Shown piece after piece: positions 1-64,000 of a DNA stretch of 64,000 nt. Positions within the stretch are counted from its first letter, which is position 1. The number at the start of each line of letters is the position of its first letter. Both the position numbers and the translations under genes were made by a program. Source of the DNA: Eledone cirrhosa (Eukaryota); contig OZ024742.1 of assembly GCA_964016885.1 (NCBI GenBank), positions 247,752,001 through 247,816,000 on the forward strand. The letters are read 5' to 3'. Below the pieces are notes generated by a model, which searched no databases, was not told the DNA's origin, and was given only the letters and a program-made list of their open reading frames with translations.

Positions 1-560
1 ACCCGTTTTAATGTATGTGTTTATATATAGAAAGAGAAAGAGAGAGAGAGAGGGGGGAGCAATATATATATATGTATTCGTATGTATGTATGCATACACA
101 CACATATATATGTGTATATATATATATATATTTATATATATACGTATGTATATATATATATATTAATATATATGTGTTTGTATGTATGTATGTGTGTCTG
201 TGTCTGTCTGACTATATGTGTGCTCACGCACGTGTGCGTGCTTATAGAGAACGCCCCACTTGCTCTGCTGACGTCAGGCTACGTTAGAATCAGCTTAATC
301 TTAAACATGAATCTTAATCTCTGGAAGGTAAAAAAAAAACGACAATAATAACAGCGACAACGACAATAAACTGAATGAGAACAACAACCACAATAACAGT
401 AATAATGACAACAACAACTGCAACTATAACAGTTACAAGCACAAAGAAGACAGCAACATCGAGAACAAGAATAACAGAGACAAACGATAGTTATAAAAAC
501 ACAGTAAAACCCATATACATAAACACAGACTCTCTCTCTCTCTCTCTCTCACTCTCTCTT

Positions 561-602
<42 letters not shown>

Positions 603-645
603 AGCATTCAGAAATACATACATACACACACTCACATATAGATAT

Positions 646-718
<73 letters not shown>

Positions 719-1239
719 CATAAATGCACACTGACACAGATACAAGGCTCCCACATATATACGTAGGCTCCCACATATATACACACATACACGTTCGTAC
801 CCACACCAATCTTAGATAAATGTAAGTCCTTAGTCTGCATATTAGTTTCTGGGACTCTACTGCAGTGTGTGTATGTGTGTGTATGCGTGTGTGTATGTGT
901 GTGTGTGTGTGTGTGTGTGAGTATGTGCGCTTGTGTGTGTGCGTCTCTCTATCTTCGCCAATTTCAGATTTCCAGTAACAAATGTTTTTTTTTATTTATT
1001 ATATTTGTGAATGAATTAACTAACTTCGAGGTTTTGCTATACTAACATATCTCTACCACTATCACCTTCTCTCACGATGCCAATACATATATGACTAAAG
1101 AGACCATTTCAATGTCCATTGTACAGTGCAAGTTGCACCAAAACTAATGTCCAAATTATGCCTGGACTAAATGGCTACACAGGATAGGCAACATATATAT
1201 GTATACATATGTATATATCTGTGTGTATGTACATATATA

Positions 1240-1296
<57 letters not shown>

Positions 1297-1301
<5 letters not shown>

Positions 1302-2218
1302 AAATATGAGAATAAACGTGCTGCGTGGTTGCTAATGGGTTACATATGAATAAAGTTAATCCTTCATCAGTGATCTTCCAACCATCATTGGTATTTCATC
1401 GCATTAAAGACCATATACCCCCGGTTGGTGGGAGCAACGGCTAAAAAACGTCGTTGGGACACGTAAATAAAGGGGACACGAGTGTAAACAAACAAAGATG
1501 GTGAAGCAACGAAAAGTGAGGAAGATGGAGTCAAGTCCCAAATTTCTATGAATTTAAATTCGGTGAAATCGTGAACGAGAGAGAATAAAAACCATCAAAC
1601 CTGGTTAGAATGTGGACAAGGAAGGAATTCCGTACAGGTCTAACGGGAGGAAGAAGGGATCTAGTCTGTGAATTCGGTGAACGTAAGTTCTGTGAAATCG
1701 TAGACGAGAGAGAGAAAAAAAGCGAACTGCCAGACCAAAGGTGCGAAAGAAAAGAATTACGCACAGGTCAAACGGGAAGAAGGAGGAGGAGGAGAGGTAG
1801 TAACAGAGAATGAGTGAGTGAAGGGTGAGGAAGAGGCTAACAGAGAGAGTGACTGCTAGAGAGGGTAAAGATACAGAGAAAGAGCAAGCAGTAAGAACGA
1901 AATAGACGGGTAACAGCTGGGAAAAAAATATGTGTAAATATGAGAATAAACGTGTTGTGTGGTTGCTAATGGGTTACATATGAATAAAGTTAGTCCTTCA
2001 TCAGTGATCTTCCAACCATCATTGGTATTTCATCGCTTTAAAGACCATATACCTCCGGTTGGTGCGAGCAACGGCTAAAAAAAGTCGTTGGGACACGTAA
2101 ATAAAGGGGACACGAGTGTAACCAAACAAAGATGGTGAAGCAACGAAAAGTGAGGAAGAGGGGGTCAAGTCCCAAATTTCTATGAATTTAAATTCGGTGA
2201 AATCGTGAACGAGAGAGA
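1297..2218 (-). mobile_element. Partial-tandem (pseudo-LTR-like) non-coding element between microsatellites; ~290-bp direct repeats with 634-bp period
   Basis: 1297-1586 is repeated at 1931-2218 (TAAATATGAGAATAAACGTG at 1301 and 1935). A related reverse-orientation copy lies at ~39791-39930. A decayed HHR-like core is present on the minus strand. Confidence 0.65.
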
Positions 2219-2282
2219 AGATACATATATATATATAAATATATATATATATCTATATATATATATAAATATATATATATAC

Positions 2283-2329
<47 letters not shown>

Positions 2330-2441
2330 ATATATATTTATATTTATTAAAATATTTGCCCTATGGTGCTTATATATTTGATACATATTTATCCTTAACG
2401 AGCCCTCTTTGGATTTTAGTCTCCACATTTATTATTATTAC

Positions 2442-2490
<49 letters not shown>

Positions 2491-2566
2491 AAATATAAAG
2501 AGAAAAGAAATGGCTGTGTAGTTGCTATTTAAGGTAACTTAAAATGCAGTGGGAATACGAAGAAGG

Positions 2567-2636
<70 letters not shown>

Positions 2637-2958
2637 TGTATATAGATATATAGAAATAGATAAATATACACGGGTGTGTATGATTGTGTATAGAAGATTA
2701 TATTAATAAAAGGAATTCCAACTTTGTCTGATTTACTCGTTTTATTTACAATGCTTTAAAACGTATAATGGTATTAGAATTAAATAGTAATTAAATAGCA
2801 ATCTTCGGTCATATTCCGTGGTGAGTCAGGTTTGCAATTTTCGAGCAGTATCAAGGAAACGATTAATATATGTATATGTATACCGAAAACAATAGGCTCG
2901 ATATAAACGATTAATATACGAATATACATATATATATACATATATATATATATATACA

Positions 2959-3099
2959 TAACGAAGGAAATGTGGTAAGGAACCAGATGGACCATAACGC
3001 ACCAAAGTACTCAATACTTGAGGTAGTAGAGTGGGTATTAGGAACCAGTAAGACCCCGACAGCTGAGCTCAAGCCGTTTCGACGGCTAATTCTGGACTC
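2959..3099 (-). mobile_element. Family A short TA-inserted element (3' half of HHR plus subterminal motif)
   Basis: Flanked by (TA)n and homologous to 20034-20168, 30980-31173, 34502-34615, 39634-39770 and 53200-53242. Minus strand reads GAAA-CGGCT-tgagctc-AGCTG-TC-ggggtc. Confidence 0.75.
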
Positions 3100-3129
3100 A
3101 TATATATATATATATATATACGTATATAC

Positions 3130-3202
<73 letters not shown>

Positions 3203-3204
3203 CG

Positions 3205-3297
<93 letters not shown>

Positions 3298-3769
3298 GTA
3301 TATATATATATATATATGTATATACGTATATTAATCGTTTATATCGAGCCTATTGTTTTCGGTATACATATATTAATCGTTTCCTTGATGCTGCTCGCTA
3401 GAAGAGCCCTGTTGTAGTAAGGCACTGCCTTATTAAATATCTTGGTCGGTCCCATCCAGCCTTCTCACTGTTATTGGATTTCCACTGCTTTTTTTTTTAC
3501 TTTTGTCCATGTCAGGAGTGTAGCCGTACTCAGGATGCTTCGTCAACTGAGGGTTTGGAGGCTATTTAACCCATAGTTTGTGTGGAAGGTTTTTGATTCT
3601 GAGGAGTTCATCCACTCTTACAACAGCTCTTGATTTTTGTGCCACTGTGGTTCCCCGTACCGTCCTCACCAGACCAGGGTCTGGTCTGGGATCCGCTTTA
3701 GCCTTCGACCAGTCGAACATCAAGTAGGCTATACGGGGTTACATGATACAAGTATCAGGCAGAAGCCTG

Positions 3770-3886
3770 ACTTGACCGAATCACGTTGAAAAACCGATTC
3801 TGGTCCGATCACCAACTTTAAGCATTATCTAACCTAGTTAGTACTTAGATGGGTGACCATTTGGTAAACCTAACAGTAAGGTGGCA
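3770..3886 (+). pseudogene. Degenerate 5S rRNA copy (pseudogene or 5S-derived SINE head)
   Basis: GACC..TCACGTTGAAAAACCGATTCTGGTCCGATCACC..TTAAGCA..GTTAGTACTTAGATGGGTGACC follows the metazoan 5S rRNA sequence, including the internal control region, with many substitutions. Confidence 0.8.
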
Positions 3887-4322
3887 TGAATCTCTCATAA
3901 TATATTTAAGTTCTTCAGTCTGTTTCTCGTAGGGTTTATATGAATCGATGTCCATATATATTTATGTGTATATATAAGCGAAGTTATTCTATAGCACCGG
4001 TAAGTCCACAACTATAACAGTAGCAAGTACATTGTTGCTGTAGTGTTGCATCAGAGGCTATTTGTATCAGAAATGAAATTGACGAAATATTTTATATAAA
4101 TATGATTCGCTTTAATTACTTGGAAAATATATGACAGATATTTCTTATTTATGGAATATTGGTGAAAGCTTTAGCAATGATGCTTCTAACGGGAAGAAAC
4201 GAAATAAATTTTATTGCCTTTTGAGGCTGATTTGGCTAATATCATATCATATCATATCTTATCTTATCTATCTATCTGTCTATCTCTCTCTCTATGTATC
4301 TATCTATCTATCCATCCATTTA

Positions 4323-4366
<44 letters not shown>

Positions 4367-4800
4367 ATGTTGTTGTAGATATTACTAAATTATAGAATTT
4401 TACATAACAAACATTTATAGATGTGCCTGGAAGCTCTCCATGTTGGTATAGAGTGATATTCATTATGATTATTGGTTTCATTGGGATTCTGAATGTTGCC
4501 TCTTATGGTTCTTTCACGTCCTATTCAACTGCATATATACATGTATTAATTAATTTGTTTTTTGATAGGTGTCATTCACATCTTGTGAAATAAGTCAAAG
4601 TTTATAGTAAAACTATGATCAAGATTTTTTCGTAAAACCCAATTAAATATTGCGGTCAAAACAGCGGCTAAATTACATTCATAATATGTGATCAGAAAGA
4701 GATTGGTCAGGCTGGTTTCCGTTGGCTTCTTTCGGTAACAACAAATGTTCATGCGCTTGAACATATTAACATCTGTTTGTCTACTTTCCATAAGAATGCG

Positions 4801-4965
4801 AAGGCGGTCATATGTTGCATAGAATTACAGCCCTTTACGTTCTGATCAAATCCCGCTGAAGTTTGCTTTGCTTTTCAGCCTTACGGCGTAGATAAAATAT
4901 AGTACCAGTAACGCATTGGAGTCAATTTAATTGTCTTTCGCATCCAGCTTGGCCTTGCGTTTAAA
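4801..4965 (+). mobile_element. tRNA-derived Nin/Deu-domain SINE (degenerate)
   Basis: AGGCGG head, TCAAATCCCGC B-box-like motif, TTTGCTTTTCAGCCTTACGGCGTAGATAAAATATAGTACCAG core and GGCCTTG tail, as in the other copies. A second partial copy lies at ~5140-5255. Confidence 0.7.
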
Positions 4966-6499
4966 TAAAAAAACATTAAAACCATTACAAGAAAGAAAAC
5001 AAATGCATAGAAGGAGAAAGATAAATTTACGAGTGTTTATTTTTATTGATCAAATATTAACTTCACTGTTTAAAGTAGACATGTGGCTAAACATGTTTTA
5101 AATTATTTTTAATTACCACCTTATTTGTAAGGCTCTAAGTTCAAATCTCGCAGGGGTTACCTTTCCTTTCATTCTTCGGTGTCGATAATACTACCAATTT
5201 TGATTTAATCGACTATCGCTTTCAATTGTAAACCTTGTGCCTAAATTAGAATATAATCTATTTTCATTGTTTATCTATAGTCATTCATTTTCTAGTCTCT
5301 TTGTTGTTTTACGAAAATGGGCTTGCGGTTTGGTAGAACTTGGCTGCTATTTCTAGCATGTTAGGGGAATAACCCAAGTTGAGACTGCTTATGTATACAT
5401 TTTATGGAATGTGTTGGTTTAGCAGCGACGTTGATAATGCTTACACGATGCTGAACTCTATATTCTGTATGTTATCGATATATTGACACCTACATCATAT
5501 ATAACCGGCATTTTATAGAGGATATCTTCATAACTGGCTGATATCCAGGTCATGTCGCCGGCTGAATAATAACATGGTTTGAAATTATATCCATACACCA
5601 TATGCAAGCAGGCATTATCTCGTTTGTCATGTTTGTCATGGACGATGACATGTTCAGCATTAATATAGCAATGGAGAATGTTACCACAACAATAGCCCAT
5701 ACACTCATACACATGCGCAGTCGCACACGCATAAATACACAAACTCACACACACAGACACAAGGACACATACACAACCATATATATATGTGTGTGTATAT
5801 GTGTGTGTGTGTTAGTGTGTGTGTATCTGTGTGACATTAACATGAGTTCATAGGGTGTAGTTAGTGTTTCTTATAGAATGGAAGAAGGCTAGAGTATCAA
5901 AAATCATTAAGCAGCAGACAAGAATTTCTGTAGAACCTTTCTATATTTAATGACTCGGTTTATGACATGAATTCCAAAAAATACGTGCTATCACACTCTG
6001 GGCGTTGTGGGAGAGTCTCTAGAATGTATGGCGATAAAAGGGGGCCGTTGGGAACCAAGCAGGTAAGAGGTGGACGCCGGAAGACGGAAGGCATGGTGTA
6101 GTGAAAGGGGAAAGGAGGAAAGAATAAAAATTAGTCGTTGCTGGTAGAATTGTCACCATTAGTTATTCAATAAATAAAATCATTAAACAAAATACAAAAA
6201 AAAAAAAACGAATCAATTTAAAATTTAATTTTAAATGTTTGATATTTGTTATCAAGTTTACAATGAGCGTAGGTTGCTGAGGAAATGATCTTTTGTAGTC
6301 CGAAAAGAAGTTTTGGAGATTTTGGTCTAGAATATGCGGCAGTGTCCATGGGATTCATAGGCCGTCGTAGGCAGGAAGATCGATGTGGCTGATGTCTCAT
6401 TCATATATAATTAAAATATAACCTCGGCATGGCGTTCTCTTAAATAATACGAACATGGTCGAGGGGAATTAACTTCAAGCCATCTAAAGCTCCCTCGAG

Positions 6500-6840
6500 G
6501 CGTTTTCAAATTTAATTATCGTTTTCCTAGCAGCTAATATGATTTTTATCTCGTCGTCTGTTAGGTCAGAATTGTCTTTGGTGAATGCTAAGGCTTTATC
6601 CAAGGGGTTGGGGGATATAGAGGAGTAATAGTCGTTATGTCAAATTGTATAAATTTAAATACTTTTTTGTTGGCTATATTGTTAAACCACTTAATTGTTT
6701 CGGTAGCGTTATTTGCAGTATAACCACTTAATTACTTCGGTAGCTGCTATTTGCAGTATAGCAATATAAGGTTGCACTTACCAATGAAACGGTCGTAAAT
6801 ACCTGGATAAAATCCTTCTCTTAATACTTACCTGTGTTTT
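6500..6840 (-). pseudogene. Penelope-like element reverse transcriptase remnant (motif A region)
   Basis: Minus-strand translation with frameshifts gives ANNATETIKWFNNIANKKVFKFIQFDIT / DYYSSISP / LDKALAFTKDNSDLTDDEIKIILAARKTIIKFENA. This matches the PLE RT pattern W.N...I.WF..I..K....FIQFDI..FYPSI...L..AL.FA...ARK. It lies within a ~5830-6850 element ending near a TTGATACTCTA motif. Confidence 0.8.
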
Positions 6841-6907
6841 CTTTTTTATACTATATATACATATATATATACATATATACATACGCACACACACGCGCAC
6901 ACACCCA

Positions 6908-6983
<76 letters not shown>

Positions 6984-7691
6984 GAGCGACAAGGGGGTTA
7001 AAATGGTTAGATAATGGAGAAAAATTTAAATGCAGTAAAATGGCTGTGAACATGATTTAGAGAATCGGGTAAAATATCCCTATAGACAGAAAGAGTGTCA
7101 ACTACATTTTCTAAGTATTTCAAGTCACACGACACAATGATATTTATTTACAAATGTCAAATTGAAGCGCTGGTATTTAGCCTTATTTAGGATGGTAACT
7201 GTTGTCAGAGCTCATTTTGATCAATGGAAGAGAAGTCCTAGCCAGAATTTAAGAGGTGCAGAAATCATTTCCCTGTAACGGCTGCTTACCTTTTTTCCAT
7301 AATTACGGTTACTTTACCGGATTTTCTAAGCTGTGTGCATAGCTATTTTCCTACGTTCGACATTTTCTCAATTTTCTACGCATATATATATATGTGTGTG
7401 TGTGTGTGGGTGTGTGTGTGTGTAAGAACATAAATTATTCATACATATCTGGTGATATGCTCAGGTGAATCTCCAGGTTAACAAGTCCCACTGTTTAGAA
7501 ATAATACATGCATTTTAAACTCTACTTCGGTATTGAGTACTTGTCCTCAGATCCGCCAATAACATGGATACACCTCTCTCTCTCGGGCTTATGCCCGAAA
7601 CGTTGTCCCCCCTCCCCCACTCTCAAGAGTGACCCTAATACCTTACACCTTTCGTAACTGTACTCCTTGTTGTTGTTATTTACTTTTCCAG

Positions 7692-7753
<62 letters not shown>

Positions 7754-8189
7754 CAAGAAACGAAACGAGTTGTGTGGTTACTGTAAACAGAGTTTAAGAT
7801 GGAAATATGGACGAAATAAGGGAAGAAATCCTTCATCAGCTGTAAACCGTAGATCATAGATGTTTCAGCGCTTAATACAGGTTATCAAAAGCGATCACCG
7901 GCGCGGCCAAGGCCTTTTATCGATCAAAAGGCCAGGAGGGAAATAAAAGAAAAAAAAAGAAATAAATGAAAAGTAGTGAGGAGAGAGGAAGAAAGAGAAT
8001 AAAAGATAAACCGACCGAATGGTAGGGGGACAAATGACAATGGAACATGCAAGTGAGTAACCGAGGAAAAAATACAATAGAATGAGTTAAAACGAACCGA
8101 TTAGACATAAGTCTGGTGGTACGATAACAGGAGTCCAGTAGTAACGTACAATCTCACTCGAAGTAAGGGTAGAAAGAGAGAGAGAGAGA

Positions 8190-8237
<48 letters not shown>

Positions 8238-10279
8238 GAGAGAGAGAGAGACGGATCAACCGGAAGTGAGAGCAAACTATCTGTTTGTATATGTGTATCT
8301 ATACATATTATATATATAATACTTGATCTTTAATTCAGGAGTTGAGAGATAAAACCACAATCCATATTACCGACAAATCCTCTCTTCATATTAACAAAAA
8401 GAGATCTGGGGTTACCGACAATAATTATGAGGTTACTAGCCATCTTTAATTTTGGGGAATCCCTCAACTCCATCCACCATATTCAGTTATTGACAAACAT
8501 ACGAAGATCAGTGTCAAGATATCTCCATATTTCTACAATTTAAAGGGACATGACTTGTCAATGATTGAGATCGATAGCTTTGACGTATCATAATATTAGA
8601 AGTCGTAATATTTATATATACATTTTCTGTTCTTAGAAAATGTAGAAAATCTAAAATGAAGAATATAACTGTAAATACATTCGAGTGTTTTATAAATCGG
8701 CTAAAATAACCCTATGGACAGGAAAATGTGGCCAGCAGCCGCAACAGATAATCGAACTCTATATCTCTCACATTCTGGCTGATAGCTTTGTACCATTGGT
8801 AGGGTTTCAATAACAGCAGGTGAATGTGTAAGTGCATGAAATTATGTCTCGGTTGCGCCATTGCATTTGGCGGTCACCCGTGACACCAGGTGTAGGGCAC
8901 CATGTCAGTGTTATTAAAACAAGCAATACTTCTGCTCTGTGCATCTGGTATCTCTGAGAGACTGAATATACAATTGATGTATGTGAGCCTGATTGAGTTG
9001 TTTTCATCATTTCTGTACTGGGTCAAGGGTCGAAGATATCTGTCACATTGGAGTAATACGTTTGGAGCAAATGTGGCCTTTGCAGGATATCCATAAAAAA
9101 CAAACATGAAATTAACTAACATGGCATTTATTCGGTAACACCAAAATGATAAGTGAGGTTTCCAGTTGAAGGATATCGGAAGCTGCTTCCGCATATGCAA
9201 CATTTGGCAGAGGCAGTGTTGGCATTTGCCACTCCCACTGAGATAAGTAGGTGTACCGTCTCGAATGCTCTATTTAAGACTGGAGATGTGATGCTTTGAT
9301 TGTGAAGCTTCTATATGAAACGGCACAGGACAGTCAATTGCTCCTTGTAGCTCTACGTAAAAGACTGTCCATGCTTGGTAAATACTTCCTTAAACCCATT
9401 GTCCATTTGGAAGCTGCCAGGAAGTCTTTAGATTAATCTGTAGATACGGCCTCGGAGATGCAGGATCGGCATAAATCTTAGCGTCTCGGCAATGCCGTAC
9501 CAAGTGAGTGAATGTCACCGATGAAGGATAAAAACCGAGAAACATGTAGCAGACATTCGCAGGCCCACTAAACTAGCTGGGACATGATCACAGGTTTAAA
9601 TATTCATAGGGATAGTCTTGAATGCTTATTTATTCATAAACACATACGTATCTTCATATACACTTTTAGGACAATATTATGCAGCTCCTAATATACATAC
9701 ATGGTCACCTACCACCCCAACCTTCTTAAACTCATTCGAACCTGTACTCTCCCTCTCCGAACTCTCCATTTCTTGAAGAAGCACTTACATCCAAAGTGCC
9801 GACCCTCTTTTACTTCCTGCTAACCGTGATAAAAATAAGACATTGTGCTTTTGCAACCCTATGCTTCTTTTAAATATATATATATATATATATATATACA
9901 GAGAGGGAGAGAGAGACATAGAGATACAGCATTGTACATGCACCCAGTTTTATGTATGGATGTGTTTGTAAATGTCTGGAGTCGTGAGTGTATAGTTGAT
10001 TGTATATATTTTAAATATGCAACTTCTAACGTACTTTTGTTGGCAATATGCTATATCTTGTTTTATTGATATTTCTGTTTATATAGCCAGCCATCCATAT
10101 TTCATCCCATACCCCCACACACATACATATATACACACATCTATACATATGCATTCATTCACATGCATGCATTCATACAAGCACACATTCACAAACATAT
10201 AATGTCATATATATATACATACATCCATACATACATTTATTTCTCAGTATTTCGATCTGTATCAAGTCGTATATATGTA

Positions 10280-10393
<114 letters not shown>

Positions 10394-11719
10394 TAGAGAG
10401 AGAGAGAGAGAGGGAGAAAGAAAATGAGCCTGTGTTTCTGTATGTGGCGTATGTGCGTGAACATATGTACATATAACACATTAAGAGATACAGTAATTAT
10501 TATCTACTAATATATAAGTACATAGACATATATATATATATATATATTCAACTGATGAAATTGATGTCATGGCTGCATAAATCTTAGCGATACTTTGTCC
10601 GCCATTTTCTTTTATTTCTTTCCCTTTATTTCGAAATATGTTGTTCAATGAAGCGTGACAGACAGTTTCCGAAACATCACAGAATATTCACCGTAAATCA
10701 TATTTCTTCATAGCATCTACCATTTTGTCATCTTTCATTTAATTTACAGGAATCATCTTTAAACATTCATTCCAAAACATTCTTCACAAATATATATTTC
10801 TACATTTCTATCGTTAGCTTTCAAATATGTTTGTTTGTCTTTCTAGTTAGGAATATATTTGAATATATTTCTGTATAAATTGTGTCTTACACACTTCTAC
10901 ATTTACACCTCTGCTGCAACGGGAATTAATCATCGCTTTTGTATCTGGACGTCGAAGTTGTTTTTATTGTTATTGTTATTGCTGTTGTTTTTGTTGTTGT
11001 TCTTGTTTCACCCAAGGTCAGATTCGATCGATATTCCATTCAACAAACATCCAGTATTTTTCCCTTCATCACGAAACTACATTAACCAATGTCACCGAGA
11101 CTTGGCTGCTATATCAAACAGAACAGCTGGCCTCATAGATGCGTTCTTATTGGTTCGTTGGTGTTTCTCTAATTGGTAGAAATATGTAACTTGTTTTTGG
11201 TGTTTGGTCCCTACTAAAATCTGATGGAGTAGATCGATGTGTTAAGGGCATTCATTATATGACTATCAATCATTTTGGTTATATAATGGTATATATTGTC
11301 AGTTGTGAGTGATTTGGAGTCGTTTCCTTCGAGTTGTTTCTCGTCTTCAAAAGCCGCACAACCGTAGCACGTATTCGTTGTTAGAAACATTGCCACCAAA
11401 CGAAATTGTTTTGAACCACATAATACATCCCTCAACAGGGGTTTCTTTATTCAAATATATACGCTTTGATTTCTGGGTCACTTGTGTGGAGGTTGCGAGG
11501 CGGGGAACCCCACTGAAAATACTGTGTAAGGGAATCGTATTAGAATACATAAACAATATCAACATGAAGGTGTCGACATCACGTTCATGCAGGTAAGAAT
11601 TTCCCTACTGAAAGAATAGGAGATTGCAACAGGGAGACGCATAAACACGAACCTATCACTGAGTTTATAACTCTGTACCAGGAGAAACATGCCACACTTC
11701 GGGTTAAGTTGTTTAGGAT

Positions 11720-11833
11720 CTGATTCAAGCCGGGCCGCCTGGTGGATTACTAGAAGCCCGATTCAAGCCGGACCGCCTGTTGGATTACTAGAAGCCTGAT
11801 CCAAGCCGGGCCGTCTGCTGGATTACTAGAAGC
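11720..11833. repeat. 38-bp tandem minisatellite, 3 copies
   Basis: CTGATTCAAGCCGGGCCGCCTGGTGGATTACTAGAAGC occurs three times back to back with a few substitutions and no spacers. Confidence 0.9.
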
Positions 11834-12653
11834 ACCTTGGCAAGTTTCTACCAGGAATAGGTTTAGAGGAAGCTTTTTCTTAAAAGCCGCACAGAGGCCG
11901 TAATTTCCTATATCAATTCTGTTATAATTTACTACCGGATAAAGATTTCTGTTCAGCGGGCTTAGACATAGTACTAAATCTCAGCGGTTATTTGTCAGAG
12001 TCGTTGAACATCAAATAGCATTATTCAAACTGACTATCTTCTTTTTGAATTCAAATTCCTGTTTGGTCAACTTGATGAAGATGCGTGGTCTAGTGACTGA
12101 GGTGTTGAAGCTACAATCGTATGGTCTAGCATTGTACCCTTAAATAAGATATTTCCTTTCACGTTGTTCGAATAAATTCAGCATTACAAAGGTATATCAG
12201 CTGCCGAAGTTAGGACTTAACTCTTGCAACGAAAGTGCGTCCATCCAAGTTAGGGGGAGTGTTTGTATAAGATACCTCCTATGGGATGCAACCTTCTAGT
12301 AGACAAGCTGAATATACTCAGGTGTGAGCTGTAACACCAACACCACCGCCACCAACAATAACATACTAAATTAGGAAAGGAGTTACCCATTCAAGGTGTC
12401 ATAATATATCTCAAGGTAATCATATTCGGCAAATATTTTACCGTAAGAGATAAAATGATGGCCTTTTCCCCTTAGTTGTCCCTTCATTGACTGCTGTCAC
12501 CTCAACATTTCTTTAATTTCTTCCATTTCCTCGTGGATGCACCTGACAGAACACATGATGAAACGCGATTTCCTGTGTACTCTCTCCTTTGTAATATCCC
12601 TCCCACACCTAACACATTTCAAAGCTGTTATACAATTTTTCATTAACTGCAGT

Positions 12654-12811
<158 letters not shown>

Positions 12812-13429
12812 AATGAGGACGGCAAAGACGACAACGACGACGACGACCACCACCACCACCATCCTCCTCCTCATTATCATCATAATCATCATTATTCTCA
12901 CCATAATTCTTATCCTTAATTTCAGAACTCTTCAGAAAACCTGTAACTTGCTTGTTTTTTCTTTAATTTCTACAGGTATTTCATTCTTCTCCGTTCCATG
13001 TAACAATCATTCTTTCGCAATTTTTCTAATCTTTCTCAGTTATCGACTTTATCCTCCACCATCACCTCCACTACCATCGACAGCGACATAACTCTCTACT
13101 ACCACCGCCGTCACCCTCATTTCAAATCTCACCCACATCACTACCTCTCTCAGCCACAATACCCCCTACCTCACACCCACAACCAACACCACCATCATTC
13201 TCAGACCACCACCACCACCACCACCACCACCGCCGCCACCTCCATACTGATCACGTCAGATCTTCTACTTCCTTTAGTCATGGAACATTATTCTTTCCTT
13301 GATCTTCTTTCATGCAATTCTCAGTCATCAATTCGCTCAGATATTTTTTTTTCTTTCTATCATTATTCCTTTCTTTTCTTTCTTTCTTTCAATCCATTCC
13401 ATTCTCACTCCTTCTTTTTTTCTGGCGGC

Positions 13430-13612
13430 TTCTTCTTCTTCTTCTTCTTCTTCTTCTTCTTCTTCTTCTTCTTCTTCTTCTTCTTCTTCTTCTTCTTCTT
13501 CTTCTTCTTCTTCTTCTTCTTCTTCTTCTTCTTCTTCTTCTTCTTCTTCTTCTTCTTCTTCTTCTTCTTCTTCTTCTTCTTCTTCTTCTTCTTCTTCGTC
13601 TTCTTCTTCTTC
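13430..13612. repeat. (TTC)n microsatellite, ~60 units
   Basis: Read directly from the sequence. Confidence 0.97.
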
Positions 13613-13932
13613 ATTCATCTTTCATTCTGTTGACGTTTCTTGTTTCTATTATCCATTTTCACAAATAAACTGTCACTCCATGCATTCTTTCGTGAGCAGG
13701 AGATATACCCCTCTCTCACTCATTCGTTCCTTTACTCTCTCTAGGGAGTCGCTTAATCATGTCAAGATCTCTGACTGATTCATCATCACACACCACATCA
13801 CAGAAACTATTTGCAGAGTTTATAGATTCCTTTAGATTTCATCTTCGTAGAATTTATGCTATCTCCAGTTTTAAGCTATCTGGAATTGTGTTGCCTTATT
13901 CCAACTGAACATTTTTTTTATTAGTGTTAGTA

Positions 13933-14325
13933 TGGCGGTGGATAACTGTAGAGGGTCGGACACCATGCTTCGCAGCATAGAGTTACGCCCCTTTACGGTC
14001 TGAGTTCAAATCCCGCCGAGGTTAACTTTGCCTTTCATCATTACAGGTCGATAAAATAGATCACCAGTAACATACTCCCCTAAAATTGCTGGCCTTGTGC
14101 CTATATAAGATACCATTATTAGTGTTAGTAGGGCGGTGGATTCGCTGTATCGGCAGAGGGTCGGACACCATGCTTTGCAGCAAAGAGTTACGGCCCTTTG
14201 TGGTCGGAGTTCAAATCCCGCCGAGGTTAACTTTGCCTTTCATCCTTACGGAGTCGATAAAATAAAATACCAGTAATACATTGCGATAATTGCTGGCCTT
14301 GTGCCAAAAGTAGAAACAATTATTA
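13933..14325 (+). mobile_element. Two head-to-tail Nin/Deu-domain tRNA SINEs
   Basis: Units at ~13933-14120 and ~14131-14325 each contain GGCGGTGGAT..., GAGTTCAAATCCCGCCGAGGTTAACTTTGCCTTTCATC...GTCGATAAAATA...ACCAG and GCTGGCCTTGTGCC. Both units are bounded by the repeated ATTAGTGTTAGT. Confidence 0.85.
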
Positions 14326-14867
14326 GTGTTAGTTGATTATCAATTACTCCCCCTCCTACTTTATTATCTATAGAAAAAATATTAAAATGATATTCTTCAC
14401 AATTCAATTAGGTGTAATTTCAGTAATTAGTACAGCCTAGTAGTTTCGCCATTCTGTTTTCATTCAGAAGCTCTCAAATTGTATTATTATTGAATGTTTT
14501 TTACATATTTTTAACAAATTATGAAAAGAAACCGTCGTTGGTCATAAGTTTCGGGGAGGTAAGTCACTTTATTGGTTATATGATTCAAAGGATCAACCAC
14601 TGCGACACTGTACTTAAGCCGGCGAAAGTGACAAGGAGTTGTCTTTAACTAGATAGGTGGCGAATATATCAAGGGAAAGCACTGTATTAACTATACAGAT
14701 ATTTTTGACATCCAGCGATATACATTGGCGAAAGGCATACACATATAATACATACATACAAACATACATGTGTACGTACAAACATACATGCATACATATT
14801 TGAATACTTACATATATACATAAATATATACATTTATGAATGTATATATGAATGCATATATATTTGT

Positions 14868-14960
<93 letters not shown>

Positions 14961-15234
14961 ATGATATATATATAAGTATATGTGTATGCGTGTTAAACAG
15001 GCTATTTCAGTTTCCGTCAATCAAATTCGGTTCACAATACGTTAGAAAACCCGACAATATGATAGGAGACAGCCCAAGGTGCCACGCTACGGGATCAAAT
15101 GATGAAGAGTTCCTCAAGCTCTATGGAGAACGGTAAGAGCCTCAGTTTTGCATGCTAACATTTTCATGGTGTTTCTGGGTATAACTTGGCTAAGACTCTA
15201 TTTTAAAAGCAGAAATGATTAGCCCCCCCCCCCC

Positions 15235-15316
<82 letters not shown>

Positions 15317-15687
15317 TCATGTGTGTGTGTATGTGCTTGTGTGTGTGATACTAGGTATGTGTGGCCACTGATTTCTAATTTGAAATTCTTGTTTTAATGT
15401 TTAATGTTGTTGGAGATGAATTATGAGGGTTGAATCAGTCCCACTATATTACAAACACACCATGTTCATTTAAAGGAGAAATATTTCTTCTATCCCATCC
15501 GTAATTGTACTCACCTCGTACCAGTTGAGGCCAGCTACTGCAATTCAAGGGATCTACGGTAAAATATGCCAGAGATATGTTAGACACTATAAGAAGACAG
15601 CTGTCAAAAGTACTCTAAAGTACATATATATATATATGGGGTGGGGGGGTCGTATATTGATATATGCATATATATATATATATATAT

Positions 15688-16012
15688 GAGCACCAATCCT
15701 AATTCTCAATTTTTGCTGGACCGGCAATCGCTCTGTATAATCAGTTCCTGATTATTACAGGAATTCTATAAGAATTCAGCCTCTACAAGTTTCAACAAAG
15801 GTAGGCGAGTGCTAAGCTCTGGTGAACACCAACAGTGTGAAACAGATCTGTCAGCTTATCTCCCTCCCCTTGTTGAAAAAAGAAGTGACATAATCACTAG
15901 TTTAATATAATAGCGCAAGGTCTTCAAAATGTTTTAAATTAAACATACAGTATATCGCCAGATATACTATACATACATTCATGTATACATCGCTATTTCA
16001 GAGCACCAATCC

Positions 16013-16017
<5 letters not shown>
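15688..16017 (-). mobile_element. Family E short TA-inserted element with terminal redundancy (313-bp unit)
   Basis: GAGCACCAATCCTAATT occurs at both 15688 and 16001, with (TA)n on both sides. It is the reverse-complement homologue of the 44005-44468 tandem. Confidence 0.7.
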
Positions 16018-16057
<40 letters not shown>

Positions 16058-17002
16058 CAGGTAATTTGAGACAGCATTATACGTAGCTATGACAGTCGAC
16101 TGGGAGAATATAGAAATATTCGTGTCTGCAACCTTCTCTGAACATCAGCGACGTTAGTCAGCACTCAGCGACGTGTGAACTGTTCCAAGCTAGAATTTCA
16201 TTGGATATAAGTCCAGTGAATGTATGGCCAAATCACAATAAAGGTGAATAAACGATCTTCTTGCATATGAGATTGTTGCTCTCTCAGGTTGTTATCGTTC
16301 GCCTGATGGAGTTCAGAGATCAGAGATTAGTGATCAGTGATCAGTTTCTACGGCACACTGCGAGGAGGCCGACAACTTGTGCCAGACTTAGGACGACGGA
16401 TTTTGCATTCTGATCTAATCTTAGTTTGATATCAATCTACCTCTTTTAGATTAATATCTAACAGATCAACGGCTTATATGTTTCATGCCAATATCTTATA
16501 GTCACCAAGTAACGTATTGAAGATGTCTTGTCAATAATTTCTATACATCTGTCAGTAAATATTTAACATTAATCGTCAATATCTTTCCCGAATTACAACA
16601 TAAGTCAATAAGTACGTAACCTGAAGAACGAGACATATGACCTGGGAGGAGAAAGGGCATTTTATAAACATTACATATGTCTTGTACTACGAAAAAAATA
16701 TAATTTATTTAGTCTTGTTTGTACAATATTATACTTATTTACGAGTATATAATTACCTAGGGGTGCATCTTAATTCTTCTTGTATGTATATGTTCAGACG
16801 TAGGATTATTTGTATTTAACAGCTGAAGCATAACATATGCCAAGAGAAGATAAGTGTGTACGTGCTGGAGGACGTCGGAAATCACGCAGGTCGTATTTCT
16901 AAGTGCTTAAACATCTAAAAGAAAGGCAGTTAACCCGCCCTAACAGACCATCAACGACCAGAAAGTTTGATACCGATGATGTTCTGCTAATATATGTAAA
17001 TA

Positions 17003-17219
17003 TTATTTCTAGTATAGGCACAATGCCAGCGATTTGGGAGAAGAAGAAAGTCGATTAAATCGACCCCAGTACGTTACTGCTGCTTTATTTTATCGACCCC
17101 GTAATGGTGAAAGGCAAAGTTAACCTTGGCGGGATTTGAACTCAAACCGTAAAAGATCATAACTCTATGCTTCAAACTATGATGTCCGACCCTTTAGCGA
17201 TACTGCCAATCCACCGCCC
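17003..17219 (-). mobile_element. Nin/Deu-domain tRNA SINE
   Basis: TTTTATCGACCCCGTAATGGTGAAAGGCAAAGTTAACCTTGGCGGGATTTGAACTC...GCCAATCCACCGCC is the reverse complement of the SINE consensus seen elsewhere in the window. Confidence 0.85.
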
Positions 17220-17571
17220 TGCTAATAAATGTAGATATGACATTTATTACTCCAACCAGTCCACAAACGTACAAAAACACCCAAATTGAATGTCAAGTTG
17301 TGCTCATGACACCTGCCAAACTGAAGCGTACTTACCCCAAATCTGGCAAATCATACTTTATTTTATATGTTATATAACAGTGTACATATCGACATATCGG
17401 AGCCATTAAATCATCGGTATTATTTCCAGCTCTCAATAGTTTCAATTCAAATACCGCCTAGGACAATTTTGCATTACATTTTATCCCATCCTATGGTAGA
17501 TTAAAGATATCAAGCTAAAAAACACAACAACTGATATATATATACACACACACACACATATATATATAGAT

Positions 17572-17828
17572 AAGTGGTTACACAACAGTTAGTTCACCAT
17601 ACCGAGAACAATTGTTTCACCTTAGCGGATCCTCAGCTCGTAATGGACATGGTTATACGGAAGAGGAAGGACGTATAACCATGTCCATTACGAGCTGAGG
17701 ATCCGCTAAGGTGAAACATTTGTTCTCGGTATGGTGAACTAACTGTTGTGTAAACACTTCTACCTAACTCGTCCCATGGATTGGGTGCTCTACCACTACG
17801 CATATTCCCTTCCAGTGTTCTACCACTA
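17572..17828 (+). mobile_element. Family I fold-back element (88-bp inverted arms) carrying an HHR in each arm
   Basis: 17572-17659 is inverted relative to 17672-17759, followed by a 3' tail with ATTGGGTGCTCTAC and then (TA)n. Homologous to 28062-28692. Confidence 0.85.
17603..17640 (-). ncRNA. Minimal type-I hammerhead ribozyme
   Basis: CGAG-CTGAGGA-t cc gctaa gg t-GAAA-CAATTG-TT-CTCG: stem I CGAG/CTCG, canonical core and palindromic stem III. The plus-strand twin at 17691-17728 has CATTTG. Confidence 0.8.
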
Positions 17829-17831
17829 TAA

Positions 17832-17864
<33 letters not shown>

Positions 17865-17905
17865 CGATATTAAATAAATGGAAACTATATTTATAAAACC
17901 ATATT

Positions 17906-17971
17906 TATTTCATTATATATATTTCAGGGATATCATATTAAAAATATGGTATGCCTTCTTCAGACAAAATA
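17906..17971 (-). ncRNA. Type-I hammerhead ribozyme with long stem II (family H element, ~17865-18042)
   Basis: TATTTTGT-CTGAAGA-agg...catatt ttt aatatg...cct-GAAA-TATATA-TA-ATGAAATA: 8-bp stem I (with G:U pairs), canonical core and palindromic stem III. Confidence 0.75.
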
Positions 17972-18039
17972 CAATATAAACAGTCTTATAAATAGATAGA
18001 TTTGATATACCTTTCAACTTCCATTTAAAAAGTTGATTT

Positions 18040-18074
<35 letters not shown>

Positions 18075-18792
18075 TTAAGTATAGCATACAGCATAGACGA
18101 AGCTCTAGTATACGGCCAAGCTAGCGTGTATGCTTATTCGGTTTGTAGCTTTAGCACTCATATGAGGTAAGACCCCAGAGTATAACATTATGTTCAGACA
18201 GCTTAGCAAAATAGATATAGCAGTCGGCAGTCCGACCGCATCACTAAAGCAACGAAAATACAGGACCCAGGTAAAGATTTTATATATATAATATATATGT
18301 ATATATATATATATATATGTGTAAATATATATTTATATATTTATATATATGCATGTTCGTGGGTACATGGGTGTGCATGCGCCTATAGGTATATTTAGGC
18401 TTACTTTTTAATTTATCAGGGACGATTCGGAATAGAAGTTTAAATGAGTATGTGAGAAATAGGAAAATATTTGAAGAGATCTTAATTTTTGCTATGAGTA
18501 TTTTAACTTGAGTTGTTTCATTAATAGCTCCAGGAAATGCATAAACACGTCAACTCTATCTCCATTTTGCCTAAACATGCGTACACGAGAAATAATTATA
18601 TATCTTTAAACAGAAGAAAACCTCGTATGAAAGGTTACGAGCGTAGTGACGTACAGTATGGTAAACGATAAGAATGTAAATAAATAACATCACATAGAGA
18701 CGAAGAGAGAAAGAGTGAGCGAATGCCAGAGACATATATCAGTATATATATATGGTAGACACAGGCACACAGATACCCAGGCTTACACACAC

Positions 18793-18907
<115 letters not shown>

Positions 18908-19077
18908 CGAACTGTCATGATATAGAGACATATAAATATATTTGGTGTAGGTCTGTAAGTTTGGCACCACATTTGTTTAGTGTTGTATGGTCTGCCAACA
19001 TTAGCACTCACCTAGTTACATATGCATTAAACTTGACCCCCTCATTCTTCGACGCACACATACATGCATTCATGCAT

Positions 19078-19113
<36 letters not shown>

Positions 19114-19188
19114 GTGTGTGTGTGTGTGTATATACATATACATATATACATACATATACATAGATTATATATATATATTATATATGTA

Positions 19189-19283
<95 letters not shown>

Positions 19284-19364
19284 TTATATATAAATTTATA
19301 TATATATATTTATATATATATATATGTATATATCTGTGTGTATGTGCGTATGCTATGTTATGAA

Positions 19365-19415
<51 letters not shown>

Positions 19416-19528
19416 GCATACACATATTTATATATATCTATACCTATAGGCACGCATGCATATATGTATATATGTATACATACATACACGCAAACACACA
19501 CTCACTCACACACACACGCACACACACA

Positions 19529-19618
<90 letters not shown>

Positions 19619-20033
19619 CATATCTATGGCAGCATACACACACGCGCACGCGTATATATCACAAATATTGTTGACGAGGTGACGCGGTTTCGATTCAGTG
19701 GAGCAGTGAAGAAAACGGAAACTACACAACAATAGGAACATTTGTTGGACATTATGAAATATAAAGCCATTTGATTTATGTATATATATACACACAATAA
19801 ATACATCCCTCTCTGTCGTTCCCTCTCCACTTACGTCTATCTCTGGTTTCGTCTCATTCCAATCATTGCTTCACATATACGCATATGCACACGCGTACAT
19901 ATATGTGTATATTTGTGTAGTTGTGCGTAAATATGTTTTAGTGTGTTTATGCATATATATAGATAATTATATAGATATGAACTTACGTACGCATGTATGT
20001 ATATTGTACATACATACCTAATACACATATAAT

Positions 20034-20168
20034 AACGAAGGAAGTGTGGTAAGGAACTAGATGGAACAAAACTCACCAGAGTACTCAATACTTAGGGTAG
20101 TAGAGTGGGTAATAGGAAAATGTTCAAGACCCCGACCGCAGAGCTCAAACTGTTTCGACGGCTATTTA
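20034..20168 (-). mobile_element. Family A short element
   Basis: Homologous to 2959-3099 and ends in (TA)n. Confidence 0.75.
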
Positions 20169-20170
20169 TT

Positions 20171-20813
<643 letters not shown>

Positions 20814-21013
20814 CATATCTGAGTCTATTAATTTCCTAAACACTCCCTTTCACAAGCTCACACACACGCACACACCTATACATATATGGTGAGGATGATA
20901 ATGGTGATGATAGTGATGTCGGTGATGGTGATGGTGATGATGATGATGAGGAAGAGGGGGGTGTGGGGCAGAAGGAGGACGGCGAAGATGGTGATGGTGA
21001 TGATGATGATGAC

Positions 21014-21048
<35 letters not shown>

Positions 21049-21633
21049 CAAATGAGGAACAATGATGATGGTAGTAGCGATGGTGACGACGTCGGTTGTG
21101 GTAGTGGCCGCGGCGGCGGTGGTGGCGACGGGGGCGGCGGCGACGATGCTGATGGTGGTAGTGCTGTTGCTGATAGTGGTAGTGTTGGTGGATTATTTAT
21201 GGTGGTGGTGCCTCTGATGTTGGTGGTACTACTGATGGTGGTAGTTCTGCTGGTGGTCGTTCTGGTAGTGTTGATGATGATGCTTGTGTTGCTGGTGGTG
21301 GTGGAGCTTGCAATGCCGGTTTTAGTTTCGCTGGTTTTAGAGCAGTTACTTGTAATGGTGATTATGAGGAGTTATGGCGCTTGTAGGACTGCTGCTGTTG
21401 GTAGTAATCTTGTAACGTCTGTCATCTTATTCTAAAGTATCTGGACATAAGCTACAGCAGAGTTAAATGTTAAATATATGTGGAATTGTCATAGTTCAAT
21501 AGATTGTCATTTGATATCTATATAGCATAACTATCTACATATCTATTTGTAGTTCTTTCCATTTAATACCTCTCATTTCTTCTCTCTCCTTTTCTCTCTC
21601 TCACTTACTCCCCCCTCTCTCTCTCTCTCTCTC

Positions 21634-21709
<76 letters not shown>

Positions 21710-21765
21710 ATTATACATATTTACACATATACCTATGTATGTATGCATGTATATATATATATATG

Positions 21766-22375
21766 TGTCAGGTCACCAGTTGGTGCTACTGGTAACATGT
21801 ATCCCAGTACAACCTGTCTCATGGTCGGGTCGTTGGCGACTAAACTGGCAACCCCACCAAGGTTTCTTAGTGAGGAGCGTGACTTTGGACATCCTGCAGG
21901 AGTAAAAACAAAACCTGTCAAAGGGCAAAGGAGCTCTTAAGAGTCAATGGCCATCCACAATCACCGGGAGAGATGACCCCTTAGCCTTTGTCAAGGCAGA
22001 ATTCTAGGAGAAGGAAAACTCTGATATAACACCTGCAACGCTGATGGTATCCAATGATGTTGACTTGTTCTTCTTTTTGGTAAATATCATCTTGGTTAAG
22101 AGAGTGGGACTGGCTTTGTGCAGTGCCTTTGCTCACTATAAAAGCTTCACGGCACAGGCATTACTTTATATCTGGAGATCTCTCTGCACTTTTCGTCACA
22201 TGGTACCATGGGCCCAGCACTATGTGTCAATAATTGTCACAAGTGTAGTGTTTGTACCAGAGTTTTCAAGTCGCCGGCTAGACTAAAAAGTTACACTCGT
22301 TCAGCGCATCGGTAGGGGTTCTCCTACATGGATATAAAGTAGTGGCCGTACTCGAAAACGAGTTGGCAGCCACCA
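21766..22375 (+). mobile_element. RTE-LINE 5'UTR-like non-autonomous retroelement; its 3' part is repeated at 41924-42273
   Basis: Contains CTAGGAGAAGGAAAACTCTGATA, typical of RTE 5' regions (recalled, not searched). About 350 bp is near-identical to 41924-42273, whose 5' end is inverted (41905-41925). Confidence 0.55.
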
Positions 22376-22424
22376 TATATATATGTATATATATACCTTT
22401 CCATATCTTTCATTTCTATATATG

Positions 22425-22462
<38 letters not shown>

Positions 22463-22469
<7 letters not shown>

Positions 22470-22692
22470 TAAAATAATAGATTAAAGTTTAAGCAAAGAA
22501 TCGCTGCTTTCACCCTTAACGGGATCTTCTGAAACTGTTCAGAAGATCCCGTTAAGGGTGAAAGCAGCAATTCTTTGCTTAACCTTTAATCTGTTATTTT
22601 AATAAATAGTTGCTCTACGGTTCTTACATATTTGATATATATTTATCCTTTCGAGCCCTCTTTGGATTTTAGTATTCAAATTTATTATTACT
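22463..22692 (+). mobile_element. Family F fold-back element (~70-bp arms) with a degenerate HHR-like core
   Basis: 22463-22533 is inverted relative to 22538-22608. The core reads CAGAAGA-t ccc gttaa ggg t-GAAA. The same 3' tail occurs at 2342-2443 and in 29068-29438. Confidence 0.75.
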
Positions 22693-22856
22693 ATATATAT
22701 ATATATATATATATCAGAATGGAGTCGGTAAAAACCAGTTAGACTATTACTCACGAGAGTACACAATACTTCGGATCTAGTTGTTGAAACGGGCGGAACT
22801 CAGCTATCACAGTCCCAAATTTTTCACACACACACACACACATATATATACATACA

Positions 22857-23630
<774 letters not shown>

Positions 23631-23734
23631 GATATACATATACATATATATTTATATACATATATATGTATTTACATATATATACATATCTACGTGTGTG
23701 TGTGTGTGTGTGTGTATATATGTGTCTATATATG

Positions 23735-24005
23735 TGGAAGCACGTGGCCTAGTGGTAAGAGTGGTTGACTTACGATCATAATGTCGTGGGCTCGATTCCT
23801 GGGTTGCGTGTTGTGTTCTTGAACAAAACACTTCATTTCACGTTGCTCCAGTTTACTCAGCTGAAAATGAGTACCAGCAATAGCTGGTGGTTTAACCCTG
23901 CGATGGACTGGCATCCTGTCCAGGGGAGGTCTTGCACTCTCAGTCGCTTAACGCCATGAAACCGGGATAAGCACCGGCCAAATGAGCCTTCTGGCTTAAG
24001 ACAGA

Positions 24006-24009
<4 letters not shown>
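23735..24009 (+). mobile_element. Full-length tRNA-derived SINE with CORE-like and V-like domains
   Basis: A-box TGGCCTAGTGG, B-box GGCTCGATTCC, CORE-like TTGTGTTCTTGAACAAAACACTTCATTTC and CCTGCGATGGACTGGCATCCTGTCCAGGGG. Related fragments lie at ~12080-12260(+), 38227-38298(-) and 53455-53633(-). Confidence 0.85.
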
Positions 24010-24104
<95 letters not shown>

Positions 24105-24409
24105 ATCTACGTGTGAACGTGTATGAGTGAGTGTGCATAGATAGAGACACTTTGCCCGTCGAAAATGGCATTGCGTGTCGCATGAAAATGAAAGTGAATA
24201 TGTACAATAAAATAATTTCTTAAATACAGGATTGTATGTAAATATACTTGTATCCTATAATATCTTGTACCTTCTCCCTCAGTTCGACGATTGCCCCATT
24301 CAATTTTTTCTTTCATTTAAAACCATTATAATTATTTACTTCTATAATTTCTAAAATTATCTTGAAAAACATATCCAGTAAATTACAATGACGTAGTTCT
24401 ATCTATGTA

Positions 24410-25527
24410 CTAGCAGTGGTACCCGGTGATGCCCGTGTATTTTATGAAAGATACAATATAATTTTGTACATATTACAAAATATTTGACCATTGATAACAA
24501 AAATTAATTGACCAGTAATAAATACTTTTACCGTTGGTTTAGGAATGAATAAGTATTTTGCTTACTCATTTCTGTAATTCAGGAAAGTGTATTTAAATTT
24601 TTACACTGTAGATTTCAGCAATTTTTGCCTCTGCGGCAATGTCTATTCTCATGCAGGATTCCATGCGGTTTACGTGCTTCTTTGTATTTGTGCAGATCCT
24701 TTCTCCCAAGAACCTGAGATCCTTAAATGACGTTGGTCCTCGAAAATATGCAGAAATACTCTTTAATAAAACAGCTTCTGTTGTTGGGGCAGTCAATGTA
24801 AACACGCCCAATAGCTACACTTGCCTTGACTTCAAGACCTTCCACTAAATAACCCTGCTTCCTACGATTCCAGGTCTTGCAATTGGTTCAGGTGTTGTGT
24901 GTTAGGAAGTCAGCATATAGGAGGGATCGTGCAAATACATTATTCTGGCTGGCTTTTAAAAATGTATTTACAATAATGTCAGGTGGTGCTTGTGCCAACG
25001 GATGAGTCTTAGTCTCAGTGAAGTACACTCTCTGTCAATTTTCTAGATGGACTGCGAAGCTGACCACTGTTGGGTGTCGTTTGTGGATATCAAATCCAAA
25101 GATATGCCAGATAGCTTCATTGCTGGAGATATATCATCCTATCTGATGCTGTTTGATCTCAACCATGCAACCTTCATTTAGTTCCTTGTCAGTAAAAATT
25201 GTAGCTATGTCATTGCTTGGTTGATATATTCCGTGACATATAGTATTGCTTTGACAAAGCTACAATATTCAGCATTGATATGAGCTTTTAGGAGTTTACA
25301 CATTTCGTTATGTGGAACTACTCATTGATTGTCTATGGTCAGTTCTAAGTCAAATAACATTTGGAAAAAATAACGTACGCATTTATCCGACAATCTATAT
25401 ATACAATCTTGATTTTCCCAGAGTTTGTTTGAAATATATATATATCTTCAACTTTAGAGAGAGGAAATGTTGAAGACGTCTACACACGCACACGCACGCA
25501 GGCACACACACACGCACACACACACAG

Positions 25528-25602
<75 letters not shown>

Positions 25603-25874
25603 ATTTAAGTTCGCTGACACACACACACACTCACACATATATATCTAACTTAAGAACGGTGAACCTATGACACATATGTCTCTCATTGTGACACATATCT
25701 CTCTCATTTATGAACGCCGACACACACGCGCCAACATATACACATACACACACGAGCATACACATACACGCACTGTCCCATTATCACTTTTGTGAAAGTG
25801 GGAGAGAGAGAAAGAGAGGGAAAGAGAAAGAGAGAGAGATAGCGATAGAGAGAGATAGAGAGTGAGAGAGAGAC

Positions 25875-25937
<63 letters not shown>

Positions 25938-26474
25938 GATGTAACGTTAGGCAAAGAAAGGTGATGTGGGGAGAGTTAAAATGTGAGGAAAGAATAACTA
26001 ATAAGAATTATACCATTACCTTCCCATTTCCAATTATTAAGGGTATATAGGTTAATTAGATGCCTATGGATTATGTTTGTGATTGAAGAGAGTGTGAAAG
26101 ATAGTAAGTGAGAAGGAAAGCAGGTATGTTTAATTAAATTTCTTCTCTGTTAATTATACAGTTAATGTGGTGCGGTAAATAAATATATACTTATACACCA
26201 GGTCCGAACACAACGAAACCAAACTCTCGCTGTCACTACCACCGTCTCTCTTGTGCACCCCATGTGTCGCTATTATGAGCCAATACGGTCCATGCACTGG
26301 TCGTCACACGGCCCCGAAGAACAGAATAGAGAAGGCGTTTTCACGGAGGATGGTGAGCGAAACGCGCTGGAAGAGCCATTCCAGCTTGCGAGGCTGACAC
26401 CTGTGGGTAGCCAACAGTATCGAACGCTGCTGTCATTGTTGTTTGTTTTCTTTCTTTCTCTGCCCATCTCTCTC

Positions 26475-26519
<45 letters not shown>

Positions 26520-26758
26520 CCCTCCCTCACTTTCTCTAAGGAGAATGGAGACGCAAAAGAAAATGGATGACTTCTTTTGATATTCATGAGAAAATAATAA
26601 AAAAAATGACTTTAAATAAATTAATTGCTTTCCATAGTAAACATAGTGGTACCATACCCTGTCCAAGGGACTAGTGTAACTTTGGGGGGATCCGTCCGCT
26701 AATAGTTTTAGGCAGACACACAGAATCGAAAGCTTGCATTTTTATATATATATATAGA
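24410..26758 (-). mobile_element. Non-autonomous Helitron with RepHel remnant
   Basis: On the minus strand it starts TCTATATATATATATAAAA (26758) and ends with a GC-rich hairpin plus CTAG|T (24410). The internal pseudo-ORF reads KAHINAEYCSFVKAILY..., EIKQHQIG*YISSNEAIWHIFGFDIHKRHPTVVSFAVHLEN*QRVYF and RGPTSFKDLR. Confidence 0.75.
24590..25345 (-). pseudogene. Helitron Rep/helicase fragment with stops and frameshifts
   Basis: Matches the Helitron motifs AHINVE.C...IKY, GRYISS.EA.WRIFGF.IH.R.P.V..L.VHLENGQRVYF and RGPTSF.DLR. Confidence 0.85.
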
Positions 26759-26934
26759 AATATATATCTATCTTTCCGCTTCCGTTGCGATACGTCTTTC
26801 GTTACAGCCATTGTTGTTCTTGTCAGAACATAAATACTTTGGTGAATATATATAAATTGATAAATAGGTAAGTAAGTAGATAGGAAGATAGTTAGTTAGA
26901 TAGCTATATAACTAGATAGGTAGATAAATAGTGA

Positions 26935-26970
<36 letters not shown>

Positions 26971-26971
<1 letters not shown>

Positions 26972-27150
26972 GTTATTCCGGGTTGAATCGGAGGTAACCA
27001 CAGTAAGTAAGGTACTCAATACATAGCAGAGTATAAAAGTTTTAATATAGATGAGATTCTACAGGACTAGAACTGTTTCATTCTTTAGAAATCAGCAAGA
27101 TTCCTGATGATTTCTAAAGAATGAAACAGTTCTAGTCCTGTAGAATCTCA

Positions 27151-27158
<8 letters not shown>
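26971..27158 (-). mobile_element. Family G fold-back element with HHR-like core (second copy at 37190-37382)
   Basis: Arms at 27045-27097 and 27103-27158. The core reads CTGATGA-t ttc taaa gaa t-GAAAC agttcta GTC. ATTGAGTACC motif on the minus strand at 27011-27020, with (TA)n on both sides. Confidence 0.75.
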
Positions 27159-27205
<47 letters not shown>

Positions 27206-27304
27206 GTTTCCCTATTTATCTACCTATATAGTTATATAGCTATCTAACTAACTATCTTCCTATCTACTTACGTACCTATTTATCAATTTATACAATATAT
27301 ATAT

Positions 27305-27372
<68 letters not shown>

Positions 27373-27374
27373 AG

Positions 27375-27409
<35 letters not shown>

Positions 27410-27640
27410 GGGGTCAGATATATATAGATAGATAGATATTGTTTCCGAAATATAATGATATACATAGATAGATCGCTACAAATAGCTGTTTTTATGCAAA
27501 TCACTATGTGTGAGAGAGGTAGGAGAGGGTAATAAAGCACATACATGCTCAAATTACCGCATCCCAAACAAATCTATCACAGAATGGTTGTCAGGTGATC
27601 TTGGCTTTTATAATAATGATATATATATATAGTGTATGAA

Positions 27641-27719
<79 letters not shown>

Positions 27720-27720
<1 letters not shown>

Positions 27721-27880
27721 GGTGACGAATTGGCAGAGTCGTTAGAAAGTCAGATAGGATGCCTTGCAGTATTTTTTTCGGATCTCTACTCTCTGATTTC
27801 AAATCCCGCCCCGGTCAACTTTACCATTCATTCACTCGAAGTCGATAAAAAAAAGTGCCAGCCTAGTACTGGCGTCGATT
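27720..27880 (+). mobile_element. Nin/Deu-domain tRNA SINE (degenerate)
   Basis: TTGGCAGAGTCGTTAGA...TTCAAATCCCGCCCCGGTCAACTTTACCATTCATTC...GTCGATAAAA...CCAG. Confidence 0.7.
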
Positions 27881-28011
27881 TTTCCTTCATGTTTCTTTCA
27901 TATGTCCATCCTCCCACCCTCTAACATACTCTGGAAGAACACTTCTATATTCAGACCTCGAGAGATGGACTATATGCATATATATATATATACATACATA
28001 CACACACACAC

Positions 28012-28061
<50 letters not shown>

Positions 28062-28064
<3 letters not shown>

Positions 28065-28692
28065 TGGTTACGCAACAGTTATTTCACCATACCGAGAACA
28101 ATTGTTTCACCTTAGCGGATCCTCAGATCGTAATGTACATGGTTATACGGAACAGGAAGGACAACCCTCAAGGAATCAAGTATAGACTACTCCATTCAAT
28201 GGAAAGCCATCACTAAGTCCAAGCTATACGCAAGGGGAAATCCGTCGTGTGGATTATGTATTGATGAACGAATACATATTCTAAAGAGATTATGCAAAAG
28301 TGATTGCCTAACCAAGAGTAATGAATTCTTCACACGTTGTCCACACGTCTCGAAACACCTCTTGCATAACTACAAAGCTCCGGATTGAATTACAACATCA
28401 TAATTTTCTTATCAACAAGAAACTTTTAGCACTATGGCAGTTATCTCCCTTACACCTCTCGCACGTATTTTAGTATTGCCTGTGTGAAGTGACCGGTTTC
28501 TGCGCATGCGCGTTCATACGGTTGTCCTTTCTGTTCCGTATGGCCATGTCCATTACGAGCTGAGGATCCGCTAAGGTGAAACAATTGTTCTCGGTTTGGT
28601 GAACTAACTGTTGTGTAACCTCTTCTACCTAACACGTCCCATGGACTTATTGCTCTACCACTATGGATATTACCTTCCAGTGTTCTACCACT
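28062..28692 (+). mobile_element. Family I element with an inverted 5' copy of its 3' end
   Basis: 28062-28166 is inverted relative to 28510-28624, with (TA)n on both sides. Confidence 0.8.
28556..28593 (+). ncRNA. Minimal type-I hammerhead ribozyme
   Basis: CGAG-CTGAGGA-tccgctaaggt-GAAA-CAATTG-TT-CTCG. Confidence 0.8.
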
Positions 28693-28707
28693 ATATATAT
28701 ATATATA

Positions 28708-28932
28708 TAAATGAGATTAATCACATCATTTACACAGACGAGAAAACTATATATTCTCGACTGTTTCCAAGTCCAGCAGTAGCAAGCGATGGGAGGGACC
28801 ATCCTGACAAAGCCAGTAAAGCCTGAAAGGCAGTGACGGTTGTATCCCTGCTTCTGCTGGACACCACCAGAGCCGTGGTGTTTGCATATCTACGGCTTCC
28901 TAAAACCGTATTTCTTTAGAAATACGAAATTT
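28708..28932 (+). mobile_element. Family D element with decayed HHR
   Basis: ATGAGATTAATCAC...TTTACACAGAC...AAGTCCAGC is shared with 43600-43875 and 61720-61940. Confidence 0.75.
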
Positions 28933-28971
28933 CCCTCTATATATATATATATACATGTGTGTGTTCTCGCA

Positions 28972-29072
<101 letters not shown>

Positions 29073-29979
29073 TAAAATAACAGATTAAAGTTTAAGCAAA
29101 GAATCGCTGCTTTCACCCTTAACGGGATCTTCTGAAACTAACAAAGTCAATCTGTAAACGCAGAACTGGATATTTCAAAAAACGTTGCAACCGGAGGAAG
29201 ACAGGAAGACGATACTTTGGTTCGTGGAAACGTTCGCTGGCAAAGAACGGGAAAAAACGAATAATACGTCATTAAAAGGAGCGGTGAAAAACATTTACGC
29301 GCAAAGACAGAACCACGTTTAGGTATAAAAGAGGTCTTATTTTAATAAATATTTGCTCTACGGTTCTTATATATTTGATATATATTTATCCTTATCGAGC
29401 CCTCTTTGGATTTTAGTCTTCAATTTTATTATTATTACTATATATATAGGTTGACTTTGCCTTTCATCCTTACGGGGTCGATAAAATAAAGTACCAGTAA
29501 TGAACTGGATAATTGCTGGCCTTGTGCCTAAAGTAGAAACAATTATTACTATATATATATATATATATATACAGAGAGAGAGACAGAGAGAGAGTTCCGA
29601 GAACACATATATCTATGTATATATATATATGATGGACTCTCCCGTCTATGTTTACATATGATATGTCCAACAAGATCTCACCTTGGAGGTGTCTCATGAC
29701 ATTTCAATCCCGCCAGTGAACCACAGACCAAGCCACATAGGTCTTAAGAGCAAGAATAGTAACGTCTAACTGTCCCCGTCACTGTCACCCTATCGCCTAC
29801 CGACTCCACATGCAAAAGACTTACGGAAATGTGAGAAAGTGAACTGATGTTGAACAACCCACAGAAAGTTTTGATTTAAGTGGTGAAGGCTTTTCGGAAC
29901 TGACGACGCATATCTTCGATGCAAAATACGACATATATGTATATATATATATATGTGTGTGTGTGTGTATATATATATA

Positions 29980-30043
<64 letters not shown>

Positions 30044-30087
30044 TGCGTGTGTGTGTGTGTGTGAGTAATCTTATCATCAATACAATC

Positions 30088-30256
30088 CTAATAATTGTTT
30101 CTACTTTTGGCACAATGCCAGCAATTATCCCAGTGCATTACTGGTACTTGGTTTGATCGACCTCGTAAGGATTAAAGGCAAAGTTAACCTCGGAGGGATT
30201 CGAACTCAGATCGTAAAAGGCTGTAACTCCATACTGGAAAGCATGGCGTCCGACCC
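30088..30256 (-). mobile_element. Nin/Deu-domain tRNA SINE
   Basis: CTGGTAC...ATCGACCTCGTAAGGATTAAAGGCAAAGTTAACCTCGGAGGGATTCGAACTCAG. A plus-strand 3' fragment also lies at 29449-29548. Confidence 0.8.
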
Positions 30257-30608
30257 TAATAATGTTTATTATAACCAACAGCAGCAGCAGCAATCCGCCT
30301 TTATCAGCAAACATTATAATCCAGTGAAAATTTATTCATGAGGCTTGACCTTCTAGAAATAACTTCGAAATTTTTCTCAATATGCTATATGATATGAATG
30401 TCAATGTCAATATCTGTAACAACACCAGTTGCAATACCACTGCTATCAACACAACAACCACCACTGCCACCTCCATCCCAACCCTACTACAATCCCCTAA
30501 TATATTTATAGAAATAATTTACTCAATTTTTCACATATGAAATACTAAGTTGCATTTTACAGGCTTTCCCAAATCAACCCTGTCCTCACATTTCACGTTG
30601 CTACACAC

Positions 30609-30698
<90 letters not shown>

Positions 30699-30942
30699 CC
30701 ATGTGCTTTTGACTGATATGAGAATGATTACTCAATAAAAGAGTAGATACTGTGAATGCGCAGGTGAAACTCCACAGTAACAAGACAATTCCATAATTAG
30801 ATCCGAACTGCTGTCGAAACAATCTGAATTCAGTCGTCGTGGTCCTGACTCTTTTCATATTACCCATTCTACTACCCTAAATATTGAGTACTCTGGTACG
30901 TTATGGTCCACCTGGTAGCCTATCACACCCTATTTGTTGTTA

Positions 30943-30979
<37 letters not shown>

Positions 30980-31170
30980 GAAAAAGTATGACCCCGACGG
31001 CAGAGCACAAGCCGTTTCGACGGCTATTTCTTGAGTCCAGAAATAGCCGTCGAAACGGCTTGAGCTCTGCCGTCGGGGTCATACTTTTTTCTATTACCCA
31101 CTCTAATACCCTAAGTATTGAGTACTCTGGTGCGTTATGGTCCATCTGGTTACTTACTACATTTCCTTCG

Positions 31171-31173
<3 letters not shown>
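30980..31173 (+). mobile_element. Family A fold-back element
   Basis: 30981-31031 is inverted relative to 31039-31089, followed by ATTGAGTACTCT and (TA)n. Confidence 0.8.
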
Positions 31174-31221
<48 letters not shown>

Positions 31222-31251
31222 TATATATATATATACACAGACACACACATA

Positions 31252-31328
<77 letters not shown>

Positions 31329-31384
31329 GTATGTATATACATATATATACACAGACACACACATATATATATATATATACACAG

Positions 31385-31562
<178 letters not shown>

Positions 31563-31935
31563 TATTTACGTATCGAGAAAGAGAAAAAAAGAGGAGGATA
31601 GGTGATACATATAGTTATTTGCCAAGTAGCGTATGCCAAAGGTGCTCGATACTAGTGCCGGCAGTATTAAATATTCGAAGTGTTAATATTTAGTGGGCTA
31701 GAGAGTTAGCAGAGCGTAAGCACGTGGGAAAGTAAAAATCGGAGAATAGACCGTTAAAACATGTTTATTTAACTGTTTGTCTGAGGCTGGGTCTGGTACG
31801 CAAGGATTGTTTCCTGGGTGTTATTTTGCAGCGCCTGCCCGCCGGGGTGTTAAGACTTGTTGCAGGGAGATCCGGTGTACGGTTTCACTCCTCATCCTTA
31901 ACCTATCTGAAGAAGGATATTTTTAAGCGATGTGT

Positions 31936-33020
31936 TCAACTTATCGCTGTTTCAGCTCTGCTGATGATGAGCTCGTGGGGTGCAGTTATGATGTGGTAGA
32001 GCTCCATGAGGCAAAGATCGCATTTCCTCTTGAAGTTGTACGGTGCAGCCCTGCCGACAATCTCCCAGTGCGTGGAGAAGCTGATGTTTAAGTCCTTTAG
32101 TGATGTGATGTAGTCCGCGAGTGAAGTGGAGTGCCTTAGTTTTCTATTTGTGAAAGAGTGGAGATGTGTTCGAAACCTAATTTTGAACGGGCCGGAGGTA
32201 GCCCCTATATAATGTTTAACGCTATTGTGGCTGGTAATAGTGCACCTATATATAACCCTATCAGTCAAGCTGTATCCTCTAAGGGGGCAGCGTCCTCTGT
32301 CGCGGCAGTTGCAATTTCTGTCGCGGTTCCGTCTATTTCCCACGGTAAGGCTATCATTGTTGCTGCCTACGTTGTTACCTACGCTACCGCAGCTGTCGTT
32401 AGCACCATTACAACCCTCAGCACGCGGGGTGGTGCGATTGTTATTCCGCACGTCATGTCCTGCATGGTCTCCAGTCATATTGCGGTTATGCTGGTTGCGT
32501 CTGCGGATGCCGTTGCCAACACTATTGGATGCTGCCAGGGAGTTGTTAAGGCCGATATAGTTATTGTCAGGTGTAGGTGCGTCTGTGTCGAGGTGCTGTG
32601 TCTTGGTGATCTTACTGTGGTTCGTTGTTCCTATGATGTCTGCTAGGTTAGGAGTAGTAGAGAAGGATATTTTTATATTGTTCCTATTAAGAATTTTTCT
32701 ATACCTATGGTTGGGCGGGAATTTCTTCTGTAAGGCTTCGAAGAAAATCCGGGGTATGTTGGAGGCCACACTCCGAGAATAGGGGGGTGGAACCATAGGA
32801 CGTTACGGTGGCGATTACGTGTCCTTGTACTTTTGCTACGGGTGGTTCCATCTAGGTGACCGCTCTTATGTGTGTTAATGCGCAGTCGCCCGTTCGGTGC
32901 CCCTTTCACTTTATGCTCGGGTGCACTCTTCCTACCTCTTCCATGTTTATGTACACGAAGATGTTGGTTGGAAGGCATTGGTAGTAGGCCGTCGCCTTTG
33001 TTGGAACACTTGTGATTATT
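31936..33020 (-). pseudogene. PLE C-terminal linker plus GIY-YIG endonuclease, with one frameshift in a C run at ~32785
   Basis: RNVLWFHPP/YSRSV..., ILNRNNIKISFSTTPN, CNCRDRGRCPL (CxCx5C), VIYRC...HYIGATSGPFKIRF, STSLADYI...W, KCDLCLME. Confidence 0.88.
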
Positions 33021-33023
33021 TAT

Positions 33024-33063
33024 GCCCTTGAGAAGCCCAACTGGGCGAAACGTACGTAGGTGC
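33024..33063 (+). ncRNA. Minimal type-I hammerhead ribozyme, U3:A8 variant
   Basis: GCCC-TTGAGAA-GCCC aact GGGC-GAAA-CGTACG-TA-GG(t)GC. Confidence 0.7.
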
Positions 33064-33117
33064 TGTTTTAAATAAACATGTTTTAACGGTCTATTCTCCG
33101 ATTCTTTACTTTCCCAC

Positions 33118-33179
<62 letters not shown>

Positions 33180-33632
33180 TTTTTCAATTTGTTTTGCAAG
33201 ATTTCTTATCTGAAAACCTGTTTTGAAACAGATATTGGTATTCTTTGGGTGGATAATGCTGCTAATAAAAACACACACACGTGTTGGTTTTCACTGTGGT
33301 TTGTCTGTGATTTGTCTAATGACAAGTAAATAAACACATAAATAAAGAAACACACCACACACACACCCGGATGTAACGAATGCACAAACTAAGCACACAA
33401 TACACATCTCACAAAAACAAGATAGTGTAGGTCAGAACAAATGAGAGACAGAAAATAAAAACCCGCTCACTGAGGAGGTCAAAAAATGTGTGTTGAAAGA
33501 GATTTGACAATATATAAACAAACATCCGGTTATCGAACCAGCCAACCATCCGGAAATTTATAATGAATTGAAGTGAAAACCGAGGGGGGCGTGTGTTTTC
33601 ATTGGCAGCATGGCCCTCCCAAAGTATATCAA

Positions 33633-33729
<97 letters not shown>

Positions 33730-33837
33730 AATTAGTATATCTACCAACATATATATACAGATGCATACCTATGCTAGCAAATATATAGGTTTTGTCTTAG
33801 TAACTTTGTGGTTCAATGCAAGGGGATGCAGAACAAT

Positions 33838-34488
33838 TATATGAAAGACGTAAAATAAGAAAATTATATAAATTAATATACTTACTAATATTTCACTCCA
33901 ACTAATTAGTTTCTGAAAGGGAATAAACATGGTTTCCAAATGGAAAGCATGGAAAAGCCACTCGTCATCAGGAAGTCTGTTCTCAGCTAAGTTCCCAGGC
34001 GATACGTGGACACAGGGAACTTATACAAAAATAATTCAGTGGATGGAAAAAAAGCAAGCGTGGACTAAATTCAAAGACATTGAAAAAATCACTGCCTACT
34101 TGGTCGGTGGCAAATTCAAAAGAATCAATCATGTGACATCGAGGTTAATCAGTGAGGAGTGGGGTGAATTATTTTTAATTAACCTCGATGTCACGTGATT
34201 GATTCTTTTGAATTTGCCACCGACCAAGTAGACAGTGATTTTTTCAATGTCTTGGAATTTAGTCCACGCTTGCTTTTTTCCATCCACTGAATTATTTTTG
34301 TATAAGTTCCCTGTGTCCACGCATCGCCTGGGAACTTAACTGAGAACAGACTTCCTGATGACGAGAGGCTTTTCCTTGCTTTCCATTTGGAAACCATATT
34401 TATTCCCTTTCAGAAACTAATTAGTTGGAGTGAAATTTTAGTAAGTAAGTTAATTTTTATAATTTTCTTATTTTACGTTTTTCATATA
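33838..34488. repeat. Long inverted repeat (~310-bp arms, 28-nt loop)
   Basis: 33838-34149 is the reverse complement of 34178-34488 with scattered substitutions. Each arm contains CTGATGA-stem-GAAAC. Confidence 0.95.
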
Positions 34489-34511
34489 TATATATATATA
34501 TAAGAAAAAGT

Positions 34512-34613
34512 ATGACCCCAACGGCAAAGCTCAAGCCATTTCGACGGCTATTTCTGGACTAAATTAGAATGTTTAGCCTGGTGAATAAATAGCCGAACTT
34601 GTCAAGGGGGCAT
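34512..34613 (-). ncRNA. Hammerhead ribozyme, U3:A8 variant with long stem II (longest family A copy, 34502-34912)
   Basis: ATGcCCCC-TTGACAA-g..CGGCTATTT...AAATAGCCG..c-GAAA-TGGC..GCCG-TT-GGGGtCAT. Other family A copies read GTC at the cleavage triplet. Confidence 0.65.
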
Positions 34614-34908
34614 TTCTTTATATCGGAAGATTGTAGTTGTCAAGAGGATTGGTTAAAATTTGGTGTAAACACAAACAAGTCTATAATGGCATTTGCTGGG
34701 AGATAGGGGTGGCTGAACTTGCCTGTATAACAATAGGGAGTGAGTGGAGCGGTCAAGCGTTGAAAGCGTTATGTATACGGCAGATTCGAAGGATAGTGTA
34801 TGAAGTGGAAGAGGGAGTTATAGAATAGGTAAATCGAATGAGAGTAGGAGACAATAAAACATAATAGAAAGAAATAAAAATATATATAAAATTAGATAGG
34901 GAGAAATG

Positions 34909-34985
<77 letters not shown>

Positions 34986-35128
34986 AATAAATTAAAAGAT
35001 GGTTAAAAAAGTTCCATATATATATTATTATGCGCATTTCGAAAACAACATCATCCTGGGACAAAAATTGTGTCTCATCAGATAAAATATGGTAACATGA
35101 TATGAGGCCTAAAAACACTTGTGAACAA

Positions 35129-36108
35129 GAAAGGGCTGGATATCCAGACAAAATTAGATATAATAAGGAAACTAATCTTGGCAGAACTCTAGTAATGTAG
35201 CTAGTAATAATCATACCACTAACAAAAGGAGGAGACCTAGATATAAAAACATCCTTTGGTACAACGATCCCTTCTCTCTGTCGGTTATTAATAATATCTC
35301 TAAATTATTTGTTAGGGCTTTATATAACAGCCCCCCCCCTTCACATATATATAGCAAGTTTTTCAATAAGCATACTACTAAATTCTCATATTCCCCTACT
35401 TCCAACATTTCTAAAATTATCTCAAGGCATAATTCTAAAATACTAAATAATAACTCATATGCATCCCACCATGAGAGTCATAATAATAACACTATAAGGC
35501 CCGACGTCAATGTAAACTCTAGGCAAATTAACACAAGTATAAATACCACGTCAAACGTAATTTTGAGGAATGCTTCAAATAGTATTGTAAATCTGGAAAC
35601 TTTAGCACCTCCTTTAGTTAATTCCACCACTCCAGTTCCTAATATAATTAATCCTGGGCTACTTGCAAATAACTCTGTAAATAATCTTAATCGTAAATGC
35701 AACTGACCTATTAGAACTAATTGTCCTCTTAGTAATTTCTGTCTCTATAAAAACCAAGTATACGAATATAAAGTGGTACCTACATTGGCTCTACTTCTAC
35801 CTCTTTTAAAGCAAGATTCTATAACCATTCTTCAATGTTTAAATATCCACTTTAAAGGACCAGCACCGCACTCTCAGAAATTATTTGGTCCTTAAAAGAC
35901 AAAAAACATTAATTACGAAATTTCTTGGCGTAAAATTTACAACGCTTCTCCATACTCCAATGCTTCCATATCTAGTGTTTGTAATTTATGTCTAGTTGAA
36001 AAAATTTACCATTATCTCGAATTTCAACTCTATAATGAATAGAAGAACAGATTTATTTGGTCATTGTAATCATAAATCCTTCAGAACCTTTCACAAAGTA
36101 TATAGCTA
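35129..36108 (+). pseudogene. PLE RT-thumb end plus GIY-YIG endonuclease remnant (absent from the ORF track)
   Basis: ERAGYPDKIRY / KRRRPRYKNILWYNDPFSLSV...FFNKHTTKFSYSPTSNISKIISRHNSKIL...KCN*PIRTNCPL..CLYKNQVYEY / YIGSTSTSFKARFYNH...STALSEIIWSLKDK / YEISW...VCNLCLVEK...HCNH. Confidence 0.88.
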
Positions 36109-36887
36109 ATGCCCTATAACATATTCCACGAACAACGATTAATTTTTTACACATATTTTTTTACACACATTTTTTATACATATTTCATTATATTCTACAA
36201 TGTATTAATTCAGTTTTCTCAGCATATTTTAAGCCTTTTACCTTTTTTCGATAGCCTTAAATTTTCGTTCAAACCTTCGTAGATTTTGTTACCAAACTAT
36301 GACGTCATATGTTTTTTCTACGTTTATAAATCATTCTAGCAATTTCCTTTATTTACTTATTGATATAAAATAAAAATTAAATAGTATACCCCATATATAT
36401 ATATTTTTAATAGAAATTTTTAATTTTGACATAGACTATTTTTATTTTTATTTTTTTTTATTGTATTTTATTTTATTTTATATTAAAAACCTTTTTTATA
36501 ATTATTTTTATTTAATTTTATTTTATTTTATTAATACATTTTTACACTTCTTAATCCAAGTTTTCAAATAATATTCCCAGTTTCTATATTTTAGACCTCT
36601 AATATTTGAAAACCATCGATAATATTCGCACATACACCTAATCAATTTACTTTTTAGCCGTTATTTACAGCTGTTTTCATTTTGACAGCGTTCTTGATCA
36701 AAAAGCTCTCTTTCTCTTCCTTCTTTCATTTTTCCTTTTTTTCCTCTCTTCTATTCTTTTTCCTTTCTCTCCTTCTTCTTTCCTTTTCTGCTATTTTCCT
36801 ATCTTTTTCTTACTCTTATATTTCTGTCATATGTAGACGACACTTTCTTGTTGACAAGTGTTTTTAGGCCTCATATCATGTTACCTT

Positions 36888-36954
36888 ATTTTATCTGATG
36901 AGGACAGTATTTTGTCCCAGGATGATGTTGTTTTCGAAATGCGCATAATAAAAT
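36888..36954 (+). ncRNA. Type-I hammerhead ribozyme in the PLE 3' pseudo-LTR (family C)
   Basis: ATTTTAT-CTGATGA-[extended stem II]-GAAA-TGCGCA-TA-ATAAAAT. Confidence 0.8.
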
Positions 36955-37080
36955 ATATGGAACTTTTTTAACCATCTTTTAATTTCTTCTTTAATATACT
37001 CCAGTTCTACCAACTGTTGAGTACTACTTATCTGATATATGCATAGTTTTATTTTCTACAATATTACTCACCTTCTACAT

Positions 37081-37118
<38 letters not shown>

Positions 37119-37119
37119 T

Positions 37120-37181
<62 letters not shown>

Positions 37182-37386
37182 ATGCGTGTGTCCCGAGTTC
37201 AATCGAGGATAACCACAGTAAGTAATGTACTTAATACATAGTAGATTATATATAATATTTAATATATAAAAGCCTTCCACAAGACTAGAACTGTTTCATT
37301 CGTAGGAAATCATCGGGACATTCCTGATGATTTCCTGCGAATGAAACTGTTCTAGTCCTGTAGAAGCCATTTCTATATTAAATATA

Positions 37387-37440
<54 letters not shown>

Positions 37441-37632
37441 ATTATAATTTAAGTATTGGGTGTTGCTACTCTGACGTTTGGCCTGCGCAATCATCAGAAA
37501 ATCTTGTTTGATGATCCTCTGGGTGAGCGAGTGAAATTCCAGATAACCAATCTCACAACTTAACCATAAGAAATGAATAGTTAAACTCTACTTCGGTATT
37601 GAATACTCACTTCTCTCGTTCCCAAACTACAT

Positions 37633-37684
<52 letters not shown>

Positions 37685-38095
37685 TCCCCTGTTGGAGAAT
37701 GAACACATGACAGCTACGCAGTCTGCTACACCGATATTAGGCACAGACGGAAACCTGTTGGTAACGTAAGTCCGCGTTTCAAATACCACAAACTTGCATA
37801 TTGCGCAAGTTTTGGATTCATAGAAACCAATCGAGGTTATTGCATAATACGCCTCTAAACGGTCCATGTTTGTTATTTAACCTGATTGCATTTACGTTGT
37901 TATGGTGGCTTCTGTGGCTATGACCGCAAACTACAGTTTTCAATTTGTCACGCTTTTTAACGTATGCTTCTAACTTTAAGGTGTAACCTATCAATTAATC
38001 GATACTTTGTTATTGGGTGCTTTGTGCAAATCCGAATTGATACTTCGTGGAAATTGGCCGACTGCCATAACTTCGATTCTATTAAACTTCCATTC

Positions 38096-38130
<35 letters not shown>

Positions 38131-38293
38131 ATCGATCGACTTTCGTCAAATCGGACCGAGGAAACAATGCTTCCGTTGGTCTTTCCAGTTGCTAGTACTA
38201 TCTATCGGTCGCAACTCCAGGTAGAAGGAGCAACGTGAAATAAAGTGTCTTGCTCAAGGACATAACGCATCGCCCGGTCCAGGAATCGAACTC

Positions 38294-38331
<38 letters not shown>

Positions 38332-38396
38332 GAGAGAGAGTGAGAACTATATAAATACACACACCACACACACATTCATCCCCCCCACACACACAA

Positions 38397-38441
<45 letters not shown>

Positions 38442-38726
38442 TACATATATATGTATATATAGTTTTCACACTTCAATTTCTCAAAACAATCATGACCAGA
38501 TATTAATTGTTCAATGTAAACGATGAAGTCAATATTAGGGGAGACCATCACTCTGCCGGTGTTTTACATTGGGCACTAAACAGTTGCGTCTACACCCAGA
38601 GAAAAATATATTCCACTCAAACTGCTACACTACTACTACTCCTACTAGTGTAGTAATACTTATACTACTAGTAGAAGTAGGATTAGTAGTCACAGCAGTA
38701 GCAGCAGCAACAGAAGCAGCAGCAGC

Positions 38727-38793
<67 letters not shown>

Positions 38794-39052
38794 AAGGGTG
38801 ATATTAGTAGTAGTAGTAGTAGTAGTAGTAGTGAGATGAAAAGCTATGTGTATCAAGAAGTATGAGGTATGTTTATCAAGACGTTAGCTATAATTAGACC
38901 AAGACAAGTGACTAATTAGAGCAATTATGAGACACATTCGAATGTAATTTAATTTTGAGTCATTACTTTTGGCACCAAATACTAGAGTTTTTCTTCTGTC
39001 ACCAATCGAATTATTACTCGAATGTATATATAGATATGCATATGTTGGTATA

Positions 39053-39057
<5 letters not shown>

Positions 39058-39088
<31 letters not shown>

Positions 39089-39193
39089 TGTATGTATGTA
39101 TGTATGTATGTATGTATGTATGTATGTATGTATGTATGCATGTATGTATGTATGTATGTATTTATGTATGTATGTATGTATGCATGTATGTAT

Positions 39194-39198
<5 letters not shown>
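39058..39198. repeat. (TATG)n microsatellite
   Basis: Read directly from the sequence. Confidence 0.95.
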
Positions 39199-39256
<58 letters not shown>

Positions 39257-39497
39257 CTTAGGGTAAACATTGATGCAATTCAAATCAAGCACTCAACGTA
39301 ATTTTTCCACATAGGAGTGACGGAGTAAATATCGCATAAGTAAAAGCGAAGTAGTTTCAGATGTTCAAGTCCTTTAATAATAATGCTGTGATATATATTT
39401 CAATGACGACACTGGCCACACCGTTCTGTGTACGAGTGTCGTGACATCATCAGACAGCTTGTTACATAATAAGGTTATGTTTCTCTCTCTCTTTCTC

Positions 39498-39635
<138 letters not shown>

Positions 39636-39927
39636 AGTAAGTAAGACCCCGACGGCTGAGCTCAAGCCGTTTCGACGGCTAATACTCCTATTACCCACTC
39701 TACTACCCTAAGTATTGAGTACTTTGGTGCGTTATGGTCCACCTGGTTCCTTACCACTTTTCCCTCGCTATATATATATATATATATATATTGCTCGCAC
39801 CAACCTGAGGTATATGATTTTTAATGCGATGGAATACCAATGATCGTTGACAAATCACTGATGAGGGACTAATTTTATCATATGTAATCCATGTGCAACC
39901 ATGCAGTATTCTTCTCCCCATGTTTTT

Positions 39928-39977
<50 letters not shown>

Positions 39978-39980
39978 AAA

Positions 39981-40114
<134 letters not shown>

Positions 40115-40123
40115 CATGTAATT

Positions 40124-40638
40124 TAGAATATGCTTCAATAAATGAAGTAATTCCGTCGGAAAGGTCCAGGAAAAAAGAGTGCTCTATGTAGGTTACAAGA
40201 GCTTAATAGTTATGTAATAAACAACATAAGGTGGTGTATGTTGGTTAAATTCCTGAAAACTGTAGAGTGCTCAACTCATCGGGCTTGAAGGTGCCAATCA
40301 TATATGTAATATAGAATATGCTTCTATAAATGAAGTAATTCCGTCGGAAAGGTCCAGGAGAAAAGAGTGCTCTATGTAGGTTACAGAGCTTAATAGTTAT
40401 GTAATAAACAACATAAGGTGGTGTATGTTGGTTAAATTCCTGAAAAAATGTAGAGTGCTCAACTAATGGGGCTGGAAGGTGCCAATCATATATGTAATAT
40501 AGAATATGCTTCAATAAATGAAATAATTCCGTCGGAAAGGTCCAGGAGAAAAGAGAGATCTATGTAGGTTACAGAGCTTAATAGTTATGTAATAAACAAC
40601 ATAAGGCGGTGTATGTTGGTTAAATTCCTGAAAACTGT
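40124..40638 (-). repeat. 188-bp tandem repeat (~2.7 units) adjoining (TA)n
   Basis: TAGAATATGCTTC starts at 40124, 40312 and 40500. The full units carry GTTGAGCACTCTAC on the minus strand. Confidence 0.9.
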
Positions 40639-41180
40639 ATGCTACATTTTATATACGCTTCAGATTACTCTCCACTCGGTTCCGAGTAAGAAAATAGTCA
40701 AGAAACAGCTGTCTGGCATGCTCATTGGATTATGCGCTAACTGTGACATGAGCACAGCATAAAGCTTTCATTGCGAGGTCCTTATATACTTAATATCCAT
40801 AGAGATATCGTATATGTTTTCATTAAAACCCCTATCACGAAGCCAGTCAAATTTGTATACTTGAAAATCAATCTCATCCGGTCGAAATCCCGTTCTATGC
40901 AAATGAGCATCCCCAGCCGATGTTTGATTTGTATCATATGCAAATGAGCGTCACCAGACAACTTTTCAGACGCACATTTCATATGAGATTTAACTTATTC
41001 TCATCTCAATACGGAGTGAGTAAGCGTCAGGAGACCACTGGCCGGTATTATCACCAGCTTCTCAGATAGATCTGGCATGTTCAAAAATTAAAACTTACAG
41101 AGTGAAAGTCTTGTATATTTATCATACTTAAACACGCCGTCCTTGTTTTCATGTGTTCGTATACAGAAAGATACATATAC

Positions 41181-41223
<43 letters not shown>

Positions 41224-41348
41224 GGAGGTGAGTTTTATTGTAGTACAATAAAGCAATGCAGATATCGGATAAGAAGCACTCTACAGTTTGTAGGACTGTA
41301 GTATACATAATATATAAGAACAAAAGATGGTTAAAGGAGTTCCATGTA

Positions 41349-41415
41349 TTTTATTACGCGCATTTCAAAAACAAATATCATCATGCAATAATATTTGTGT
41401 TTTCATCAGATAAAA
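41349..41415 (-). ncRNA. Hammerhead ribozyme with long stem II (family C solo 3' end)
   Basis: TTTTAT-CTGATGA-aaac ACAAATATTA ttgcatga TGATATTTGT tttt-GAAA-TGCGCG-TA-ATAAAA. Confidence 0.75.
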
Positions 41416-41904
41416 CAGGAGGACATGATATGAAGGCTAAAAAACACTTGTGGATAGACGCTTGTATACGTATCTCTTTGTATATGTAAATATATATCTA
41501 TCTAAGTATCTTTGGCCCTACCTCTTTCACTCCCAATGTTAATGACACATATTTATCCAGATAATGACAACATTATATACGTATATAAATACACACACTT
41601 CTATATTATATGTATGTGTATGTATATATATATAGAGAGAGAGGGGGGAGAAGCAAAAGGCAGAGAGAGACAGAGAAGAGGTAAAGAGAGAGATAGAGAG
41701 ATCGATAATAAGTAGATTCCTGGATGAATGAAGATGCATGCATGCGCAGATGTGAGTGTATAACTAGGTCGTTTTAAAAACCAAAACAGCTAAACATACA
41801 CAGGTTTTATGTATGTATGCATGTATCTATGTATGTTTGTATGTATCTATGTATGCATGGGTGTATGCATGTACGCATGTATATGTGTATGTATGCATCT
41901 ATGT

Positions 41905-42273
41905 GTTATATCAGAGTTTTCCTTCTAGGAGAAGGAAAACCTGATGGTATCCAATGATGTTGACTTGTCTTCTTTTTGGTAAATATCATCTTGGTTAAGT
42001 GAGTGGGACTGGCTTTGTGCAGTGTCTTTGCTCACTATAAAAGCTTCACGGCACAGGCATTGCTTTATATCTGGAGATCTCTCTGCACTTGTCGTCACAT
42101 GGTACCATGGGCCCAGCACTATGTGTCAGTAATTGTCACAAGTGTAGTGTTTGTACCAGAGTTTTCATGTCGCAGGCTGGACTAAAAAGTCACACTCGTT
42201 CAGCGCATCGGTAGGGTTTCTCCTACATGGATATAAAGTAGTGGCCGTACTAAAAAATGAGTTGGCAGCCACC
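41905..42273 (+). mobile_element. Second copy of the RTE-like element, with 5' inversion
   Basis: Near-identical to 22003-22375. Confidence 0.65.
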
Positions 42274-42811
42274 ATATATGTATGTACGTATGCATGAATG
42301 TATTTACATATCAATCAATCTGTCTATTCTGTCTATTTATCTGTTTGCCTATCTATCATGCACGCTCTCTATCACTTTCAAGCCTATCTTTCTATCTTTT
42401 TGTCTGCTTATCTGTCTGTCAATCTATGTCTGCCTATCTTTCTGTATGACAATCGTTCCATAGCTATCGATTTAAGTAAATTCACAAATGTATCTATATT
42501 CGGACACGAACAAGAATAACGGCAATAAAGCAGAAATCCCAGTAGCTGTCGGTAGATAGACAGAAATATACCTGAGTCAATTTAATTTAATATATATAGG
42601 GTTGATAATGATTATAACAATTATGGAAGAAAATTATTTTAATTGATTTAACTGAATGTAAAATAAGATATAGAGATGTACAGAATGATAAGACGGAGAA
42701 GGGGGAACACGTGGAATCAAACATCTGTTGTCATCAAGGAATTTTAAAATTAAATATTTCTATTATCATAAATTGAGTGATATATCTATCTATCTAACTA
42801 TCATCTATCTA

Positions 42812-42910
<99 letters not shown>

Positions 42911-42987
42911 AAAGTTAAACAAATAACAACAAAATCAGTATATTGAAAGAATATATTGGGTTAACGCTTGACATAGCAGGAGGAGTG

Positions 42988-43023
42988 TCTTAACGTTTCG
43001 GACACTAGGGTTTCATCAGAAGA
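42988..43023 (-). ncRNA. Degenerate minimal HHR-like motif
   Basis: TCTT-CTGATGA-aaccctagtgtcc-GAAACGTT-AAGA. Stem II pairs poorly. Confidence 0.4.
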
Positions 43024-43599
43024 AAGAATGAGAAATAAGATAGATTGTCTCTAGGTAAAATAACAGGTCCATTCATGTCGCCAGGGTCAACTTTGCTTTT
43101 CATCCGTTTGAGGTCAATAACAAAAGTACCAGTCCAGTACTGGGGTCGATTCTTCCTCTATAAAAAAAATCGGCTGTGTTCAGGCGTGCTTTGAAAAAAA
43201 TGTTGCCCTAGACACGCCGTTTAAACAATACCTCTATGACTCCACAAGGAGTTATAGGATTCTTATCCTATCCTTTTGTTTATATATATGTTCATAGTAC
43301 CTCTCTACTTCCAAAATAATTTCAATGGAATATTGCTTTTAATACTATATCTTACCTCTTGTCTTTTTTCTTTTCATTTTTTTTTCTATTTCCTTACCCT
43401 CAAATAGAAAAAACGAGGAAATTTCGTTTACATATGAAAAATATTTCTTGCGTATCGAGCTGTTACGCGCGTTTCGCAGAGGATTGGCTCAAGGTTTATC
43501 TATAAATATATCGTATTTCTTTAGAAATACGAAATTTTAATACATATCTGTATACAGCTATGAATGAAACTAAATCCTAATTATATTCTATGATAAGTT

Positions 43600-44468
<869 letters not shown>

Positions 44469-45337
44469 GCACAACTGAATTTCAACCACCACCCATTACA
44501 CAAATATATATATTATATATATATATATATATATAAATACATACATAACACATGCATAAATACATGTATAGTTTCATATAAAGTCATATATAGAATTCAT
44601 AAGTAATAAATGTATATTATGGAAAACTTTCCTTAGTGATGTCTTGCAGTAATTCCTTGCATAGAATTCAATTTTAGGGTCAGCTATATATCCAAATATA
44701 TAAAAATGATATATATATCTATACATTTAAAAACTACACTATACACCAGAGTGAACTTGCAATAATATTTATAATAATGCTTTAGGCGTAAATATTGTAA
44801 CCCATTATGACGAGCTAGGAAGTATTTCAAATTTATTTTAGTTACATATATCTTCTAACAATACATTTGTGAGGCAAATATACTTTGACAATATCATATA
44901 TATATATATATATATACACACATATGTATCTGTGTGTGTGTGTTTCTGTGCGCGTGCAAGTCTGTGTGTGTGCGTGTGTGTATATGTGTGTGTGCGTGTG
45001 TGTATATGTGTGTGTGTTTCTGTGCGCGTGCTAGTCTGTGTGTGTGCGTGTGTGTATATGTGTGTGTGTTTCTGTGCGTGTGGTAGTCTGTGTGTATGTA
45101 TTGGGAGTTTAAAATAATATTCATGAGTAGCTATATAAGAAAACTCTAATATGATACACGCATGAATCTCACCACCCACCCTCTTTCTATTTTTCATTTC
45201 CCCCCTTTCTCCCTCTCTACATATATGTAAGCGTGTGTGCATGTTTAAATGAGTGTATATATACTTATAAATATATATATATATATATATATATACATAC
45301 ACACCTATATATATATATATATATATATATAAATATA

Positions 45338-45434
<97 letters not shown>

Positions 45435-45510
45435 GTATTTATATATATGCGAATATTACAAATATGAGTGTATATATACTTATAAATATATATATATACA
45501 TACATACACA

Positions 45511-45568
<58 letters not shown>

Positions 45569-45574
45569 TACATA

Positions 45575-45607
<33 letters not shown>

Positions 45608-45978
45608 GTATTTATATATATGCAAATATTACAAATATATATTTTCACAAAACGCTATCTACTTTTTCAATTTGATTTTAAATTTTTTTCAAATTGTTAT
45701 CAATGACAGAAGGTGTGAATATAGTGTCTGTCTTATTTTGGCAAGCTGTAAATGAATGGCACTCGCTTTTCTACACTAGTTATGCTGTGACAAATGTCAA
45801 CTTCACTTACAGAACTAATATTTAAATCGTTAGCAATTCACGTTCCTCAGTCAAAGAACAAAAATTATATAACAAGTTCATTCACTGGTGTATATATACA
45901 TCATACCAAGCTCGGTCTCCCTCTCTCTCTCTCTCACACTCCCAGTCTCGCTGTGTGTGTCTCTCTCTTTCCAGACAC

Positions 45979-46103
<125 letters not shown>

Positions 46104-46196
46104 CATATCTATATCTATCTATCTATCTATCTATAAATATATTATATATATATGTATGTATGTATGCACACACACATATATATGTATATATATATG

Positions 46197-46284
<88 letters not shown>

Positions 46285-46286
46285 TG

Positions 46287-46335
<49 letters not shown>

Positions 46336-46342
46336 TTATATA

Positions 46343-46436
<94 letters not shown>

Positions 46437-46611
46437 CATATATGTATAATTTTCGCATAACGTTTTACATTTCCTTTACAACTATATATTCTTTGTCTTC
46501 TAGTATTATTTTAGATTTTCGTTTACCCATATGTCCATACATTCCTACACACACACATGTATGTATATGTATGTGTGTATATACATATATATATATGTCT
46601 GTATGTATGTA

Positions 46612-46695
<84 letters not shown>

Positions 46696-48767
46696 AATCC
46701 ATATATATATTTTCCTTTCATTTCAAAGGCAATCAACTTGTGTGTTATGTCGTAATAGATTAATGGTATTTGTCACTTCTTTTCACACCATTGCCTGATC
46801 AGCAAATATTCCTAAATTCTCGCTAAGTGCTTCAATATAGCCCAAAACTTAAGTTTTTCTTTTTGTTGAAACAAAACAAAAACAAAACAAAAATAAGTAC
46901 AAATCACTTTTGTTTGTTAAATATCTTTATAATGCCATAGCATTGAAAGTCATTTACATGAACATTATAATCTAAACATATATTTATTTAGCTATAAGAA
47001 ATCCCGTTCCATATATGGTCATCACGTCGTATTTTTTTGTATTGTTCAATGTTCTTTAATATATAATTCTTAGGCGAGTGTTCTCCAAGCATTCGCTACA
47101 GATCTGCATTCAAAGAGTATCTTGCTCTCTTACTTCCACCAATCACCTTGAGCAGGATAAAGTTTACTTTTCTTCCTTTCTTCAATTAATAATACTTTAA
47201 AAAGCGGTGTAGCACTCTGATTTATCCCGCATTTGTTTTTTTCAAGTTTATCTACGACAACATAATCCAATGTGTGATTTGTCGTTTTAAGGTAATTTGA
47301 GAGAAATAGATGCACTATTTCTCGTAGCTCATGCTATATCCTAATAATTCTCTTATCGGCTACCCTAGGTATACACATTTAAATCTGAAGTACTTACACT
47401 ATTTAAAAAATACTATTAATGTCAGGAACAGCAATCATTACTTCTTAATAATTTAATTAAAAAACAAACATTATAAAGCACTATAAATCAACATTTGTAA
47501 CTATCATCAAATATTGACATAGCTAGTTTAGTTTCGTACTCAAATATTTTAAAGGTAAATATATGTTGACATATCTATTTTAGTTGTGTATTCAGTGTTT
47601 TGAAGGTAAACATATAATATATTTGTAGCTCAAAGGACAAGTGTCATCAATTATTTTCTCTGTGCCAGGAAGTTGATTAAAGTACATGTATAATTAATTT
47701 CTTAATGAAATATTTGGCCAAGACTGCTTGATATTGATTTTAGAATATTCTTTTCGTTCTGATATTTGTGTACTCAACAAACACGTTAAACCTAGTTTTG
47801 ATGTATAATTTGCACACCAATATTTCACACCAAACGTCCAATAGTGCTAACTATAAGAATTCAGGAACCTGCAAGTCGTAACTCGATATGATAGAAATAG
47901 TAACTAACTCTTCAAGGTAGATGTAGTTACTATTTAGCTCCGCTTTTTGCTACTCAGATTCCTTGAAAATGTTTTTCTTCTCGTGCTTATTCATAGCATT
48001 TTCAATTCAGATCATAACTTCACTCATATTAATAAGATATCATTTTCTCCATTGAACCCCAAACGTCTGCCACCATTCCCCCATCTACGTTTTGATCTTC
48101 TCCCCTCTTCTCAGGAATATGCATTCAAGGACTGTCTTTTCGTCATTTTCATTCTGTAATGCCTTATCACTTAACAAGAATATACCAGCATCAGTTTCTT
48201 TACATACTCTAATATTCAACCATTTGGAATGCCCCTCTCTTATACAATCATTTGTGTGTTACCTCATTCAGGAGACATTCAATATTCTTGAATAATACAT
48301 ATACTTGAGAACAACACCTTTTTTTTTGTTCTTCTGCTTTCTGTAATATCCAAGGCTCACATATGTATGTTATTAAAGTGAAGATATAATCTCTGATGGC
48401 TCTCAGCTTTGATTGAGTATCTTGTTGTCGCGGTAATTTTCAGGGCTCTTTAGTATTTTTCTTTCCGTAGCAACACAACTTCTGATTTCATTATTAATGT
48501 CACAATCCAGCTAGATGATAGAGATTAGCCCTCTCATTAAAACACACCAAACATTTCCTGTGAAATGCAAACTAAAAAGAAGGCGACGAGACCTCCACAG
48601 GTGTAAAGAATATCCCCCTGGACTCTTCCCTCACGATATGTAAAGTGATTAAATTCCCAATGGTTAGATATACTCATTCAAAAGTTTCTCTACACAATAG
48701 CAAATCATAGAAACCTTCTAAATAATGTATTATGTGGAATCTAAACAAGCTAAGACCCTTAAATCTG

Positions 48768-49062
48768 ACTACATAGTTCTATAAGTAATATCTAGCTGTA
48801 GATAGCTCCACATGAGTCAACATAATTATATGTAGGTCAAACCAGGTCCATATAGTTCTAAATAACTTTACTGTGCTCAACATAATTCTATATAGTAGCT
48901 ACATGGTTCAACATAGCTGTATATAGCTCTACAAAGGTTCTTATAGTTCTACATAGGTTTATCTAGCTCAACACAGAACTACATAACTATATATTTCTAC
49001 TATATTTCACATAGCTCTATATAGCACTACACATGTCCACATATTTATCTATAGCTCTAACT
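48768..49062. repeat. Degenerate 10-bp minisatellite (consensus ~ACATAGCTCT)
   Basis: ACATAGTTCT, ATATAGCTCT and ACATAGCTGT variants recur in 10-nt register. Confidence 0.75.
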
Positions 49063-49331
49063 AAATCTACCAATCCGCATTTGTTAGGAGGCTTATGTAG
49101 ATCAGCATCTCTTTGTAATTATATTTCCATCTAATTCTCTCAAATACGCAATAATAACGCTAGAAACGATGAAAAGAAAGCAAGGAAGAAGAGAAAGAGG
49201 AATAATTTTAGCTACTTAAGCTTTCAAATAGATTGCTCTGAAAATCTAAATTCATTACTATAATAATCGTGTAAAGGTATACTCTATCATTAATGTGATT
49301 TCAATACAATATATGCACATTGTTTTTGTTT

Positions 49332-49414
<83 letters not shown>

Positions 49415-49451
49415 TATATATATATATACACTCACACACGCACACACACAA

Positions 49452-49488
<37 letters not shown>

Positions 49489-49664
49489 GACACACATACA
49501 CATATATATATATATGTATATATATGTATATGTGTGTTTGTGTGTGTGTGTGTGTGTATATTTATATATATATATACATAGTATATATAATATATGATTA
49601 TATGTATATACATACTCGTGTGTGTGTAGATGTGTGTATGCATCTTAACACACACATTTATCAC

Positions 49665-51750
49665 TCTACATAAGATAGTTCGTTTGTCTGTTATTCTCTT
49701 ATACACTTAAACACCAGTGGACCAATCATGTTCAAACTTGGCATGGGAGTTCTTTCTACGCAGCAATAGGTTTTCCTAACACTTGTATCTATATCCATTT
49801 GTTTATGTGTTTTTGTCTGTTTTTCATTCTGTGGTCATGATGATCATCGTGAATGATGGAAAATATAAAGAATGAAGAGGTGAGAATTTGAGAGAAAGTC
49901 AGCACATGTGAAATTAAATAGAATGCTGACATAGTAGCCGACACTAAACTAACAAACACAAGATGGCTTCAGTACTCAACGTCCACCCTATCCTCTAGAG
50001 GAAAGGAGGTGCGTCTAAGACAAGTGAGAAGCACGCATTTAATCAATATACAACATACGTCTGCGTTAATACCAAATCGTCTCCCTCCTCTATCGGCTGC
50101 AGCACATATTCTCATACATATATATATATCTTCCTTGTGCGTATATATATATATCATATCTACTTCATATCTTGCCTGTTTGAGAGCATCATGTTTGTAT
50201 TTTAACACATGCTAAGGGAGGTAAGCAACTCTAAGTAATTCGTGGTTGTAGTTGACGCAGCAGTGACACAGTTGACGCCTCACATTTATTATGTCTAACA
50301 CGTTATTTTTCCAAATTCAAGAAAACTTCTAGATATAAATTTCAAAACCATGAAAACAGAGAAGAGTTCCAGCTAGACCCTGTCAACAAAATGTCCATAC
50401 GGTTTAAATACACAAAACAAACCACCAATATTCATATGCTTAAATGTCAGTAGAAGCGCACCCAAAGTCTTGATCTGGATGGAGTTCATTCCCCTTAGAG
50501 TACAAAAAGTTAAAGGCCGAAACACTTGAGAGAGGTTTCTTCTCTAAAGACCATCTGCTGCCCAGCTTTTCTGAGAATTTCTCATCAATATATTGATATC
50601 TTTCCCGTAGGTGTATATATATGGCACATCTTGGTATATACCTCTGTGTGTATATGTGTTTGTATCAGCCTCTCATTAAATTTTCGATTCCTTATTTGGA
50701 TTTATGGAAACGTTGCTAAATAAAAAAAACACTTTTGAAATCTGTGATATTTATTGCATATTAATTTCCGTTAGTTTTTGTTGATGTTTCCGAAAAACCA
50801 CTGGAATAAACACAGGGAGTTCTCATTCAACGAAATTTGACTCGACTTAAATCCAACATTAACAAAAATATTTAAAATTTTTAGATAAATAATAGTGACA
50901 TTGGGAGTTGCAAGCAAACAATGCCATCGAATAATAGACCTTCATTTCCATGAAAGTCTCATAAAACTATGCAAAGGAAGAATGAAAGTGAAGAGCAGTG
51001 ACAAAAAAGACTCCAAAACCAAAGAAAAGCAACAATGAAATTTAGGCAACATGGACCAGAATAGATCAAATAGACCTGCTGATGATAGGGAAAGGAAAGC
51101 AACATTTCGTTAAGAGGTATTAGTTGTACGAAACTACAGCACAAAGTAGAGACGATGAATCAAATGCATAAAGATTATCAAAGCTTCAGCTACAAAGAAC
51201 AAGCAGGGAACATAATAGACAGGATACATCAGAAGAACAAAGATCAAACATGCTTGAGGAAGATAGGACAATGTAAGAAACTATTCATCAAGAAGAATCA
51301 AATATAGGAATATCATCAAGACAGCAAATGGAGAGAAACAGAACAGCGCAAAGGAGGCATGAAGAACGTGAAACTCAAACATGTCAAAGGCTATTTGAAC
51401 AAAGAACAAGAACAGAAGATATACGATTTAAGAAGTTTCCCGAGGAGAACTCTGCTGATTTAAGTTACAATCCACATCAGAACTACGCATCAGAACCTTT
51501 AATTCGAATTCCCTCTATGAAACAAATTTGTTCAAATGGTGGTGCTAAATAATGGATTGGTGAGTCAACAGGATTGTGCTATTTAAATGGAAAAATTAAG
51601 ATTAAACTATTACATAGTCGATCAGAAGCCTTGAGAGATTGCTGATTAAAACAACTACCGAATCACGCCGCTTTCTTCAAAATATCCATAAGTACAATAA
51701 TGCATTCCAAATGACATAATTCGGTGCAAATATCATTAATGAATGTGCCA
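49665..51750 (+). mobile_element. Helitron 5' portion with an N-terminal RepHel remnant (~50920-51750)
   Basis: SYNPHQNYASEPLIRIPSMKQICSNGGAK*WIGESTGLCYLNGKIKI and ESRRFLQNIHKYNNAFQMT*FGANI match the Helitron C..C.A....E..G.CC.NGK and FL.NIR.YN.AFQMTSFGA motifs. The 5' boundary is tentative. Confidence 0.7.
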
Positions 51751-53239
51751 TCAGAGCTTACCGCAAGAGCACAAGCTCAGACCTGCCGTGTTTTGCCAAA
51801 GTTTACTTGAACGCTACAACAAAGGCGAAGAATGCTTGAGCAGAGGTAACGTTGGGCCATCACTATGAGCCAGAATCTAAAAGACAGAGTATAGAGTGAG
51901 ACATCCTGGTGCACACTGCAAACAGAGAGGCCATGTTTACACTGTAACCTCAGCATGAAAACTCGTGCGATCAAGCACAAACTTCAATCAAATGACTACA
52001 ACAGTATCAAATATAAACTTGAATGAGCAGAAGGCATTGTAACAAATCTAATGATATGTTATGGCGAAAGTGCGGATTAATATATATTTCATTTGCGATA
52101 TTTGCTTATCTTCATCTATCTGAGCATTAACACATCATTATCAACTGACCTAGTCCATCCACTCATAGGTAAAATGGAACATAAACAACCTCATGGTAAT
52201 TTAAAACCAATACAAAGCATATGTATACTTGTTTGAATTATTTATAGTAGTCCTTTTGTATAGCTAGCCGTTAGAGCTTCGGGTTAAGTATCATGTAGTA
52301 TTCGTCCCCGTTCTCTAGAACATCATATTTGCCTTACCCCGCTTCTGGGTCGATGTATAAAGTACTAGTGCGGTATTGTCATTTATTTCTCTCTGGATTG
52401 TAACTGCAATTTCGAGGACCAACATTGTCACATATAGGGTGACATTGATTCTCCTTGAAAGTTACGTTCAATGTACATATCTTTGTGAAATACTCAGTTA
52501 ATTTAACCACAATAAAATATGTACTAGACCTGTAATTCAAAGGTGCAAACCTGTCAGAGTGTGAGGCTGATACTACATTAGAAATATATTTATGTTATAT
52601 ATTTATATGTCTTAGACCAGACATAGCATATACAGGTTTATGATTGGTTCAAAATTACGATAGATCTCTTACATAAACCATTGTTGTGAAAAGCATATTC
52701 ACGATCATATGATCTGTTAGAATCCTTCAAATCACATTCTAGGATTACCATCATCACCATCACATCACTTTCATTCTCCTTATCATACAAGAGAATGATA
52801 GCGCAGTAATTGGAATAAAGTACCAGGGAATGACGGTAAAGTGCTTACTGTGATACTTTCGAGGTGGAAGTAGAAATATTGCAGGACGTTTATCCTACAG
52901 GAGTAGAAAAGTGAACAGCCATTCGGTCAGCGACCGAAGCCAGGGAGAATATCCACCAATTGTTTGGATAAAAAGTGTTGATCGAGCGTCACGTCAGTCG
53001 GGACCTCTCGAAATGTGGCTAGGCCAGCTGGTCAAGAGTATATAATGTTGAAAGATTTGAAGCCCCCAATGACCCCAACTAACATTATTGATGATGCGTA
53101 GCACCCCCTCTGTGAGGTATATACATATGTATATGGAATTATCTTATAGAAATACAACAAAAACATACGCAAAGGAATCTTACATACGCACATATATATG
53201 AAACGGCTGGAGTTCAGCCGTCGGGGTCCTTACACTTTT

Positions 53240-53277
<38 letters not shown>

Positions 53278-53751
53278 TGTAAAGTGTAAAGACCCACTTC
53301 AGTCACGAGAATGATTATAGGATGTGCAGATAGAAAGATTCCCTTCCGAGATACAAGATTAGGAAAGGTGTTTTTTTTTTATGGAAGACCACCAGTCGCC
53401 CATACATAAGAGTCTCCCTTCTCCCCTCCACAATTTTTGTACACAGGATGGACAGAAATTGACAGAATTTAGCACCAGTGAATATGCATCTCATTTCGCC
53501 AGCTGAGTGAATTAGATCGATGCGAAATAAAGTGATTTGGTCAAGATCACATCGCATCGCCCGCTGCTGGAATGGAACTCACAACCTCACGATTGTGAAT
53601 ACGACACACTTACCCCGAAGCCATGCGCCTTCACGCACCTGTATATATATATATTAATCCATCTATACATTCACACATAGATACATATACACACACACAC
53701 ACACACACGTGCGCACACACACACACGCACACACATACACACACACGCGCG

Positions 53752-53820
<69 letters not shown>

Positions 53821-54760
53821 TAGCTCTACTAAAGCAGACTTATGCACAGTAATCATTTTGCTCGGATTTCTGAAAATAAATTATCAGAAAACACACAAAA
53901 AAAAAAATTGGTAAAGAAAAACTGCTGCGCGTGTGTTCTTCCAATTAGCCGTGAAGTATTCATTAGAGGCGGTACATCCACCTTAAATATATTTAAAAAT
54001 AGATTAGCCAATCAATTAATTAATAAGAACGTATGAAATTAATTTATTGATTTCAAGATAGATTTCAGATGAGAAGTAGGAATATTTGGAAAATCAGGTC
54101 AAACATAGAGAAATTCTGAAGGATTGTTTTTGTCCATCACTCGAGGGGAAGAATGCAGAAGAAGAAAAAATATTTCGTAATATTCTGAAGATGTTATGGT
54201 ATTTCACAGCCGATCCTTTCGATGGGGATTTTGTTCTTAGCAAATACTCTTCAGGTTTCTACTAGTATATTTTATTGTGTGTAATAACAAATAATGATCA
54301 CCCAATTTCTTCATTGGAATGAGTGGGAAACAGAGACTGATAGATTGAGAGAGACAAATAAATTGATAGAGAGAGTGAGAAAATGAGTAACAAATACTAT
54401 ACCAGATAAATTGTGATAGATCGTAGGAGGAAAGTGAAGTGAGCAAGAGTGGGATGTATAGAGACTAAGTGATTGTGACATTGAGATAAATAAGTAGATA
54501 AATAGGTAAACACACATGCACACACACACGCACACAAACACACACACACAGACACACACAGACACACAGATACACCATCACACACACACACATATATATA
54601 TATATAGAGAGAGAGTGAGAGAGGAGGAGGGGGGAGAACGAGAAAAATGCAATGAAAAAATGTGATAGTGTAATTGAGAAAAAAGTGAGGAACGGGAACA
54701 AGATGGCAAAAAAGAATGACAGAAAGAGAATGAGTGAGGCGATGTCGATGACATGTATAT

Positions 54761-54794
<34 letters not shown>

Positions 54795-55360
54795 TTATAT
54801 ATTATTTTTCTTGAAAGACCGTGTAAACGTATGGCGACAAGCAAAGTTTTGATTTTTCCACTGTTTTTTTTTTTTTGGTACTAGTTTTATTGAAACCAAT
54901 GAAAACAATATTTTTGGGGCCATTTTAGATATATAAACTGGCCGCAAAGCTGTATCATTTTGCCAGTTGCTTCACTCATCACCCGGCAACCATGATCATG
55001 TGGTTTCCTAACTACTTTCTTTCTAACATACATCACACAATCAGCACACAGAAGAGAACCAGGAGTTTGTCCACCCATATTTTCTGCTGCCTTAAATAAC
55101 AAGACGTGTTAATCTAAATAAAAAAAGAATCAATTCACTGATATCTTTATTCCACTAGATTCAACAACATATGATATTTTATTTCGTTAGAATTAGTCAC
55201 CAATATTTTCCTGTTCACATTACACGTGGGAATAAAAAAAGGACTTTCATTCACGAACACATCCTTTTATTATTTTATTGGTTTGTCAGACTGGGACAGA
55301 GCCTTGTATTTCGTTCTTTTCTAAGAGGCATGCATCAAACCATACACTTTATTAATATAA

Positions 55361-55393
<33 letters not shown>

Positions 55394-57436
55394 TGTATGT
55401 ATGTATGTATATTTCTTATTGATATACGACAAACGAATCACTCAATTGACTTTACATACACAAATATATCTATAACACTATTCATACAACATATTTTATG
55501 TAAATCTTGTTGTAATTAATGTTGTAGTTCGGAACGTGTTATTCTCCTATGTATAAGCAACCACTCATCTTCCAGGTTACATTTCACAGCCTTTGTATAA
55601 ACACGTGCTATTTATCTACTTTGAATTCTAGTGTCACTTGGACCGGAAGATATATATAGCTTTTGAAATGAACTTATTTTGATTCGTATGTGAAGGAAGA
55701 TTCGTGAGGTGACCAATCGAGGTAACCAATGTGCGATTTTAATCTCTAAATGGGAGAAAATCAGAGATAACATTTTCGGATTTCAGATATTTTCATGACA
55801 TATATATCATTTCAGCACACACAGACACGAAACCTCTGATGTAGAATTTACTGTTTGTTCTAATCCTTGAATTTTTGCTTATATTAAAAGGGGTTAGATT
55901 ATTGGCGTAGTGGGGAACAGTTGAGCTGAAGTTCTCAGTTCATATGAGTGGGGTGTCAGAAGCTGCAGTATGTGGGACTAAAAATCTGACACTAGTTAGT
56001 AACTACTCTGTTTAAACATATAGAAAAACATTGATGATAGCGTTTCGACTAAATAATTTATACTAGAATGTTACGCCACTTTACCTCTTATGTTCGAATG
56101 GGATGTTGGTAGAAATAGTAACTTGTAGCATGGAGCGGCAGCCTTTCGATATTTCGTTTAACTTATATTTGAGCAGACTATCATTTTAACCCAGCTATTA
56201 GCTGGTTGTAACCCGTGGCAGAAGGCAGATTTCAACTTATAATGCATTCTATCCGACTCTCTATTAACTTCCCCAATCCTAGGCCCATGTAATGGTTATT
56301 TATCTATCGACCACCAAAGTATGAAAGGAAAGTTGATCTCAGCGGGATTTTAACTGACAGAGAGCTGAGAAGCGGGGAAAAAGCTATTTTATACACATCT
56401 CTACCAACTCCACAAATTTGCAATGATATATTTATTTTCACACTATGGTAAACATGTTCTATGATATCATAGTTATCTCTGATCCACTGGACACCTAATT
56501 GAGTGATATTATCTAAAGTATGAGCGTATGGCCGTAGGTCTATCACTGATTACGTGAACAACACTGATCAATGGTCAACCTGAAGATTTCACGCACGTAA
56601 TTTGCACGACATAATGTGAGAATTATAACAAGACACTGCCTAATGGCGATAGAGAGGTATTTGTGTGCTTATGTGTATTTTGGTATGTGCTCGTGTGTGA
56701 GTGAATGCACTTCTGTGTTCTTCAATATAAGCCAATGTGTGTGTCTAAATGTGTATGTGTGTGTATGTGTACGTATTTGAGTGTATACGTACGTTTATGT
56801 GTGCGAGTTTGTGCATTCGTCTTTGTTGGAGTGTATGTGTTTGAGTGTATGTGTTTCTGTGTATTTAAATATAAGGCAATGTGTGTGTGTGCGTGTGTAT
56901 GTATGTGTAGAAGGGGTTCAATTTAATTTCCAGTAAGCCAATGTCTGGGTGTATATGTTCAAACATAATTCCCTGGAAGCCGTCGTGTTAGAGAGGTGTG
57001 TGCAGTTGTCTGTATTTATCTTTCTGTATATCTCTCCATCGATACTTTATGTGAGATTCTGTATCTGTGTGAATGCGGATATGTACGTTAGATTTCTAGA
57101 ATATAATTTGTGACAACAAATATGTTAGTGAAAGTTAAGCCGACTAATTATTAAGTTCGCTACACAATCTTGACGTCTCACGTTCGATCCAAGTGAATGA
57201 AGACTTGAGCAATTTTTTTTTTGTTTTTTCATGCGATAGCCTCGGGTCATCCGTAGCATGAAGAACCAAAGTGTATAGTTAGAACTGTGTTTCGAACAAT
57301 TCTGAAATTTAAATGCTCTATATGTATTCCATATTGTGACGTATTAATACGGTCACAGGTTTATGTAAAAAGAAAACGTCTGTACAATATTCATTTATAA
57401 TGATCAATATAGATGATGAGAGAGTTTTAGAATACT

Positions 57437-57556
<120 letters not shown>

Positions 57557-57974
57557 AAATTTTGAGTATGAGTTGGTTATTTAGCGACACCCAGTATGCA
57601 GGTTGGAGCACTCAACGAGGTGCGCAGGTTAGTTTGTTTACTCCGGAGTAATGTAAAAATAAGAAGTGTAAGTCATATATATATATATGTATATATGTAT
57701 ATATACATATATACATGGAATAGAATGAAATTTCTCACTCTTAGTACGGCACTTACTGTACGTCTGTATACATATATGTATGTACGTATACATACATACT
57801 TACATTTAAGTAAGTGCCGTACTAAGAGTGAGAAATTTCATTCTATTCCATTTATCGTTTTCGGTGCGCCTGGCCGACTGAACTCACTCGGTATGCAAAT
57901 TAGGCTGCTCAGCCGTTAATTTTCATAAGGAAAGTATATACTTTCGGACGTTCAACCATCTGGCAGAAAGGTAT

Positions 57975-58017
57975 ACGGTGCTGACGATAGCTAATAAGCT
58001 TGAAACTAGTACATCGT
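57975..58017 (+). ncRNA. Minimal type-I hammerhead ribozyme
   Basis: ACGGTG-CTGACGA-t agc taataa gct t-GAAA-CTAG-TA-CATCGT. Predicted cleavage after 58011. Confidence 0.85.
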
Positions 58018-58406
58018 TCCTGTGTCAGTGTTGAACAAAAAGGTGACGTGGTTGCCTAAACACTGTACGGCGTAATTCAGGCTGTTTGTTTGTTTACAAA
58101 CGAACAAACCGAGCATTATAATAAATGTTCGGTAAACTGATACGTGTATATATATATGTGTGCCTGTATGTATATATATACATGCTACTGTACGTCTGTA
58201 TACATATATGTATGTACGTATACATACATACTTACATTTAAGTAGGTGCCGTACTAAGAGTGAGAAATTTCATTCAATTCCATTTATCGTTTTCGGTGCG
58301 CCTGGCCGACTGAACTCACTCGGTATGCAAATTAGGCTGCTCAGCCGTTAATTTTCATAAGGAAAGTATATACTTTCGGACGTTCAACCATCTGGCAGAA
58401 AGGTAT

Positions 58407-58449
58407 ACGGTGCTGACGATAGCTAATAGGATTGAAACTAGTACATCGT
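58407..58449 (+). ncRNA. Minimal type-I hammerhead ribozyme (stem II weakened)
   Basis: ACGGTG-CTGACGA-tagctaataggatt-GAAA-CTAG-TA-CATCGT. Predicted cleavage after 58443. Confidence 0.7.
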
Positions 58450-58751
58450 TCCTGTGTCGGTGTTGAACAAAAAGGTGACGTGGTTGCCTAAACACTGTAC
58501 GGCGTAATTCAGGCTGTTTGTTTGTTTACAAACGAACAAACCGAGCATTATAATAAATGTTCAGTAAACTGATACGTGCATATATATATGTGTGCCTGTA
58601 TGTATATATATACATGCTACTGTACGTCTGTATACATATATGTATATACATACATACTTACATTACATATATACATATATATTAACAATCTTAATAAATG
58701 GAAAATATATTTATAATACCTAATTTACAATATCTTTATAATACCATATTG

Positions 58752-58809
58752 ATTTTATTATACGTATTTCAAAGACACAACATTTTAGTGTGCTTTTATC
58801 AGATAAAAT
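58752..58809 (-). ncRNA. Hammerhead motif (G8A) in family H element ~58685-59000
   Basis: ATTTTAT-CTGATAA-aag caca...tgtg tcttt-GAAA-TACGTA-TA-ATAAAAT. Confidence 0.6.
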
Positions 58810-59005
58810 ATAATATTTGGTGTTAAGATATTGACATACCTTAGCGTAGACTTTATAGTATAAGCTCGCTAACGGCAGTGGTAAATATTCAAATCAAAAT
58901 GGATATAAGTTAACAAGAAAGGACCGGTATTATAGACGCTAGAAACATTTTAAAAATAGGGTATTTATATTGGTCGTGTGGCAGCCGTTAATTAGTGTAG
59001 AATTA

Positions 59006-59057
<52 letters not shown>

Positions 59058-59061
59058 TATA

Positions 59062-59480
59062 CTAGCAGAGGTACTCGGCGTTGCTCGGGTATTAAATACC
59101 AGTTCTGTATACCATTTATGTCAATACTTTAGTGCTGCTTCGAAAACTATACTTTTGTAAAATCATCGGCTTTTTCCAAAAGGGAGTTCCTGCCCCCATG
59201 GGTCCCCTACTCAATATGTGCCAATTCTGAGAGTTCACATTCATCTGTAGGACAAACGTAGCCTATGTGTCAAGTTTTGTGAAAATCGGTTGCGAACTCC
59301 AGAAGTTATGACGTTTTGTTGCATTGCACTGCAGTGCTTCAGTCGACTCCAAGGAAGTTGTTAAAGGGGGTTATCTGCCGCGAGGCCCTATAATTAATAT
59401 GAAAGTGCCCATGACCATCCGAGTACATAAGTAACCTATGTCTTAAGTTTGGTGAAAATACTGTAGAAATGCATAAGGTT
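59062..59480 (-). mobile_element. Non-autonomous Helitron-like element (3' hairpin plus CTAG end)
   Basis: Minus strand reads CCCGAGCAACGCCGAGTACCTCTGCTAG|T, the same terminus type as at 24410. AAGTTT.GTGAAAAT is repeated internally. Confidence 0.6.
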
Positions 59481-60128
59481 TACACATACGCGCACGCGTG
59501 TCGGTTTGTGTGTGTGTGTGTGTGGCTTTGTGGGTGTGTATGTATTTGTGTGTGCGTATGTATATGTATGTCCGTCGGGGCATACGTATGTACTGGCCTA
59601 AATCTTCACTATTTACTTTTACTATTTTAATAACCTCTGTCATTTTCGTTTTCAATTTTATTTACATCATTCTTAAACTCTGGGGCTGGAAATCATTCTG
59701 TTATTTTAAATAGAATATTAGTCTAACGACTCCATTTATACCATAAACTTGGTCTTGTCTTTGCATGAAATTGTTCTTCTCGCTCCACATTACGAGGTAT
59801 TATCCTCGCCTTTTTCCTGTTCATTGCCAGGGAACGTCTTCATGAACAAAATATCGTCTTCCTGTTTTCCTTCGGTTGCAACGTTTCTCAAAATATTTAC
59901 TTCTGTGTTCACAGATTACTTTCAGTTGAATTTGAATGGGAAATTCCTGTTTCATCGATTTTCTCCCTAACCATGGAAGCTTGTAGTTTGAACGTCGATC
60001 CAACGCCTCCTCGGGTCATTCTGCATAACTGTGTAAATTTTAGCTGCATTCCACCAAGCCGTTTCGACGTATATCCGACTACACCTACTCACTTAAATAT
60101 ACAACGTCCGACCCTTCCAATTTATATA

Positions 60129-60217
<89 letters not shown>

Positions 60218-60218
60218 C

Positions 60219-60606
60219 ATATTGGTAAACGGAATAGAAAATGCTGACAAATTGTTCACAGTTGAAAAATGCTTTAATTAGGAATAAAAGAGTATTAGTG
60301 ATTGTATGGATTAGTATTCAGTTGTGGTTTTAAGTTTTTAAGTTTTTACCGGTTGCGCATTTCTAAATGCTTTTCAAAAATAATTTTGAGATAGAGTCTC
60401 CGTGCTGTTTGCTCTGATCTCACGGACACTCTATCTCAAAATTATTTTTGAAAAGCATTTAGAAATGCGCAACCGGTAAAAACTTAAAAACTTAAAACCA
60501 CAACTGAATACTAACCCATACAATCACTAATACTCTTTTATTCCTAATTAAACCATTTTTCAACTGTGAACAATTTGTCAGCATTTTCTATTCCGTTTAC
60601 CAATAT
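60219..60606. repeat. Fold-back element: ~186-bp near-perfect inverted arms with a 16-nt loop, in (TA)n
   Basis: 60219-60404 is the reverse complement of 60421-60606. It contains a TTGAAAA..GAAA-TGCGCA relic. Confidence 0.92.
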
Positions 60607-60841
60607 ATAATAACTTGTGTGTTACACCTCTATTCTTTTAACTATATATACATATATATATATATACATATATATAGATGAGCGTAGGAGAATCATGTAT
60701 CTATAGATATATATTTTAAGAACGTGAATCTAATTATATTGATTATAAAAAAATTTATTGTAGTGTAAGCTACGAATGTATATGGTTAATTATAATAATT
60801 ATGTGAGTAAATATATAAACGTATTCGAAAGGAATAGTTTT

Positions 60842-61176
60842 TAATGCGAACATCTGAATTTTGAGTTGAGATATTCATTGGAAGATTATAAACCGTGAAG
60901 TAGTCTACTTTTGTCATTGGTTCAAAGCCCACATTTGTTTTATCCTATGGTATGAGGACTTTGCTTTTCTAGTATTCTCGATTATTTTTCATGGAGTATA
61001 TTTTTGTCGTTTAATTTCCTTATATTGTTCCCTGGGGAAGTTCCTAATTTCATTTCAGGGTGTCTGATGGACAATGACCTTTGCTTAAACCGGTCTTGAC
61101 CCATACCCACAAAACTTTTGTTGGTTATAGCTAGGCTGCTCTTCCGAGGTGTAACGTTAGTTTCATATATTATCGA
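60842..61176 (-). pseudogene. Third PLE GIY-YIG endonuclease remnant (absent from the ORF track)
   Basis: SIIYETNVTPRKSSLAITNKSFVGMGQDRFKQRSLSIRHPEMKLGTSPGNNIRKLNDKNILHEK*SRILEKQSPHTIG*NKCGL*TNDK, colinear with the other two copies. Confidence 0.75.
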
Positions 61177-61260
61177 ATTTGAAAATTTCGATCAACTTTG
61201 GCTCAACTTATAATAAAAAATAAAATTTCGCTTCGAGCATAGCTTTATACAATATGTATG

Positions 61261-61412
61261 AGGCGGTGGATTGGCAGCATAGTTACGTCCCTTTACGATC
61301 TGAGTTCAAATCCCGCCGAGGTTGACTTTGCCTTTCATCCTTACGGGGTCGATAAAATAAGGTACCAGTAATGAACTGGGTGTTTTCTGGCCTTGTGCCT
61401 AAAGTAGAAACA
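61261..61412 (+). mobile_element. Nin/Deu-domain SINE with 10-bp target-site duplication
   Basis: AATATGTATG occurs at 61251-61260 and 61413-61422. The empty site is visible in the opposite arm (~61655-61670). Confidence 0.9.
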
Positions 61413-61511
61413 AATATGTATGGAAGTTTTTAGGAAGCCATAGCTATGTAAACACCCCTAGGGGGCTAACGCCCCCTGGTGATATCCAGTAGAAGCAAGG
61501 GGGGGGGGACA

Positions 61512-61555
61512 ACCATCTATGCATTTCAGGCATGAATGGCCATCGTCAGGACGAT
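61512..61555 (-). ncRNA. Minimal type-I hammerhead ribozyme
   Basis: ATCGTC-CTGACGA-t ggc cattcat gcc t-GAAA-TGCA-TA-GATGGT. The plus-strand twin at 61827-61870 has C3A. Confidence 0.85.
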
Positions 61556-62285
61556 CCCTCCCCCTTCTTGCGACTGCTGGACTTGCTTCTACTGCATACC
61601 ACCAGGGGGCGTTAGCTCCCCGGTGTTTACATAGCTACGGCTTCCTAAAAACTTCAATACATATTGTATAAAGCTATGCTCGAAGCGAAATTTTCTTTTT
61701 TATTATAAGTTGAGCCAACTTATGCAGCTTCATATGTAAATGAGATTAATCACCTCATTTACACAGACTTAAAAACTATATATTCTCGGCAGTTTTCAAG
61801 TCCAGCAGTCGCAAGAGGGGGATGGGATCGTCATGACGATGGCCACTCAAGCCTGAAATGCATAGACGGTTGTCTCCCCTTCTTTCTACTGTGTAAACAC
61901 CCCCGGTGTTTACATAGCTCCGGCTTCCTAAAAACTTCAATGCATTATCGAATTTATATTACAAATCTTTTGCAGGATCATCAGGGTTCTTCTGTAAATA
62001 TATATTTTGTAATTAATATCGACTTCAAGGAAAGCCTACATGAATAACTTAACTGTGTAGGTTTCCTCTTGAAGAGTCTAATCTATCTGGGCAGTTGTCT
62101 TAAATTAAGGCTATTCTTGCCGAAATATAATGTCACAACTACTTCACAACATGTGTGAGAACAACAAAAACTAATGTGCAAAATGTGTTATCCATCACCA
62201 GTGACGGTTATTAGTGATACTTGTATATGTTGATTATACACAGATATACTCTATATATGGAACATTATGTTTTAGTGCTACTGTT

Positions 62286-62444
<159 letters not shown>

Positions 62445-62538
62445 ATGGTGTATGCATAGGAATCTGTGAGTGTGTACTTTCTAGTGTAAGTATACATACA
62501 TACGTACATACAGACACATCCACACACACACACATAAA

Positions 62539-62665
<127 letters not shown>

Positions 62666-63020
62666 GTGTGTGTAGATATATATGTAGGTATGTATACATT
62701 TTTGCTGACAGTTCCAAAGACTAGCAACATGTCATATTTTATAACACATCCAAAACTGCAGGTTTTATTAAAAATTCTATCCACAATTGTACTGCTCCTC
62801 CGTTGTTCATGAAATAAATATTAAAACTTATCAACGAAACAACAATAACAACAACAGTATCACAGCAACAACAGCAACATATTAAAAAAGTATTACGAAA
62901 AAAAAAATACAAGGAAGACTGATGTAACATTTAAAATAGAAAATTTTTCTTCTTACGAATATTTGAAAGATATATGGTTGTAATGACTATGTAGTGTATA
63001 TCAGCATATATGTTTATACA

Positions 63021-63058
<38 letters not shown>

Positions 63059-63240
63059 TATATATATAGACATGTATATATATATATGCATGTATATGCA
63101 TATACATTTATTATAATATAAACTTATACATTGTAAACAATATACATACACACATATATATATACATATATATAATTACATATACATATATATATATATA
63201 TATAATTATATATATGTATATATATATATATATGTGTATT

Positions 63241-63332
<92 letters not shown>

Positions 63333-63466
63333 TATACATACATCCATATATACATATATGTATACACACACACATGTATATATATATATATACATACATA
63401 TATGTATGAGTAAGTTATATATAATGCTTGTTAAGGAATCGATGTATATGAAATATCCATAAATAT

Positions 63467-63509
63467 CTAATTTCTTGTTTTCTTTTTTCTCTTCTCTTTG
63501 TAGGTAAGT
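63467..63509 (+). promoter_or_regulatory. Candidate recursive splice site (3' splice site directly followed by a 5' splice site)
   Basis: Branch-point-like CTAAT, a ~29-nt polypyrimidine tract, then TAG|GTAAGT. Confidence 0.55.
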
Positions 63510-63549
63510 TTTCCTCAAGAAACACCTATCAATATCGGAACATGCAAGT

Positions 63550-63621
<72 letters not shown>

Positions 63622-63935
63622 ACACGCAAATATACACGCCATTCATATGTACATATACGAACACACGTACAGACACACATATATATACATATATATATAC
63701 ATATATATATACATATATATATATATATACATATATATTTATAAGAGTGTGTGTCTGTATTTATGCACATGGACATATATATATATATATATGTTTTAGT
63801 GTATATTTTAAAGCGTGTCCGTGTATCTTAGCGAGTGTGTATATTATGAATTATGTTGTTAAACCGCTCTTGAATTAACTTCTAAGCTATTTTCGGAATA
63901 CCATACATATGCCAAGTAAGTAGTAACTTGTAAAA

Positions 63936-63984
<49 letters not shown>

Positions 63985-64000
63985 GCTACTGCTGCTGCTG

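What the first reader, a model, noticed from the sequence alone, without database searches (positions are those of the whole stretch)
57716..58665. 432-bp tandem with one HHR per unit: candidate circRNA-producing retrozyme
Seen: two canonical cores (CTGACGA...GAAA-CTAG-TA) lie exactly 432 nt apart in near-identical non-coding units with a short inverted 5' cap. A dispersed, diverged monomer lies at 20237-20671. The palindromic CTAG would let the two HHRs pair as a double hammerhead. Inference: cleavage after 58011 and 58443 would release a 432-nt monomer that could circularise and act as a rolling template for a PLE RT, as described for metazoan non-LTR retrozymes. Stem II of the second copy is weakened, so this particular locus may be less active.
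Basis: partly seen in the sequence, partly recalled or inferred. Interest (0 to 1): 0.82.

Follow-up and report, generated by a model that had tools for sequence, protein, structure and literature searches.

The report
Hammerhead repeat with Penelope insertion scars
This is a two-copy, 432-base non-coding repeat with a hammerhead-ribozyme motif in each copy, a new member of the known animal "retrozymes"; its ends match the marks left by Penelope-like retrotransposons, which likely copied it from a circular or multi-unit RNA.

Summary
A 432-bp unit repeats 2.1 times (57754-58664, 97% identical), with a type I hammerhead core in each unit and an 86%-identical monomer at 20237-20671. Such elements are described as non-LTR retrozymes (PMC7229834; bioRxiv 2026.07.22.740005).

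The "cap" is an exact inverted copy of a 42-43-nt tail (57809-57851), and the forward array stops about 2 nt before that tail. This fits the two reverse-transcription starts that flank the Penelope-like element (PLE) tail (PMC11167929). Both loci sit in (TA)n, and two coding Hydra-type PLE remnants in the window have the same inverted cap. The family is abundant: 16,680 of 17.1 million contigs of one run lay on one unit.

Corrections: stem II opens with a U·U mismatch, stem III needs a partner copy, copy 2's stem II is broken, and the monomer's core has G8 replaced by U. Neither insertion ends at a cleavage site, so a cleaved linear monomer was not the template. Cleavage, transcription and circles are untested. 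Verdict: new member of a known kind, with a useful PLE footprint.

The parts
57715..57757 (-). Inverted copy of the 42-43-nt tail ('cap'); likely the short cDNA from the downstream RT start; shares TACT with the array at the junction
   Evidence: Exact reverse complement of 57809-57851; role inferred from PMC8557442 and PMC11167929
57754..58664 (+). Forward array, 2.1 units of 432 bp, non-coding, 38% GC; ends about 2 nt before where the tail would start
57809..57851 (+). Tail, unit 1
58241..58283 (+). Tail, unit 2 (2 differences from the cap)
57960..58028 (+). Type I hammerhead motif 1: core 57981-58011, extended bulged stem I, 4-bp stem II after U-U with loop AAUA, palindromic ACUAGU stem III; predicted cut after 58011
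58392..58460 (+). Type I hammerhead motif 2: core intact, stem II broken by two derived changes (no predicted hairpin); predicted cut after 58443
20237..20671 (+). Dispersed monomer, exactly one unit from tail end to tail end, (TA)n on both sides; core has G8>U, likely inactive
57675..57714 (.). (TA)n-rich target, left flank; possible 13-bp target-site duplication 57704-57716 / 58664-58676 (low complexity, weak)
58665..58681 (.). TA-rich right flank

Best explanation
This is a non-coding, hammerhead-bearing 432-bp repeat (non-LTR retrozyme) of an animal genome that was likely inserted into a (TA)n tract by the enzyme of a Penelope-like element, likely of the Hydra clade. Shown by sequence: tandem units, hammerhead core in each, inverted tail, (TA)n flanks, many dispersed relatives. 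Inferred: the PLE endonuclease nicked both target strands, and reverse transcription started at the two ends of the 42-nt tail. One start gave the short inverted cap; the other gave a 911-nt cDNA running through both ribozyme sites. That long copy needs a circular monomer or an uncleaved multimer as template. Predicted: multimer transcripts of intact copies cut themselves as double hammerheads and are ligated into ~432-nt circles. This particular locus would cleave poorly, because in the double form copy 2's broken stem II belongs to the ribozyme that cuts site 58011.
For: Period, cores and monomer. 9 strict cores vs 0 in 20 of 20 shuffles. Stem I pairs: 14 of 15 in units 1 and 2, 15 of 15 in the monomer, with differences mostly pair-preserving. 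Common family variants 57978G>A and 57967A>G improve stem I. Cap equals tail exactly and the array ends about 2 nt before the tail. This matches 'tail = sequence between the two RT start sites' and extension of both strands (PMC11167929), and the partial-tandem, inverted-copy, 30-40-bp-tail pattern (PMC8557442). Two coding PLE remnants in the window carry inverted caps at (TA)n (33119-33068 and 34976-35133). One has the Hydra CxCX5C linker, and Hydra elements insert into (TA)n and carry hammerheads. Longest ATG ORF 47 aa; no PLE protein match better than E 0.97. 16,680 of 17,142,217 contigs of run X1 lay on one unit. Both units share an allele (57891 G) that is under 1% of summed X1 depth, which fits one progenitor template.
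Against: No cleavage or RNA data. Rfam does not recognise the motif. The isolated motif's MFE pairs the core with the palindrome in an inactive fold, and the double hammerhead lies 7 kcal/mol above the free MFE. 8 of 9 Xenopus dimers did not cleave. Hammerhead cleavage was not needed for PLE insertion, and no RNA-seq ends were seen at the site. No sequence link between this unit and any PLE in the window (best E 0.053). The units differ by 7 substitutions and a 6-bp deletion; 5 of 6 polarisable changes are in the downstream copy, which could mean non-identical units in the template.
Confidence: 0.68

Rival explanations
1. The unit is the pseudo-LTR of an autonomous PLE, and these loci are 5'-truncated insertions or solo-pLTR tandems with no RNA life cycle of their own.
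For: PLE insertions are mostly 5'-truncated partial tandems with hammerheads in the pLTR. The coding PLE at 35176-37000 has a hammerhead in its 3' repeat and in its inverted cap. Retrozymes and pLTRs are homologous in Xenopus.
Against: Two complete pLTR-length units with no coding remnant between them. None of the 24 loose-end rows shown (of 671) leads into obvious coding sequence (weak).
Confidence: 0.17
2. Same family and mobilisation, but the template is always a linear uncleaved multimer transcript from a tandem master locus; the hammerhead is vestigial or protein-gated and no circle is made.
For: PAc uses unprocessed RNA as its main substrate and its hammerhead needs protein. 8 of 9 dimers inactive. 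Differences are skewed to one unit. U-U opening pair and inactive local MFE.
Against: The monomer is exactly one unit from tail end to tail end, which a circle explains simply. None of the 40 variants shown (of 97) hits an invariant core base; N7 and loop II do vary. U10.1-U11.1 occurs in natural hammerheads and is the most active mismatch there (PMC3088659).
Confidence: 0.3
3. A monomer inserted first and was then duplicated locally in DNA (unequal crossover or slippage at the AT-rich segment), or the tandem is an assembly duplication of two alleles.
For: 97% identity is compatible with alleles; the cap matches unit 1's tail exactly and unit 2's with 2 differences; no long reads were available.
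Against: Flanks are not duplicated. Tail-to-head continuity, which a tail-ended monomer lacks, is present in other copies: an X1 contig spans 57824-57945, and X21 raw reads cover 57812-57843. A later duplication would still start from a more-than-unit-length, PLE-type insertion.
Confidence: 0.12

Closest known systems
Metazoan non-LTR retrozymes (Cervera & de la Pena 2020, PMC7229834: coral, Mytilus, axolotl)
   Same: Tandem non-coding units of a few hundred bp, GC below 45%, one type I hammerhead per unit, strongly self-paired predicted RNA, many copies.
   Different: 432 nt is just above the 170-400 nt RNAs reported; stem III is the short palindromic amphibian type; U10.1-U11.1; circRNA not shown here. 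The passages read do not describe an inverted tail.
Non-LTR retrozymes as non-autonomous PLE derivatives (Li, Clavereau & Pollet 2026, 10.64898/2026.07.22.740005)
   Same: Monomers, dimers and PLEs co-occur; same proposed partner.
   Different: Their evidence is co-occurrence and pLTR homology, mainly in vertebrates. Here it is the insertion geometry; pLTR homology was not found within this window.
EN+ Penelope-like elements, Hydra clade (Craig et al. 2021, PMC8557442) and PAc mechanism (Frangieh et al. 2024, PMC11167929)
   Same: Partial tandem, inverted 5' copy, ~40-bp tail, (TA)n target, hammerhead.
   Different: No ORF, so not autonomous; complete head-to-tail units.
Newt/axolotl satellite double hammerheads (PMC6155905, PMC7229834)
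   Same: Weak palindromic stem III predicted to pair between tandem copies.
   Different: Short dispersed arrays here; activity untested.

Membership tests
Non-LTR retrozyme | At least two consecutive tandem units, each with a type I hammerhead core | tested here: met
   Cores 57981-58011 and 58413-58443. Copy 2 has all core bases but failed my stem II filter.
Non-LTR retrozyme | Unit about 150-450 bp, GC below 45-50% | tested here: met
   432 bp, 38.4% GC
Non-LTR retrozyme | Non-coding | tested here: met
   Longest ATG ORF 47 aa; no PLE protein match better than E 0.97. PBS and PPT were not searched.
Non-LTR retrozyme | Multi-copy and dispersed | tested here: met
   Monomer in window; 16,680 contigs laid in run X1 (includes low-complexity matches at 58148-58179, not a copy number)
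Non-LTR retrozyme | Highly self-paired monomer | tested here: met
   -136.3 kcal/mol, z -5.3, 0 of 100 shuffles as stable; 66% paired as a circle; partly due to AT-rich palindromes; prediction only
Non-LTR retrozyme | Self-cleavage in vitro | not testable with these tools
   Only fold energies
Non-LTR retrozyme | Expression as linear and circular monomer RNA | not testable with these tools
   Only DNA or unlabelled runs could be laid
PLE-type insertion | Inverted 5' copy and 30-40-bp tail | tested here: met
   42-43-nt inverted tail; same layout at two coding PLE remnants
PLE-type insertion | (TA)n target | tested here: met
   Both loci; the window is very rich in (TA)n, so this alone is weak
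Autonomous PLE | ORF with RT and GIY-YIG endonuclease | tested here: not met
PLE pLTR derivative | Homology to the pLTR of a coding PLE | tested here: inconclusive
   No match to 5 PLE or hammerhead loci in the window; no whole genome held
Rfam hammerhead families | Covariance-model match | tested here: not met
   0 hits at gathering; no hammerhead among 96 hits at E<=10

The most novel reading that the evidence does not exclude
The insertions are fossils of a Hydra-clade PLE reverse transcriptase running around a covalently closed 432-nt RNA circle, primed twice at the tail edges. One exact lap gave the monomer and 2.1 laps gave the dimer. With thousands of copies, this family would let the rolling-circle model of animal retrozyme spread be tested from genome sequence alone and tie it to a named PLE clade.
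Probability: 0.25. Interest if true: 0.62.

Novelty: new member of a known kind. Interest (0 to 1): 0.34.

Why it matters
The class is known, including in a mollusc. Its mobiliser was left open in 2020 (PMC7229834, PMC7761336) and argued from homology in 2026. This locus adds a mechanical footprint, an inverted tail with ends at the two predicted RT starts in a (TA)n target, shared with coding PLE remnants nearby. Because the family is abundant, end mapping across copies could separate circular from linear templates.

Tried and rejected
No whole genome is held, so copies could not be counted.
Rfam found no hammerhead; the miRNA hits are generic hairpin matches below gathering.
No RNA holder listed among 23 runs; this is not evidence on expression.
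Exact-pattern scans found 0 matches in metagenome contigs and viral contigs.
Pfam named none of 3 PLE fragments at the curated cut-off; 3 unnamed homologues came.
Three look-ups of earlier findings returned nothing.
The read tool skipped 57716-57815 as repeat, so cap and head-to-tail joints could not be read. X21 read ends at 57898/57901/57918 coincide with AATT sites and are taken as restriction ends; the 57850 end is unexplained.
The depth step at the tail end (X1 64,234 to 305,081; X21 2,565 to 4,931) may mean many copies start there, but it is confounded by the skipped region and was not used as evidence.
The 13-bp target-site duplication is low-complexity; a 15-mer offset alternative occurs 46 times in the window, and a rough null gave 3%. 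Not relied on.
No match to my Pol III A/B box patterns.
Searches 'retrozyme/hammerhead/octopus' and 'hammerhead ribozyme + cephalopod' showed no paper on a cephalopod retrozyme, but the library is incomplete and the host is not established.

Full report
OBSERVATION. The tandem is real in the sequence. Lag 432 gives 96.4% matches against 40% for the next best lags, and the aligned copies are 57754-58238 and 58186-58664 at 97.3%. Hammerhead cores lie at 57981-58011, 58413-58443 and 20370-20400, and the monomer is 86% identical over 444 nt. A strict type I descriptor found 9 cores in 64 kb and none in any of 20 dinucleotide shuffles. It passed copy 1 but not copy 2 or the monomer. Rfam recognised none. 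The window is AT-rich and full of microsatellites, which points to an animal. I suspect an octopus from recalled repeat landscapes, but no call establishes this; the run index names only 'organism A'.

RIBOZYME ANATOMY. Stem I has 5 bp, a GGUAUA bulge and a 10-bp extension. 14 of 15 pairs form in both tandem copies and 15 of 15 in the monomer. Common family variants restore or strengthen pairs: 57978G>A turns G-U into A-U, and 57967A>G makes G-C. None of the 40 variants shown, of 97, hits an invariant core base; N7 and loop II vary. Stem II opens with U10.1-U11.1, then AGCU/AGCU with an AAUA loop. That mismatch occurs in natural hammerheads and is the most active mispair there (PMC3088659 passages), and two other cores in the window share it. 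Stem III is the palindrome ACUAGU. On the 57950-58470 transcript the double hammerhead scores -160.4 kcal/mol, two single ones -145.0 and the free fold -167.7. Copy 2's stem II has two derived changes and no predicted hairpin. By topology it belongs to the ribozyme that would cut 58011 (inference). The monomer has G8>U; G8 is the proposed general acid (PMC6155905 passage), so it is likely dead.

INSERTION ANATOMY. The cap (57715-57757) is the exact reverse complement of 57809-57851. The forward array ends at 58664, equivalent to about 57806, about 2 nt before that segment starts. The monomer ends at the 3' edge of the same segment and starts right after it, so it is one exact unit between (TA)n tracts. 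Craig et al. describe PLE insertions as partial tandems with an inverted 5' copy and a 30-40-bp tail (PMC8557442 passages and section 11). Frangieh et al. show that a PLE protein nicks and extends both strands at AT-rich DNA, and that the tail is the stretch between two RT starts (PMC11167929, parts 1-2 of 4). The simplest reading is two priming events: 42-43 nt from the tail's 3' edge and 911 nt from its 5' edge, joined at a 4-nt overlap (inference). Two coding PLE remnants in the window show the same layout: 31936-33119(-) with a 52-bp inverted cap 1 bp from (TA)n, and 35176-37000(+) with an inverted hammerhead-bearing cap at 34976-35133. The first has CNCRDRGRC, the CxCX5C linker of the (TA)n-targeting Hydra clade. 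The unit itself shares no significant sequence with them, so the partner is not identified.

TEMPLATE. Both insertions cross the predicted cleavage site, so a cleaved linear monomer cannot be the template. A circle or an uncleaved multimer can. For a circle: the exact unit length of the monomer, and a rare allele shared by both units (57891 G, under 1% of summed X1 depth). Against, or neutral: the units differ by 7 substitutions and a 6-bp deletion, with 5 of 6 polarisable changes downstream. PAc prefers unprocessed RNA and its hammerhead needs protein, and 8 of 9 Xenopus dimers did not cleave.

ABUNDANCE. One unit plus cap (57716-58185) was laid on 4 of the 23 listed runs. It attracted 16,680 of 17,142,217 contigs in X1, 1,261 of 762,587 in X4, 536 of 23,643,904 in X5 and 69,517 of 12,467,656 reads in X21. 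Part of this is the low-complexity stretch 58148-58179, and the tool states that depth is not a copy number. Still, X1 summed depth over the ribozyme is about 2.3 million, against 8-35 for 7 of the 8 X1 contigs listed (143 for the eighth), so the family is very abundant. An X1 contig spanning 57824-57945 and X21 reads show tail-to-head continuity in other copies. No long reads were available, so a local assembly duplication is unlikely but not excluded.

COMPARISON. It meets every sequence-level criterion of a non-LTR retrozyme that I could test (PMC7229834 passages and sections 14 and 17; bioRxiv 10.64898/2026.07.22.740005, parts 1-3 of 5). It fails the ORF criterion for an autonomous PLE. 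Cleavage and circRNA, the functional criteria, are untested. A 2020 review says animal retrozyme repeats show no conserved motif that reveals their mobiliser (PMC7761336 passages). An Octopus vulgaris repeat annotation lists recently active Penelope-like families and has 0 occurrences of 'ribozyme' (PMC13282606 passages). Supplements were not opened for any paper and may list related families or insertion structures.

VERDICT. New member of a known kind; interest 0.34. The added value is the PLE tail footprint, which makes the circle-versus-multimer question testable genome-wide (probability 0.25 for the rolling-circle reading, interest 0.62 if true).

Noticed in passing
window 31560-33119 (-): 5'-truncated Hydra-type PLE remnant (GIY-YIG region, CxCX5C linker, frameshifted) with a 52-bp inverted cap at (TA)n.
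   Followed up: partly
window 34976-37000: Degraded coding PLE remnant with a hammerhead at 36895-36947 in its 3' repeat and an inverted hammerhead-bearing copy at 35081-35029; a related core at 41409-41355 (-).
   Followed up: partly
window 33900-34426: Inverted pair of hammerhead cores, 34355-34426 (+) and 33971-33900 (-), with a long stem II and palindromic stem III ACTAATTAGT.
   Followed up: no
window 27104-27142 (+), 61549-61518 (-), 17963-17914 (-): Further type I hammerhead cores of other families; the first two also open stem II with U-U, and the 61549 one lies in nested inverted repeats. In all, 9 strict cores in 64 kb.
   Followed up: no
window 40112-40634: 188-bp tandem, 2.8 copies, 95% identical, next to (TA)n; no strict hammerhead found.
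   Followed up: no
window 20036-20170, 2940-3100, 30950-31170, 34505-34563: Another dispersed non-coding family with hairpins and inverted copies, usually bounded by (TA)n; one copy lies just upstream of the retrozyme monomer.
   Followed up: no
run X5, laid on window 57892-58120: A 226-nt contig with 8 differences at depth 10.7 in a run labelled as another organism; low copy, so possibly trace DNA or a relative.
   Followed up: no
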